A stretch of 64,000 nucleotides of DNA from Nitrospirota bacterium (GTDB lineage: Bacteria > Nitrospirota > UBA9217). Within the stretch, counting starts at the first letter, position 1. Each line of letters begins with the position of its first letter. The notes under the pieces are model-generated. The model ran no database searches and was not told where the DNA came from. It worked only from the letters and a program-made list of their open reading frames with translations. Positions 1 through 64,000 of the stretch are shown piece by piece. The translations under genes were made by a program, and so were the position numbers. Where the stretch lies: the NCBI GenBank assembly GCA_963840455.1, contig CAWIYV010000011.1:1-64000 (forward strand), given 5' to 3'.

Positions 1-12225: not shown

Positions 12226-13209
12226 ATGTCAATCATTCATGTAAAAAATCTCACGAAACGGTTCAAGTCCCTCACCGCAGTCGACAACACCTCCTTCTCC
12301 ATCGACGAAGGCGAGGTCTTCGGGTTCCTCGGCCCCAACGGAGCGGGCAAGACCACGACCATCAACATCCTCTGCACGCTGCTCGCACCGACCAGCGGCA
12401 ATGCGTCCATCGCCGGGTTCGACTGTGTGGCACAGCCCGACCAGGTGCGGTCGTCGATCGGCCTCATCTTTCAGGACACCACCCTCGACACGGGCCTCAC
12501 GGCGTACGAAAATCTGAAGTTCCACGCCTATCTCTACAATCTCGACCGGAAGCTCGCGGAGAAGCGCATCGACGAGATGCTCGAGGTCGTGGAGCTGACC
12601 GCCCGAAAACGCGATCTGATCAAAAATTTCTCGGGAGGCATGAAGCGCAGGCTCGAGATCGCCCGCGGCCTCCTGCACTACCCGCGCGTCCTGTTCCTGG
12701 ACGAACCGACCCTGGGCCTCGACCCCCAGACGCGGAACACGATCTGGGAGTTCATCGGAACCCTCCGGCAGCGTGAGAAGATCACCGTCTTCATGACCAC
12801 CCACTACATGGAAGAGGCCGAGAACTGCGGCCGCATCGCCATCATCGACCATGGGAGGATCATCGCCGAAGGCACGCCGGCAAAGCTCAAGGAACTGGTG
12901 CGGGGAGACATCGTCCGCATATCGACCGATGACGACCCGAAGGCCATCGTTGAGATCAAGAGCACTTTTGATATCAACGCACGGGACGAGAACGGCGGCC
13001 TGTTCCTGGAGACCGAGCGGGGCGAGGAGTTCATCCCAAAGCTGATCCACTCACTTTCGATGAGGACCCGCTCCGTGAGCCTCGAGAAACCGACACTGAA
13101 CGATGTTTTCCTGAAGCTCACCGGCAGGACCATTCGTGACGATGTCCTCAGGGACGACAAGGAAGTCACCCGCGAGTTCGTCCGGAGCCACCGGAGGGCC
13201 CAGCGATGA
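12226..13209 (+). CDS. ABC transporter ATP-binding protein (DrrA-like)
   Basis: GPNGAGKTT, FSGGMKRRLE, LFLDEPT. Confidence 0.93.
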   Translation: MSIIHVKNLTKRFKSLTAVDNTSFSIDEGEVFGFLGPNGAGKTTTINILCTLLAPTSGNASIAGFDCVAQPDQVRSSIGLIFQDTTLDTGLTAYENLKFHAYLYNLDRKLAEKRIDEMLEVVELTARKRDLIKNFSGGMKRRLEIARGLLHYPRVLFLDEPTLGLDPQTRNTIWEFIGTLRQREKITVFMTTHYMEEAENCGRIAIIDHGRIIAEGTPAKLKELVRGDIVRISTDDDPKAIVEIKSTFDINARDENGGLFLETERGEEFIPKLIHSLSMRTRSVSLEKPTLNDVFLKLTGRTIRDDVLRDDKEVTREFVRSHRRAQR

Positions 13210-13973
13210 TCCAGCTCCGGCCCATCTACGTCATCTGCCTCCGGGAGTTCATCAAGTTCTTCCGCGAGAGGAGCCGCCTCCTCGGCACGCTCGCCAGGCC
13301 CGTGCTCTGGCTCTTCGTGGTCGGGAACGGCATGAGCTCGCTCATCAAGCCCCAGGCCGGGTTCTCGTACCTCCAGTTCATCTTTCCGGGGATGATCGGC
13401 ATGACCATCCTGTTCTCGTCCATCTTCTCGTCCATCTCCATCGTCTGGGATCGGGAGTTCGGGTTCATGAAGGAGATGCTTGTTGCGCCCATATCTCGCC
13501 TCTCCATCGTCATCGGGAAGGCCCTCTCGGGAACCTTCATCTCCGTCGCCCAGGCCATCATCATCCTGGTCCTCATCCCCTTCCTCGGCATCCAGATCAC
13601 GGTCATGCAGTTCCTCGAGGTCGTGGCCGTGGCCATCCTCGTCTCGTTCTGCATCACCTCCCTGGGGATCCTGATAGCCGCTCGGCTCACCTCCTTCGAC
13701 GGGTTCAATATCATCATGAACTTCCTGGTCATGCCCATGCTGTTCCTCTCCGGCGCCATGTACCCGGTCACGTCCATGCCTCCCGCGCTCCGGCACCTGA
13801 CGCAGATCAACCCGCTCACCTACGGCATCGACGCCTTCAAGCATATACTGCTCCGGAACGGCACCCCTCCCCTCGGACCGGAGTTCTCCCTTGGTATGGA
13901 CCTCGCCGTCGTGACGGTCATCTCCGTCATCATGCTCACCCTGGCGGCGCTATCGTTCCGGCAGAAGGAATAG
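13206..13973 (+). CDS. ABC-2 type permease (DrrB-like)
   Basis: WDREFGFMKEMLVAP, NPLTYG; overlaps ATPase stop. Confidence 0.92.
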   Translation: MIQLRPIYVICLREFIKFFRERSRLLGTLARPVLWLFVVGNGMSSLIKPQAGFSYLQFIFPGMIGMTILFSSIFSSISIVWDREFGFMKEMLVAPISRLSIVIGKALSGTFISVAQAIIILVLIPFLGIQITVMQFLEVVAVAILVSFCITSLGILIAARLTSFDGFNIIMNFLVMPMLFLSGAMYPVTSMPPALRHLTQINPLTYGIDAFKHILLRNGTPPLGPEFSLGMDLAVVTVISVIMLTLAALSFRQKE

Positions 13974-13974
13974 G

Positions 13975-14493
13975 ATGCCCTTGATCATAGACAACAACAT
14001 CTCATTTCGCACCGCGGGCGAAGCAGACATCCCGGTCATCCAGGACCTTTCCTCGCGCATCTGGCGGGAGCACTACCCCGGCATCATCACCCATGAGCAG
14101 ATCGACTACATGCTCGGCAGGATGTACGCCGCCGACATCATCCGTGACGAGGTCCTGAGCAAGGGATATCGTTATGTCCTGGTCATGAGGGGAAATGAAG
14201 CGGTCGGTTTCATCGCCTATCGCTTCGAGGACCCGGACCGGGCCGTCATGATCAGCAAGCTCTACCTCCTTCCTTCGCTGCACGGAAAAGGCATCGGCCG
14301 CCAAATGCTGCAGCACGTGAAGGACAACGCAGTCCGCCGCAGCGCGAAGCGCATCTATCTTTTTGTGAACAAGAACAACAGCAAGGCCATCGCGGCCTAC
14401 GAGCGGTTCGGGTTCAAGAAGGCCGAGGCCGTGGTCACCGACATCGGTGGCGGGTTCGTGATGGATGATTTTCGGATGGTTCTGGAATTATGA
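13975..14493 (+). CDS. GNAT family N-acetyltransferase
   Basis: KLYLLPSLHGKGIG acetyl-CoA motif, N..AIAAYERFGF. Confidence 0.9.
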   Translation: MPLIIDNNISFRTAGEADIPVIQDLSSRIWREHYPGIITHEQIDYMLGRMYAADIIRDEVLSKGYRYVLVMRGNEAVGFIAYRFEDPDRAVMISKLYLLPSLHGKGIGRQMLQHVKDNAVRRSAKRIYLFVNKNNSKAIAAYERFGFKKAEAVVTDIGGGFVMDDFRMVLEL

Positions 14494-14608
14494 CACGCGA
14501 GGACCTGCGATGGGGAAGTGCACTGTTGCTCTCTATCGAAAGGCGCTGAACAAAAAAGAGCCCTCCGCGCTGTTTGCAGAGGGCTATCCGTCGATTCTCC
14601 AGAAAAAC

Positions 14609-14779
14609 CTAGTTGGACGGCGGTGGCAGGTTTGCCGGCGTCGAGGACGGCGCTGTAGATGACGGCGCCGAAGTCGGGGCCGGCTGCTGTGCCGGTTTTG
14701 AGGCCTCCTGCTGACATCCAGCAATAAAGGACAAAGCAACAAGTCCCCACATTGCAGTTTGGATAACGGTCTTCTTCAT
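14609..14779 (-). CDS. Small Pro/Ser/Thr-rich lipoprotein (56 aa)
   Basis: MKKT...FIAG-C lipobox, GGAGGT RBS, downstream hairpin plus T tract at ~14552-14585. Confidence 0.7.
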   Translation of the reverse strand: MKKTVIQTAMWGLVALSFIAGCQQEASKPAQQPAPTSAPSSTAPSSTPANLPPPSN

Positions 14780-15024
14780 CCCTTTCCCACCTCCCTTCTT
14801 CCTGCTATGATCGGTCTCAGCGCCTATACCACGAGCTGATAGATGATAATGTACCGGCATAACTTCCCCTTACTCTTAGCATACCTCGAAACAGGGGCTC
14901 GCAGGCTGATCCGGACATGAAAAATGCATAAGAATTCCCTTGAGTTTTCCCGTATAAAATACTATTATGGGTTTTCTTATCAGCAAAACACTACAATTAT
15001 CTTAAGTAATCAGGGAGATAGAGG

Positions 15025-16056
15025 ATGTCGAGAGCTGACAGGTTTGTAAAGGCATGCAGGCGCGAGCCTGTTGACTGCACGCCCGTGTGGATGATGCGCC
15101 AGGCAGGCCGGTATCTGCCCGAGTACCGGGAGATCCGCGCCAAGCACACGTTCCTCGAGATGTGCAAGACACCGGAGGTCGCGGCCGAGGTGACGATCCA
15201 GCCGGTGCGGCGTTACGAGATCGATGCGGCAATCATCTTCGCCGACATCCTGCTCCCGCTCGAACCCATGGGCATCGGCCTCGAGTTCGCCAAGGGAGAG
15301 GGACCGGTCATCCACAACCCCGTTCGCTCCCTCGCAGACGTGAAGAAGCTCAAACCCATCGACGCGGCAACGCAGATCGACTACCTCATGAAGGCCCTCA
15401 AGATCGTCCTGAAGGAGCTCGATGGCAAGGTGCCGCTCATCGGCTTCTCCGGCGCGCCCTTCACCCTGGCCTCGTACATGATCGAGGGCGGAGGATCGCG
15501 GAACTACGAGCATGCCAAGGCCATGATGTTCGCGGAGCCCCAGGCCTGGCACAAGCTTATGGAGCACCTGACCGGCGTCATCATCAACTACCTGAACGCC
15601 CAGATCGATGTTGGCGTGCAGGTGGTGCAGCTCTTCGACTCCTGGGTGGGGGCCCTCGGGCCGAGCGATTACCGCGAGTTCGTGCTGCCGCACCAGAAGA
15701 ACGTGATCGCGGGCATCAAGAAGACCGTCCCGCTCATCCACTTCGCCCACGGTGCGACCCACCTCCTCGAGATGGTGGCCGAGTCCGGCGGCGACGTTAT
15801 CGGCCTCGACTGGCGGTGCGACCTCGACGCGGCCTGGAAGCGCGTGGGGTACAACAAGGCCGTGCAGGGAAACCTCGACCCGGTCTCGCTTTTCGGGTCC
15901 AAAGAGTTCATCCGGAAGCGCACGAAGGAGATCCTCGACAAGGCCGGCGGCCGCAACGGCCACATCATGAACCTGGGTCACGGCATCCTGCAGCAGACAC
16001 CCCTGGAGAACGCCGCGGAGTTCATCAACGCCACGCATGAAATGAGCAAGAGGTAA
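15025..16056 (+). CDS. hemE: Uroporphyrinogen decarboxylase
   Basis: PVWMMRQAGRYLPEY, IFADIL, GFSGAPFTLASY, QGNLDP, NLGHG. Confidence 0.97.
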   Translation: MSRADRFVKACRREPVDCTPVWMMRQAGRYLPEYREIRAKHTFLEMCKTPEVAAEVTIQPVRRYEIDAAIIFADILLPLEPMGIGLEFAKGEGPVIHNPVRSLADVKKLKPIDAATQIDYLMKALKIVLKELDGKVPLIGFSGAPFTLASYMIEGGGSRNYEHAKAMMFAEPQAWHKLMEHLTGVIINYLNAQIDVGVQVVQLFDSWVGALGPSDYREFVLPHQKNVIAGIKKTVPLIHFAHGATHLLEMVAESGGDVIGLDWRCDLDAAWKRVGYNKAVQGNLDPVSLFGSKEFIRKRTKEILDKAGGRNGHIMNLGHGILQQTPLENAAEFINATHEMSKR

Positions 16057-16134
16057 CAGCGGGGTCCAGGGTCCAGTAGCCAGGATCACGGTTTATTCCT
16101 TCCCTGCCCCCTGCCCCCTGTGCCCTTGACCTTT

Positions 16135-17034
16135 ATGAACCATGCTGCAGTCATACTTATCGCTCTCGGCGGGCCGCGCAGCCTCGACGAGGTCGGCCCG
16201 TTCATGGAAGCCTTCATGGGAAGGCCAGCTCCGCCGCCCGTTGTTGCCGCGGTGAAAGAGCGGTACCAGCTCATCGGAGGCAGGTCGCCGCTCCCGGACC
16301 TGGTGAAGGCCCAGGCCAAAGCGCTCGGGAAAGAGCTTGGCCCCGGCTTCCGGGTATATGAAGGATTCCGGTATTCCGTGCCGACGGTGGCCGAGTCTTT
16401 TGACCGGGCGATGCATGACGGTGCACGCCGCGTGATCGCCCTCTCGATGTCACCTTTTTCGACGGAGGTCACGACGGGCGCATACAAGAGCGCCTGCGAC
16501 GCATTGGGGAGCGGCGAGACCTGCCCGCTCTTCATCCCGAGCTGGCATGACAATTCCCTGTTCATCGAGGCCTGGCAGGAGCGGATCTTCCACGGGCTGA
16601 AGCGTTACCGCGAGACCCTGCGGCGGCATGCTTCCATCATTTTCACCAGCCACAGCATCCCGCTCCGTTACATCCAGGCGGGCGATCCCTACCGGAAGCA
16701 GATCGAGGAGACCGCCAACGCTATCGCCCGGCGCATGGCTCTGTCACGCTGGTACCTCGCCTGGCAGAGCAAAGGAGCGCGGGCGACGGAGCCCTGGCTT
16801 GAGCCCGAAGTGGAGACGGTCCTCGACATGATCGCTGCGGAGAAGAAGGGCGAGTTCGTGCTCGAGGTCCCCCTCGGCTTCACATGCGATCACCTGGAGA
16901 CGCTATACGACATCGACATCGTTCACCGCAGGCACGCTGAGGGTCTGGGGCTCACCTTTGAGCGGGCGGAATCGCTGAACACGTCGCCGATCTTCATCAA
17001 GGCGCTGGCGGACATCGTGAGGAAAGCGGCTTGA
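16135..17034 (+). CDS. hemH: Ferrochelatase (likely coproporphyrin ferrochelatase)
   Basis: GGRSPL, FTSHSIP, GDPY, WQS, WLEP, GFTCDHLETLYDID. Confidence 0.92.
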   Translation: MNHAAVILIALGGPRSLDEVGPFMEAFMGRPAPPPVVAAVKERYQLIGGRSPLPDLVKAQAKALGKELGPGFRVYEGFRYSVPTVAESFDRAMHDGARRVIALSMSPFSTEVTTGAYKSACDALGSGETCPLFIPSWHDNSLFIEAWQERIFHGLKRYRETLRRHASIIFTSHSIPLRYIQAGDPYRKQIEETANAIARRMALSRWYLAWQSKGARATEPWLEPEVETVLDMIAAEKKGEFVLEVPLGFTCDHLETLYDIDIVHRRHAEGLGLTFERAESLNTSPIFIKALADIVRKAA

Positions 17035-17085
17035 CAGAGCTTGTCAGCTTGAAGGCTGGCATGCTAGCAAGCTTGAGGAGAGACC

Positions 17086-18384
17086 ATGCGTAATAATATC
17101 GTATCACTGGGCGCCGACGAGCTGAAGTACGAGATCAGGGAGATCGTCGCCGTTGCCAAGGAATTCCAGCAACTGGGCATCGACATCACCTGGGAGAACA
17201 TCGGCGACCCGGTCCAGAAGGGCGAAAAACTTCCCGGTTGGATCAAGGACCTCATCATGAGCGCGATGAAGGAGGACCTGACCTACGGCTACTCACCCAC
17301 GAAGGGCCTCGACGCCACGCGGGAGTTCCTCGCCCAGAAGGCGAACAAGAACGGCGGCGTCAAGATCACAAAAGAGGACGTCATCTTCTTCAACGGCCTG
17401 GGCGACGCCATCAGTAAGATCTACGGCCAGCTCCGCAAGGAGTACCGTGTCATCGGACCGAGCCCGGCCTACAGCACCCACTCCTCCGCCGAGGCGTCGC
17501 ACGCGGGGTCGGAATACATCTCCTACAACCTCGACCCGGTGAACCTCTGGTACCCCGACGTCAAGGACCTCAGGATGAAGGTGAAGTACAACCCTTCCAT
17601 CTCCGGCATCCTGCTCATCAACCCGGACAACCCTACGGGCGCCGTCTATCCGAAAGAGGTCCTGCAGGAGATCGTTGCCATCGCCAAAGAGTACGACCTC
17701 TTCATCGTCTGCGACGAGATCTACATCAACATCACGTACAACGGCAAGAGGTCCGTACCGCTCGCGGACGTCATCAACGGCGTCTGCGGCATCTCCATGA
17801 AAGGCATCTCCAAGGAGCTTCCCTGGCCCGGGGCACGGTGCGGATGGATCGAGGTATACAACGCCGACAGGGACCCTGTCTTTGCCAAGTACATCAAGAG
17901 CATCGTGGACGACAAGATGCTCGAGGTCTGCTCCACCACGCTCCCGCAGTGGGTCATCCCGTCGATCATGGGCGACAGCCGGTATGCGGGGCATATTGCG
18001 AACAGGAGTGCCATGTACCAGAAGCGGTCCCGCATCGCCTATGACCTCCTGAAAGACGTCAAGGGCATCCTGGTGAACCAGACGAACGGCGCCTTCTACC
18101 TCACCGTGATGTTCCGCGAGAACGCGCTGACGCCAAACCAGAAACTCGGCATTTCCAACGCGAGGGCAAAGGAGAAGGTCGAGCGCATCGTGAAGAACGT
18201 CGCCCTCGACAAGCGCTTCGTGTACTACCTCCTCGCGGCGACCGGCATCTGCGTGGTCCCGCTCACCGGGTTCAACTGCGATCTCCCGGGTTTCCGCGTC
18301 ACCCTGCTCGAATCGGACGACGCGAAGTTCGAATGGATCTTTAAAACCCTGAAGGAAAAGATCACGGAGTACCTGAACGGCTGA
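17086..18384 (+). CDS. PLP-dependent aminotransferase class I/II
   Basis: NIGDP, LINPDNPTG, CDEIY, GISKELPWPGARCGW. Confidence 0.9.
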   Translation: MRNNIVSLGADELKYEIREIVAVAKEFQQLGIDITWENIGDPVQKGEKLPGWIKDLIMSAMKEDLTYGYSPTKGLDATREFLAQKANKNGGVKITKEDVIFFNGLGDAISKIYGQLRKEYRVIGPSPAYSTHSSAEASHAGSEYISYNLDPVNLWYPDVKDLRMKVKYNPSISGILLINPDNPTGAVYPKEVLQEIVAIAKEYDLFIVCDEIYINITYNGKRSVPLADVINGVCGISMKGISKELPWPGARCGWIEVYNADRDPVFAKYIKSIVDDKMLEVCSTTLPQWVIPSIMGDSRYAGHIANRSAMYQKRSRIAYDLLKDVKGILVNQTNGAFYLTVMFRENALTPNQKLGISNARAKEKVERIVKNVALDKRFVYYLLAATGICVVPLTGFNCDLPGFRVTLLESDDAKFEWIFKTLKEKITEYLNG

Positions 18385-18518
18385 CACGCAAGCAAAAAGA
18401 CCTTACCACGAATGACACGAATGGGACGAATTGCTCGAATAGAAACAAGCGCCATGAAGTGGATCATGACGATCGTATAATTCATGAAATTCATGTTACC
18501 GCTTCTTGAGGTTATTCT

Positions 18519-19943
18519 ATGTCCAGAGTCATCATAATCGGCGGCGGTATCGCGGGCCTCGCGGCTGCAGTCCATCTCAAGGCAGGGGCCAAGGCCCACG
18601 GCAAGGCCGTGGACGTTCTGCTGCTCGAGCGGAACCAGCGCATTGGCGGAAAGATCCTGACGGAGAAGATCGGCGACTGTCTCGTCGAGGCGGGACCGGA
18701 CAGCTTCCTGCCCGAGAAGGTCTGGACCGTGAACCTGGCGAAGTACGTGGGCCTCGAGGCCGAGATGCTTCCGTCCAACGATAAGTTCAAGGGCACCTTC
18801 ATCTATTCCGGCAAACAGCTTCACTCTCTCCCCGAAGGTGTCATGCTCATGGTGCCGACCTCCTTCTGGCCCATGGCAAAGTCCAATCTTATTTCCTGGC
18901 CCGGCAAGCTCCGCATGGGCATGGAGGTCTTCGTCCCCAGGAGAAGGTCGCGGGACGACGAAAGCCTCGGCTCTTTCGTGACCCGCAGGCTCGGCGCGGA
19001 GTGCCTGAACAAGATCGCCGAGCCCCTCGTGGCCGGCATCCATACCTCCAATCCCGACAACATGAGCGTCCTGGCCACCTTCCCTCGATTCGTCCAGATG
19101 GAGCAGAAGAGCGGCAGCCTCATCCGCGGCATGCTGGCGTCGCTCAAGAGCCGGCCCCACGCGACCCTGAGCGGCCCGCCGCCCAAACCGGGGACGCCGC
19201 GCATGACCTACTTCATGAGCTTCAAGGCCGGCATGGAAACGCTCCCCAAAGCCTGCGCGGATTATATCGGCAAGGACTCCATCCGTCTCGGTGCGACTGT
19301 CACGGCGGTTGAGCCCCGGGGCAATGGCTACGCGGTCATCCTCGAGAATGGCGAGGCGCTCGAGTCAGACCACGTGATGCTCGGCGCCTCGGCCTATGAT
19401 TCCGCCGAGATGGTAAAGGGATTCGACGCAAACCTCGCCGGGCACATGGGCGCCATCCAGTGGTCATCATCGGGAACGGTGACGCTCGCCTTCAAGCGCG
19501 CGGACGTGAAAGTGCCGCTTCGCGGCTTCGGGTTCATCGTGCCAAAGGCTGAGGACCGCAGGATCAATGCCACGACCTACAGCTCCATCAAGTGGTCCTA
19601 TCGCGCGCCCGACGGCACCATCCTGCTTCGCGCCTTCGTGGGCGGCGGCCACCACGAGGAGCTCGTGCATGATCTGGATGACGCGGCCCTGACCCGGACG
19701 GTGTTGGAGGAAATGGATACCATCCTGGGGCTCAAGGCGAACCCCGCATTCTCCAAGGTCTACCGCTGGCTCAAGGGCATGCCCAAGTTCACCGTGGGAC
19801 ACCTGGACCGCATGGCCCTCCTCGACCGCATGGTCAGTCTGCACCCGGGCCTCCACCTCATCGGCTGCTCCTATAAAGGCATCGGCATCGGAGACTGCGT
19901 GCACGAGGCCCAGATCGCGGCTGAGAAGATCCTCAAGTCGTAG
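18519..19943 (+). CDS. hemY: Protoporphyrinogen/coproporphyrinogen oxidase (HemY family)
   Basis: IIGGGIAGL FAD motif, EAGPDSF, GIGIGDCV; in heme operon. Confidence 0.92.
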   Translation: MSRVIIIGGGIAGLAAAVHLKAGAKAHGKAVDVLLLERNQRIGGKILTEKIGDCLVEAGPDSFLPEKVWTVNLAKYVGLEAEMLPSNDKFKGTFIYSGKQLHSLPEGVMLMVPTSFWPMAKSNLISWPGKLRMGMEVFVPRRRSRDDESLGSFVTRRLGAECLNKIAEPLVAGIHTSNPDNMSVLATFPRFVQMEQKSGSLIRGMLASLKSRPHATLSGPPPKPGTPRMTYFMSFKAGMETLPKACADYIGKDSIRLGATVTAVEPRGNGYAVILENGEALESDHVMLGASAYDSAEMVKGFDANLAGHMGAIQWSSSGTVTLAFKRADVKVPLRGFGFIVPKAEDRRINATTYSSIKWSYRAPDGTILLRAFVGGGHHEELVHDLDDAALTRTVLEEMDTILGLKANPAFSKVYRWLKGMPKFTVGHLDRMALLDRMVSLHPGLHLIGCSYKGIGIGDCVHEAQIAAEKILKS

Positions 19944-20193
19944 CTTTGCTCCGTCCGATCATCTGATGCTCCTGCCCGCTATATTTCTCAGAACTTTACC
20001 CCTCCTTCTACCCATACCGACAGGACATCTCCGCCATAAAAAAGAAAAGGCTAGTTTATGAGTTATTCATTTTATGATATAGTTTTGTCGTGCAGATAAC
20101 TTTCTGTACTTCGCACGTGCGCGCACCGCAAAACGGGTTCGCAGTGTTCCAAATACGACAACAAGAATTGCCATTTTCTATAGGGGGACCAGG

Positions 20194-20802
20194 ATGAGGC
20201 CTAAATTGTATGTGATTTTAGCAGGCATGATGGTGGCCGTCATGGTAGTTGCCGCCTGCATGCCAGCCGCCACACCCGCCTCCACCAAAGTGCTGGTTGA
20301 ACGCACCACGATTCCAGCCTCAGAAGTTCCTCTACCAGCAGCCCCCACCGTTGAAACGCTGCCTATAGCTAGCTACAAAGATGCGATATATCAGATTGAC
20401 GGCAAATCAATTGCCTTGGTCAATGGTTTATCCGAAGCGGAAGCAGCGCCCGGCTCGGCTTCAAGAATTATTACTCGCTATTTTGGTAACGATGCCATTG
20501 GAGATCTAAACGGAGACGGTAAGAAAGATGTCGCTTTCCTCTTGACGCAAGATACTGGAGGAAGTGGAACATTCTACTATGTTGTAGTGGCTTTGCGCGC
20601 TGCTGCAGGCTATCAGGGAACAAACGCGGTTTTGTTGGGCGATAGAATTGCGCCTCAAACGACGAGTATTGAAAATGGCATGGTTGTTGTGAATTATGCA
20701 GAGAGAAAGCCGGATGAGTCATTCGCAATTGAACCCTCAGTTGGTATTTCGAAATATCTTGCGGTAATAGACAGCAAACTAGTAGAAGTAAATACTCAGT
20801 AG
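20194..20802 (+). CDS. Hypothetical lipoprotein, lower GC and different codon usage
   Basis: Lipobox VAAC, GDLNGDG Ca-binding-like loop, GGSGTFYY; many A/T-ending codons. Confidence 0.8.
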   Translation: MRPKLYVILAGMMVAVMVVAACMPAATPASTKVLVERTTIPASEVPLPAAPTVETLPIASYKDAIYQIDGKSIALVNGLSEAEAAPGSASRIITRYFGNDAIGDLNGDGKKDVAFLLTQDTGGSGTFYYVVVALRAAAGYQGTNAVLLGDRIAPQTTSIENGMVVVNYAERKPDESFAIEPSVGISKYLAVIDSKLVEVNTQ

Positions 20803-20891
20803 ACCAAAATTAGCTTTCCGCTTCTCTTTAAGGCGGGATGCAAAATCGAGCGTGGTTGCAGTGGGCGGTTTGTCGTGTAAGTCAAGGCGGT

Positions 20892-20961
20892 GCCTAGCGC
20901 CCGCTTCCACCCGACTCGTCTCCGCTGCGCTTCGGCGAGCGGGTGAAGCGGAACGTTCAAG
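20892..20961 (+). mobile_element. Degenerate integron attC-like site
   Basis: GCCTAGC (R''-like) ... TTCCACCCGAC ... GCGGGTGAAGCG ... GTTCAAG (R'-like); imperfect 70-bp palindrome. Confidence 0.6.
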
Positions 20962-21147
20962 TGTAAGTTTCAACCGGCATTCTGCACCTGCTGTATATCG
21001 GGCGCCATTGCACACTTGTAGATGAAGTTCGCATTCTCGAAATCCTTGTTCGCTGAAGAACGACGACAGGAAGTCTCGGTGCTAGCTCTAAACGGCGCGA
21101 CTGGATGCGCCATTCGTAAATAATACTCTGTGAGGAAGGTCACGTCT

Positions 21148-21537
21148 ATGAACACCATCGAGGTCAAGATCTACTACGAGGACACGGACTGCGGCAACGT
21201 GGTCTACTACGCCAACTACCTCAAGTACATGGAGCGGGGCCGCACCGAGTTCCTGGCGGACCACGGATTCAAGGTCAGCGAGCTGGCGGCTCAGGGCACG
21301 GTCTTCGTCGTGGCGCGCGTCGAGATCGACTACCGCTCCTCGGCCCGCCTGGGCGAGACCATCGTGGTCAAGACCTGGATCTCCGAGATGACCCGCACGT
21401 CGCTCCTCTTCAGCCACACCATGACCGACAAGGCATCGGGCAGGCTCATCGCCGAGGCCCAGGCCCGCCTCGTCTGCGTCGATCCCAACGGCAAGATCAA
21501 ACGCATCCCCCAGGAATTGCAGGAGCGGACAGGGTAA
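21148..21537 (+). CDS. YbgC/FadM family acyl-CoA thioesterase
   Basis: YYEDTDCGNVVYYANYLKYMERGR hotdog motif. Confidence 0.92.
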   Translation: MNTIEVKIYYEDTDCGNVVYYANYLKYMERGRTEFLADHGFKVSELAAQGTVFVVARVEIDYRSSARLGETIVVKTWISEMTRTSLLFSHTMTDKASGRLIAEAQARLVCVDPNGKIKRIPQELQERTG

Positions 21538-21571
21538 AGAACAGCCAATTGGACACGGATACCGCCAACGC

Positions 21572-21643
21572 CGTCATTCCCACGTAGGCGGGAATCCAGC
21601 GTATTCCATTCACTCCTGGATCCCCGTTTGCACGGGGATGACG
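21572..21643. repeat. REP doublet (GTCATTCCC..GGGAATCCAG / CTGGATCCCC..GGGGATGAC)
   Basis: Two inverted palindromic units typical of REP/dRS3-like repeats. Confidence 0.8.
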
Positions 21644-21717
21644 ATTCACATCGAGAAAACTGATCTTTTTTGAATCCGCGTCGTTTAGAAGGGCCTACTT
21701 TTGGTCATCCGCATCCC

Positions 21718-22467
21718 ATGAAAGCTGCTGACCAGACCACTCACGACACCATCAGCATGCGGGGCGCAGGCGTCATCAAGATAACCCAGCCCGTCACCGG
21801 TCACCGGTTTACGCTCGACAGCATCCTGCTTGCCGATTTCTGCCGCATCAAACCGAAAGACCGCGTCTTGGAACCCGGCGCCGGGACCGGCGTCATCTCC
21901 CTCCTCCTCGCGAAGAAGCATCCCCGCGCCTCGTTCACTGCCATCGAGATTCAATCGTCACTCGCGGACCTCCTCGAACAGAACATCTCCGCGAATTCCC
22001 TTGATGGCAGGATCATCGTGCTTGCCCAGGACCTCCAGAGGCTGAAGAAAACGCTCGCTCCGGGTTCACAGAGCGTCATTGTCGCCAATCCGCCGTATAC
22101 AAAGGAAGGCACCGGCAGGACTTCACCCCACGCGGCCCGGCACATCGCACGGCATGACCGTACAGCTTCCCTCGAAGCGTGGCTCGACCTTCAGATTCTT
22201 CTCAGGAACAAGGGCAGGTACTGCATGGTCTTCTCCGCGGCGAGGATGGCAGAGCTTATTGCTGCCTTGAAAAAACGGGCTTTGGAGCCCAAGCGGCTCC
22301 GGCTGGCCCATCCGTATCAGGACAAGCCTGCCTCCTTGCTCCTCGTCGAGGCGGTCAAGAACGGCGGGGCAGGCCTCGAGGTCCTGCCGCCGCTTTTTGT
22401 TCACAACTCAGGTGGTGGCTACACAGACGAGTTGAAACAGATATACGGTTTAATTCCCTTCTCATGA
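21718..22467 (+). CDS. tRNA1(Val) A37 N6-methyltransferase-like SAM methyltransferase
   Basis: DSILLADF, EPGAGTG, VANPPY, ARH, LEPKRLR. Confidence 0.85.
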   Translation: MKAADQTTHDTISMRGAGVIKITQPVTGHRFTLDSILLADFCRIKPKDRVLEPGAGTGVISLLLAKKHPRASFTAIEIQSSLADLLEQNISANSLDGRIIVLAQDLQRLKKTLAPGSQSVIVANPPYTKEGTGRTSPHAARHIARHDRTASLEAWLDLQILLRNKGRYCMVFSAARMAELIAALKKRALEPKRLRLAHPYQDKPASLLLVEAVKNGGAGLEVLPPLFVHNSGGGYTDELKQIYGLIPFS

Positions 22468-22552
22468 ACGCCATACCGGTTTTATTAACCATAAACCTCG
22501 CATGTACTGCATCTTTTTGCGACCCTCTGACCACCTACCTCACCTGGTTGCC

Positions 22553-22580
22553 TTGACAATCCCCTTTAGCGCGCTATAGT
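22553..22580 (+). promoter_or_regulatory. sigma70 promoter
   Basis: TTGACA-16-TATAGT. Confidence 0.55.
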
Positions 22581-22663
22581 TCCTCGGCCTGAACCTGAGT
22601 GATCAAAAGAAGGCAGATGAAGTCGAATACCTCAAGTCTTTAACCCGCGTCTCCGCTGATCCG

Positions 22664-22700
22664 AAAGACCCTCGCCTGAGGCGGTGAGGGTCTTTTTTTC
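22664..22700 (+). terminator. Intrinsic terminator
   Basis: aaagaccctcgcc-tga-ggcggtgagggtc-ttttttt. Confidence 0.75.
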
Positions 22701-22784
22701 CTTTCTCTCCGCTGTATTTCAGGCCGAGAATTCGATACTGCCGGTTCTCTATGATATACTTCAAATTGAAGGAGGTATTTCTCA

Positions 22785-23990
22785 ATGGGGGAAGAGACCT
22801 ATCCGTATGTGATCATCGGAGGCGGACTGGCCGGCGCGTCGGCCGTGGAGGGAATCAGGGAACGGGATAAAAAAGGGGCGATTCTCATCATCGGCGCTGA
22901 AAAGCATCTGCCCTACGACCGCCCGCCGCTGACGAAAAAGCTCTGGTTCGGCAAAAAGAAGGTCGAAGAGATATTTCTCCACGATCAGAAATTCTACGAC
23001 CAGAACAAAGTGACCGTGGAATCGGGCATCTCGGTCACGGCACTCGATCCGAAACAAAAGTCCGTCACGACGGACACCGGAAAACAGTATCGATATCAAA
23101 AGCTCCTCCTGGCAACAGGCGGCGTACCGCGCACCCTGCCCGTCCCCGGCGGGGACCTCGGCGGCATCTGCTATTTCAGAACGCTTGACGACTACCTGAG
23201 GATGCGCAGGGAGTCGACGGAAGGAAGTTCCGCGGTCGTCATTGGGGGAGGCTTCATCGGCTCGGAGATCGCCGCCGCGCTTACTCTCAACAAGATCAAC
23301 GTTACCATGATATTCCCCGAACCATACATTGTGAACCGCGTGTTTCCCGAGGGTCTTGGTATGGCATTGCAGCGGCAATTCCGTGATCGGGGCGCGACCC
23401 TGATGGCAGGAGAAAAACCGGCGTCGATCGCGAAAAGAGGCAGTCGCTTTATCACCACGACCGTCAGCGGCAAACAGGTAGAATCGGACATGGTGATCGT
23501 GGGCATCGGCATCGCGCCTTCCCTTGATCTTCCGCGACGTGCGGGGCTGCAAACCGCCAACGGGGTCATTGTCGATGAATATCTTCAGGCATCGCTCCCC
23601 GACATCTACGCTGCGGGCGACATCGCGTTTTTCCCCTACCAGGCGCTCGGGAAACAAACGCGCGTAGAACACTGGGACAACGCACTGAACCAGGGCAAGC
23701 AGGCGGGCTTGAACATGGCCGGTGCGCACAAGCCATACGACTATATGCCGTACTTTTTCTCCGACCTTTTCGAGTTCGGGTACGAGGCCGTGGGAGAGGT
23801 GGACGCGCATTTGGAGACTGTTGCCGACTGGCAGAAGGAAAACGATACGGGCGTGATCTATTACCTCAGGGACGGCAAGGTCCGGGGAGCAATGATGTGC
23901 AATGTCTGGGAGAAGGTAGAGGCCGCGCGGACCTTGATCCGGACAGGCGCGCAGGTAACGAAAAAGGAACTGCAGGGAATGATAAAGTAA
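22785..23990 (+). CDS. NAD(P)H/FAD-dependent oxidoreductase (ferredoxin reductase/AIF-like)
   Basis: IIGGGLAG, PYDRPPLTK, LATG, IGGGFIGSE, YAAGD, RVEHWDNA, PYFFSD. Confidence 0.9.
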   Translation: MGEETYPYVIIGGGLAGASAVEGIRERDKKGAILIIGAEKHLPYDRPPLTKKLWFGKKKVEEIFLHDQKFYDQNKVTVESGISVTALDPKQKSVTTDTGKQYRYQKLLLATGGVPRTLPVPGGDLGGICYFRTLDDYLRMRRESTEGSSAVVIGGGFIGSEIAAALTLNKINVTMIFPEPYIVNRVFPEGLGMALQRQFRDRGATLMAGEKPASIAKRGSRFITTTVSGKQVESDMVIVGIGIAPSLDLPRRAGLQTANGVIVDEYLQASLPDIYAAGDIAFFPYQALGKQTRVEHWDNALNQGKQAGLNMAGAHKPYDYMPYFFSDLFEFGYEAVGEVDAHLETVADWQKENDTGVIYYLRDGKVRGAMMCNVWEKVEAARTLIRTGAQVTKKELQGMIK

Positions 23991-24055
23991 AGATCTTTGG
24001 CGGGACCGCGTCGAACCACTAATGCGCGGGGGAAGCGACAGGAGTGGAGGTGATT

Positions 24056-24403
24056 ATGAAACTCGCGGAACAAACGGCACAACCCATACCAAAAGGAACC
24101 GCTCCTCTGTCCCGGAACGAGGCAGGGGAGCTCTTTAGCGAGATCCCCCAATGGTCAATGGGAGAACGCACGATCGGAAGAGAGTTCCGTTTCAGGGATT
24201 TTCGTCAGGCCATGGACTTTGTGAACAGCATCGCGGCGATCGCGAATGAGCAGGACCATCATCCCGATATCTTCATTTCTTACAATAAGGTGCAATTGAC
24301 CCTGTCGACGCACAAGATCGGCGGCCTGTCGCTGAACGACTTCATCATGGCGGCGAAGATCGACCGTGCGGCGGACCGACAACGGATCGGACAGGCCGCA
24401 TGA
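24056..24403 (+). CDS. phhB: Pterin-4-alpha-carbinolamine dehydratase
   Basis: DHHPD and STH..GGLS.NDF.MAAKID motifs. Confidence 0.92.
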   Translation: MKLAEQTAQPIPKGTAPLSRNEAGELFSEIPQWSMGERTIGREFRFRDFRQAMDFVNSIAAIANEQDHHPDIFISYNKVQLTLSTHKIGGLSLNDFIMAAKIDRAADRQRIGQAA

Positions 24404-25188
24404 CCAGCCACGAGTGCGCGCCTGGCGCGCCCAGCGGCCTCCGGGGAAAGGTCGCTCTCGTCACCGGCGCGGGCAAAAGGATCGGACGCGCTATCGCCAT
24501 CGCGCTTGCCGAAGAGGGCGTGCAGGTCGTTGTGCATGACCGCCGCGCATTGGAAAGAGAGACCGCCAAAGTATGCAGCGAGGTAGTTGATTGCGGGGCG
24601 AAGTCCTGGCAGGTCCTCGCCGATCTGGAAAGGCCCGAAGAGTACGAAGCCCTGATCGCGCAAGCGCTCAAGGCGGCAGGGTCACTCGATATCCTCATCA
24701 ATAACGCGTCCATCTTTCTTCCGAACACGTTCACGGATGTCGGATTCGGCGATGTAACGCGGCACCTGCACGTGAACGCATGGGCGCCATTCGTCCTCTC
24801 CCGCGAGTTCGCGAGGCTTGCCGACCGAGGTAAGATCATCAACCTTCTCGACACCCGCATCACCGGTTACGACCGGTCGCACGTGGCGTACGTCCTGAGC
24901 AAAAAGATGCTCTCGGTCCTGACGACGATGTGCGCGCTGGAGTTCGCGCCGGACTTCACGGTGAACGGCGTGGCACCCGGCCTCATCCTCCCCCCCGCGG
25001 GAAAGGATGAGAGCTATCTTGACGTGCTTGCGAAGGCCGTCCCTCTTCAGAAGCACGGGGGGCCGGGAGATATCGCGGACGCGGCGCTTTACCTGCTCAA
25101 GAGCGATTTCGTGACCGGCCAGATCATCTACGTGGATGGGGGCAAACATCTCGCGGAGGAACAACATGGACCGCATCCTGATCAGTGA
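24400..25188 (+). CDS. SDR pteridine reductase (FolM/PTR1-like)
   Basis: TGAGKRIG (Arg typical of pteridine reductases), NNAS, YxxSK, VAPGLIL. Confidence 0.82.
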   Translation: MTSHECAPGAPSGLRGKVALVTGAGKRIGRAIAIALAEEGVQVVVHDRRALERETAKVCSEVVDCGAKSWQVLADLERPEEYEALIAQALKAAGSLDILINNASIFLPNTFTDVGFGDVTRHLHVNAWAPFVLSREFARLADRGKIINLLDTRITGYDRSHVAYVLSKKMLSVLTTMCALEFAPDFTVNGVAPGLILPPAGKDESYLDVLAKAVPLQKHGGPGDIADAALYLLKSDFVTGQIIYVDGGKHLAEEQHGPHPDQ

Positions 25189-25522
25189 TCTTCTCGTACG
25201 GTGCATCATCGGCGTTCGCGATGAGGAACGGCGGGACAAACAGGACGTACTGATCAACCTGTCGCTTTCGGTAGATCTACGTAAAGCCGGCACGAGCGAC
25301 CGGATCGAAGATTCCGTGGACTACCGGGCACTGAACAAACAGATCCTTCGCATGGCGGAAAGTTCGCAGTTCCATCTCGTGGAATCCCTTGCGCAGGCCG
25401 TTGCCGATATCTGCCTCGGGAATCCGTCAATAAAGGAAGCATTGGTGAGGGTGGAAAAACCCGGGGCGCTCAGGTTCGCCAGGAGCGTCGGGGTGGAGAT
25501 CGTCAGGCGCCGCGCGGACTGA
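25166..25522 (+). CDS. folB: Dihydroneopterin aldolase/epimerase (FolB/FolX family)
   Basis: IIGV..EER...Q, SVDY, LVESLA, VEKPGA. Confidence 0.85.
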   Translation: MDRILISDLLVRCIIGVRDEERRDKQDVLINLSLSVDLRKAGTSDRIEDSVDYRALNKQILRMAESSQFHLVESLAQAVADICLGNPSIKEALVRVEKPGALRFARSVGVEIVRRRAD

Positions 25523-25524
25523 TC

Positions 25525-26043
25525 ATGGCGCGGGCCTTCATAAGCATAGGATCGAACATCGACCCGGAAACCAATGTGAGGAACGCCATCCTCCGGCTGA
25601 CGGAGACTGCACGGGTCAAAGCGATCTCCACGGTCTATCGCACGGAACCCATCGGACCGCCCGGCCAGCCGCCGTTCTATAACTGCGTCGTCGAGCTCGA
25701 AACGGATCTGCCGCCCCGGGACCTGAAGTTCCGGCTCCTGCGCCGCCTCGAGAGCGAAATGGGCAGGACGCGGGGCACCGACAAATTCACGGCGCGCACT
25801 ATCGACCTTGATCTGATCCTGTACGATGAGCTCGTGACGACCTCGGCGGACCTCACGCTTCCCGACCCCGATATCCTGAGTCGGCCGTTCCTGGTGATCG
25901 CTCTCCATGAGCTGTCGCCGGAACTGGTCCTCCCGGGGTCCGGCGTGCGCATCAGCGACGTGATGCCGGCGCTGCCGCGAACGGGCATGAAGCTTCTCGA
26001 AAAATACACGGAACGCATACGAAAGGAAGTCCACCATGGATGA
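25525..26043 (+). CDS. folK: HPPK (6-hydroxymethyl-dihydropterin pyrophosphokinase)
   Basis: [24 protein letters not shown]. Confidence 0.92.
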
Positions 26044-26611
26044 AAGGAATGAACGGATCGAAACGCTGGTCAGGGAACTGCTGGTGGAGCTTGGAGAAGA
26101 TCCGTCGCGGGAAGGGCTCATGAACACGCCGAAACGCGTTGCCGCGTCCCTTGCCTTCCTGACGTCGGGCTACAAGGCCAACATCCAGGAATTGATCAAC
26201 GAAGCTCGCTTCGCCCAGGAAACGACCAGCATGGTCGTGGTCAAGGACATCGAGGTGTACAGCATGTGCGAGCATCACATGCTGCCGTTCTATGGGAGGT
26301 GCCATATCGGGTACATCCCGCGGGGGCGCGTCTTCGGCGTGAGCAAGCTTGCCCGGCTCGTGGACATGTACGCGAGACGGCTCCAGATCCAGGAAAAGCT
26401 GACGGAGCAGATCGCCTACGCGATCAAGGACTCGATCAACGCCGATGGCGTCGGCGTGATGATCGAAGCGCGCCACCTCTGCATGATGATGCGGGGCGTG
26501 GAAAAACAGAACTCCATGTTCGTGACATCGTCGGTGCTCGGGGTCTTCCGCACGAACCCCGCGACCAGGCAGGAGTTCCTGTCGCTGATCAGCAAACCGG
26601 CGCCGGTGTAA
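26036..26611 (+). CDS. folE: GTP cyclohydrolase I
   Basis: [36 protein letters not shown]. Confidence 0.96.
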
Positions 26612-26647
26612 AACCATGCCGGAACAGGTCGCCGCCCAGCAAGATCC

Positions 26648-27190
26648 ATGAATCCCACCAAAGACAGAGGCACAGCGGCGATCTTCACCATCGGCCATTC
26701 GAACCACCCTCTTGAGAAGTTCATCGAGATGCTGAGGGCCCACGGGATCGGGCTGATCGCCGATGTGCGGACAATCCCCAAGTCGCGCCACAATCCCCAC
26801 TACAACAGCGATGTGCTGGCCGCCGCGCTCCATGAGAACCGCATCGCCTACCATCATCTGCCTTTGCTCGGCGGGCTGCGTCATCCGAAGAAGGATTCGA
26901 TCAACAGCGCATGGGAGAACGATTCGTTCAGAGGATTCGCGGACTACATGCAGACGGAAGGATTTGCTGCAGGTCTTTCAGAATTGCTGGCGACCGGGCG
27001 GGAACAGCGGACCGCCGTGATGTGCGCCGAAGCACTTCCCTGGCGCTGTCACCGGTCCCTCATCGCCGACGCACTGCTGGTCCGCGAAGTGACGGTCATG
27101 CACATCATGAGCAGGACCTCGGTCAAGGAGCATGTCCTGACGCCCTGGGCCAGGGTGCAGGGCATGACCATTACGTACCCCCGACCGTAA
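26648..27190 (+). CDS. DUF488 family protein
   Basis: FTIGHS, ADVRT.PKSR, LGGLR, MCAE..PWRCHR. Confidence 0.9.
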   Translation: MNPTKDRGTAAIFTIGHSNHPLEKFIEMLRAHGIGLIADVRTIPKSRHNPHYNSDVLAAALHENRIAYHHLPLLGGLRHPKKDSINSAWENDSFRGFADYMQTEGFAAGLSELLATGREQRTAVMCAEALPWRCHRSLIADALLVREVTVMHIMSRTSVKEHVLTPWARVQGMTITYPRP

Positions 27191-27193
27191 AGA

Positions 27194-27679
27194 TCACCCT
27201 TTTTGCTGCCGTGCGGCCCTTTTCTTGCTCAACAGGTCCTTCACCATCACCTGCTTGAGCGCGTCCCGCGTTTGCGGGTCCTTGATGCCCGCAATACATT
27301 CCTCGATCCGCTTCTGCTCCCCTGCCTCCAGTTTCCCGGCAGCAGGCTGAAATTCTTCGGCGCGCTCGTCGGCCCGCTCCAGTTCGCCGAGCTTGAGCGT
27401 GATGCTCTCGATCCCGTCGGGGCCCAGGCGGTCGTTCACCCTGCTCACGATCTCGGGCTTCAGGAGCGAGAGCTGCTGCATCCATGCCGAGCTGTCCACC
27501 ACGACCGTGAGCCGTTTGCTCCGTATGGACGCAGGCTGCGCGTGACGGGCGATGCCCGGACCCACGGCCTTCTGCCACAGGCTGAAGACGCGGTACTCCT
27601 TCAGCTTTGCCCCCCATCCCCGGTCGTTCAGGATCTTTTCGATCGTGGACGAGAGCTTTTCGACCCTTCCGCGACGCAT
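27194..27679 (-). CDS. DUF721 / DciA family protein
   Basis: W...VG..IA.HA.P, L.V.VDSSAWMQQL motif. Confidence 0.85.
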   Translation of the reverse strand: MRRGRVEKLSSTIEKILNDRGWGAKLKEYRVFSLWQKAVGPGIARHAQPASIRSKRLTVVVDSSAWMQQLSLLKPEIVSRVNDRLGPDGIESITLKLGELERADERAEEFQPAAGKLEAGEQKRIEECIAGIKDPQTRDALKQVMVKDLLSKKRAARQQKG

Positions 27680-27992
27680 GGGCTCATGATATCGCAAATC
27701 CGGCTAAATGCAAACGGAATAGTTGCACATCAACATCCCAAGCGATGATGATAACTCGACTACGCAGGCGTGCAGCCGCCAGAGAGACGAAAAGCTGTTT
27801 CGCGCAAAGACGCCAAGCGCGAAAAGAGCAGCCCGGCAAATTTTTTGGCATCAGATTTACCTCCGCCGGAAAATCTCATTCCTCCATGATCTGCTTTTCT
27901 TTGCGTGCTTCCCTAAGTGGCCGCTGTTGGCTTTAGGCCATTGCGCCTCGGCGTGGCCCTCTTGATGGCCATTGCGTGAGACCGAAGTTATT

Positions 27993-28022
27993 TTGACAAG
28001 AGCGTGTTGGAAACGATATAAT
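27993..28022 (+). promoter_or_regulatory. sigma70 promoter of galT-glgA operon
   Basis: TTGACA-18-TATAAT. Confidence 0.7.
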
Positions 28023-28075
28023 GTGGTCGTTCTTGCGCCAGCGGCAACAGCCGCCAAAAGAACAGAGGAGCGTGT

Positions 28076-29071
28076 ATGCCTGAATTACGGAAAGACCCCA
28101 TCACCGGCCGCTGGGTCATCATCTCGTCGGACCGCGGCAAGCGGCCGACCGACTTCGCGGAACAGCGGACCAAGAAACGCGGGGGGTTCTGTCCCTTCTG
28201 CGCCGGAAACGAACGGACCACCCCCCCTGAGATCCTCGCCTACCGCGAGGGCGGCCAGCCCAACAGCCCCGGCTGGCGTCTCCGGGTGGTGCCGAACAAG
28301 TTCCCGGCGCTCCAGATCGAGGGTGAGCCGAACAAGCAGGGTGAGGGCATTTTCGACAAGATGAACGGTCTCGGCGCCCACGAGGTCATCATCGAGAACC
28401 CGGACCACAACGCGAGCCTCGCGAGCCTGCCCAGCCGGGCCATGGAGGAGGTGCTCTGGGCGTACCGGGACCGGATGGAGGACCTCAAGAAGGACCGCCG
28501 CTTCCAGTACACCCTCATCTTCAAGAATGAAGGGCTGACCGCGGGCGCGACGCTTGAGCACAGCCATTCCCAGCTCATAGCCCTCCCGATCGTGCCGATC
28601 CAGGTACAGGAGGAGATCGACGGCTGTCGGAAGCACTATGATTTGAAGGAGCGCTGCATCTTCTGCGACATCATCCGGCAGGAGCTGCAGACCCGCGCCC
28701 GCGTGGTCATGGAGACGCATTCCTTTGTGGCCCTGGCGCCGTTCGCGCCGCGCTTCCCCTTCGAGACCTGGATCATGCCGAAGCGGCACATCTCGTGCTT
28801 CTCCTGTTCGACCAACGAGGACTTCAAGGACCTGGCCTTCCTGCTCCAGAACACGCTCCGACGGCTCGACAAGGCCCTTTCCATGCCGCCCTACAACTAC
28901 ATCATCCACACCTCCCCCTTCAAGGAGGAGATCAACGACTATTATCACTGGCATATCGAGCTCATGCCCAAACTCACCAACGTGGCGGGATTCGAGTGGG
29001 GATCCGGCTTCTACATCAATCCCACGCCGCCCGAGGAAGCCGCAAAGTTCCTGCGGGAAATAAAGTTATAA
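28076..29071 (+). CDS. galT: Galactose-1-phosphate uridylyltransferase (HIT-like, glycogen-associated)
   Basis: ELRKDP, CPFC, NKFPAL, HSHSQ active site, CIFCD. Confidence 0.93.
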   Translation: MPELRKDPITGRWVIISSDRGKRPTDFAEQRTKKRGGFCPFCAGNERTTPPEILAYREGGQPNSPGWRLRVVPNKFPALQIEGEPNKQGEGIFDKMNGLGAHEVIIENPDHNASLASLPSRAMEEVLWAYRDRMEDLKKDRRFQYTLIFKNEGLTAGATLEHSHSQLIALPIVPIQVQEEIDGCRKHYDLKERCIFCDIIRQELQTRARVVMETHSFVALAPFAPRFPFETWIMPKRHISCFSCSTNEDFKDLAFLLQNTLRRLDKALSMPPYNYIIHTSPFKEEINDYYHWHIELMPKLTNVAGFEWGSGFYINPTPPEEAAKFLREIKL

Positions 29072-29120
29072 GAGCACAGGGGCTCAATATCCCTGGAACA
29101 GCCTACGTCGGGACCATGAA

Positions 29121-29230
29121 TCCAGGAGCGAGCGCATGCCTCGCAGCTTGCTGCGGGATTAGCGAGCGATTAGGATAAACGTACTACCCTGAGGATCGAG
29201 CTCCCTGCAGCTTGCTGCAGGGAGCATCAA
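29121..29230 (+). mobile_element. IS200/IS605-type MITE, copy 2
   Basis: ATGAA|tccaggagcgagcg...ccctgcagcttgctgcagggagcaTCAA. Confidence 0.85.
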
Positions 29231-29251
29231 CCGCCACGGCCAAAAAGAGGG

Positions 29252-29348
29252 CCACACGGGGGCGCAAAGGACGCAAAGGAAGTTGAACACCGGGGCAGAA
29301 ACATCTTGCCGTCCTTCGCGTCCTTCGCGCTCTTCGCGTCTTCGCGGT
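29252..29348. repeat. Inverted 9-bp tandem-repeat arms (representative of ~17 junction repeats)
   Basis: gcgcaaaggacgcaaagg ... ccttcgcgtccttcgcgctcttcgcgtcttcgcgg. Confidence 0.75.
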
Positions 29349-29384
29349 ACTATTTTTTTCGATGATGTTTAGGATGATGCCATT

Positions 29385-30827
29385 ATGAAGATCCTTTTTG
29401 CCGCCTCAGAGGTCGCCCCGTTCGCGAAGACCGGCGGCCTCGCCGACGTCGCGGGCAGCCTCCCTCAGGCCCTGGCGGCCCTGGGCCACGACGTCCGGGT
29501 GGTCCTGCCGCGGTACCGGCAGATCGACGGGGGAACATTCGGACTCACCCATCTCGCCACCTTCTACGTCCCCCTGGCGTCGTGGAAAGAACGGTGCGAC
29601 ATCCTCGCGGGAAGGCTGGGAGCGCGCGTACCGGCCTATTTCATCAACAAGGACATCTACTTCAACCGGCCCGAGCTCTACCGCACCCCCCAGGCCGACT
29701 ACCACGACAATGCCGAGCGGTTCATCTTCTTTTCCCGCGCCGTCCCCGAGCTCTGCAGGATACTGGACTTCTCTCCCCATATCATCCACTGCAACGACTG
29801 GCAGACCGGCCTGGTACCCCTGTATCTGAAAAAATTCTATAATGACGTTGCGCAGCTTCGTCTTGCCCGGACGGTCTTCACCATCCACAACCTCGGTTAC
29901 CAGGGGATCTTCGGGAAACGCGAGCTGGTCCTCACCGGGCTCGGGTGGGACGTGTTCACTCCCGACGGCATCGAGTTCTGGGACAATATCAACCTCCTGA
30001 AGGCCGGGATCGTCCATGCCGACGTTGTCACCACCGTCAGCGCGACTTACAGCAGGGAGATCCAGACGCCCGAGTTCGGCCATGGGCTGGACGGGACGCT
30101 CCGGAAGCGCGCGGAAGACCTGTTCGGCATCGTGAACGGCATTGATAACGAGGAGTGGGACCCGGCGCATGACCCATCCCTGCCGCAGCCCTACAGCGCG
30201 GCGCGGCTCGTGGGGAAGCAGGCGTGCAAACGCGCCCTGCAGGAACAGCTGGGGCTCCCGCTTGAGAACGCGCCAATCCTCGGCATGGTGACGCGGCTCA
30301 CTGACCAGAAGGGCCTGGACATCCTGTTGGACGCTATCCCCGAGCTCCTGCACCAGCAGGCCCAGCTCGTCATCCTCGGCACCGGCGACGACCGCTACCA
30401 CCGCGCGCTGGCCAAGATGGGCGACCGCCACCGGGACCGGATGAGCGTCCTGCTCAAATATGATGACACGCTCGCCCGGCGCATCTATGCCGGCTCCGAC
30501 CTGTTCCTCATGCCGTCGCGATACGAGCCCTGCGGCCTTGGCCAGATGCACGCGCTCCGGTACGGCACGGTCCCCGTCGTCCGCAGGACCGGCGGGCTTG
30601 CCGACACGGTCGATGACTACCATCCCCGGGCCGGGAAGGGCACCGGATTCGTGTTCGACGATTACACGCCCGACGCGCTTGTCGCCTGCGTCAAGCGGGC
30701 ACTCAAAGTGTACCGTGACCCGAAGCGATGGAAGTCGATCATGCAGGCCGGGATGAAGGTCGATTTCTCGTGGACGAGCTCGGCAAAGGAATACTTGAAG
30801 GTATACCATAAAGCATTACACAAGTAG
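29385..30827 (+). CDS. glgA: Glycogen synthase
   Basis: KTGGLADV, HCNDWQ, TIHNL, MPSRYEPCGL, TGGLADTV. Confidence 0.96.
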   Translation: MKILFAASEVAPFAKTGGLADVAGSLPQALAALGHDVRVVLPRYRQIDGGTFGLTHLATFYVPLASWKERCDILAGRLGARVPAYFINKDIYFNRPELYRTPQADYHDNAERFIFFSRAVPELCRILDFSPHIIHCNDWQTGLVPLYLKKFYNDVAQLRLARTVFTIHNLGYQGIFGKRELVLTGLGWDVFTPDGIEFWDNINLLKAGIVHADVVTTVSATYSREIQTPEFGHGLDGTLRKRAEDLFGIVNGIDNEEWDPAHDPSLPQPYSAARLVGKQACKRALQEQLGLPLENAPILGMVTRLTDQKGLDILLDAIPELLHQQAQLVILGTGDDRYHRALAKMGDRHRDRMSVLLKYDDTLARRIYAGSDLFLMPSRYEPCGLGQMHALRYGTVPVVRRTGGLADTVDDYHPRAGKGTGFVFDDYTPDALVACVKRALKVYRDPKRWKSIMQAGMKVDFSWTSSAKEYLKVYHKALHK

Positions 30828-30831
30828 CATG

Positions 30832-30921
30832 GGGGCAGGAGCCAGAATCCAGAAGGATACCGATCGACTGCCCTCCTGGCTCCTGACTCCTGACTCCAGT
30901 TCCTGATTTCTGTCTCCTGTT
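30832..30921. repeat. Inverted 7-bp tandem-repeat arms
   Basis: caggagccagaatccaga ... ctcctggctcctgactcctgactcc. Confidence 0.75.
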
Positions 30922-30930
30922 CCTCAAACC

Positions 30931-33306
30931 ATGGACCCCGTCGAACGTACAGAGCTCAGCATCCTGAGCGAGATCGGCCGAATCTCGAACTCCGCCGAAG
31001 ACCTTGCCCGCAAGCTCCAGCGTATCATCGAAGTGGTGATGCGGGGCATGGGCCGGGAAGGCGCATCGGTCTTTCTCCTGGACCCTTCCGGACAGACCGT
31101 GACCCTGGTCGCGGCGGCCGGCCTGAACCAGGAGACCGTGGGCAGGCTCAAGTTCCCGCTGGGCAAAGGCATAGCCGGATGGGTTGCCGAGCAGAAAGTG
31201 CCCCTCGCCCTCGCTGACCCCTATTCCGACCCCCGTTTCCAATACGTTCCCGAGAGCGGCATCGGGCACTTCAGGTCGCTGGTAGCCGCGCCCATCCTTG
31301 ATGAAGACCGCTGCCTCGGCGTCATCTTCGTGCTGTCCGTCGAGACATGGAACGCCCAGTCCGCCGAGATCACCCTTCTGACGACCATCGCGAACCAGGT
31401 CAGCGGCGTCATCCGGAGCACCCGGCTCTTCCAGAACATCCAGGACCGCCTGATCGAGCTCTCCACCATCTATCAGATCGGCATGGCGCTCAATTCGACC
31501 CTCGACCTGAACCAGCTTCTCGGTCTTATCGCCAAGAACACCACCCAGGTGCTCCGGGCGCAGGGCTGCACCATCCGGCTCGTGAACCTGCCCGATGCCG
31601 GAGCGGAACGGCCGGACCTGCCCGAGATCTACATCAGCGAGGGTGTCCGCGAGCTCGATGCCCGGTTGGGGGGGCGCATGCTGGCCAGGACCATGGGAGA
31701 CAAGCGCCCGGTCCTCATCGCGGACACGTCCCGGGACCCGGGGTTCCAGGACCTCTCCGGCTTTCCCCCGTGCTCGCTCATCAGTGTGCCGCTCCTTTTC
31801 CACGACCGGGTCATCGGCGTGATCACGCTGTACAACAAGGAGGATGGCCAGCCCTTCAGCGAAGCGGACCTCCAGTTCCTGACCACCATCGCCAACGGAG
31901 CGGCCGTTGCCGTCGATAACGCCGCCATGTTCGAGCGCGTGGACCACCTGGCGAACGAGGCCCGGAACCGCGCGCAGGAATTCTCCATTCTCTACGACGT
32001 CGGTACGGCCATGGGCGCCACCCTGAACCTTGACCGGCTCCTCCGGATCATCCTCACGGCGGCCACGATGGGCGGCACCGGCCTCGGCTTCAACCGGGCC
32101 ATCCTGCTCCTCACCAATGAACGCTCCAACGTGCTCCAGGGAATGATGGGCGTGGGCCCCTCTTCCTGGGACGAGGCCAACCGTGCTTGGACCGAGGTCG
32201 CCCGGAAGCATAAGAGTCTCATGGAGTGGATCCAGACCGGCGAGCTCTTCGAATCGAAGGACACGGAGTTCAATGCCCTTGCCCGGAGCATCCGCGTGCC
32301 CCTCGAGCCCGACGGCGGCATCCTGGCCCATACTGTCCTGGACAAGAAAGCATTCAACATCACGAACGCAGCCGCAGACACCCGCGTGCGGCAGGACAAG
32401 ACCGAAATGCTCAAGGTCAACAGTTTCGCCACGGTCCCCCTCATAGCGAAGGGCCGAGTCATTGGAGCGATCCTCGTGGACAACCTGTTCACCCAGCGGC
32501 CCATCACGGACCACGACATGCGGTTCCTCACCATGTTCGCCCACCAGGCAGCCCTGGCCATCGATAATGCGATCATCCACTCGAACATGGAGACCATGAA
32601 CCGGGACATCCGGGCCATGCATGAGCAGGTGGCACAGTCCGAGAAGATGGCGGCCCTCGGCGCCATGATGGCCGAGATCACCCACGAGATCCGCAACCCC
32701 CTGGTCTCCATCGGCGGCTTCACCCGGCGCTTGGCGCGCAAGGTGACGGACCTGGACGCGAAAAAGTACATCGACATCATCCTGAGCGAGGTAGGCCGAC
32801 TTGAGGGCATTATCCATGACAACCTCGCCTTTATCAAGAACGTGAACCCGCAGTTCTCCCTGTCATCGCTCAACGCGGTCATCGCGGAGGTCCTCATGGT
32901 CTATGAGGACGAGCTCCGCCAGCGCGGGATCCGGATCGAACGGAACCTGGCGGATGGACTGCCGGAGCTGGAGATGGACCCCCAGCAGGTGAAGCAGGCG
33001 ATCGTCAACCTCATAACGAACGCCATGGAGGCGATGGAGAAAGGCGGCGTTCTCACGGTCCGGACCTATCCGCTGGCTGACAGCCGGGAGGCCGCCATGG
33101 AGATCGGTGATTCTGGACCCGGCGTCTCGCCCGAGGCCATGCACAACCTGTTCAATCCCTACTACACTACGAAGGTGCGCGGGACAGGCCTCGGGCTTCC
33201 CATCACCCACCGCATCATCAAGACACACAAGGGAACCATCGTGTTTCGCAACAAGGAGGCCGGCGGTGCCTTGTTCACCATTCGCCTGCCCTGGCCGCAG
33301 GAATAA
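30931..33306 (+). CDS. Cytoplasmic multi-GAF sensor histidine kinase
   Basis: Three GAF-like repeats, HEIRNPL H-box, N/G boxes, GTGLGL. Confidence 0.92.
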   Translation: MDPVERTELSILSEIGRISNSAEDLARKLQRIIEVVMRGMGREGASVFLLDPSGQTVTLVAAAGLNQETVGRLKFPLGKGIAGWVAEQKVPLALADPYSDPRFQYVPESGIGHFRSLVAAPILDEDRCLGVIFVLSVETWNAQSAEITLLTTIANQVSGVIRSTRLFQNIQDRLIELSTIYQIGMALNSTLDLNQLLGLIAKNTTQVLRAQGCTIRLVNLPDAGAERPDLPEIYISEGVRELDARLGGRMLARTMGDKRPVLIADTSRDPGFQDLSGFPPCSLISVPLLFHDRVIGVITLYNKEDGQPFSEADLQFLTTIANGAAVAVDNAAMFERVDHLANEARNRAQEFSILYDVGTAMGATLNLDRLLRIILTAATMGGTGLGFNRAILLLTNERSNVLQGMMGVGPSSWDEANRAWTEVARKHKSLMEWIQTGELFESKDTEFNALARSIRVPLEPDGGILAHTVLDKKAFNITNAAADTRVRQDKTEMLKVNSFATVPLIAKGRVIGAILVDNLFTQRPITDHDMRFLTMFAHQAALAIDNAIIHSNMETMNRDIRAMHEQVAQSEKMAALGAMMAEITHEIRNPLVSIGGFTRRLARKVTDLDAKKYIDIILSEVGRLEGIIHDNLAFIKNVNPQFSLSSLNAVIAEVLMVYEDELRQRGIRIERNLADGLPELEMDPQQVKQAIVNLITNAMEAMEKGGVLTVRTYPLADSREAAMEIGDSGPGVSPEAMHNLFNPYYTTKVRGTGLGLPITHRIIKTHKGTIVFRNKEAGGALFTIRLPWPQE

Positions 33307-33375
33307 AAGTAACAGCCGCCTTGACCGCAACGGCAATATGCTATACTAGGGTTGAAACCCGTACGGGAGGTCGAC

Positions 33376-33729
33376 ATGACGAAAAAGATCCTGGTAGTCG
33401 ATGATGAAGAGAACATCTGCAAGCTCTACAAGGAAGAGCTCGAGGAGATGGGTTTCGAGGTCACGACCGTGCTGGACGGGAGCAGCGCCCTCGCGGCGAT
33501 CGAAAAGTCCCGCTACGACCTCGTCACCCTGGACATGCGCATGAAAGGCATGGACGGCATCGAAACCCTCCGGAAGATGAAGGAACGGGACGCGAACCTC
33601 CCGATCATCATCTCGTCGGCGTACGAGGAATACAAGAACGACTTCGGCTCCTGGGCCTCGGACGCCTATATCGTCAAGTCCGCTGATACCGCCACCCTCC
33701 GCGACACCGTCAAGAAGATCCTCGGATGA
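33376..33729 (+). CDS. Single-domain response regulator
   Basis: ILVVDDE, LDMRM..MDG, YIVK. Confidence 0.93.
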   Translation: MTKKILVVDDEENICKLYKEELEEMGFEVTTVLDGSSALAAIEKSRYDLVTLDMRMKGMDGIETLRKMKERDANLPIIISSAYEEYKNDFGSWASDAYIVKSADTATLRDTVKKILG

Positions 33730-33840
33730 TCCAGGAGCGAGCGCGCCCCCCGCAGCTTAGCGCGGGGTTAGCGAGCGATGAGGATAAATGACTTCCCTGA
33801 GGATCGAAGATTCACAACCGCTGTCACCAGGAATCTTCAA
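33730..33840 (+). mobile_element. IS200/IS605-type MITE, copy 3 (right hairpin eroded, overlaps rlmD start)
   Basis: tccaggagcgagcg...gaggatcgaagatt...tcTTCAA aligns with the other copies. Confidence 0.8.
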
Positions 33841-35125
33841 CGGGGCCCACGAGGTCCGCATCGAAAAACTGGTCTACGGCGGGGAAGGCCTCGGCCGGCT
33901 CGCCGCGGGCAAGGCCGTGTTCGTATCCGGTGCGCTTCCGGGCGAGCTCGTTCGCGCCAGGATCACGGGGAAGCGGAAGGGCGTCTTCCACGCGGTCGCC
34001 CAAGAGGTCCTCGAGCCCTCCCCTGACCGTGTCTCCCCGCCCTGCAGCGGCGAGAAGCAGTGCACTGGAGCGACCTGGCCGTTCATCGCCTACCCCGCGC
34101 AGCTTCGCTTGAAGGAAAAGATCCTCCTCGACACCATCCAGCGCACCGGCGGCATGGCCCCGAAGCAAGCCCTGCCCATCCTTCCTTCTCCGAAGACCGA
34201 CCATTACCGGCTGCGCACCCAGTTCAATGTCCGGACGGAAAAGGGCACACAGCGCCTCGGCTTCTTCCGGCAGGGCTCCTACAGCCTCGTCGAGGTCGAG
34301 GACGCCTTCCTCATCCATCCCCTCATCAACAGGACGCTCGCTGCCGTCAGGAAGCTCGTGGACCTTCTCCCGCCGCTCCTGGAGGTCCACATCAATGCAA
34401 GCCCCGCAGGAGAGGTCCACCTGCTGCTGTTCGGCGCTGAAGATGCGGTCAGGCCGCAGGATAAGTTCTTCGCAGGTCTTCAAAAGTCCGTGCCGCAGGT
34501 CATCGGCATAACAGGCTTCGCAAAGAAGAAGAAGGTCTTCTCCCTCGGCACGAACACCATGACGCTCGAGGTGGAAGGATTGACGCTGCACGCCACGGAA
34601 GGGAACTTCTTCCAGGTGAACTGGGACCAGAACCGGAACATGGTCAGGACCGTGCTGGACTTTGCCGGGCCAGCAGGCAACGAGACCGTTCTGGACCTCT
34701 ACTGCGGCATCGGGAACTTTTCGCTCCCCCTGGCAAAACAGGCCGGGAAGGTCATCGGCATCGAATCCGGCTATTCGGCCATCGAGGACGCAAGGAAGAA
34801 CGCACAGCTTAACAACATCACGAACGCCGAGTTCTTCGCCGACGACCTGCAGAGGGGACTCAAACCTTTGCTTGAGCGCAAGCTGAATGCCGAGGTGGTC
34901 GTGCTCGACCCGCCCCGGGCCGGCGCCACGCTCAAGACCCTGGAGCGCATTCTCGCTTTTGTCCCTCGGAAGATCGTCTACGTCTCGTGCAACCCATCCA
35001 CCCTCGCGCGGGACCTCAAGTTCTTCCACCTCTTCGGCTTCCGCCTCGACCGCCTGCAGCCCGTGGACATGTTCCCCTGGACCTATCATATCGAGTGCGT
35101 GGCGGAGATGGTGCGGGAAGGGTGA
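33788..35125 (+). CDS. rlmD: 23S rRNA (uracil-5)-methyltransferase
   Basis: TRAM domain (GGEGLGR, GALPGE), FFQVN, DLYCGIG, DPPRAG, YVSCNPSTLARD, DMFP. Confidence 0.92.
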   Translation: MTSLRIEDSQPLSPGIFNGAHEVRIEKLVYGGEGLGRLAAGKAVFVSGALPGELVRARITGKRKGVFHAVAQEVLEPSPDRVSPPCSGEKQCTGATWPFIAYPAQLRLKEKILLDTIQRTGGMAPKQALPILPSPKTDHYRLRTQFNVRTEKGTQRLGFFRQGSYSLVEVEDAFLIHPLINRTLAAVRKLVDLLPPLLEVHINASPAGEVHLLLFGAEDAVRPQDKFFAGLQKSVPQVIGITGFAKKKKVFSLGTNTMTLEVEGLTLHATEGNFFQVNWDQNRNMVRTVLDFAGPAGNETVLDLYCGIGNFSLPLAKQAGKVIGIESGYSAIEDARKNAQLNNITNAEFFADDLQRGLKPLLERKLNAEVVVLDPPRAGATLKTLERILAFVPRKIVYVSCNPSTLARDLKFFHLFGFRLDRLQPVDMFPWTYHIECVAEMVREG

Positions 35126-35408
35126 AAAAAATTGCTAAAAGCGGTTTAGCTCCATGTTACGAGTAGCAGTTTTTCGATCCAAACCATCCTGATCGTTCTC
35201 ATCGCCTTGATGATCTGGGCCTTTACGCCCCGCAAGCCCCCCTGCAGAGGTTCAAACGCACGCTGGGATTCTGAACCGCCCCCTGCGCAAGAACAGGCTG
35301 TTCCCGATTTTCAGGTTGACACCTGCCGGGGAACAGGCTATTATTTTCGCGTTGTGTTTCGGCGATCCGGCGGCATACGATCATGACATCATTCGCAAGG
35401 GAGACCCT

Positions 35409-35876
35409 ATGAACAAGTACAATATCACCGAGATCATGGAAATGGCGGTCCAGACCGAGAGGCTCGGCTACCAGTTCTACACCTCCATTGCCGAGAAGTT
35501 CAAGAAGGACGCGGAGCTGGTCAAGCTCTTCACCACCCTTGCATCGAAGGAAAAGAACCATGAGAAGACCTTCGGCGAGCTCAAGGACATGGTGGCGAAA
35601 TCCGGCCCCGAACCGGTGGAGTGGGGCGAGGTCACCAACTACATGCGCGCCTTCGTGGAGTCCGAGTTCTTCCTCGGCAAAAGCAAGTCGCTCCCGTCCA
35701 TGGACCACCTGAAGTCCGTGAAGGACGCGGTGAAGTTCGCCCTGGGGTTCGAGAAGGAGACCTTGCTCTACTTCATGGAGATGAGGAAGATCGTGAAGGA
35801 AAAAGAGGTCATGGACGAGGTCATCAACGAGGAAAAGAGCCACATCATGTGGCTGGCGGCGTTCAAGAACGCATAA
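35409..35876 (+). CDS. Ferritin-like / rubrerythrin family protein
   Basis: E..G..FY, EKNH, EKET..Y, EEKSH diiron motifs. Confidence 0.88.
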   Translation: MNKYNITEIMEMAVQTERLGYQFYTSIAEKFKKDAELVKLFTTLASKEKNHEKTFGELKDMVAKSGPEPVEWGEVTNYMRAFVESEFFLGKSKSLPSMDHLKSVKDAVKFALGFEKETLLYFMEMRKIVKEKEVMDEVINEEKSHIMWLAAFKNA

Positions 35877-35902
35877 CACGAAAAGCGGTAATCCAGAACA
35901 AT

Positions 35903-35936
35903 GAAAGGCCCGGAGCGATCCGGGCCTTTTCTTTTT
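35903..35936. terminator. Bidirectional intrinsic terminator
   Basis: aaaggcccgga-gcga-tccgggcctttt between convergent genes. Confidence 0.75.
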
Positions 35937-35961
35937 CAGGAAAACTGCGCCTCGAGCGGGT

Positions 35962-37791
35962 TCAGTTCACGACAGCCATCCGCTGCAGCTCCCGGCACGC
36001 TTCTCGCTCCCCGGCGGCGCAGGCGATACGGAAATCGGCTATCGCGCGATCCCTGTCACCTCTTCTTAGGTTCAGCCTCCCGCGGGACACATGGGACGAC
36101 CATGAGGACGGGTCCAATGCGATCACCCGGTCAAGGTCCCGCATCGCGTCGGGATATCTGCCCAGAGCGATGAATGCAAGCGCGCGATTGCTGTAGGCCG
36201 TCGTTACTGATGGGTCGAGAGCGATCGCCGCGGTAAAATCCTGCAGCGCCAAATCAATCCGGCCGAGACTTCCCCGCAGCGCCCCCCGGTTGATATAGAC
36301 CTGAGGAAACGACCGATCGAGTGCGATGGTCCGGTCATAGTCCGCCAGCGCCTGGGCGATCCGTCCCTCCTCGCGAAAGGCGTTCCCCCGCTTGAAGTAT
36401 GCCTCGGGGACGCGCTCCGGCTCCCGAGCGATGAGGCCCGTCCAGAGGTCGATGGTGCTCCTCCAGATTCCGATCTGCTGTACGGTCAGCAGGGCAAGAA
36501 GCGCTATGCCGGCGATACCGGCACCGGCAAGAAGACCGCGGGAGGCCCTTCTCCGGCCGCTGATCATCTCGGTCCTGGAGGCGATCCAGGCGGCTGCAAG
36601 GCCCGTGAGCAGAAAGGGGCCGAGGCTGGGAAGATAGGTGTAACGGTCGGCCATTGGCTGCAACCCGACCTGCACGATCCCGATGACCGGCAGCAGCGTT
36701 ACGAGGTAATACCCCCACACCGACAGCCACAGCCGATTTTTTTTCACGGCGACGATGCATGCCGCTGTCATACCGGCGACGAGCAGAACGGGGACCGCAA
36801 ACTCCGCAGACGCCAGCGACGCCTCGCGAGGATAGGGATAGAGCGGCAGGAGCTGTATGGGCAAGAGCATCTTCGCGAGATAGGCCGTGACGGCGTGGGC
36901 AGCGACCAGGAGCCTCGTCGCGGCCGGGGCAAGCGTCAAGGCTTCCGTAGCACCCCCGGATCGCTGCGCCGCCAGCGTGAGGACGGACGATAGCGCGCTC
37001 AACGCGAAGAATGGCAGTTTCTCGAGCAGGAGTGCCGGCAGCCGCTTCAGCGTGCCGATCCTTCCGAAGGGATGCCAGTCCAGGATCAGGAGCACGAAGG
37101 GGAGGCTGACCGCCATCGGTTTGCTCAGCAAGGCGAAGGCAAACAACAGGAGAGTAAGCGTGTGCCAGCGACCTGGGAATAGCACCGCCATCCCCGAACG
37201 GTCTTCCGCCCGCCCGGTCGCGCCCCGCACAAAGCGTGTATAGGCCAGAAGGCTGAGCAGAACGAACAGGCCGCACAGCACATCCTTCCGCTCGGCAATC
37301 CAGGCCACCGACTCCACGTGCAGGGGATGCACACCGAACAGGATCCCGGTCACGGCTCCGGCAAGCGCGATGCGGCTGCCCGTGAGGATGGTTGTCATGC
37401 CTGCTCGCTCCGCCCCCTCCCGATAGGTCTCCAGCAGCAGAACACTGACGAGCGCCACGAGAAAGGTGTTGACCGAGTGTACGAGAACGCTTGTCAGATG
37501 ATGCCCCCGTGGGTCGAGTCCCCAGACAGCATAGTCCAGCGCGTGAGACAGCCAGGTCAGCGGATGCCAGTTGCTCGCATGGAATGCGGTGGCCGCCCAT
37601 TGGAAGAACGATGGATCCAGGGAGCGGATATGCAGGTTGTTGACCACGTACAGGTCATCGTCCCAGAGGACAAAATCGTTCCGGAGCGCGGTAAGATAGA
37701 GTCCGAGCGTGATGAGCGACACAATCACCGCGGGAGCGTACCGTGTCCGGCGTTGGTACGTCACATCCGTCGTTCCTTGAGCTAATGCCAT
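35962..37791 (-). CDS. TMTC-like membrane glycosyltransferase (GT-C) with C-terminal TPRs
   Basis: FVLWDD, WHPLTWLS, HPLHVESVAW..ERKD, LLSKP, ADRYTYLP, TPR repeats. Confidence 0.85.
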   Translation of the reverse strand: MALAQGTTDVTYQRRTRYAPAVIVSLITLGLYLTALRNDFVLWDDDLYVVNNLHIRSLDPSFFQWAATAFHASNWHPLTWLSHALDYAVWGLDPRGHHLTSVLVHSVNTFLVALVSVLLLETYREGAERAGMTTILTGSRIALAGAVTGILFGVHPLHVESVAWIAERKDVLCGLFVLLSLLAYTRFVRGATGRAEDRSGMAVLFPGRWHTLTLLLFAFALLSKPMAVSLPFVLLILDWHPFGRIGTLKRLPALLLEKLPFFALSALSSVLTLAAQRSGGATEALTLAPAATRLLVAAHAVTAYLAKMLLPIQLLPLYPYPREASLASAEFAVPVLLVAGMTAACIVAVKKNRLWLSVWGYYLVTLLPVIGIVQVGLQPMADRYTYLPSLGPFLLTGLAAAWIASRTEMISGRRRASRGLLAGAGIAGIALLALLTVQQIGIWRSTIDLWTGLIAREPERVPEAYFKRGNAFREEGRIAQALADYDRTIALDRSFPQVYINRGALRGSLGRIDLALQDFTAAIALDPSVTTAYSNRALAFIALGRYPDAMRDLDRVIALDPSSWSSHVSRGRLNLRRGDRDRAIADFRIACAAGEREACRELQRMAVVN

Positions 37792-37808
37792 CATTGTTTC
37801 CCTATTCC

Positions 37809-38657
37809 TCAGTATTCTTCTGTCGTTATCGATGTCGCCGCGCCGCTGCTGATCTCCGCGTCGCCTTTTCTCCCTGTCCCCTTGTCCCCTTGTCCCCTTG
37901 TCTCCCCATCCCCCTGTCCCCGCCTGTCCCCGGGCGATTTAGCCGGGGAGGTCCCCGCGTCGGTCTTTCTCAGCATCTCCCCCACCGTCACCAGTTCGAA
38001 TCCCTTTTCCCGGAGCTGCTTGATGACCTCAGGCAGGACCTCGGCGGTCCGGGCGCCATTCTTGTTCATGTGGAATACCACGATGCTGCCGCCCTTCGCC
38101 TCCCCGACGACGCCTCGGATGATCCTCTTCGCCGAAAGGCCCGGGTCCGGGTCGCCGGAGGCGATGTCGTACTGCACCGTGACCAGCCCGGCTTCTGCCG
38201 CGAGCCCCGCAAGACGCTCATCCACCTCGCCGAACGGAGGGCGGAAGTATTTTGGCCGCTTCCCCGTCACCTTCCCGATGATGTCCTGCGTCCGCTTGAG
38301 CTCGCGCAGGATGCGCTCATCGTCCTTCTCGAGCATATGGGGATGCCAGTAGGCATGGTTCGCGATCTCGAACTGCGGGTTCGCGGCAAGCACCTTCGCC
38401 ATATCCTTGTTCTTCTCGACCCACCGGCCGCTCATGAAGAGGGTTGCGCGCACCTTCTCCTGCACGAGGACGTCGACGACCTTCTCGTCGTACTCGTCCT
38501 CACGGCCCGTGGGACAGGCGTCGAAGGTCAGAGCGATCTTGTTTACATCGCGGGGGCCGTGCTCGATGACCTTCGGCTCAATGCCCGTGCCGCCATGCGT
38601 CGTGGCAGAGATCATGATGGCCGTACAAGCGAGAAGGAACGAGCAGGAGGTACGCAT
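37809..38657 (-). CDS. Polysaccharide deacetylase (CE4)
   Basis: ALTFDA, ATLF, IANHAYWHP, FRPPFG, IVVFH. Confidence 0.9.
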   Translation of the reverse strand: MRTSCSFLLACTAIMISATTHGGTGIEPKVIEHGPRDVNKIALTFDACPTGREDEYDEKVVDVLVQEKVRATLFMSGRWVEKNKDMAKVLAANPQFEIANHAYWHPHMLEKDDERILRELKRTQDIIGKVTGKRPKYFRPPFGEVDERLAGLAAEAGLVTVQYDIASGDPDPGLSAKRIIRGVVGEAKGGSIVVFHMNKNGARTAEVLPEVIKQLREKGFELVTVGEMLRKTDAGTSPAKSPGDRRGQGDGETRGQGDKGTGRKGDAEISSGAATSITTEEY

Positions 38658-38806
38658 GGAGGATTATAACATCAGGAAGGATAAAAAGGAACGGAGGGAT
38701 TCCGTCATCATAACCAGACATCCAGGAACGTGGCCTGCCGGACGTCCGATGTGCCTTCGGCAGGTTTTCTATTTTTTCTCCGGCTGAAATCCCTTATAAT
38801 GGTCCC

Positions 38807-39802
38807 ATGGAAATCCGCGACGTCCTAACAAAGAACCCCCTGGTCCTGGCGCCGATGGCCGGGATCACCGATTTCCCCTTCCGCATGATCTGCAAGGAAA
38901 TGGGCGCCGGCCTCGTGTTCTCCGAGATGCTGAGCGTCGAGGCCCTGGTGCGGGAGCACAAGCGCACCTTCGGCATGCTCCACACCGACCCCCGGGAGCG
39001 GCCCGTGGTGTTCCAGATATTCGGCTCCAAGCCCGAGTCCATGGCCGAGGCAGCGCAGATCGTGTCCCTGGGCGAGGTGGACTTCATCGATATCAACATG
39101 GGCTGCCCGGTGCCGAAGATCCTGCGGTCCGGCGCCGGCTCGGCACTCCTGCGCGACGTGGGCCTGGCAACGGAGATCATGGCCGCGGTCGTCGGCGCGT
39201 CATCGGTGCCGGTGACGGTCAAGATCCGGCTCGGCTGGGACGCGGAGAGCATCGTGGCCGTTGACCTGGCCCGCGCAGCGGAACGGACCGGCATCGTTGC
39301 CGTGACCGTCCACGCACGGACCAAGGCGCAGGGGTTCTCCGGCAAGGCTGACTGGAGCATGATCAAGGTGGTGAAGGATTCCGTCGGCATCCCGGTGATC
39401 GGGAACGGCGACGTCCGCTCCGCGCAGGACGCGAAACGAATGCGGGACGAGACTGGCTGCGACGGCATCATGATCGGCCGGGCCATCGAGGGGAATCCCT
39501 GGATCTTCCGCGAGGCGAAGCAGTATCTCGAGACCGGCATTGTCCCGCCCCCTCCCACGATCGAGGAACGGAGGTCAATCATGCTCCGGCACTTGAACGA
39601 CATGGTCCGGATCGCGGGTGAGGACATCGGCGTGCGCGAGATGCGCAAGCATCTCTCCTGGTATACGAAAGGCCTGCCGGGCGGTGCGGACTTCCGGGAA
39701 CGCGTCAATCATCTGTGGGGGGTGGGCAACGTGAAGCGGGAGGTCGCGGAGTATTTCGAAGGCCTGATTACCCGTACACCGGTCGTCCACCTGGAATCTT
39801 GA
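38807..39802 (+). CDS. dusB: tRNA-dihydrouridine synthase B
   Basis: LAPMAG, DINMGCP, VTVKIR, VHAR, GNGDV, MIGR. Confidence 0.95.
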   Translation: MEIRDVLTKNPLVLAPMAGITDFPFRMICKEMGAGLVFSEMLSVEALVREHKRTFGMLHTDPRERPVVFQIFGSKPESMAEAAQIVSLGEVDFIDINMGCPVPKILRSGAGSALLRDVGLATEIMAAVVGASSVPVTVKIRLGWDAESIVAVDLARAAERTGIVAVTVHARTKAQGFSGKADWSMIKVVKDSVGIPVIGNGDVRSAQDAKRMRDETGCDGIMIGRAIEGNPWIFREAKQYLETGIVPPPPTIEERRSIMLRHLNDMVRIAGEDIGVREMRKHLSWYTKGLPGGADFRERVNHLWGVGNVKREVAEYFEGLITRTPVVHLES

Positions 39803-39852
39803 AACGTGGGGAATCACCGGCGGCTCAGCCGTGGTGAGAATATGATCTGAAT

Positions 39853-40230
39853 ATGTCAACAAAGAGGACAGGACCCGATCAGCAGGAACAGCTCATCGCC
39901 GAAGCGCGGAAGAACCGCGAACTGCGGGAGCAGGGCTACCGCGAGCAGGCGTTGAAGCTCTTTCCCCATGTCTGCGGCCGGTGCGGCCGGGAATTCGAAG
40001 GCAGGAAGCTGCGCGAGCTCACGGTCCACCACAGGAACCACAACCACGACGACAATCCGCCCGACGGAAGCAACTGGGAGCTGCTCTGCGTTTATTGCCA
40101 CGACAACGAGCATCAGGAATACATGGATGAGGGTACGTTCGGAAAGACAACGCCAGAGGAGGAGAGGAAGCCATCAACAACCTACAAGCCCTTCGCCGGC
40201 CTCGACGACCTTCTGAAGAACAAGAAGTAG
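39853..40230 (+). CDS. yajD: YajD family HNH nuclease
   Basis: YREQALKLFP..CGRCGREF, LTVHH, NNPPDGSNWELLC.YCHD.EH-like motif. Confidence 0.92.
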   Translation: MSTKRTGPDQQEQLIAEARKNRELREQGYREQALKLFPHVCGRCGREFEGRKLRELTVHHRNHNHDDNPPDGSNWELLCVYCHDNEHQEYMDEGTFGKTTPEEERKPSTTYKPFAGLDDLLKNKK

Positions 40231-40313
40231 TGCCTGCTTCGTTTCGTTCGGCCCTGTTGATCGGGCGGTGAGCTACAGCCGGCCTGCGTTCTGCATATTA
40301 CGGAAGACCCTAT

Positions 40314-40646
40314 CTACTTATGATGGCAGTTCGCACAACTGAGGTAATCGGACGTTGAAAAAGCCTGGGTCCCATCATGACAGTGACCGCAGGACGCGCC
40401 CAGTTGCATTTTTCTCATGGACATTACATTAGCACCCTTCTTCATCTCGAAGAGCGCAGATGAAAATCCATGGACCTCATGACAAGTCGAACAAGTAAGA
40501 CCTTTCGAGGTATGGAGCGTTCCATCAAATATGACCTGTCCCGCTCCCCTCCCCTCGTAGATGATATTAGCCCCGCAACTCTCTGCACGCGCATTTCCGG
40601 CAAGTGAACAAAGAAGCATGCATATGATCAGCAATAGATAATTCAT
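40314..40646 (-). CDS. c7-type triheme cytochrome c, secreted
   Basis: Signal peptide; CSTCH, CGHCH, CANCH; G.V.F...H and G.SCG.CHDG..AF pattern. Confidence 0.88.
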   Translation of the reverse strand: MNYLLLIICMLLCSLAGNARAESCGANIIYEGRGAGQVIFDGTLHTSKGLTCSTCHEVHGFSSALFEMKKGANVMSMRKMQLGASCGHCHDGTQAFSTSDYLSCANCHHK

Positions 40647-40689
40647 GACCGTCTCTTTCTCCCGAGGCAATCTCATTCTCCTGATAGCA

Positions 40690-40801
40690 TTGAAGCTCCC
40701 TGCAGAGAACTGCAGGGAATCTTCGATCCTCTGGATAATATATTTAGCCTAATCGCTCGCCAACCCCGCATCAAGCTGCGTGGAATGCGCTCGCTCCTGG
40801 A
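40690..40801 (-). mobile_element. IS200/IS605-type MITE, copy 4
   Basis: ATGAA|tccagg...gggagcTTCAA on minus strand. Confidence 0.85.
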
Positions 40802-40881
40802 TTCATCCCGCTCCCGAAATAATAATGTCACCGCTTCATCGTAAGATTTCAAGTTAACGGAATGTCATTGGCATGGATTTT

Positions 40882-40898
40882 AGCAACTAACATGCCAA
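40882..40898 (-). promoter_or_regulatory. sigma54 -24/-12 promoter for triheme cytochrome
   Basis: TTGGCATGTTAGTTGCT = TGGCA-N6-TTGC (GG-N10-GC). Confidence 0.6.
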
Positions 40899-41259
40899 TC
40901 ATAAGAACTGATATAACAGGGCATTATTCAAGCTCTCTGAATCTAACATTGCTGAATCTGGTGTAATTACCATATTATCTTTGGGAATTCCCCAAACTGA
41001 TAGTTTTTGCTCTTTCGGCTCGGTTTTTTCATGCCCGGAAAAAAAGCATAAGCGAATGTTGGATCGATGCATGTGGGATTCCTTAGAGGAACAGACAACC
41101 GGGAAGTTCATTTCATAATTGTAATCATGAATTTATTGGACCATAATAACGACAAACTGCTTCCTCATGTACTGACGATCTCCTGATCGAGACGTAACTT
41201 TCATCTTGGCAATCTTAGTCAGCAGCCGGAAGCAAGTCCTGCATGCACATGAGGAGACA

Positions 41260-42045
41260 ATGGGTAAGCTTGACGGAAAAGTCGCAATCATAACCGGTGG
41301 AGGGCGAAGCATTGGCAGTGCCATTGCCGAAGGGTTCAGGAACGAAGGCGCCCGCGTTGTTGTGACCGCTGCACGAGAGCGGCAGGAGATCGATGCCTTT
41401 GTTTCCTCGGGCCGCCCGGATCGGGCGCTCGCACTGCTTGCCGATGTGACCGATCCCCGGGCATGCGAGCGCGTGGCGGCTGAAACAATCGCTCGCTTCG
41501 GCAAACTCGACGTGCTCGTGAACAATGCAGGCCGGGGCATGAAATATATCAGTCCGCGTTTCTTTACTGTGCCTACGCGCTTCTGGGAGGCCGACCCCGA
41601 AGCCTGGCGAATGGTGATCGACACGAACGTGAATGGTCCGTTTTATATGGCACGGGCCGCGGTGCTGCATATGAAGCGGGACCATCATCAAGGTGACCAT
41701 GAACTACGAGACCATGAAGCGCAAGGGCGTCTCTCCCTACGGCCCATCAAAGGCCGCGCTCGAGTCAGAGACCATCATCTGGACACAGTACCTTGAGGGT
41801 ACCGGCATCACGGTCAACGAGATCCTTCCCGGCGGAGCGACGGCAACAGGCATGATCCCGGACGGCCTGTCCGAGGAGCTTCGTTCCCGGCTGCTCAATC
41901 CGGAGATCATCGTTCCTCCGACAATCTTCCTGGCCTCCGCCGCAGGCTCACCGGCAGGCGACTTACGGCGACAGAATGGACGCCTCAGAACCCTGACGGC
42001 GTGCCGGCATCGATCGGTATTGGCGGAGAAGTCAACCCGAAGTAG
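41260..42045 (+). pseudogene. SDR oxidoreductase, two frameshifts
   Basis: TGGGRSIG, NNAG in first frame; YGPSK in second frame after ~41678; C-terminus (LTGRRLTATEW) in third frame after ~41945. Confidence 0.8.
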
Positions 42046-42304
42046 GGTCACAGAAGATGTTGATAAATGGAAATTGTATTGTCGTTATTTTGTTGACCAT
42101 AAATCTAATTCAGTCGTGTAATACGCAGCGCCATTTTTTTCCTGTATCCGGCGACAGTTGCACCTCCCGGAAACTGCATAATTCATCTCGAATCAACGTC
42201 ATTATGGTTATTTCGCCCATCCATTTCGGAAATTAACCCCTTCTCCCTTCACCCTCAAATCCGCACGTTGCCATAATCCTTTGATATGATAAAAATTGCA
42301 ACAA

Positions 42305-42320
42305 TGGCGACAAAATTGCA
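42305..42320 (+). promoter_or_regulatory. Candidate sigma54 promoter upstream of omcS homolog
   Basis: TGGCGACAAAATTGCA (GG-N10-GC) in an AT-rich region. Confidence 0.45.
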
Positions 42321-42372
42321 TTTTTCTAAATTAAATTAGACCACTTTTTAAACTATTTTTTTGGTTTAGCCT

Positions 42373-43635
42373 ATGCAAATAATGAATTTAATCCTTTTTC
42401 TTGTCGCTGCAGTCGCCGTAGTGTTCGCGTTCAGCGGCACGAGCTTCGCGTTCCATTCCGGCGGCGTCGCCGAGTGTACGGGCTGCCACGAGATGCACGG
42501 CGCAACGGGCGCCAACTTTCTGCAGGGCACCGACCAGAGCTCGACCTGCCTGATCTGCCATGGCGAGCCTGGCCAGTCCAGCTACCATGTGTTGACCCCG
42601 GATTCACAGATGCCTGCTGGCGTCGCTCCCCTCAACATGGGCCCCGGCGGCGACTTCGGCTGGCTGAAGAAGGACTACTATTTCGTGATCCGCGGCTCGA
42701 ACAACACCGAGATGGGCCAGACCCATGGCCACAACATCATCGCTGTTGACGAGGGCCTCGTCGCTGACACCGACAACCCGACGGCCCCGGGCGGCACGTT
42801 CCCGGGCGGCCAGCTCTCCTGCGTAGCCTGCCATGACATGCACGGCAAAGCCCGCTACAACTTCGGCGGTACCGGCTATGCTCTGACCGGCCAGGCCATC
42901 TACACCTCCGGTTCCTACGGCGCGCAGCCGACGGCCGTGTCCCATGGCTCCTATGCAACCGGTGTGTACCGCCTGCTTAACGCTGGCAAAACCGTTGACG
43001 GCGTCACCTTCGGAGCACCGCCGGTCGCAGTGGTGAACAGCACCTACAACCGCTCGGAGTTCTTCACCCAGACCCGTACGGCCTACGGCTCCGGCATGGG
43101 CGACTGGTGCGGCACCTGCCATGCTGACATGCATTCGGGAAGCGGAAATAACAGTGGGATTATCAGGCATCCGGTGGACCGACGCCTGACGGGCGGGATT
43201 GCCAGAAATTACAACAATTACACGAAGAGCGGGGACATGACTGGCTCGGCAGCCACTTCCTACCTGTCTCTGGTTCCCTTCGAGGAAGGCGTTACGTACA
43301 GCACGGCGAACATCAACAGCCTCAAAAGCCATGCCCAGACCGATGATTCCTACCTGAACGGACCAATAACGACCGGCAATTCGGCATCGTCGCAAGTGAC
43401 GTGCCTTTCCTGCCACAGGGCCCACGCATCAGGGTTCATGTATATGACCAGATGGCAGAACAAGAGCAATTTCATCATCGCGGACGGCATGTATCCGGGC
43501 AGCGACAACGCCCAGTCAGCGCTCGCCCGCGGACACAGCAGCCAGGAGACCGCAGCCGCCTACTACAATAGGAACGTCACCAAGTTCAGCGGCTTCCAGC
43601 GCTCGCTCTGCAACAAGTGCCATGCGGAAGACTAA
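42373..43635 (+). CDS. omcS: OmcS-like hexaheme c-type cytochrome (nanowire family)
   Basis: Mature N-terminus FHSGGVAECTGCHEMH; six CxxCH; GGDFGW, TAPGGT, TYNR, YLSL.PFEEG, CLSCHRAHASGF, QR.LCNKCHA.D blocks as in Geobacter OmcS. Confidence 0.9.
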   Translation: MQIMNLILFLVAAVAVVFAFSGTSFAFHSGGVAECTGCHEMHGATGANFLQGTDQSSTCLICHGEPGQSSYHVLTPDSQMPAGVAPLNMGPGGDFGWLKKDYYFVIRGSNNTEMGQTHGHNIIAVDEGLVADTDNPTAPGGTFPGGQLSCVACHDMHGKARYNFGGTGYALTGQAIYTSGSYGAQPTAVSHGSYATGVYRLLNAGKTVDGVTFGAPPVAVVNSTYNRSEFFTQTRTAYGSGMGDWCGTCHADMHSGSGNNSGIIRHPVDRRLTGGIARNYNNYTKSGDMTGSAATSYLSLVPFEEGVTYSTANINSLKSHAQTDDSYLNGPITTGNSASSQVTCLSCHRAHASGFMYMTRWQNKSNFIIADGMYPGSDNAQSALARGHSSQETAAAYYNRNVTKFSGFQRSLCNKCHAED

Positions 43636-43668
43636 TCTACACTTAGTTACAGCATGATGTTTATACTT

Positions 43669-43700
43669 AAAAAGGGCTGGAGAAATCCAGCCCTTTTTTT
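43669..43700 (+). terminator. Intrinsic terminator after omcS homolog
   Basis: aaaagggctgga-gaaa-tccagccc-tttttt. Confidence 0.8.
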
Positions 43701-43921
43701 AGACAAAAGGTCTCAAAATGAATATTAAGGGAACCTCTCGAATCATTTCTGGTATACACATTTCAAATCGAAATCGTTTCATTCGTACTGCTTTGAACCC
43801 TGTAGAGTCGTAGGTGAAGTGCGTAGAATCTGCGTTCTCTTCACCGCCCCTCCATTCCCCCTTCTCTCCTTGATCTTCCCTGCTGTTGTTTCCGGACGCA
43901 CTGTCCGGGTCAGGAGCCGTA

Positions 43922-44354
43922 TCACGTGCGGTCCGCAGGCTGAGGCACGCCCGGCGCATGGGATGGTCCGGGAACAATCGGTAGAGGAGCTTCATGATGT
44001 ACCGCTGGTCCTCGGCCTCTCTGTTGAAGCTCCCTGCAGCAAGCTGCAGGGAATCTTCGATCCTCGAGGTAGTAATAGTGTGTTCTAATCGCCCGCTAAC
44101 CCTCAGCAAGCTGCGGTAAATGCACTCGCTCCTGGATTCAACACCTTGATCAGGACCTTCGATAGGGGCATGCTGTTGAAGTGGCCGAAATGTTCATGGA
44201 GGGACCGGATCACGAGCCAGTGGTGGCCGTCGAGGGCGAGGCCGTCGATGTCCGCGAGAAGGCGCGCAAAACCCTCGGACCAATCTCCGGCATCGACGAG
44301 ATGGCCATTCTCGTCGAGAGGGATGTGCTTCCCCTCGAAGGATACCAATACCAC
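43922..44354 (-). pseudogene. DsrC/TusE family sulfur-relay protein, interrupted by MITE and further eroded
   Basis: LDENGHL..DWSE..A..LA...HW.VI N-half; ..LYRLFP..P.RRAC after the element; tail PQPADRT* in another frame. Confidence 0.8.
44024..44136 (-). mobile_element. IS200/IS605-type MITE, copy 5 (inside dsrC/tusE-like gene)
   Basis: TTGAA|tccagg...gggagcTTCAA; exact removal of 113 bp restores the reading frame. Confidence 0.9.
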
Positions 44355-44376
44355 ATGGCGTCCTGACGGTTCAATC

Positions 44377-46275
44377 CTACCGCTTCAGCGCCTCAAGCTC
44401 CTCCCACCGTTTGAACGCCTCGGCAAGCTCCCGTTCCACGTTCTCCAGCCGGGCCGTGGTCGACGCAACCTTATTGCCGCTCTCGCGGTAGAATGCCGGG
44501 TCCGCCATCGTCGCATGGAGCATCTGCTGCTCAGCCTCAAGTTCTTCGAGGCGCTTCGGCAGTTCATCGAGCTCCTTCTGCTCCTTGAAGGAGAGCTTGC
44601 GTGACTTTGCCGATGCTGGTCGTGGCGCATCCTTCTTCTCTTCAACCCTTGCAGGAACAACGGGAGGCTCTTCCTTCAGCCTCTTGCTCTGGCGCAGCCA
44701 GTCATCATAGCCGCCCACGTATTCGTTCACCCTGCCTTCATCCTCGAACACCAGGGTGCTGGTGACCACGTTGTTGATGAACGCGCGGTCGTGGCTCACA
44801 AGCAGCACGGTCCCCGCGTACTCCATCAGAAGCTCCTCGAGAAGGTCCAGCGTCTCAATGTCCAGGTCGTTCGTGGGTTCATCCAGCACCAGCACGTTCG
44901 AGGGCTTCGTAAACAGCTTAGCGAGCAGAAGACGGTTCCGTTCGCCGCCGGACAGCACTTTCACGGGGCTGCGTGCCCGGGCCGGGGCGAAGAGGAAATC
45001 CTGGAGATAGCCGATGATGTGGCGATTCGCGCCATTGATGGTCACATAGTTGCTGCCGTAGGCCACGTTGTCCTGCACGGTCTTCTCGTCGTCGAGCTGG
45101 GCCCGGTGCTGGTCCAGGTAGGCCACTTCGATGTTGGTGCCGAGCCTGATCGTTCCCTCCTGGGGCTTCAAGTCCCCGAGCAGGAGCTTCAGCAGCGTGG
45201 TCTTGCCTGACCCGTTCGGCCCGATGATGCCGATCTTGTCCCCGCGGATGATGGTCGTGGACAGTCCCTGTATGACCGTCCTGCCCGCGTAGCCGAAGCT
45301 CACATCCTTTGCTTCGATCACGAGCTTGCCCGTGCGTTCGGACTCCTGCATCTGGATGTTCGCAGTCCCGATCTTCTCGCGCCGCTCGCTCCTGACCCGG
45401 CGAAGCTCCTTGAGCGCACGCACGCGGCCCTCATTCCGCGTCCGGCGCGCTTTCACTCCCTGGCGGATCCAGACCTCCTCGGCTGCAAGCTTCTTGTCAA
45501 ATTTCGCGTTCTCGACCGACTCGGCGTCCAATGCCGCCTGTTTGAGCTCGAGGTAGGACCGGTAGCTTCCCGGCCAGCTCGTGAGCCTCCCCCGGTCGAG
45601 GTCGATGATCCGCGTGGCAAGCTTCTGAAGCAGCGCCCGGTCATGGGTCACGAACAGGAGGGTCCCGCCGTAGGTAAGCAGGAACTCCTCGAGCCAGGCG
45701 ATGGACACGATGTCGAGATGGTTCGTTGGCTCATCGAGGAGCAACAGGTCCGGCTGGCCGGCCAGCGCCTTCGCGAGCAGCACCCGCCGCTTCAGACCGC
45801 CCGAGAGCTCGGAGAACTCGGTATCTTCGGGAAGCTTCAGCCGCGTCAGGATCTCATCGACCTTCTGCTGCATCTGCCATCCGCCGGCTGCCTCGAACCG
45901 GTGCTGTACGTCCTCGAGCTCTGCCATCAGCTTCTCGCTGTGGTCGTGGCTGAGCCGCCCGCTGATATGGTGATAGTCGGCGAGCAGCCGCCCCTGTTCG
46001 CCGAAGGCGCCCGATACGACGTCGAACACGCTGCCGCGTATGTCGTTCGGCACTTCCTGGGTGAGGAGGGTCGTGCGCAGCCCCTGCTGGAACACGACCA
46101 CGCCTCTGTCGGGCTTCACCTCGCCGGTGATGACCCGCATGATCGTGGACTTGCCGGTCCCGTTGCGGCCGACCAGGCAGACACGCTCGCCCGGCTCGAT
46201 CTGAAGGTCGATGTTCTCGAGCAAAGGCGGACCGCCGAACCCTACACTGATGTTCTGCAGGCTGAACAATGGCAT
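44377..46275 (-). CDS. uup: ABC-F ATP-binding protein Uup
   Basis: Two ABC domains, WIRQGVKARRTRNEGRVRALK linker, KLSFKEQKEL..LP C-terminal coiled coil. Confidence 0.95.
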   Translation of the reverse strand: MPLFSLQNISVGFGGPPLLENIDLQIEPGERVCLVGRNGTGKSTIMRVITGEVKPDRGVVVFQQGLRTTLLTQEVPNDIRGSVFDVVSGAFGEQGRLLADYHHISGRLSHDHSEKLMAELEDVQHRFEAAGGWQMQQKVDEILTRLKLPEDTEFSELSGGLKRRVLLAKALAGQPDLLLLDEPTNHLDIVSIAWLEEFLLTYGGTLLFVTHDRALLQKLATRIIDLDRGRLTSWPGSYRSYLELKQAALDAESVENAKFDKKLAAEEVWIRQGVKARRTRNEGRVRALKELRRVRSERREKIGTANIQMQESERTGKLVIEAKDVSFGYAGRTVIQGLSTTIIRGDKIGIIGPNGSGKTTLLKLLLGDLKPQEGTIRLGTNIEVAYLDQHRAQLDDEKTVQDNVAYGSNYVTINGANRHIIGYLQDFLFAPARARSPVKVLSGGERNRLLLAKLFTKPSNVLVLDEPTNDLDIETLDLLEELLMEYAGTVLLVSHDRAFINNVVTSTLVFEDEGRVNEYVGGYDDWLRQSKRLKEEPPVVPARVEEKKDAPRPASAKSRKLSFKEQKELDELPKRLEELEAEQQMLHATMADPAFYRESGNKVASTTARLENVERELAEAFKRWEELEALKR

Positions 46276-46308
46276 ACGAAATCTCACGAGCACATAGTGA
46301 ATCAAGGA

Positions 46309-46421
46309 TTGAAGCTCCCTGCAGCAAGCTGCAGGGAATCTTCGATCCTCAAGGTAGTTTTAGTTATCCAAATCGCTCGCTAACCCCGTAGCAAGCTACG
46401 GGGAATGCGCTCGCTCCTGAA
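46309..46421 (-). mobile_element. IS200/IS605-type MITE, copy 6 (perfect hairpins)
   Basis: GTGAA|ttcaggagcgagcgCATTccccgtagcttgctacgggg...GATTccctgcagcttgctgcagggagcTTCAA. Confidence 0.88.
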
Positions 46422-46989
46422 TTCACGATATTCTCGTCATGCCCTCTCTTTTCTCAGGCTGTAAAATCCATGGCAAACACATTGATGTATCATTTGAAAA
46501 TTTAACTGATATTCCATTTTCAAGCTCTCTGTCCAGCGTCTAATGTCATAGCATCTCCACAACAGTTAAGATCTTTTCTGTGAATAAGTCACAGGACTTT
46601 TTCACAAATTAGCAATAATAAAAGAGCACTATAAACGACAGAAGGGATAATAGCACTTATCAAATTATGTTATGAATTATATAGTTAAGAAACTACTAAT
46701 TTAAGAATTATTTATTAAATAATAAAAAAATATATATTGACTGTCTGTACAAGTGGTGCTATTTAATGATGCACCTATAATACAACGTAAGATGTATGTC
46801 GTTTCTAAATGAATTAACACTAAACTCAACCAGGATATCCCATCTCCGCCTGAGATGTATCGTAGTCCGGTATTACGTTGCTTATTATAATATTTACTTC
46901 GACAATATACCATAACCAAGTCCTGGTGAACTGTTCTTACGATAACTATTAATCCAGTGTATCTTACTGATTCTTCGGGAGGGAGTGCC

Positions 46990-48030
46990 ATGAAAACAAG
47001 CGCTGCACGAGAAAGAGTCTTGTTCCGTACCATCCTGTCTCTGTCAGTTCTTTCTTTTTTTCTCGCAACGGGTCTGTATCCGGTAAACGCTGCGGATATG
47101 GTGAATGTAGGAAAGATAACACCCGATCCTTCCCGATTATGGAGCCCGGGCAGGTTGGCAGTGGACAACGAGGGCACGGTATACGTGGTGGACAGTTACA
47201 AGAACCGTGTCCAGAAATTTGACGGTAAGGGGAACCCTCTCGGGTCGATCCCGGTCTCGCGACCTTCGGCCATAGCCGCTTCGCCTAACGGGAACGTGTA
47301 CATCGGATCCAATGACGCGTACGCTGTGGCGATCTATAAGCGGGGAGAAATAACAGGATACCTCGGTGCCGGCAAGAACGAGTTCGGATCGATCAGCGAT
47401 ATCGCCGTTGACAAAAGCACGGACGATATCTATGTCGTTGACCTAAAGAAGCATGTCGTCAAGATCTATGATGCGAGAGGGTCGGCAAAGGGAATGCGGG
47501 ACGGTTTCACTGCCCCCGCTGCAGTAGCGGTTACGGACACGGTGGTCGTTGTCCTGGATGCGCCCGCGGTCCCCTGCCCCACCACCATCATGGTCAAAGG
47601 GGAAGTGATCCCCTGTCCCGAGTGCACCGGCCCGTGCAGCGGGTCGAGGATCTCGGTACTTGACAAGGCGGGCAATCTCATGCAGAGCATTACGGAATCG
47701 GACGCGAAAAAAGACAACATGGTACGGCCCGTCGCCCTGGCAGCTGACACCCAGGGGAATATCTATGTCGCCGATGCCCTGAGGAAAAACATCCTCGTCT
47801 ATAACCTGCAATGCAAGTTCATCGGCGAGCTGGTGAGCGCCCAGGACGATCTCCATGGGCCGGTGTCCCTCGCGCTTTCCCGTGACAACAGTCTCTATGT
47901 GTCGTCGAGCGAGACACGGAGCATCGTGGAGATCGGGCTTGCCGGCAGGCTGAATGCAGCTTCGACGGGATCACTGAAATTTCAATCAAAGCAAGGCGCC
48001 GGGATATCCCTCGGCGCCCTGGGATATTAG
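46990..48030 (+). CDS. Secreted NHL-repeat beta-propeller protein
   Basis: Signal peptide; repeated P..LAVD..G.VYVVD...NRVQKFD units; Cys-rich insert (CP..CPECTGPC). Confidence 0.88.
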   Translation: MKTSAARERVLFRTILSLSVLSFFLATGLYPVNAADMVNVGKITPDPSRLWSPGRLAVDNEGTVYVVDSYKNRVQKFDGKGNPLGSIPVSRPSAIAASPNGNVYIGSNDAYAVAIYKRGEITGYLGAGKNEFGSISDIAVDKSTDDIYVVDLKKHVVKIYDARGSAKGMRDGFTAPAAVAVTDTVVVVLDAPAVPCPTTIMVKGEVIPCPECTGPCSGSRISVLDKAGNLMQSITESDAKKDNMVRPVALAADTQGNIYVADALRKNILVYNLQCKFIGELVSAQDDLHGPVSLALSRDNSLYVSSSETRSIVEIGLAGRLNAASTGSLKFQSKQGAGISLGALGY

Positions 48031-48042
48031 GAGGGGCTGAAC

Positions 48043-51000
48043 ATGAAGAACATGCTGATCGTCGTGATGCTTCTGACAGGATTCTTTATCGTTCCCGTTG
48101 CTTCGGCACAGATCGTTGATGCCCCTCACAATGCAAGTGTCAGCATGTCGTGCAGCGACTGCCACATCGATCCCTATTCATTCATCTATACCGATGACAT
48201 GTGTCTGTCGTGCCACAATAACACCACGGGCGGCGGGTACAGTCTTCGGAGCGCGCCAAAAGTGCTCGCTCACTCAAGCGGGAACACGAGCAGCAAGTAT
48301 GGGAATTGGTCAACGCAGTGCCTTGACTGCCACAGCAAGCACACTTGGGAGCAACGTGCTGTCTATCAGTCGGGAATCTTCCTTGTAACAGGAACGATTA
48401 CGTCCATTACCGACAATGGGGACGGCACGACCACTTTTGGCTACAGTAACCTTGTAGAACAGAAGCCCGGCTGGGCGGATTACACGAAGTGGAACAGGAA
48501 ATCATCCGGCAATTTTTTCGGCGGCAATGAGCGGGGGCTTATTCTCTATCCCAATACGACCACATATCAGAATCAAAGTTCAGCGAATTTTGAAATGTCC
48601 TCGGCAACCGCAACGACCATGACGGTGAAGGGATCAATAAATATAGCATTTCCAACGGCGATTTCATCCGGACTGGTTGCAGTTGGTAAGCCCTTTGCAC
48701 TCGCCTATGGCCAGTTCGTTAACAGCACCCTCATTACTCCTTCCAACCTCTGGAAGCCTAGCCACTTCATTGAAAATAGTGGTATTTTTTCATTTGCCTA
48801 CAGCACTGCCATACCACCGAGCACCAAGGACCCAAGTGTCGACAGCATCTGCCAGGTATGCCACACCCAGACGCTTCACTGGAGGGCGGACGGCACTCTT
48901 GCGGACCACTACAACAGCCAAGACTGCGCCACCTGCCACAAGCACGAGGAAGGATTCAAGGTCAGCTGCGACGTCTGCCATCTGGCGCCGCCGACGACAG
49001 GAAAGCACATGGCTCACTTTGATGCGGGATTGGCCGATTACGGGTCCACAACGATCCAGTCATCGCCTGCCGCTTACGGCTTCAGCTGCGGGATCTGTCA
49101 TGACGGGACACATCTCAATACGACGGCGAACCCGCGCAGCGTCGAAGTGGTCTTTGCTGGCGTGGCCAGGCAGGGCAGTGCCACGAGCGCGTCCTATGCG
49201 CCTTCGACCTTCTCCGTTGACGACCCCGGCAGGGGGTATACGTTCAACTACAGCAACGGCGCCTGCTCCAATGTGTATTGCCACGGGAATTATCCCGGGA
49301 GCGGCAAGAACGCTTCGGTGACGTTCAACACCGGCACCGCCCCTTGCGGTTCATGCCACAACGCGTCGAACACGGCACCGCCTGCGAGCGGATCCCATGT
49401 CGCGCATGCATCGAACACGCGGTACAATCTGAGCTGTTCCTTATGCCATGCCGGTGAGATCAGCGGGGCCGGTCCTGCTTCTTATACGATAGCCGACAAG
49501 CAGAAGCATGTCAGCGGCAATGTCGACTGGGCCTTTGATACGGGCGACACCCGCGTATCGCTGTCTTCCGGCTACAGCATCCCATCGGGCGCGGCCATGC
49601 CTTCCAACGGCACGGTCCCGAGGCCTTACGGGACCTGTTCCACCACCTATTGCCATAGCGACGGCACCTCCGTTGCCGCGCTGAACCTCCAGCCGAACGT
49701 CTCTCCGGTTTGGGGCTCGGGGTCACTAGACTGCACCGCCTGCCACGGCATGCCGCCGTCATATCCGAACGGATCACCCAAGGCGAATGGCCACACTGCC
49801 CATGCAGAGAACGCCTGCAACACCTGTCATGCTGTCACGACATCAGACGGGATCACGATCACCTCTTTTGCAAACCATGTGAACAAGGCCTATGATGTCA
49901 ACCCCAATGTCGCGTCAGGCGCGACCTTCACCTACACCTTTGGGGCCACCGGCGGGTCGTGTACGAACATCTCCTGCCATGGCGGCAACACGGCGACGTG
50001 GGGAGGTCCCCCACTTAAATGTTCTAACTGCCATCTCGGACCGCAGGACGCAGATGATTATGCGTTCGGCAACGGCGTCATCGCGATGGCGAGTGCAAGC
50101 CAGTGGTCGTCGACCGGCCACGGGCGGCCTGCAACAGCGGGCAATTACCTGCAATCGGGCAATCCCGCGGCAGGTTTCGACGCTGCTGCCGGGACCGGCG
50201 ACTCCTGTCTCTACTGCCATGATAACACGGTAGGGCACAATGTTGGGCCAAATCCCTTCAGGCTCAGATGGACCATCGGTCCCGATGGCCAGAACGGTAA
50301 TTGCCAGAAGTGCCACAAGCCGGGTTCGACCGGATACGTGAGCGGCGTCGACGGCACGCTCCCGAGCATGAATGCCAGCGCAGCAACGAAGATGGAAGAC
50401 TATCACTGGCTTATGGCGCCCGGCGGCAAGCATACCAATGTCCGCAACGGCGGTAGGTTCTGCTGGGACTGCCATGACCCCCATGGCGATATGAACGTTG
50501 CTATGATACAGAATGCAGTCGCAAAACGGAACGATTGGAACGGTACGACCGGCTTCGGGCTCCCGACGCTCACTGTTGCGACCAGCTTTACGACCATGAA
50601 CACCTGGGGGAGCTATGTCAATCCGTCGGGTACCGGTGTCTGCCAGGTCTGTCACGAGATTACGTCACACTTTACCGGCTCTACGAACTACAATACGAAC
50701 CACAATCCCGGCGCATCCTGCACCGGTTGCCATTCACATCTCGGATCCGCCTCGGTGAGTGGCGATGCCTTCCCCGGCGCCGAGTCGAGCGGAGGTGTGG
50801 TCTGCAGCGGATGCCACAACGACCTGTATACGGGTATGAACAGCGCGGCAAACTCAACGTATCATCACCTGATGACGTCGGACGCGCCGACCTATACGAG
50901 CGGGACCTGTCTCCAGTGCCATGTGGATCACAATATCTTCCGGCCGGATGTGAACACGGCCAACACCGTGGGACGGTCCGCTAATCTCAGGACGAACATC

Positions 51001-52461
51001 AACACTGCGGTGCCATCACAGCCGACGACGGTAGGGTATACCAACACCGACTTCCTCTCCGCCGATACAGACGGCGGCATCTGCCTCAGCTGCCACAAAG
51101 CGCAGCTGGCCAAGGGTTATCCCCAGCCTGATGCCACGACCGCAACGCCTGCCGTTGGCAAGGCGGACTATCAGGCGAGCGGCCACCAGTATGTTGCCGC
51201 CTCAACGTTCGGAACAGGAGGTTCGACGTTCAACGCCAACTGCTCCAAGTGCCATAACGACACGCTGAATCCCAAGAGCTCCTTCAATGCCCAGAGCAGC
51301 GCGAACAAGTTCGGCAATCACTCGTCCACCCTCAGGAGGGTCCTTGCAGCCCTTGGCATCGCTTCACCTGCGGATCCGCTCGAGGAGCAATTCTGCTACC
51401 AATGCCACAGCGGCGCGGGGCCGAACGATTACTACGGCGTGAAGGCGATGTCCGCGGCATCCAGGGACATTCAGACCGTGTTCGGCAAGACATACAAGCA
51501 CAATGTTGCCGGGTATAGCGGCCGGCACAGGTCCTCAACGACCGATGAAACCCTGGGCTACATCAGCGCCAACAAACATGTAGAATGCGAAGACTGCCAT
51601 AATCCGCATGCAGCGCAGCCGGGAACGCACACCCGGGGCAGCGCCGCACTTGCGAACGTCCTGAAGGGCGTCGACGGAGCAATTGCCAGCTATCCGTCGA
51701 ATACGAACTGGCCTGCGACCGGCACGCCGCCGCGGTCGAACTTCACCTATGCCGCAACACAGACCTCGACCGCAGAGTACCAGATCTGCTTCAAGTGTCA
51801 TTCCTACGCAAATACGAATGTCCTGACCTGGGGCGGGACCGGCGCTGCTGCCTGGACCGATGTGGGGCTCGAGTTCGATCCCAACAACCAGTCCTACCAT
51901 CCGGTGGTCCAGGCTTTGCCTGCAACCGATCCGAACGCGAACTACGGATCGAATCGGCTGGCATCGGCGCAGCTATCGGGCGGATGGACGCCGGGCCAGG
52001 TCATGACCTGCTCCGACTGCCATGATTCCGATTCCGCCGCATCGACGGGACCCCACGGCTCAGCGGTAAAATGGATGCTCGGCGGCACGAACAAGTCTTG
52101 GCCCTATCAGGGAACAGCCGGCAACGGGACATCCTCGGGGACATTCTGGACCCTGAGCAACAGAACGGCCAGCAACGGTACGGCGAACGGGCTGTTCTGC
52201 CTGAACTGTCATACTTTGAACGCTTCCGGCCACATCCATTTCGAAGAGACCGATCATCAGAGGATCGCCTGCGTCGGTTGTCATGTCAGGGTCCCGCATG
52301 GATATCGGGAATCGCGATTGATCGCAGCAGGTACGGTTCCCGCGCGTTACTACCCGAACGGCAACGGAGGCGGTACGAAGTACATCAACAGATTCACCAA
52401 AGCATCGAATTACAGTAATTACAGCGAAAGCAATTGCTCTACGGTCAGCGGCTGCCATTAA
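48043..52461 (+). CDS. Large secreted multiheme cytochrome c (CxxxxCH/CxxCH domain family)
   Basis: Signal peptide; by manual count 27 CxxCH, 3 Cx4CH and a terminal Cx5CH. Confidence 0.93.
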   Translation: MKNMLIVVMLLTGFFIVPVASAQIVDAPHNASVSMSCSDCHIDPYSFIYTDDMCLSCHNNTTGGGYSLRSAPKVLAHSSGNTSSKYGNWSTQCLDCHSKHTWEQRAVYQSGIFLVTGTITSITDNGDGTTTFGYSNLVEQKPGWADYTKWNRKSSGNFFGGNERGLILYPNTTTYQNQSSANFEMSSATATTMTVKGSINIAFPTAISSGLVAVGKPFALAYGQFVNSTLITPSNLWKPSHFIENSGIFSFAYSTAIPPSTKDPSVDSICQVCHTQTLHWRADGTLADHYNSQDCATCHKHEEGFKVSCDVCHLAPPTTGKHMAHFDAGLADYGSTTIQSSPAAYGFSCGICHDGTHLNTTANPRSVEVVFAGVARQGSATSASYAPSTFSVDDPGRGYTFNYSNGACSNVYCHGNYPGSGKNASVTFNTGTAPCGSCHNASNTAPPASGSHVAHASNTRYNLSCSLCHAGEISGAGPASYTIADKQKHVSGNVDWAFDTGDTRVSLSSGYSIPSGAAMPSNGTVPRPYGTCSTTYCHSDGTSVAALNLQPNVSPVWGSGSLDCTACHGMPPSYPNGSPKANGHTAHAENACNTCHAVTTSDGITITSFANHVNKAYDVNPNVASGATFTYTFGATGGSCTNISCHGGNTATWGGPPLKCSNCHLGPQDADDYAFGNGVIAMASASQWSSTGHGRPATAGNYLQSGNPAAGFDAAAGTGDSCLYCHDNTVGHNVGPNPFRLRWTIGPDGQNGNCQKCHKPGSTGYVSGVDGTLPSMNASAATKMEDYHWLMAPGGKHTNVRNGGRFCWDCHDPHGDMNVAMIQNAVAKRNDWNGTTGFGLPTLTVATSFTTMNTWGSYVNPSGTGVCQVCHEITSHFTGSTNYNTNHNPGASCTGCHSHLGSASVSGDAFPGAESSGGVVCSGCHNDLYTGMNSAANSTYHHLMTSDAPTYTSGTCLQCHVDHNIFRPDVNTANTVGRSANLRTNINTAVPSQPTTVGYTNTDFLSADTDGGICLSCHKAQLAKGYPQPDATTATPAVGKADYQASGHQYVAASTFGTGGSTFNANCSKCHNDTLNPKSSFNAQSSANKFGNHSSTLRRVLAALGIASPADPLEEQFCYQCHSGAGPNDYYGVKAMSAASRDIQTVFGKTYKHNVAGYSGRHRSSTTDETLGYISANKHVECEDCHNPHAAQPGTHTRGSAALANVLKGVDGAIASYPSNTNWPATGTPPRSNFTYAATQTSTAEYQICFKCHSYANTNVLTWGGTGAAAWTDVGLEFDPNNQSYHPVVQALPATDPNANYGSNRLASAQLSGGWTPGQVMTCSDCHDSDSAASTGPHGSAVKWMLGGTNKSWPYQGTAGNGTSSGTFWTLSNRTASNGTANGLFCLNCHTLNASGHIHFEETDHQRIACVGCHVRVPHGYRESRLIAAGTVPARYYPNGNGGGTKYINRFTKASNYSNYSESNCSTVSGCH

Positions 52462-52488
52462 GCCACGATAAGGGCAGGCAATTCTGGA

Positions 52489-52530
52489 ATACCGGCCGAA
52501 TGTCCCTGTGATATTCGGCCGGTAGTTTTC
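52489..52530 (+). terminator. Hairpin/terminator after multiheme gene
   Basis: taccggccgaat...attcggccggta followed by gtttt. Confidence 0.55.
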
Positions 52531-52797
52531 TCCCCTCATGAGGGGTGCCATTATCAGACAGTGATCTAGTGACGCACCAGACATTCCTAAGACCGGACCT
52601 TGTGCACATCGGGGAGACCCTTTACCAGGCAATTGCCGTGTATCACAGTCGAGCTCAGCCCGGCGATAATCTTTCTATCAGAAATACTCATTCCCTGGAA
52701 CAATGGTGTATGCAGGTTTTCGGCCTTTGTTCTGGTTGCGCCACCACCCTTGTTCACAACTCCCTTGATCCGATCTTTGTCCATTCGAGGCTTAACG

Positions 52798-53284
52798 ATG
52801 AAAAAGTCCCTATCGCTTGCACTGTTGATTTTCTTTGTGGTGTGTGGTTGCCGCACCAGTCCTGATACGAACATGCAGGCGGTCAAAGATACGGTCCTGA
52901 GGTACAATCAACTCCTTGCCGAGGCATACGCTAGCATGAACATGAACCCCCTTCGGGAAGTGGCGATAGCTGATCAGGCAGCAAAGGAATACCGTCATAT
53001 GGCTGCCCTGGGCGAAGCGAAGATCCGGATGGAGTCCACGTTAAAGAGCATTGAGTTCAACGGGATCACCTTTCCTGGCCGTGATGAGGCGGCGGTGATC
53101 ACTAGAGAGACATGGGATTACACGCACATCGATACAGGGACTCGTGCGACCGGTTAAAGTACAAAAGAACGTTTCCTACACACTTAAATACGCATTGAAA
53201 AAAGAGAACGCACGATGGTATGTCGTGTCCATTGAGGCTGTCGACGAGAAATATTCAAAGGCATTGCGAAGGCGAAGGGAGTAA
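52798..53284 (+). pseudogene. Lipoprotein (NTF2/Tim44-like fold suspected), frameshifted near 53149
   Basis: MKKS..VVCG-C lipobox; frame stops at 53157, while the shifted frame continues PVKVQKNVSYTLKYALKKENARWYVVSI. Confidence 0.65.
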
Positions 53285-53404
53285 TAACGGGAAATGAGCT
53301 TGGTGAGTATTAGCAACGATGTCTCCCTCTCTGGGAACACCTGGTGGCTGCCATGCACGATCTTGTGGCAATACTGCTTTCAGTACCGTGATATCCAGAT
53401 AAAA

Positions 53405-53440
53405 GAAAAAGGGGATGATGGTCTGGCCATCATCCCCTGG
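53405..53440 (-). terminator. Intrinsic terminator of radical SAM gene
   Basis: aaaaggggatgatgg-tctgg-ccatcatcccct. Confidence 0.7.
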
Positions 53441-53458
53441 AGCGTCCGATCTCTTCCG

Positions 53459-54574
53459 TTATTTCTTCTTCACCGGCTCGTAGGTGCAGAACGGCTCGGG
53501 GCCCAGGTAGTCCCCGGACATCGCGAAGGAACGGGCGCGGCAGCCGCCGCACACCTTCCGGTATTCACAGATGCCGCATTTGCCGTGGTAGTGGTCGAGG
53601 TCGCGCATCTCCAGGAAGAGTTTCGAGGTCTGCCAGATCTTCGAGAAGGGCTCCTTCTTGATGTCGCCCGCCTCCTCCTCGAGAAAGCCGCAGATCTGCA
53701 CCTTGCCCACATGGGACACGAAGGCGAAGCTCTGGCCGCCCATGCAGCCCTTGGTCATGGCATCGAAGCCGTGCGACTCGGGCGTGACGGTCTTCCCCTT
53801 TTCCTTCTCGCCCTGGCGGAAGATGCGGTAGTAATGGGGCGCGCAGGTGGGCTTGAACTGGATCGGCACCTTGTCCCTCATTTCATAGAACCACTTGAGC
53901 GTGCTCTCGTACTCCGCCGGCGGGATCTCCTGGTCGATCAGCTCCTTGCCCCTACCGGTGGGCACCAGCAGGAACGGGTGGTACGCCACGGCGCCGAGCT
54001 TGATGACCATGTCGAGGAGCGCCGGGAGGTCCTTCACGTTGTGCTTCGTGATGGTCGTGTTGACCTGGAACTCCATGCCGACCTTTTTGAAGTTCTCGAT
54101 GGCCTTCATCACGCTCTCGAAGGCCCCTTCTACGCGCCGGAAGTTGTTGTGCTGCACCGCGGTCAGGCCGTCGATGGACAGCGACACGCGCATGATGCCC
54201 GAGTCCTTCATCTTCTGCGCCAGCTCCTCGGTGACCAGCAGGCCGCAGGGCGCCATGACCATGCGCAGGCCAAGCTGGGTGCCGTGCTTGGCGATGTCGT
54301 AGATGTCGGCGCGCATCATGGGCTCGCCGCCAGTCAGGATGATGATGGGATCGCTGAAGGACTTGACATCGTCGAGGAACCGGAACGCGTCCTCGGTCGA
54401 AAGCTCGCCCGGATAGGGGCCGTACCGCGCCGCTGCCCTGCAGTGGACGCAGTTCAGGACGCAGCTCCGGGTCACCTCCCAGGCGATGAGCCGGGGGAGA
54501 TATTTCTTTTCCGCGCCCGCGCCTGCGGGATGACCGTGACCGTGTGGCGCTTTCGTTGCATGGGGATGGGACAT
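53459..54574 (-). CDS. ahbD: Radical SAM/SPASM heme synthase (AhbD-like coproheme decarboxylase)
   Basis: LIAWEVTRSCVLNCVHCRA, TGGEP, FLLVPTGRG, KPTCAPHY, SPASM GKCGICEY..CGGCRAR; RBS GAAGGAG. Confidence 0.8.
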   Translation of the reverse strand: MSHPHATKAPHGHGHPAGAGAEKKYLPRLIAWEVTRSCVLNCVHCRAAARYGPYPGELSTEDAFRFLDDVKSFSDPIIILTGGEPMMRADIYDIAKHGTQLGLRMVMAPCGLLVTEELAQKMKDSGIMRVSLSIDGLTAVQHNNFRRVEGAFESVMKAIENFKKVGMEFQVNTTITKHNVKDLPALLDMVIKLGAVAYHPFLLVPTGRGKELIDQEIPPAEYESTLKWFYEMRDKVPIQFKPTCAPHYYRIFRQGEKEKGKTVTPESHGFDAMTKGCMGGQSFAFVSHVGKVQICGFLEEEAGDIKKEPFSKIWQTSKLFLEMRDLDHYHGKCGICEYRKVCGGCRARSFAMSGDYLGPEPFCTYEPVKKK

Positions 54575-54592
54575 GAGTGCTCCTTCGGGATA

Positions 54593-54673
54593 TTGAAGCA
54601 CCCTGCAGCAAGCTGCAGGGAACATTCGATCCTCACAGGGTGGTATTATTTCTTCTGATCGTTCGTTTCTGGA
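54593..54673 (-). mobile_element. IS200/IS605-type MITE, copy 7 (left hairpin deleted)
   Basis: TTGAA|tccag...ccctgcagcttgctgcagggtgcTTCAA, 81 bp. Confidence 0.8.
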
Positions 54674-54833
54674 TTCAACTTCTTCCACGGGGCCACGGAG
54701 GCACGGAGAAGGACATGATGTGCTTTAGACACGACTCAGCGGCCTGTGGCAGATATTGATCGTCCGGTATATTAACCAATTGCCTTCAATTAGTAAAGGC
54801 CAAATTCAGGCAGAACCGGCCCCGTTTCCGCGC

Positions 54834-55481
54834 TTATGCGGCAGTGAAAAGCGTCTTCAGCTCCGGGAACGCATGGATGACATGGTCAGGCCCTGCAGCG
54901 CGGAGCTCCGCCTCGGAGCGGAAGCCGTAGGTCACCGCGCAGGTCGTGATGCCCGCGGCCCTGCCCGCCAGCACATCCGTTGTCCCGTCGCCCACCACCA
55001 CGGCATATTCCTTCGCGATGCCGAGGCCCTTCATGATCCTCTGGAATGCGTCCGGCGCCGGTTTGAGCGGCAGTCCTGCGTCGGCGCCGATGACCATGCC
55101 GAAATAGGGCCTGATGCCGAGCTTTTCCAGGAGCGGCTCCGAGAATTCCAGCGTTTTGTTGGTCACCACCGCCATGGGAAGGGACCGGAAATGCTCAAGC
55201 GTTTGCTTGACGCCGGGATAGAGGTGCGAACGGACCACCAGGTTCCGGCTCTGATGGACCGTATAGATCCCGATCGCCTCCTCGAGGAGGTCGGTGTGCT
55301 TGTCGAGGGCCCGGGTGAGCAGCATCGTCATGCCGTCGCCCACGTACTGACGCACCGTGTCCAGGTGGAGCAAGGGCCTGCCGAGGCGGCCCAGCATGAA
55401 ATTGACCGAGTGGGTGATGTCCTCCAGGGTGTCCACGAGGGTGCCGTCGAGGTCGAAGATGAGGAGGCGGATGGGTTTCAT
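54834..55481 (-). CDS. HAD-IA phosphatase (Gph/MupP-like)
   Basis: FDLDGTLVDT, VTNK, KPAP, VGD...D. Confidence 0.9.
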   Translation of the reverse strand: MKPIRLLIFDLDGTLVDTLEDITHSVNFMLGRLGRPLLHLDTVRQYVGDGMTMLLTRALDKHTDLLEEAIGIYTVHQSRNLVVRSHLYPGVKQTLEHFRSLPMAVVTNKTLEFSEPLLEKLGIRPYFGMVIGADAGLPLKPAPDAFQRIMKGLGIAKEYAVVVGDGTTDVLAGRAAGITTCAVTYGFRSEAELRAAGPDHVIHAFPELKTLFTAA

Positions 55482-55566
55482 ACACAGACGCATGACAGCG
55501 GAGACAGGAGAGGCTCTTTCAATCGTATTGCTCTTACTCCTGAACCCTGGCTCCTGGCTCCTGCCA

Positions 55567-56439
55567 TTATATATCCCCTATTCCCAGGTACCGCTTGGGA
55601 TTCTCCGAGGCGAACTGCAGTGCCCACTCCTGGTGGACGCCGAGGTCGACCAGGTTCTTCATGCAGTCCATCAGGCTGACACCGCTACCCTGCAGAACGC
55701 CGCCGGGCCCGCGGATGGCCCCCTTGCCCCAGCCCGGCCCTTTCACCGAGTCCGAAACGAGGATGATCCGCTCCGGGGACTTCATGTCCAGCACCATCCT
55801 GAGGCTCTGGGGATGGAGATGCGCCAGGTCGGCGATGACCTCCACGTACAAGTCATCGTCCATGAGCCCGAAGCCGGCGAGGCCCGGCTCCCGGTGGTGG
55901 AAGCCGCGCATGGCGTTGAAGAGGTGCGTGATTCCCGTTGCGCCGGCCTGCTTGCCCTCCTCGGCCTGCTCGAAGGTCGCGTCGCTGTGGCCCATCTGGA
56001 CCAGGAACCCCTTCTTGCGGCAGGTCTCGATCAGCTTGAGTGCTCCGGGGAGCTCGGGAGCGATGGTGATGATCCGGATGACGTCCTCGAAGCCATCGAT
56101 CAGGCTGCTGAGCCGCTTCGGCGACGGTTCCTGAAAGCTCTTCCCGTCCAGGCATCCGGCCCGTTCCGCGTTCAGGAACGGCCCCTCCAGGTGGATGCCG
56201 AGGATCGACGCACCGGCCCGCTGGGACGACATGGCTTTTCGGATGGCAGTCATGTTCTCCCGCATGGACTCGATGGCGCCGGGATAGACCGTAGGCACGA
56301 TGGCGCCGGTCCCCCGCTGGCCGTGGATCTCGGCAATGCTCAGGATGTCGTCCTGCCGGCGCGTTGCGGTGTCGTGGGTCCGCGCGCCGTGCACGTGGAT
56401 GTCGATCAGCTGCGATATCGTTCTTACTGCGTAGGCCAT
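55567..56439 (-). CDS. nagA: N-acetylglucosamine-6-phosphate deacetylase (compact)
   Basis: IDIHVHG, GIHLEGPF, TIAPE, GHSDA, THLFNAM, LVSD. Confidence 0.88.
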   Translation of the reverse strand: MAYAVRTISQLIDIHVHGARTHDTATRRQDDILSIAEIHGQRGTGAIVPTVYPGAIESMRENMTAIRKAMSSQRAGASILGIHLEGPFLNAERAGCLDGKSFQEPSPKRLSSLIDGFEDVIRIITIAPELPGALKLIETCRKKGFLVQMGHSDATFEQAEEGKQAGATGITHLFNAMRGFHHREPGLAGFGLMDDDLYVEVIADLAHLHPQSLRMVLDMKSPERIILVSDSVKGPGWGKGAIRGPGGVLQGSGVSLMDCMKNLVDLGVHQEWALQFASENPKRYLGIGDI

Positions 56440-56530
56440 AGGTTTAATAAATATTCAAGATTCAAGATTTAAAATCATCAGAGCTGTTCTTCGTCATATG
56501 GATCTTCCTTCTTGAATATTGAATATGACG

Positions 56531-56776
56531 TTACGTTATCATCCCCCGGCGCGAGAAGAACTCGCTCAAGGCGAGCCGCACCACAGCGCCCCGGTCCCAG
56601 GGTTGCTTCAGGTCCCTGGTGAGCTCGGCAGCCACGGCGTCCAGGGCCGGGATGTGCTCGTCCTCAAGCTCGATGGTCACCTCGACCAGTCCGTGTTCGT
56701 GCTCCCCGTGCTCATCATGCTCGTGGCCGTGATGCTCGTGGCCGCAATGTTCGTCGTGTACGTGTTTGTCTGCCAT
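56531..56776 (-). CDS. Small His-rich protein with C-terminal ribbon-helix-helix-like segment
   Basis: HVHDEHCGHEHHGHEHDEHGEHEH then VTIEL...LD.VA....R.AVVRLAL.EF; AAGGA RBS. Confidence 0.7.
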   Translation of the reverse strand: MADKHVHDEHCGHEHHGHEHDEHGEHEHGLVEVTIELEDEHIPALDAVAAELTRDLKQPWDRGAVVRLALSEFFSRRGMIT

Positions 56777-56961
56777 GATTATATCCTTCTGATACAACAA
56801 TCAATAGAGGGATCTGAAAGCATCAAAACGGTCTCTCACAAAGCCGCAAAGGACGCGAAGGGAACTGCCAGATTCAGGATACAACACATTGCTTTCTTGC
56901 CGTCCCCCGTGTCTCCGCCCGTCCCTGAGAGGTTCGGTCGGGGATGCCTCTGTGGTAATCA

Positions 56962-57867
56962 TCAGAACAATATCTTCATCATCATCGGCAGCGTGAAGAA
57001 GGATGCCACCGTGGACACCGCAATGCATGTGGCCGCAAGCGGCACGTCCAGCTCGAACTCGTCGGCAAGCACGAGCGAGAGCACCATCACGGGCATGGCC
57101 CCCTCGATCACGACGGCCCGCAGGACATCGCCGCTCATCCCGGCCAGCCGGGCAAAGGCCCACGCGAGGACCGGAGCGAGGAGGAGTTTCACCGCCAGGG
57201 CCGGAAGCGTCACCGGCAGCCGTTTGATGTCCCGAAAGTCCAGGGCGAGCCCGACGGTGAAGATCATGACAGGGATAACCGCCCTGCCCATGAGCTGGGC
57301 GGCGTCGAGCACCGTCTTCGGCACCGGGACCGCATGCGCCGCGACGCCGAGGGCGACGCCCCAGAGCGGCGGGAGCATTAGCACCCGCCTGAGGGACGCC
57401 GCAAGGGATACGGTCCCGCCGCTGCCGAACCGAGCCGCTGTCAGCATGCCGACCGTCAGCAGGACCGGCGTCGTGGCGAGCAGGTCGTACAGGATGGCGA
57501 TGTACCCGTACCGCGAACCGAGGATCTCCGTTATCACCGGGAGCCCCAGGTACGTCACGTTCCCGAAAGCCGCCGACAGCAAGAGGACGCCTATTGCAGG
57601 CCGCGGCGTCGCCCGGAACCATGGCAGACCGAGGTAGAGGGCCGCCCCGGCCGCTAGGCAGAGCAGCGTGACCGCTGCTGCGGTCAGCGGCACGGCGAGA
57701 AAGGTCCGGTCCACCTTCGCCGTGGCCACCAGGCCGAAGGCCAGGGCAGGCAGGAAGAAGTGGAGGACCGTCATGTTCAGCGCGTGTCGGACGCGATGCC
57801 GGTCGAGGCCGCCGGGCTCGAAGAACCGCCACAGATACCCCGCGGCTACGATCAAACCGAATGACAT
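56962..57867 (-). CDS. AEC (auxin efflux carrier) family transporter
   Basis: LPALAF, FGNVTYLGLP, PPLW, AMP motifs, ~10 TM. Confidence 0.88.
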   Translation of the reverse strand: MSFGLIVAAGYLWRFFEPGGLDRHRVRHALNMTVLHFFLPALAFGLVATAKVDRTFLAVPLTAAAVTLLCLAAGAALYLGLPWFRATPRPAIGVLLLSAAFGNVTYLGLPVITEILGSRYGYIAILYDLLATTPVLLTVGMLTAARFGSGGTVSLAASLRRVLMLPPLWGVALGVAAHAVPVPKTVLDAAQLMGRAVIPVMIFTVGLALDFRDIKRLPVTLPALAVKLLLAPVLAWAFARLAGMSGDVLRAVVIEGAMPVMVLSLVLADEFELDVPLAATCIAVSTVASFFTLPMMMKILF

Positions 57868-58014
57868 GAGGACTTTGGTGATGGTGTTCTCCTTTGATAA
57901 AGCATTATACCAGTCCGGCCAGGGGGGTTAAAGGGATATTTTCCCCCGCACCTTTTGACATTTCACCGCGCTTTCCTTATAATGGCCGGAAATTATTCCA
58001 CGCAGGAGGGTACC

Positions 58015-58266
58015 ATGGGCTGGAGAGTCACGGTTGAGATACTTGCGGTGCTGATCATGCTGGGCGGGGTCGGCGGAATATTCTACGGCGTGTTCAAAGG
58101 GACCATCGCTCTGAGCGTCAGAACGCTCCAGTTCCTGGCCATCGCCTTTGTCGTACCGGCAGTCCTCATCCTGTCGCTCGAGCGGAGCATCGGCAGCGAG
58201 TCGACCGCGGCTTTGTACGGGACCATTGTGGGGTATGTCCTGGCCGGAGGCGTGAAAAGCGAGTAG
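58015..58266 (+). CDS. Small membrane protein
   Basis: AGGAGG RBS, upstream TTGACA-17-TATAAT-like promoter, three hydrophobic segments. Confidence 0.7.
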   Translation: MGWRVTVEILAVLIMLGGVGGIFYGVFKGTIALSVRTLQFLAIAFVVPAVLILSLERSIGSESTAALYGTIVGYVLAGGVKSE

Positions 58267-58306
58267 CAGGCAATCACAGGGGTATGGCAATGAACGGACG
58301 GCGGGA

Positions 58307-59569
58307 TCATTCCCGCCGTTCTCTTTTCGGCAGGAACGGGATGGTCAGCATGCCGGGGATGGTCAGGAAGCAGACGATAATGAAGAATGTTGTGTAGCCC
58401 ACTTGCTGCTGCAGCCAGCCGGAGAGGAAGCCCGGCAGCATCATGCCCAGCGCCATGATGCCGGTGGAGATGGCATAGTGCGAGGTCTTGAACTTCCCCT
58501 CGGCGGAATACATGAGGTAGACCGTGAAGACCGTGAAGCCCATGCCGTAGCCGAACTGCTCCATCGCCACAAGAGGATAGACGAGATTGAGGGACGGCTG
58601 CTGCCAGGACATGTACACAAAGAACAGGTCCGGCAGGTGCATGGCGACCACCAGCGGCCAGACACAGCGGCGAAGCCCGAACCGGGCGATGAGCCAGCCG
58701 CCCAGAACACCGCCGACCACGAGCGACAGGATGCCGACGGTCCCGTAGACTATCCCCACCTGTGACGTGGTGAGCCCGAGCCCGCCAACCGAACGGCCGT
58801 CAAGCAGGAAGGGAGAGACAAGCTTGAGCAGCATTGCCTCGCCGAGACGGTAAAGCAGAATGAACGCCACGAGCACACCGATCTTCTCCTGCTGGAAGTA
58901 GGCTGTGATGATCTCGCGGAATGAGGTGCCATGCCTCTCGTCTCTTGTCTCTCGTCGCTCGTCCTCCTTCGGAAATGGCAGAAGGACATAATGATAGACA
59001 AAGAGCATGGCGAAGATCCCGCCGGCGGCACCCATGACCAGGGTCCAGCTCTGCGAGATGTTCCCTGCTGCGACCTCGAAGCTTCCTGCAAGGTAGACGA
59101 GCAGCCCCGAGCCGAAGATCATGGCCAGCCGGTAGAACCCCGAGCGAAGGCCAACGAAGAACGCCTGTTCCTTCTCCGTGAGGGCCAGCATGTAGAAGCC
59201 GTCGGTGGCGATATCATAGGTGGCGGAGATGAACGCGCCGGCCACGAATGCGGCGAGGGAGAGAAAGAAGAACGCCGTAGTCGTGAGAGACCAGGCGGTG
59301 AAGAGCATGCAGACGGCCATGGCTGCTTGCGTGGCAATGACCCAGTTCCGCTTTGTGGAGTTCATGTCCACCAGCGGCCCCCAGAGCATCTTGATGACCC
59401 AGGGCAGATAGAGCCAGCTCGTCCAGAAGGCGATGGAGGCGTTGTCCACGCCCATCTTCTTATAGAGGATGACCGAGACCGTGTTGATCAGGATGTAAGG
59501 AAGGCCCTCGCCGAAATAGAGCGAGGGCACGAAGGCCCAAGGGGTGCGGGAAGCGGGTTTGTCAGCCAT
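58307..59569 (-). CDS. AmpG-like MFS muropeptide permease
   Basis: YFGEGLP, LPWVIK.LW.P, SAT.DIA.DG, EQFGYG.G, TSHYA motifs. Confidence 0.85.
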   Translation of the reverse strand: MADKPASRTPWAFVPSLYFGEGLPYILINTVSVILYKKMGVDNASIAFWTSWLYLPWVIKMLWGPLVDMNSTKRNWVIATQAAMAVCMLFTAWSLTTTAFFFLSLAAFVAGAFISATYDIATDGFYMLALTEKEQAFFVGLRSGFYRLAMIFGSGLLVYLAGSFEVAAGNISQSWTLVMGAAGGIFAMLFVYHYVLLPFPKEDERRETRDERHGTSFREIITAYFQQEKIGVLVAFILLYRLGEAMLLKLVSPFLLDGRSVGGLGLTTSQVGIVYGTVGILSLVVGGVLGGWLIARFGLRRCVWPLVVAMHLPDLFFVYMSWQQPSLNLVYPLVAMEQFGYGMGFTVFTVYLMYSAEGKFKTSHYAISTGIMALGMMLPGFLSGWLQQQVGYTTFFIIVCFLTIPGMLTIPFLPKRERRE

Positions 59570-59747
59570 GAGGCAAAGAGTAGCAAATCAGGGGGGAACC
59601 GTCCAGAAAAAACGACACGGGACAAAGGGACAGTGGGCACGGAGAACCGGCTAAAGAGACTTTACTTCAAAGAAGAAGCGGAGCGAAGGCATCCATATCA
59701 ATCCTTGATGCACTCCTCGTTTCTGCATCAGGGGGTCAGCGCGTCCG

Positions 59748-60227
59748 CTATTTTGTCTCAGCTTTCGTCTCTGTCCTCGTATCAGCCTTCGGCTCCGGTC
59801 TCGGCTCTGCCTTTGCCTCGGTCTTCAGCAGGCCCAGGCTCTTGTTGGCATCGGGGATAAGCGCGCTGTCGGGGTACTGCTTCATGAACTCGTCCAGCTC
59901 CTTGATCGCGGCCGTGGTATCGCCCTTTTCCGCGAACGCCATCCACTCCTTGAACTCCTTCAGTTCCTCCTCGGTAACCGGCTCTTCGGCCTTCTTTCCC
60001 TTCCAGTAGAGCTTGCTCCTGCCGCTGTCATCCTTTGCTCCGCGCACCCCAGCCACGTCGGTGCTCACCGGCAGCCTCTTCCGGGGCGCGATGACGTCGA
60101 TCTTCTTCTGCAGCTCCTTGAACCATGCGCTGAGACCCGTTTCCCTGGCTGCCGGCCGCTCCTCGGCATAAGCCGTGCCGTACGCTACAGCGATAATGAC
60201 CATCAACCCCAGACATCGTTTGAGCAT
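59748..60227 (-). CDS. Secreted protein with TPR-like C-terminus
   Basis: Signal peptide (AYA), VAGVRGA motif, A...L.EF..QYPDS.L..DA TPR-like pattern. Confidence 0.7.
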   Translation of the reverse strand: MLKRCLGLMVIIAVAYGTAYAEERPAARETGLSAWFKELQKKIDVIAPRKRLPVSTDVAGVRGAKDDSGRSKLYWKGKKAEEPVTEEELKEFKEWMAFAEKGDTTAAIKELDEFMKQYPDSALIPDANKSLGLLKTEAKAEPRPEPKADTRTETKAETK

Positions 60228-60319
60228 ATAACCTCCTTATACCGGTTCGACGAAGAAGAAGATCAACCGAAGATGATGCCCTGTCTCCTGTCTCCTGTCT
60301 CCTGTCCTGACCCCCTGCT

Positions 60320-63300
60320 TTATTTCGTGACTCCCAACTCTGCCGCGAGGTCGCCGTACCGGCGCAGGACCCGCGGGTCCTCGGCGACTGCGTCCCTGAA
60401 CACCTTTCTGGCCTCGTCCTTCCTGCCGGCGCGTAAGTGGACCCGGGCAAGGTTCACCATGGTACCCGTGTCACGCGGCTCGGCCTTGAGCGATGCCTCG
60501 TAGGCCTGGCGCGCATCGTCGAGGCGCTCCTGCAGAAGATAGATGTTCCCGATGTTGTTCAGCGCCATGGCGTTCTGCTTGTCCACGGCGAGCAGTTTCT
60601 GGAACTGTTCGAGGGCCTCGGCATACATGCCGTTCTCCCCGTAGAGGATGCCGAGCTGGGCAAGGGCCGTGGCGTCATCCGGCGTCTTCCTGAGCGCAGC
60701 GAGGTAGCCCGCCGAAAGGTTCGTCAGCCGCTGGCGGCCCAGCGTCTCGAGCTCGTCCTTGAACTTCGCCTCGATATCCTCCTGCTTGATCTTGATCTGC
60801 CGCATGTCGGTGGGCGGGAGCGTCACGGGACTGAACTGCTCCCATGCCTTCTGGACCTCGATGATGTCGGTCTTCCCCTTCGCCAGCCAGTCGCGGTATT
60901 CTTCGGCACCTTTCTGCCACGCACGGGTGAAGGTCGAGCCCACCATGGTCATTTCCACCGGCACCCAGACCGTTCCCCGGTGGATGATGAGCAGGGAGTC
61001 GGGGAAGCCCAGGGACTGCTTGTCCGCTTCCGCCAAGCCGGTGTTGAACATGATGAACACATGCCCCGGCACGTCCACCAGCGCGGTGCCGATGCCGATG
61101 TTCTCGAGCGCGGCCAGGAACAGGATCGAGAGGTCGTCGCAGTCGCCGCTCTTTCGCGCCAGCGTGTCGCGGGGGTACTGGACATAGTCCACGGCCCCGG
61201 CTTTCTCAGAGAACTCCTGGAAGGGGCTCGTGGGATCGACGATGTACGACAGGCCGTATACGCCGAGGGCCGCGTAGAGCGTCCTGGCATACACCAGGGA
61301 CGGGTGCAGGTTCGGGTAGGCGTCCACGTAAGGCTGGATCACGCTGCGAGCGAAGTCGGCCACCGGCGGGTCCTTGGGCGTCACGAATGCCCCGATCCTT
61401 ATCTTCTGGTCCCAGGTCATGGCGTGCCGCTCATAGAGCGTGACCGGGAAGCTCCGTTTCACGGTCTTCGCTTCGCCGGCGATGTAGAAGGTCAGGGCGG
61501 CCTCGCTCTGGAGCGGTGTGTTCTCCGTGACCTCGAGGATCCTGTTATTGAATACCGGCTTGATCAGGAGATCCGCTTCCTGCTTCGGGCCGACCTCGAG
61601 CACCGCGATCTCCGTCGGGAAGTCCATGTAGTCCTTGATGGAAAAAGTGAGCATCGCCGCCGGGAAGGGGTTGTCCGTGTTGTTCCTCAGCACGACCTTG
61701 CCCAGGGGGTGGGACTCGTAGTGCTTGTACGCAGACGCGAATATCTCGCGCATTTCGATCCTGACGATCTCCACCGGCGGCGCGGTGAGTGACGCCCGGG
61801 GCGTGGTGGCGAACACCACTTCGCCGGGCGGACTCTCATCGCCTTCCTTGCCCACGGCCGTGACCTGGTAGTAGTACAGCGCCTCGTCAGTAAGCGCCCC
61901 GTCAACGAACAACGGGCGGTCGATCTTGCCGACCTGCTCGAATCCGGTACCGAGCTGCCGCGTCCGGTACACCCGGTAATGGTCCACGAAGGGCTCCAGG
62001 TTCGGTATCCACGAGAGCGTGATCTGCTTCTCCGCCGCGTCGATCCGCATCTTCTTCGGTGAGGTCGGGACGAGCCGCGGCGTGACTGCCGAGACCGTCT
62101 TTGACGGCGCGCTCTCGTTCCCCTCCCTTGCCTGGCCGCTCACCCGGTAGTGGTAGGCCCGGTTGCTCGGAAGCCCGCGGTCCACGAAGAACGGCTCCGC
62201 CGTGGAGGCGAGGAACCTGAACTCGGCGTTCGGCGCGTCGGCACGATAGATCTTGTAGTGCTCCAGGACGCTTTCAGGATTCGGCTTCCAGCTTAGCTGG
62301 ACCTCGTTCATCTTCGGCTGGGCTGCAACATCCGCCGGGACCGACGGTGTCAGCAGGAGCGTGAAGACCTGGACACGGTTGTTGCCGCGGTCTCCCACAT
62401 ACAGCCGCGTACCGCCCTCCAGGGCGAGCCCCGCGGGCGACCGGAACTCGCCGGGGCCCTTCCCTTCATTTCCGAACTTGCGCAGGAACTTGCCTTCCCG
62501 GTCAAAGACCTGGACACGGGCGTTGCCCCCGTCAAGGACGTAGACCTCTCCATCAGGCGAGAGCACGATGCCTTCCGGGTCCTTGAACTCCCCGTCCAGC
62601 CTGCCCGCCTTCCCCGCCTCCCACTGGAGCGCGCCGGAATGGTCGTACTTGGCGATGCGGTTGTTCCCGCGGTCGACGACGTAGATGTTCTCGCTCCCGT
62701 CCACGGCGAGCGCCACCGGCTCGGCGAATTGCCCCTTCTGGCCGCCCGGTCTGCCAAAGGCGCCGAGGAAGAGGCCCTTGGCGCTGAAGACCTGGACCCG
62801 CCGGTTCCCGGTATCGGCGCAAACGATGTTCCCCTTGAGCGTCAGCGCGACAGCGGAAGGCGAGTTGAACTCGCCTTCCTTCGAACCGCTCCTGCCGATC
62901 ACCTGCAGGAGGCTCCCCTCGCGGTTGAACTTCTGTAGCCGGTCGTTGCCCGTGTCGGCGACCCAGAAATTGCCGCTTATGTCCACCGCGATCCCGCGCG
63001 GGTTCTTGAGCATGCCCGGCTCGCTGCCGCGCGCGCCGATCTTCCTGCCGCCGGCAACATTGATTGCGGCAACGGAGTCGCCGGAGATCCCCCAGAGACG
63101 CTTGTCCACCGCGAGGGCGACAACCTCTCCGGGTATTTCCTTGGTGAGCGCAACGGATGCCAACGGAGAGACCGGCCCGAGCGGCTCACCCGCGCCTTTC
63201 TCGCTGGTGAAGACCTGGAGCGTATGCTTGCCGCTGTCCAGGAGGTGGATCCTTGCCTCGCGGTCCACCTTGATTCCCGACGGCTTTATGAACTGTCCCG

Positions 63301-64000
63301 GACCGAGGCCCTCAGAACCCACGGAACCCAGCAGCTTTCCCTGGGGATCGAACTTCTTGATTTTTAGATTTCCGGTGTCGGCGACATAGATGTTTCCATA
63401 GTCGTCAACGGCCAGCCCCCGGGGCCTGTCGAACCCTTCGGCCCCTTTCCCGCTGCTGCCGAAGGACAGGACCTGTTCCCCACGCGCGTCGAAGACGCGC
63501 ACCTTGTTGGCGCCTGCGTCCAGAACCATGATCCTGCCCTGGCTGTCCACGGCCACGTCCACCGGCGACCTCATCGGGTCCTTCTTGTCGGACAAGGTGA
63601 TCTGTCCCAGGAAGATGCCGCCCGTGGTCAGGACCTGTACGCGTTCGTTCCCGGCATCGGCGATGTAGACCAGTCCTCTGGCGATGCTGATGCCGCCCGG
63701 ATCGCTGAACTGCTTCGGCCCCGAGCCGCGGGAGCCGAAGCTCCGGAGGAAGACGCCCTTCCCGTCGAACACCTGGATCCGTCCGTTATCGCCGTCGACA
63801 ACGTACACGCTCCCCTGCTCGTCCAGGGCGATGCCCGACGGGTACTTAAACTGGCCTTCCTGGTCGCCCTTCTTGCCCCAGCTCTGGATGACCTGGCCGG
63901 ACAAGTCGAGGACGACAACTCGGTGCGCGTCGGAGTCGGCGATGTAAATCCGATCGACGGCAAGGGCAAGGGCACGGGGCTCGTTCAGGAGACGCTGGGG
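60320..64000 (-). CDS. Large NHL-repeat / fibronectin III / transglutaminase-like / TPR protein (5' end beyond window)
   Basis: Many NHL repeats, two FN3 repeats (LSW.PN..Y..YR), GDCDD...GHVF...WVPVE core, C-terminal TPRs; frame open to base 64000. Confidence 0.85.
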   Translation of the reverse strand, partial: PQRLLNEPRALALAVDRIYIADSDAHRVVVLDLSGQVIQSWGKKGDQEGQFKYPSGIALDEQGSVYVVDGDNGRIQVFDGKGVFLRSFGSRGSGPKQFSDPGGISIARGLVYIADAGNERVQVLTTGGIFLGQITLSDKKDPMRSPVDVAVDSQGRIMVLDAGANKVRVFDARGEQVLSFGSSGKGAEGFDRPRGLAVDDYGNIYVADTGNLKIKKFDPQGKLLGSVGSEGLGPGQFIKPSGIKVDREARIHLLDSGKHTLQVFTSEKGAGEPLGPVSPLASVALTKEIPGEVVALAVDKRLWGISGDSVAAINVAGGRKIGARGSEPGMLKNPRGIAVDISGNFWVADTGNDRLQKFNREGSLLQVIGRSGSKEGEFNSPSAVALTLKGNIVCADTGNRRVQVFSAKGLFLGAFGRPGGQKGQFAEPVALAVDGSENIYVVDRGNNRIAKYDHSGALQWEAGKAGRLDGEFKDPEGIVLSPDGEVYVLDGGNARVQVFDREGKFLRKFGNEGKGPGEFRSPAGLALEGGTRLYVGDRGNNRVQVFTLLLTPSVPADVAAQPKMNEVQLSWKPNPESVLEHYKIYRADAPNAEFRFLASTAEPFFVDRGLPSNRAYHYRVSGQAREGNESAPSKTVSAVTPRLVPTSPKKMRIDAAEKQITLSWIPNLEPFVDHYRVYRTRQLGTGFEQVGKIDRPLFVDGALTDEALYYYQVTAVGKEGDESPPGEVVFATTPRASLTAPPVEIVRIEMREIFASAYKHYESHPLGKVVLRNNTDNPFPAAMLTFSIKDYMDFPTEIAVLEVGPKQEADLLIKPVFNNRILEVTENTPLQSEAALTFYIAGEAKTVKRSFPVTLYERHAMTWDQKIRIGAFVTPKDPPVADFARSVIQPYVDAYPNLHPSLVYARTLYAALGVYGLSYIVDPTSPFQEFSEKAGAVDYVQYPRDTLARKSGDCDDLSILFLAALENIGIGTALVDVPGHVFIMFNTGLAEADKQSLGFPDSLLIIHRGTVWVPVEMTMVGSTFTRAWQKGAEEYRDWLAKGKTDIIEVQKAWEQFSPVTLPPTDMRQIKIKQEDIEAKFKDELETLGRQRLTNLSAGYLAALRKTPDDATALAQLGILYGENGMYAEALEQFQKLLAVDKQNAMALNNIGNIYLLQERLDDARQAYEASLKAEPRDTGTMVNLARVHLRAGRKDEARKVFRDAVAEDPRVLRRYGDLAAELGVTK

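Follow-up and report, generated by a model that had tools for sequence, protein, structure and literature searches.

A full-length OmcS homologue encoded apart from an osc-like companion cluster in a Nitrospirota genome

Introduction

The hexaheme cytochrome OmcS of Geobacter sulfurreducens (GSU2504; PDB 6EF8, 6NEF) assembles into filaments that conduct electricity. Twelve histidines serve as axial ligands of its hemes, eleven of them coming from the same subunit and one, on heme 5, from the neighbouring subunit, according to the part of PMC6584659 used here. The same bacterium has three close hexaheme paralogues, OmcT, OscC (GSU2501) and OmcJ, for which no filament is reported in the sections of PMC12954529 and PMC6584659 on which we draw, OmcS being the only one seen in that form. 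In Geobacter, GEMM-I (c-di-GMP-I) riboswitches are located upstream of omcS (PMC1950547), and periplasmic c7 cytochromes charge OmcS wires, as stated in the portion of PMC10954620 cited here. Genes for OmcS in metagenome-assembled genomes (MAGs) of Nitrospirota have also been published, as seen in excerpts of PMC8478452 and PMC11312239.

Results and Discussion

The OmcS-family gene and its product

The window analysed here is a stretch of 64,000 nt at the start of a contig of 924,579 bp. An intact ORF at 42373..43635 (plus strand; 420 codons, ATG start) was assigned to the OmcS family of hexaheme c-type cytochromes on the basis of the reading frame, the alignment with OmcS and the fold of its 420-aa product. 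No clear Shine-Dalgarno sequence was found directly upstream of the ATG. Residues 1-26 (42373-42450, plus strand) are predicted to form a signal peptide, with a hydrophobic N-terminus and a site between SFA and F, and cleavage after Ala26 is supported by the alignment, because the first residue of mature OmcS, F1, aligns with F27. The protein begins with MQIMNLILFLVAAVAVVFAFSGTSFA, continues beyond the cleavage site with FHSGGVAECTGCHEMH, and ends with QRSLCNKCHAED. Six CxxCH motifs begin at residues 35, 59, 150, 246, 344 and 413 (nt 42475-42489, 42547-42561, 42820-42834, 43108-43122, 43402-43416 and 43609-43623, plus strand), and all cysteines of the protein, exactly twelve, lie within them.

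A phmmer search against PDB sequences produced a single hit, OmcS (6ef8_A/6nef, E 1.5e-97), a match that at the sequence level is far beyond chance. Residues 27-420 of the query are aligned with residues 1-407 of the OmcS chain, which in this alignment starts with FHSGGVAECEGCHTMH and ends with QRALCNKCHAKD, and each of the six CxxCH motifs is paired with an OmcS motif in the same order. OmcS His16 corresponds to His42 (codon 42496-42498, plus strand), and His332, located in the CLSCH motif of OmcS, to His348. The AlphaFold2 model of the protein (pLDDT 83.6, pTM 0.83) retrieved the same structure with Foldseek (6ef8_A, E 4.5e-38, TM 0.82/0.85, rmsd 3.0, 46% identity), and no second PDB match was observed for it at E <= 0.001.

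Exactly twelve histidines (H28, 39, 42, 63, 120, 154, 157, 250, 266, 348, 351 and 417) are conserved in each of the 96 aligned relatives, and every OmcS position aligned to them, His16 and His332 among these, is histidine as well. This count equals the number of axial ligands in OmcS and includes the equivalent of the inter-subunit His16; judging from the alignment, the six distal histidines would be the actual axial ligands.

The protein further resembles OmcS in a mature length near 400 aa, in the N-terminal register FHSGGVAEC.GCH.MH and in the C-terminus QR.LCNKCHA.D. It differs in that the identity is 46% and the host of OmcS belongs to a different phylum, in that the mature chain has 394 residues versus 407, with several loop indels, and in a 14-residue gap immediately past His16, beside the inter-subunit contact; moreover, the OmcS filament has been seen, whereas the protein considered here is known from its sequence and model. 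Taken together, the protein is homologous to OmcS over its full length and shares its fold; it has a Sec-type signal peptide, six motifs for heme attachment and all twelve axial histidines. An earlier note on this DNA, made from the letters and a list of ORFs, had described a 420-aa homologue of this kind, with a 26-aa signal peptide, six CxxCH motifs, the same termini and a conserved His16 equivalent, and all of this holds; the distal histidine ligands are kept as well.

Host genome and assembly

A partial 16S rRNA gene, whose 3' part is cut off where the contig ends, is located at 1..1332 (minus strand; Rfam RF00177, 1335 bits). Over 1332 nt it shares 98% identity with three of the five named MAG genomes that were searched, and each of these three carries the depositors' label Nitrospirota. 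The protein tree was built from the 76 ORFs that passed the filters at 78 named OmcS-homologue loci (at least 300 aa, at least five CxxCH motifs, F[HS]xGG at the start and CxKCH at the end, with failing ORFs dropped uncounted) and from five copies of the genome under study. In this tree the protein falls within a clade of nine rows with 99% support, comprising five Nitrospirota-labelled sequences and four from its own genome, and the nearest Atlas cluster of the protein is mostly Nitrospirota. The host is an uncultured Nitrospirota bacterium and not Geobacter, in line with the earlier note, where the linked 16S was said to look non-Geobacter. Recent transfer from Geobacter was rejected, as the copy nests among Nitrospirota-labelled sequences in a tree that holds no Geobacter sequences; composition gives no evidence of horizontal transfer, the G+C content of the gene (0.606) equalling that of the window (0.591).

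A misassembly or binning error that brought together the cytochrome gene and the 16S of different organisms, a concern already voiced in that note, is extremely improbable. The 16S gene does occupy a contig end, the commonest place for misjoins, but the two genes share a single contig of 924,579 bp, in a genome with scores of 100% for completeness and 0.83% for contamination; the flanking Dus and ABC-F genes have counterparts with 84-97% identity in same-genus genomes, and Nitrospirota-labelled MAGs are indicated both by the nearest relatives of the protein and by the 16S. The assembly therefore looks sound. The genome carries dsrA, rpoN, heme-maturation genes (PF01578, five matches) and 59 ORFs with at least three CxxCH motifs.

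Paralogues and companion genes

Five full-length OmcS-family paralogues were identified in the genome, the window copy and four on another contig, C10. Two of the latter form a tandem pair (C10:482941 and 484400), whose second gene constitutes a deep clade of its own in the protein tree. The window copy is 62-65% identical to its in-genome relatives and has a long terminal branch (0.44). Several OmcS-like paralogues per genome, some in tandem, are reminiscent of OmcT, OscC and OmcJ of Geobacter, a likeness in copy number and arrangement alone.

The three closest in-genome relatives of the window copy sit inside a companion region (C10:481697-505019), where unidirectional genes around the OmcS-like ones encode propellers, a 766-aa protein, a 188-aa lipoprotein, a PPIase, and cytochromes with 26 and 16 hemes. 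The cluster is interrupted by inserted DNA encoding a 1930-aa Calx-beta protein and by IS-like ORFs. The 766-aa protein is modelled as a large all-beta barrel (pLDDT 88.1), with MtrB, TonB-dependent receptors and pilus ushers as the best Foldseek matches; searches of NCBIfam and PDB sequences gave no specific family for it, and generic models only for the propellers and the PPIase. The companions recur at the 78 named loci, which span about 11 phylum labels and many of which are cut by contig ends: an upstream propeller is present at 68 of 78, a downstream propeller at 65, the barrel at 60, the lipoprotein at 53 and the PPIase at 17.

The osc-type assembly genes that the earlier note had suggested seeking elsewhere in the genome are thus represented by an osc-like cluster on C10. 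In the osc (omcS companion) operon of G. sulfurreducens, OscH is reportedly a PPIase chaperone, while OscEFG are said to be channel-like and OscD propeller-like, in work attributed to Shen et al. in Cell Chem Biol in 2025. The classes named for OscD, OscEFG, OscH and OscI/J are matched on C10 by beta-propellers, the large barrel with lipoproteins, the PPIase and very large multiheme cytochromes, respectively; unlike the osc operon, the C10 cluster is interrupted and lies in trans to the window gene, and the likeness is one of protein class. The roles of the osc operon as cited in the part of PMC13194489 used here agree with the conserved companions, and so does a remark on beta-barrels in an excerpt of PMC13712944.

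Six riboswitches of the GEMM-I clan precede OmcS-like and propeller genes on C10, resembling the GEMM-I riboswitches of Geobacter; five of the six, however, are the c-di-GMP-I-GGC variant (RF03167), and none was found ahead of the window copy (Rfam, E <= 1 over 40000-48100, the only row being an irrelevant sRNA with E 0.43). The window copy also differs from omcS in having no companion genes next to it: the barrel, propeller-lipoprotein and PPIase genes do not adjoin it, and the companion cluster is on the other contig.

Proposed role of the window copy

The reading we prefer, with a probability of roughly 0.55, is that the window gene encodes an accessory, divergent OmcS paralogue that is exported in trans and polymerises as a heme wire for extracellular electron transfer. 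The protein would be exported by the Sec route, and its hemes would then be attached by the products of the cytochrome-maturation genes of the genome. Its outward passage could be provided in trans by the machinery encoded on C10, that is, the propellers, the outer-membrane beta-barrel, the small lipoprotein and the SurA-like PPIase. Subunits would stack head to tail, so that His42 of one subunit completes the ligation of heme 5 (CLSCH, residues 344-348) in the next, and the product would be an insulated heme wire transferring electrons to or from minerals or partner cells.

Such a wire may be fed by periplasmic c7-type cytochromes, for instance the one encoded by the nearest cytochrome gene, 1.7 kb upstream in the divergent orientation (40317..40676, minus strand). 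This gene encodes a 120-aa triheme protein (PF14522, 9.6e-13; TIGR04257, 62.7 bits with a cut-off of 40) similar to PpcA-E, but among PDB entries it is matched best by the c7-type domains of the dodecaheme protein 3OV0 (3ov0_A, 4.8e-30), not by a PpcA entry.

The conductive filaments proposed in the earlier note stay, for this protein, at the level of inference. The window copy is located apart from the machinery, is not common to same-genus genomes, and may not be the principal subunit of a filament. A soluble or surface-attached hexaheme carrier, a non-polymerising monomer like OmcT, OscC and OmcJ in the periplasm or on the outer surface, is a possible but rather unlikely alternative. The orphan state of the gene, the divergence of the sequence with its long branch and the 14-residue deletion beside His16 are all consistent with it, as is the fact that, of the four Geobacter hexaheme paralogues, OmcS alone is seen as a filament in the cited sections of PMC12954529 and PMC6584659. 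It fits less well with the invariance of His42 (96/96), whose only known role in OmcS is ligation of heme 5 of the neighbour, and with the number of invariant histidines, since with exactly twelve of them heme 5 of a monomer would be one ligand short unless His42 folds back; furthermore, the machinery exists in trans. A monomer could possibly shuttle electrons between the c7 cytochrome and conduits such as a 1472-aa cytochrome with 27 CxxCH motifs encoded nearby (48043..52461, plus strand). The latter gene is directly 3' of an NHL-repeat beta-propeller gene (46957..48030, plus strand), whose product belongs to the same class as the propellers preceding OmcS-like genes in companion clusters. 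A homodimer prediction for two copies of residues 27-420 gave scores of 0.00 and 0.01 against a mark of 0.42, was run with no controls, and counts neither way.

Expression signals

A candidate sigma-54 promoter element of the -24/-12 type, TGGCGACAAAATTGCA, was identified by motif match at 42305..42320 (plus strand), ending 52 nt before the ATG in an upstream region of 39% G+C; the low G+C content of the region stems from intergenic DNA. Four matches to this motif are found in the window, compared to 1.13 expected, and the strict matches in the whole genome number 72, approximately as predicted from base composition, so the motif could be due to chance. A scan for sigma-70-type promoters gave three weak matches, with 1.3 expected, an uninformative result. 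At the other end of the gene, 34 nt past the stop codon, folding reveals an intrinsic-terminator hairpin, GGGCTGGA-GAAA-TCCAGCCC, with a run of seven T (43669..43698, plus strand; MFE -22.7 kcal/mol, z -4.15, a stability reached by none of 200 shuffles), which the consensus scanner used for the sigma-70 promoters did not list.

Under the filament reading, the gene would be monocistronic, having a sigma-54-like promoter element ahead of it and a terminator of its own behind. It is probably switched on under conditions other than those of its paralogues, since it has none of the c-di-GMP-I riboswitches found ahead of them, and may then provide an alternative or co-assembling subunit.

Two RNA libraries, belonging to two studies, contain contigs that match parts of the ORF with an identity of about 96-99%; one example has 9 differences in 510 nt and another 7 in 485 nt. 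These contigs are only a weak hint of transcription, because DNA carry-over is possible and the 5' ends differ. Parts of the region 40200-44400 lack cover in the RNA or DNA runs, but contigs are unable to show absence. The shares of sampled words are <= 0.25 in all RNA and DNA runs, and therefore no claim about habitat is made.

The repeat-bracketed interval

The cytochrome gene resides in a segment (40806-44023) bracketed by two directly oriented copies of a dispersed repeat of about 117 bp (40690..40805 and 44024..44140, both plus strand), with a third copy at 46309-46425. Inside this segment, a short-chain dehydrogenase gene (41206..42121, plus strand) is split into two frames (41206-41796 and 41693-42121) and is probably a pseudogene. 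The interval bracketed by the repeats is filled differently in every same-genus genome examined. Syntenic intervals were retrieved from four same-genus genomes: in three of them the cytochrome was not found, and the remaining one holds two paralogues, just 44-45% identical to the window copy.

These features would suit a dispensable, recently acquired passenger with little or no function, heading to loss, as would a freshwater metagenome DNA contig in which 41081 is joined to 44157, so that the gene is missing (one contig, depth 7.9). Yet all 420 codons are intact, the twelve cysteines and twelve ligand histidines are all kept, the G+C content of the gene matches that of the window, and a promoter-like element and a strong terminator flank it. 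Moreover, relatives at 85-89% identity are present in other metagenomes, and RNA-library contigs cover the gene. On balance, we regard the passenger explanation as quite improbable.

A more speculative and rather doubtful extension of the filament reading is that the orphan represents a swappable cassette subunit. Nitrospirota would then have a single osc-like machine for export and assembly, and hot spots bracketed by repeats would be where they swap or gain divergent OmcS-type subunits, each regulated separately, by sigma-54 here and by cyclic-dinucleotide riboswitches elsewhere. If so, one cell could build mixed filaments, or filaments differing in surface or redox properties depending on the conditions, and the functions of these in a dsrA-bearing host could include electron uptake or interspecies transfer and not metal reduction.

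Distribution and significance

Novelty of the finding is low. The earlier note implied more of it than is warranted, given the omcS genes of Nitrospirota MAGs already in print and a family that is common in the lineage, and the finding opens no new question. The new points are modest, namely the separate regulation of the orphan copy and its location in a variable, repeat-flanked interval. What the locus adds is a single case, well documented and from a near-complete genome of high quality: a Nitrospirota bacterium that bears a sulfite reductase and apparently has the whole toolkit for OmcS-type wires, with five subunit paralogues, a companion cluster that is conserved, control by riboswitches, and c7 carriers. 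It lends support to the view in the literature that wires of the OmcS type occur widely beyond Geobacter and may play a part in the flow of iron, sulfur and interspecies electrons through wetlands, sediments and the subsurface. The OmcS family comprises from 178 to 574 clusters at 50% identity, and about 40% of the genomes sampled in the family of this bacterium carry an OmcS-family gene.

Sequence, fold and heme ligands of the OmcS-like protein

The OmcS-like ORF at 42373–43635 of the forward strand starts with ATG and comprises 420 codons; as the earlier note had it, the protein contains six CxxCH motifs, beginning at residues 35, 59, 150, 246, 344 and 413, and all of its cysteines, exactly 12, lie inside these motifs. 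In a sequence search against all PDB chains the only protein matched was OmcS of Geobacter sulfurreducens (6EF8/6NEF, E 1.5e-97), query residues 27–420 being aligned with chain residues 1–407, and hence F27 corresponds to the mature OmcS N-terminus. This alignment, together with a hydrophobic stretch at residues 5–23 and an SFA|F site, supports the predicted 26-residue signal peptide proposed earlier, and the OmcS termini quoted in the earlier note match it as well. His42 pairs with OmcS His16, whose equivalent had been said to be kept, and His348 pairs with His332, the proximal ligand in CLSCH.

The AlphaFold2 model, made from a 96-row alignment with row identities to the query of 45–89%, has a mean pLDDT of 83.6 and pTM of 0.83. 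Foldseek comparison of this model with PDB retrieved 6ef8_A (E 4.5e-38, TM 0.82/0.85, rmsd 3.0 Å, 46% identity) and no other match at E ≤ 0.001. Each sequence and fold criterion tested assigns the protein to the OmcS family.

Across all 96 rows, exactly twelve histidines are conserved without exception (28, 39, 42, 63, 120, 154, 157, 250, 266, 348, 351 and 417), and three more are almost always kept (His72 in 92 rows, His118 in 94, His254 in 95). According to the relevant passages of Filman et al. (PMC6584659), all 12 axial ligands in OmcS are histidines, 11 from the same subunit and one, at heme 5, from the neighbor; a passage of Wang et al. (PMC9473688) states the same inter-subunit coordination. 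As judged from the alignment, the invariant histidines fit the OmcS ligands in number and position, and we infer that each of them would be an actual heme ligand. Compared to OmcS, 14 residues are missing immediately behind the His16 position, and several loops carry indels. Polymerization, suggested earlier in the form of conductive cytochrome filaments, is probably the likeliest mode of action (probability roughly 0.55); the main rival, a paralogue that does not polymerize, is less likely.

Host and phylogenetic position

The host belongs to the Nitrospirota. The window is the beginning of a 924,579-bp contig in a genome of 4.03 Mb and 14 contigs, scored 100% complete and 0.83% contaminated. 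The partial 16S gene (1–1332) is 98% identical over the full 1332 nt to 16S in three of the five named MAG genomes searched, all three carrying the depositors' label "Nitrospirota bacterium"; the match is absent from the other two. In a quick maximum-likelihood tree (IQ-TREE) of 81 OmcS-like proteins, comprising 76 motif-filtered ORFs from 78 named loci and the genome's own five copies, the studied protein branches off first in a nine-row clade with 99% support (five Nitrospirota-labeled and four own-genome rows), nested in a 23-row clade (97%) with 16 Nitrospirota-labeled rows. Most of the 87 members in the closest ESM Atlas cluster (score 0.98) are also Nitrospirota. The earlier view of the host as non-Geobacter is thus borne out by the 16S and by the Nitrospirota-rich clade, and neither a Geobacteraceae host, nor a chimeric assembly, nor a loss of distal histidines was found. 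The genome also encodes dsrA (562.6 bits, cut-off 392.85) and 59 mechanically called ORFs with at least three CxxCH motifs.

Prevalence of OmcS homologues

When 1.84 billion 50%-identity representatives were searched exhaustively with HMMER, 574 clusters matched at E ≤ 0.001, of which 359 remained at 1e-10 and 178 at 1e-30; of the 8000 candidates from a word-index search, 3543 proteins reached E ≤ 0.001. In GTDB species genomes, a relative is encoded at 382 of 427 pattern matches. The phylum sample contains matches at E ≤ 1e-20 in 38 of 401 genomes, with 25 of 63 genomes in the host's own family and two of five in its own genus. FeGenie-type surveys have already detected omcS, both in Thermodesulfovibrionia (PMC8478452) and in one Nitrospirota MAG (PMC11312239), and OmcS homologues are called widespread by Portela et al. 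(PMC10954620) and by a 2026 review (PMC12954529). A literature search on OmcS with Nitrospirota or phyla found no paper on Nitrospirota OmcS filaments.

Paralogues and the osc-like cluster

The genome has five full-length OmcS-like paralogues and one fragment. Four copies are located on contig C10, at 482941, 484400, 510675 and 527235 (64, 47, 65 and 62% identity to the window's protein, respectively), in a co-directional region of 45 kb. The fragment (C11:613541–613762, minus strand, locus L006; 74 residues, 66% identical to residues 36–109 of the window's protein) stands alone in an open frame of 111 codons and is probably what remains of a sixth paralogue.

The C10 region starts with a beta-propeller (331 aa) and two successive OmcS-like genes, followed by a propeller lipoprotein (477 aa), a 766-aa protein of no Pfam or NCBIfam family, an LpoB/GNA1162-like lipoprotein (188 aa), an interruption including a Calx-beta protein of 1930 aa, a SurA-like PPIase (605 aa), a 26-heme and a 16-heme cytochrome, TPR/PMT_2-type glycosyltransferase-like genes and, at the end, two additional OmcS-like copies, of which one follows an NHL propeller. 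The 766-aa protein is modeled (pLDDT 88.1) as a large barrel made entirely of beta structure, into which a domain is inserted; the closest structural neighbors are MtrB from the Mtr complex (E 6e-11), TonB-dependent receptors and FimD/PapC ushers, all with low TM of 0.2–0.34, and therefore the model supports a predicted class of large outer-membrane barrel and no finer assignment.

In a tblastn survey of 78 loci around OmcS homologues from about eleven phylum labels, many of them cut by contig ends, the upstream and downstream propellers were found in 68 and 65 loci, respectively, the barrel and the small lipoprotein in 60 and 53, and the PPIase in 17. By description, these companions agree with osc, the omcS companion operon of G. 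sulfurreducens, for which PMC13194489, as a secondary source, assigns OscH to folding, OscE/F/G to secretion and OscD to morphology; the barrel agrees with PMC13712944, where most OmcS and OmcE regions are noted to have large beta-barrels alongside. Candidate osc-like assembly genes elsewhere in the genome, which the earlier note had proposed to look for, are represented by the C10 cluster.

Between the small lipoprotein and Calx-beta genes the cluster is split by repeated ORFs (C10:490000–494000, locus L089) of no Pfam family, whose N-termini are near-identical (MPKTAVPPFTPYS...); they look like insertion-sequence remnants. Several paralogous membrane proteins, PMT_2-like at the N-terminus and with TPR repeats at the C-terminus, occur both in the cluster (C10:517738–525565) and near the window's copy (35962–37794), and may glycosylate surface proteins.

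Candidate regulatory elements

Six GEMM-I-clan riboswitches are predicted by Rfam in the C10 region, five c-di-GMP-I-GGC (RF03167) and one c-di-GMP-I (RF01051), at 481600–481679, 482836–482914, 510205–510289, 510411–510495, 525892–525969 and 527134–527212 (loci L088, L090 and L091). Each lies directly 5' of an OmcS-like or propeller gene, with a tandem pair preceding the copy at 510675; in G. sulfurreducens, GEMM lies before omcS, as stated in a passage of PMC1950547. The genome has an osc-like cluster under riboswitch control.

No Rfam riboswitch is present at the window's copy. Its upstream region (39% G+C) contains a sigma-54-like –24/–12 element, TGGCGACAAAATTGCA, at 42305–42320 (+), with fitting spacing and its end 52 nt from the ATG. 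The pattern has four matches in the window versus 1.13 expected, four being reached in 6 of 100 shuffles; the 72 genome-wide matches are about the composition-predicted number, and hence the element is a candidate only. An rpoN gene was found in the genome. Downstream of the stop codon, a hairpin with a T-run at 43669–43698 (+; –22.7 kcal/mol, z –4.15) is revealed by folding, though a consensus terminator scanner listed no site in 42000–43800. Given this strong hairpin, the gene looks monocistronic.

In two RNA libraries, each from a different study, one a sediment metatranscriptome and one freshwater, contigs match parts of the ORF with about 96–99% identity, e.g., 42624–43133 with 9 differences and 42649–43133 with 7; their 5' ends depart before 42388 toward sequence resembling the starts of the C10 paralogues. 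These contigs are genes of relatives and, as DNA carry-over is possible, such coverage is a weak hint of expression.

A variable interval with dispersed repeats

The segment 40806–44023 with the OmcS-like gene is flanked by direct copies of a repeat of about 117 bp (40690–40805 and 44024–44140), a third copy being at 46309–46425. The repeat has two internal hairpins, one TCCCTGCAG....CTGCAGGGA, the other CCCCG...AAGCT.CGGGG at 46309–46425 with variants in the remaining copies. It matches no Rfam family and is found in 192 copies of at least 100 nt among 311 blastn hits in the genome (median identity 84%), same-genus genomes having many more.

The flanking Dus/HNH and ABC-F genes are kept in three same-genus genomes (Dus and ABC-F at 84–87% amino-acid identity), where the interval between them is occupied by a gene pair of 712 aa and about 290 aa with further cargo and lacks OmcS-like genes; the interval of a fourth genome holds two of them, only 44–45% identical to the window's copy. 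One freshwater metagenome DNA contig (X3, depth 7.9) joins 41081 to 44157 with six other letters between, omitting 3075 bp including the OmcS-like gene; this junction is a population variant without the gene. No copy more than 63% identical to the window's was found among the 401 sampled genomes of the phylum, the closest metagenomic proteins have 89 and 85% identity, and three C10 copies are 82–83% identical among themselves. The window's copy is thus an old lineage, divergent within the Nitrospirota OmcS clade, at a hot spot of variation; its origin as a recent duplicate is rejected.

Neighboring genes

Upstream of the copy are Dus, an HNH endonuclease and, on the minus strand, a triheme c7-type cytochrome of 120 aa (PF14522, 9.6e-13; TIGR04257, 62.7 bits; 3OV0, 4.8e-30). 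A second sigma-54-like match, TGGC-N7-TTGCT at 40882–40897 (–), faces the c7 gene about 206 nt 5' of its start, with the dispersed repeat between them. A short-chain dehydrogenase gene (41206–42121) is broken near 41700 into two frames that overlap, which reflects either a sequencing error or a frameshift that made it a pseudogene; the N-terminus of a 1018-aa ORF in a same-genus genome (L099:5914–8970) resembles it. Downstream are a short DsrC-like ORF and the ABC-F ATPase. At 46957–52461, an NHL beta-propeller comes immediately before a 1472-aa cytochrome, which has 27 CxxCH motifs as well as Geobacter-type CxxxxCH/CxxCH domains (TIGR01904); this pair may form another extracellular electron conduit.
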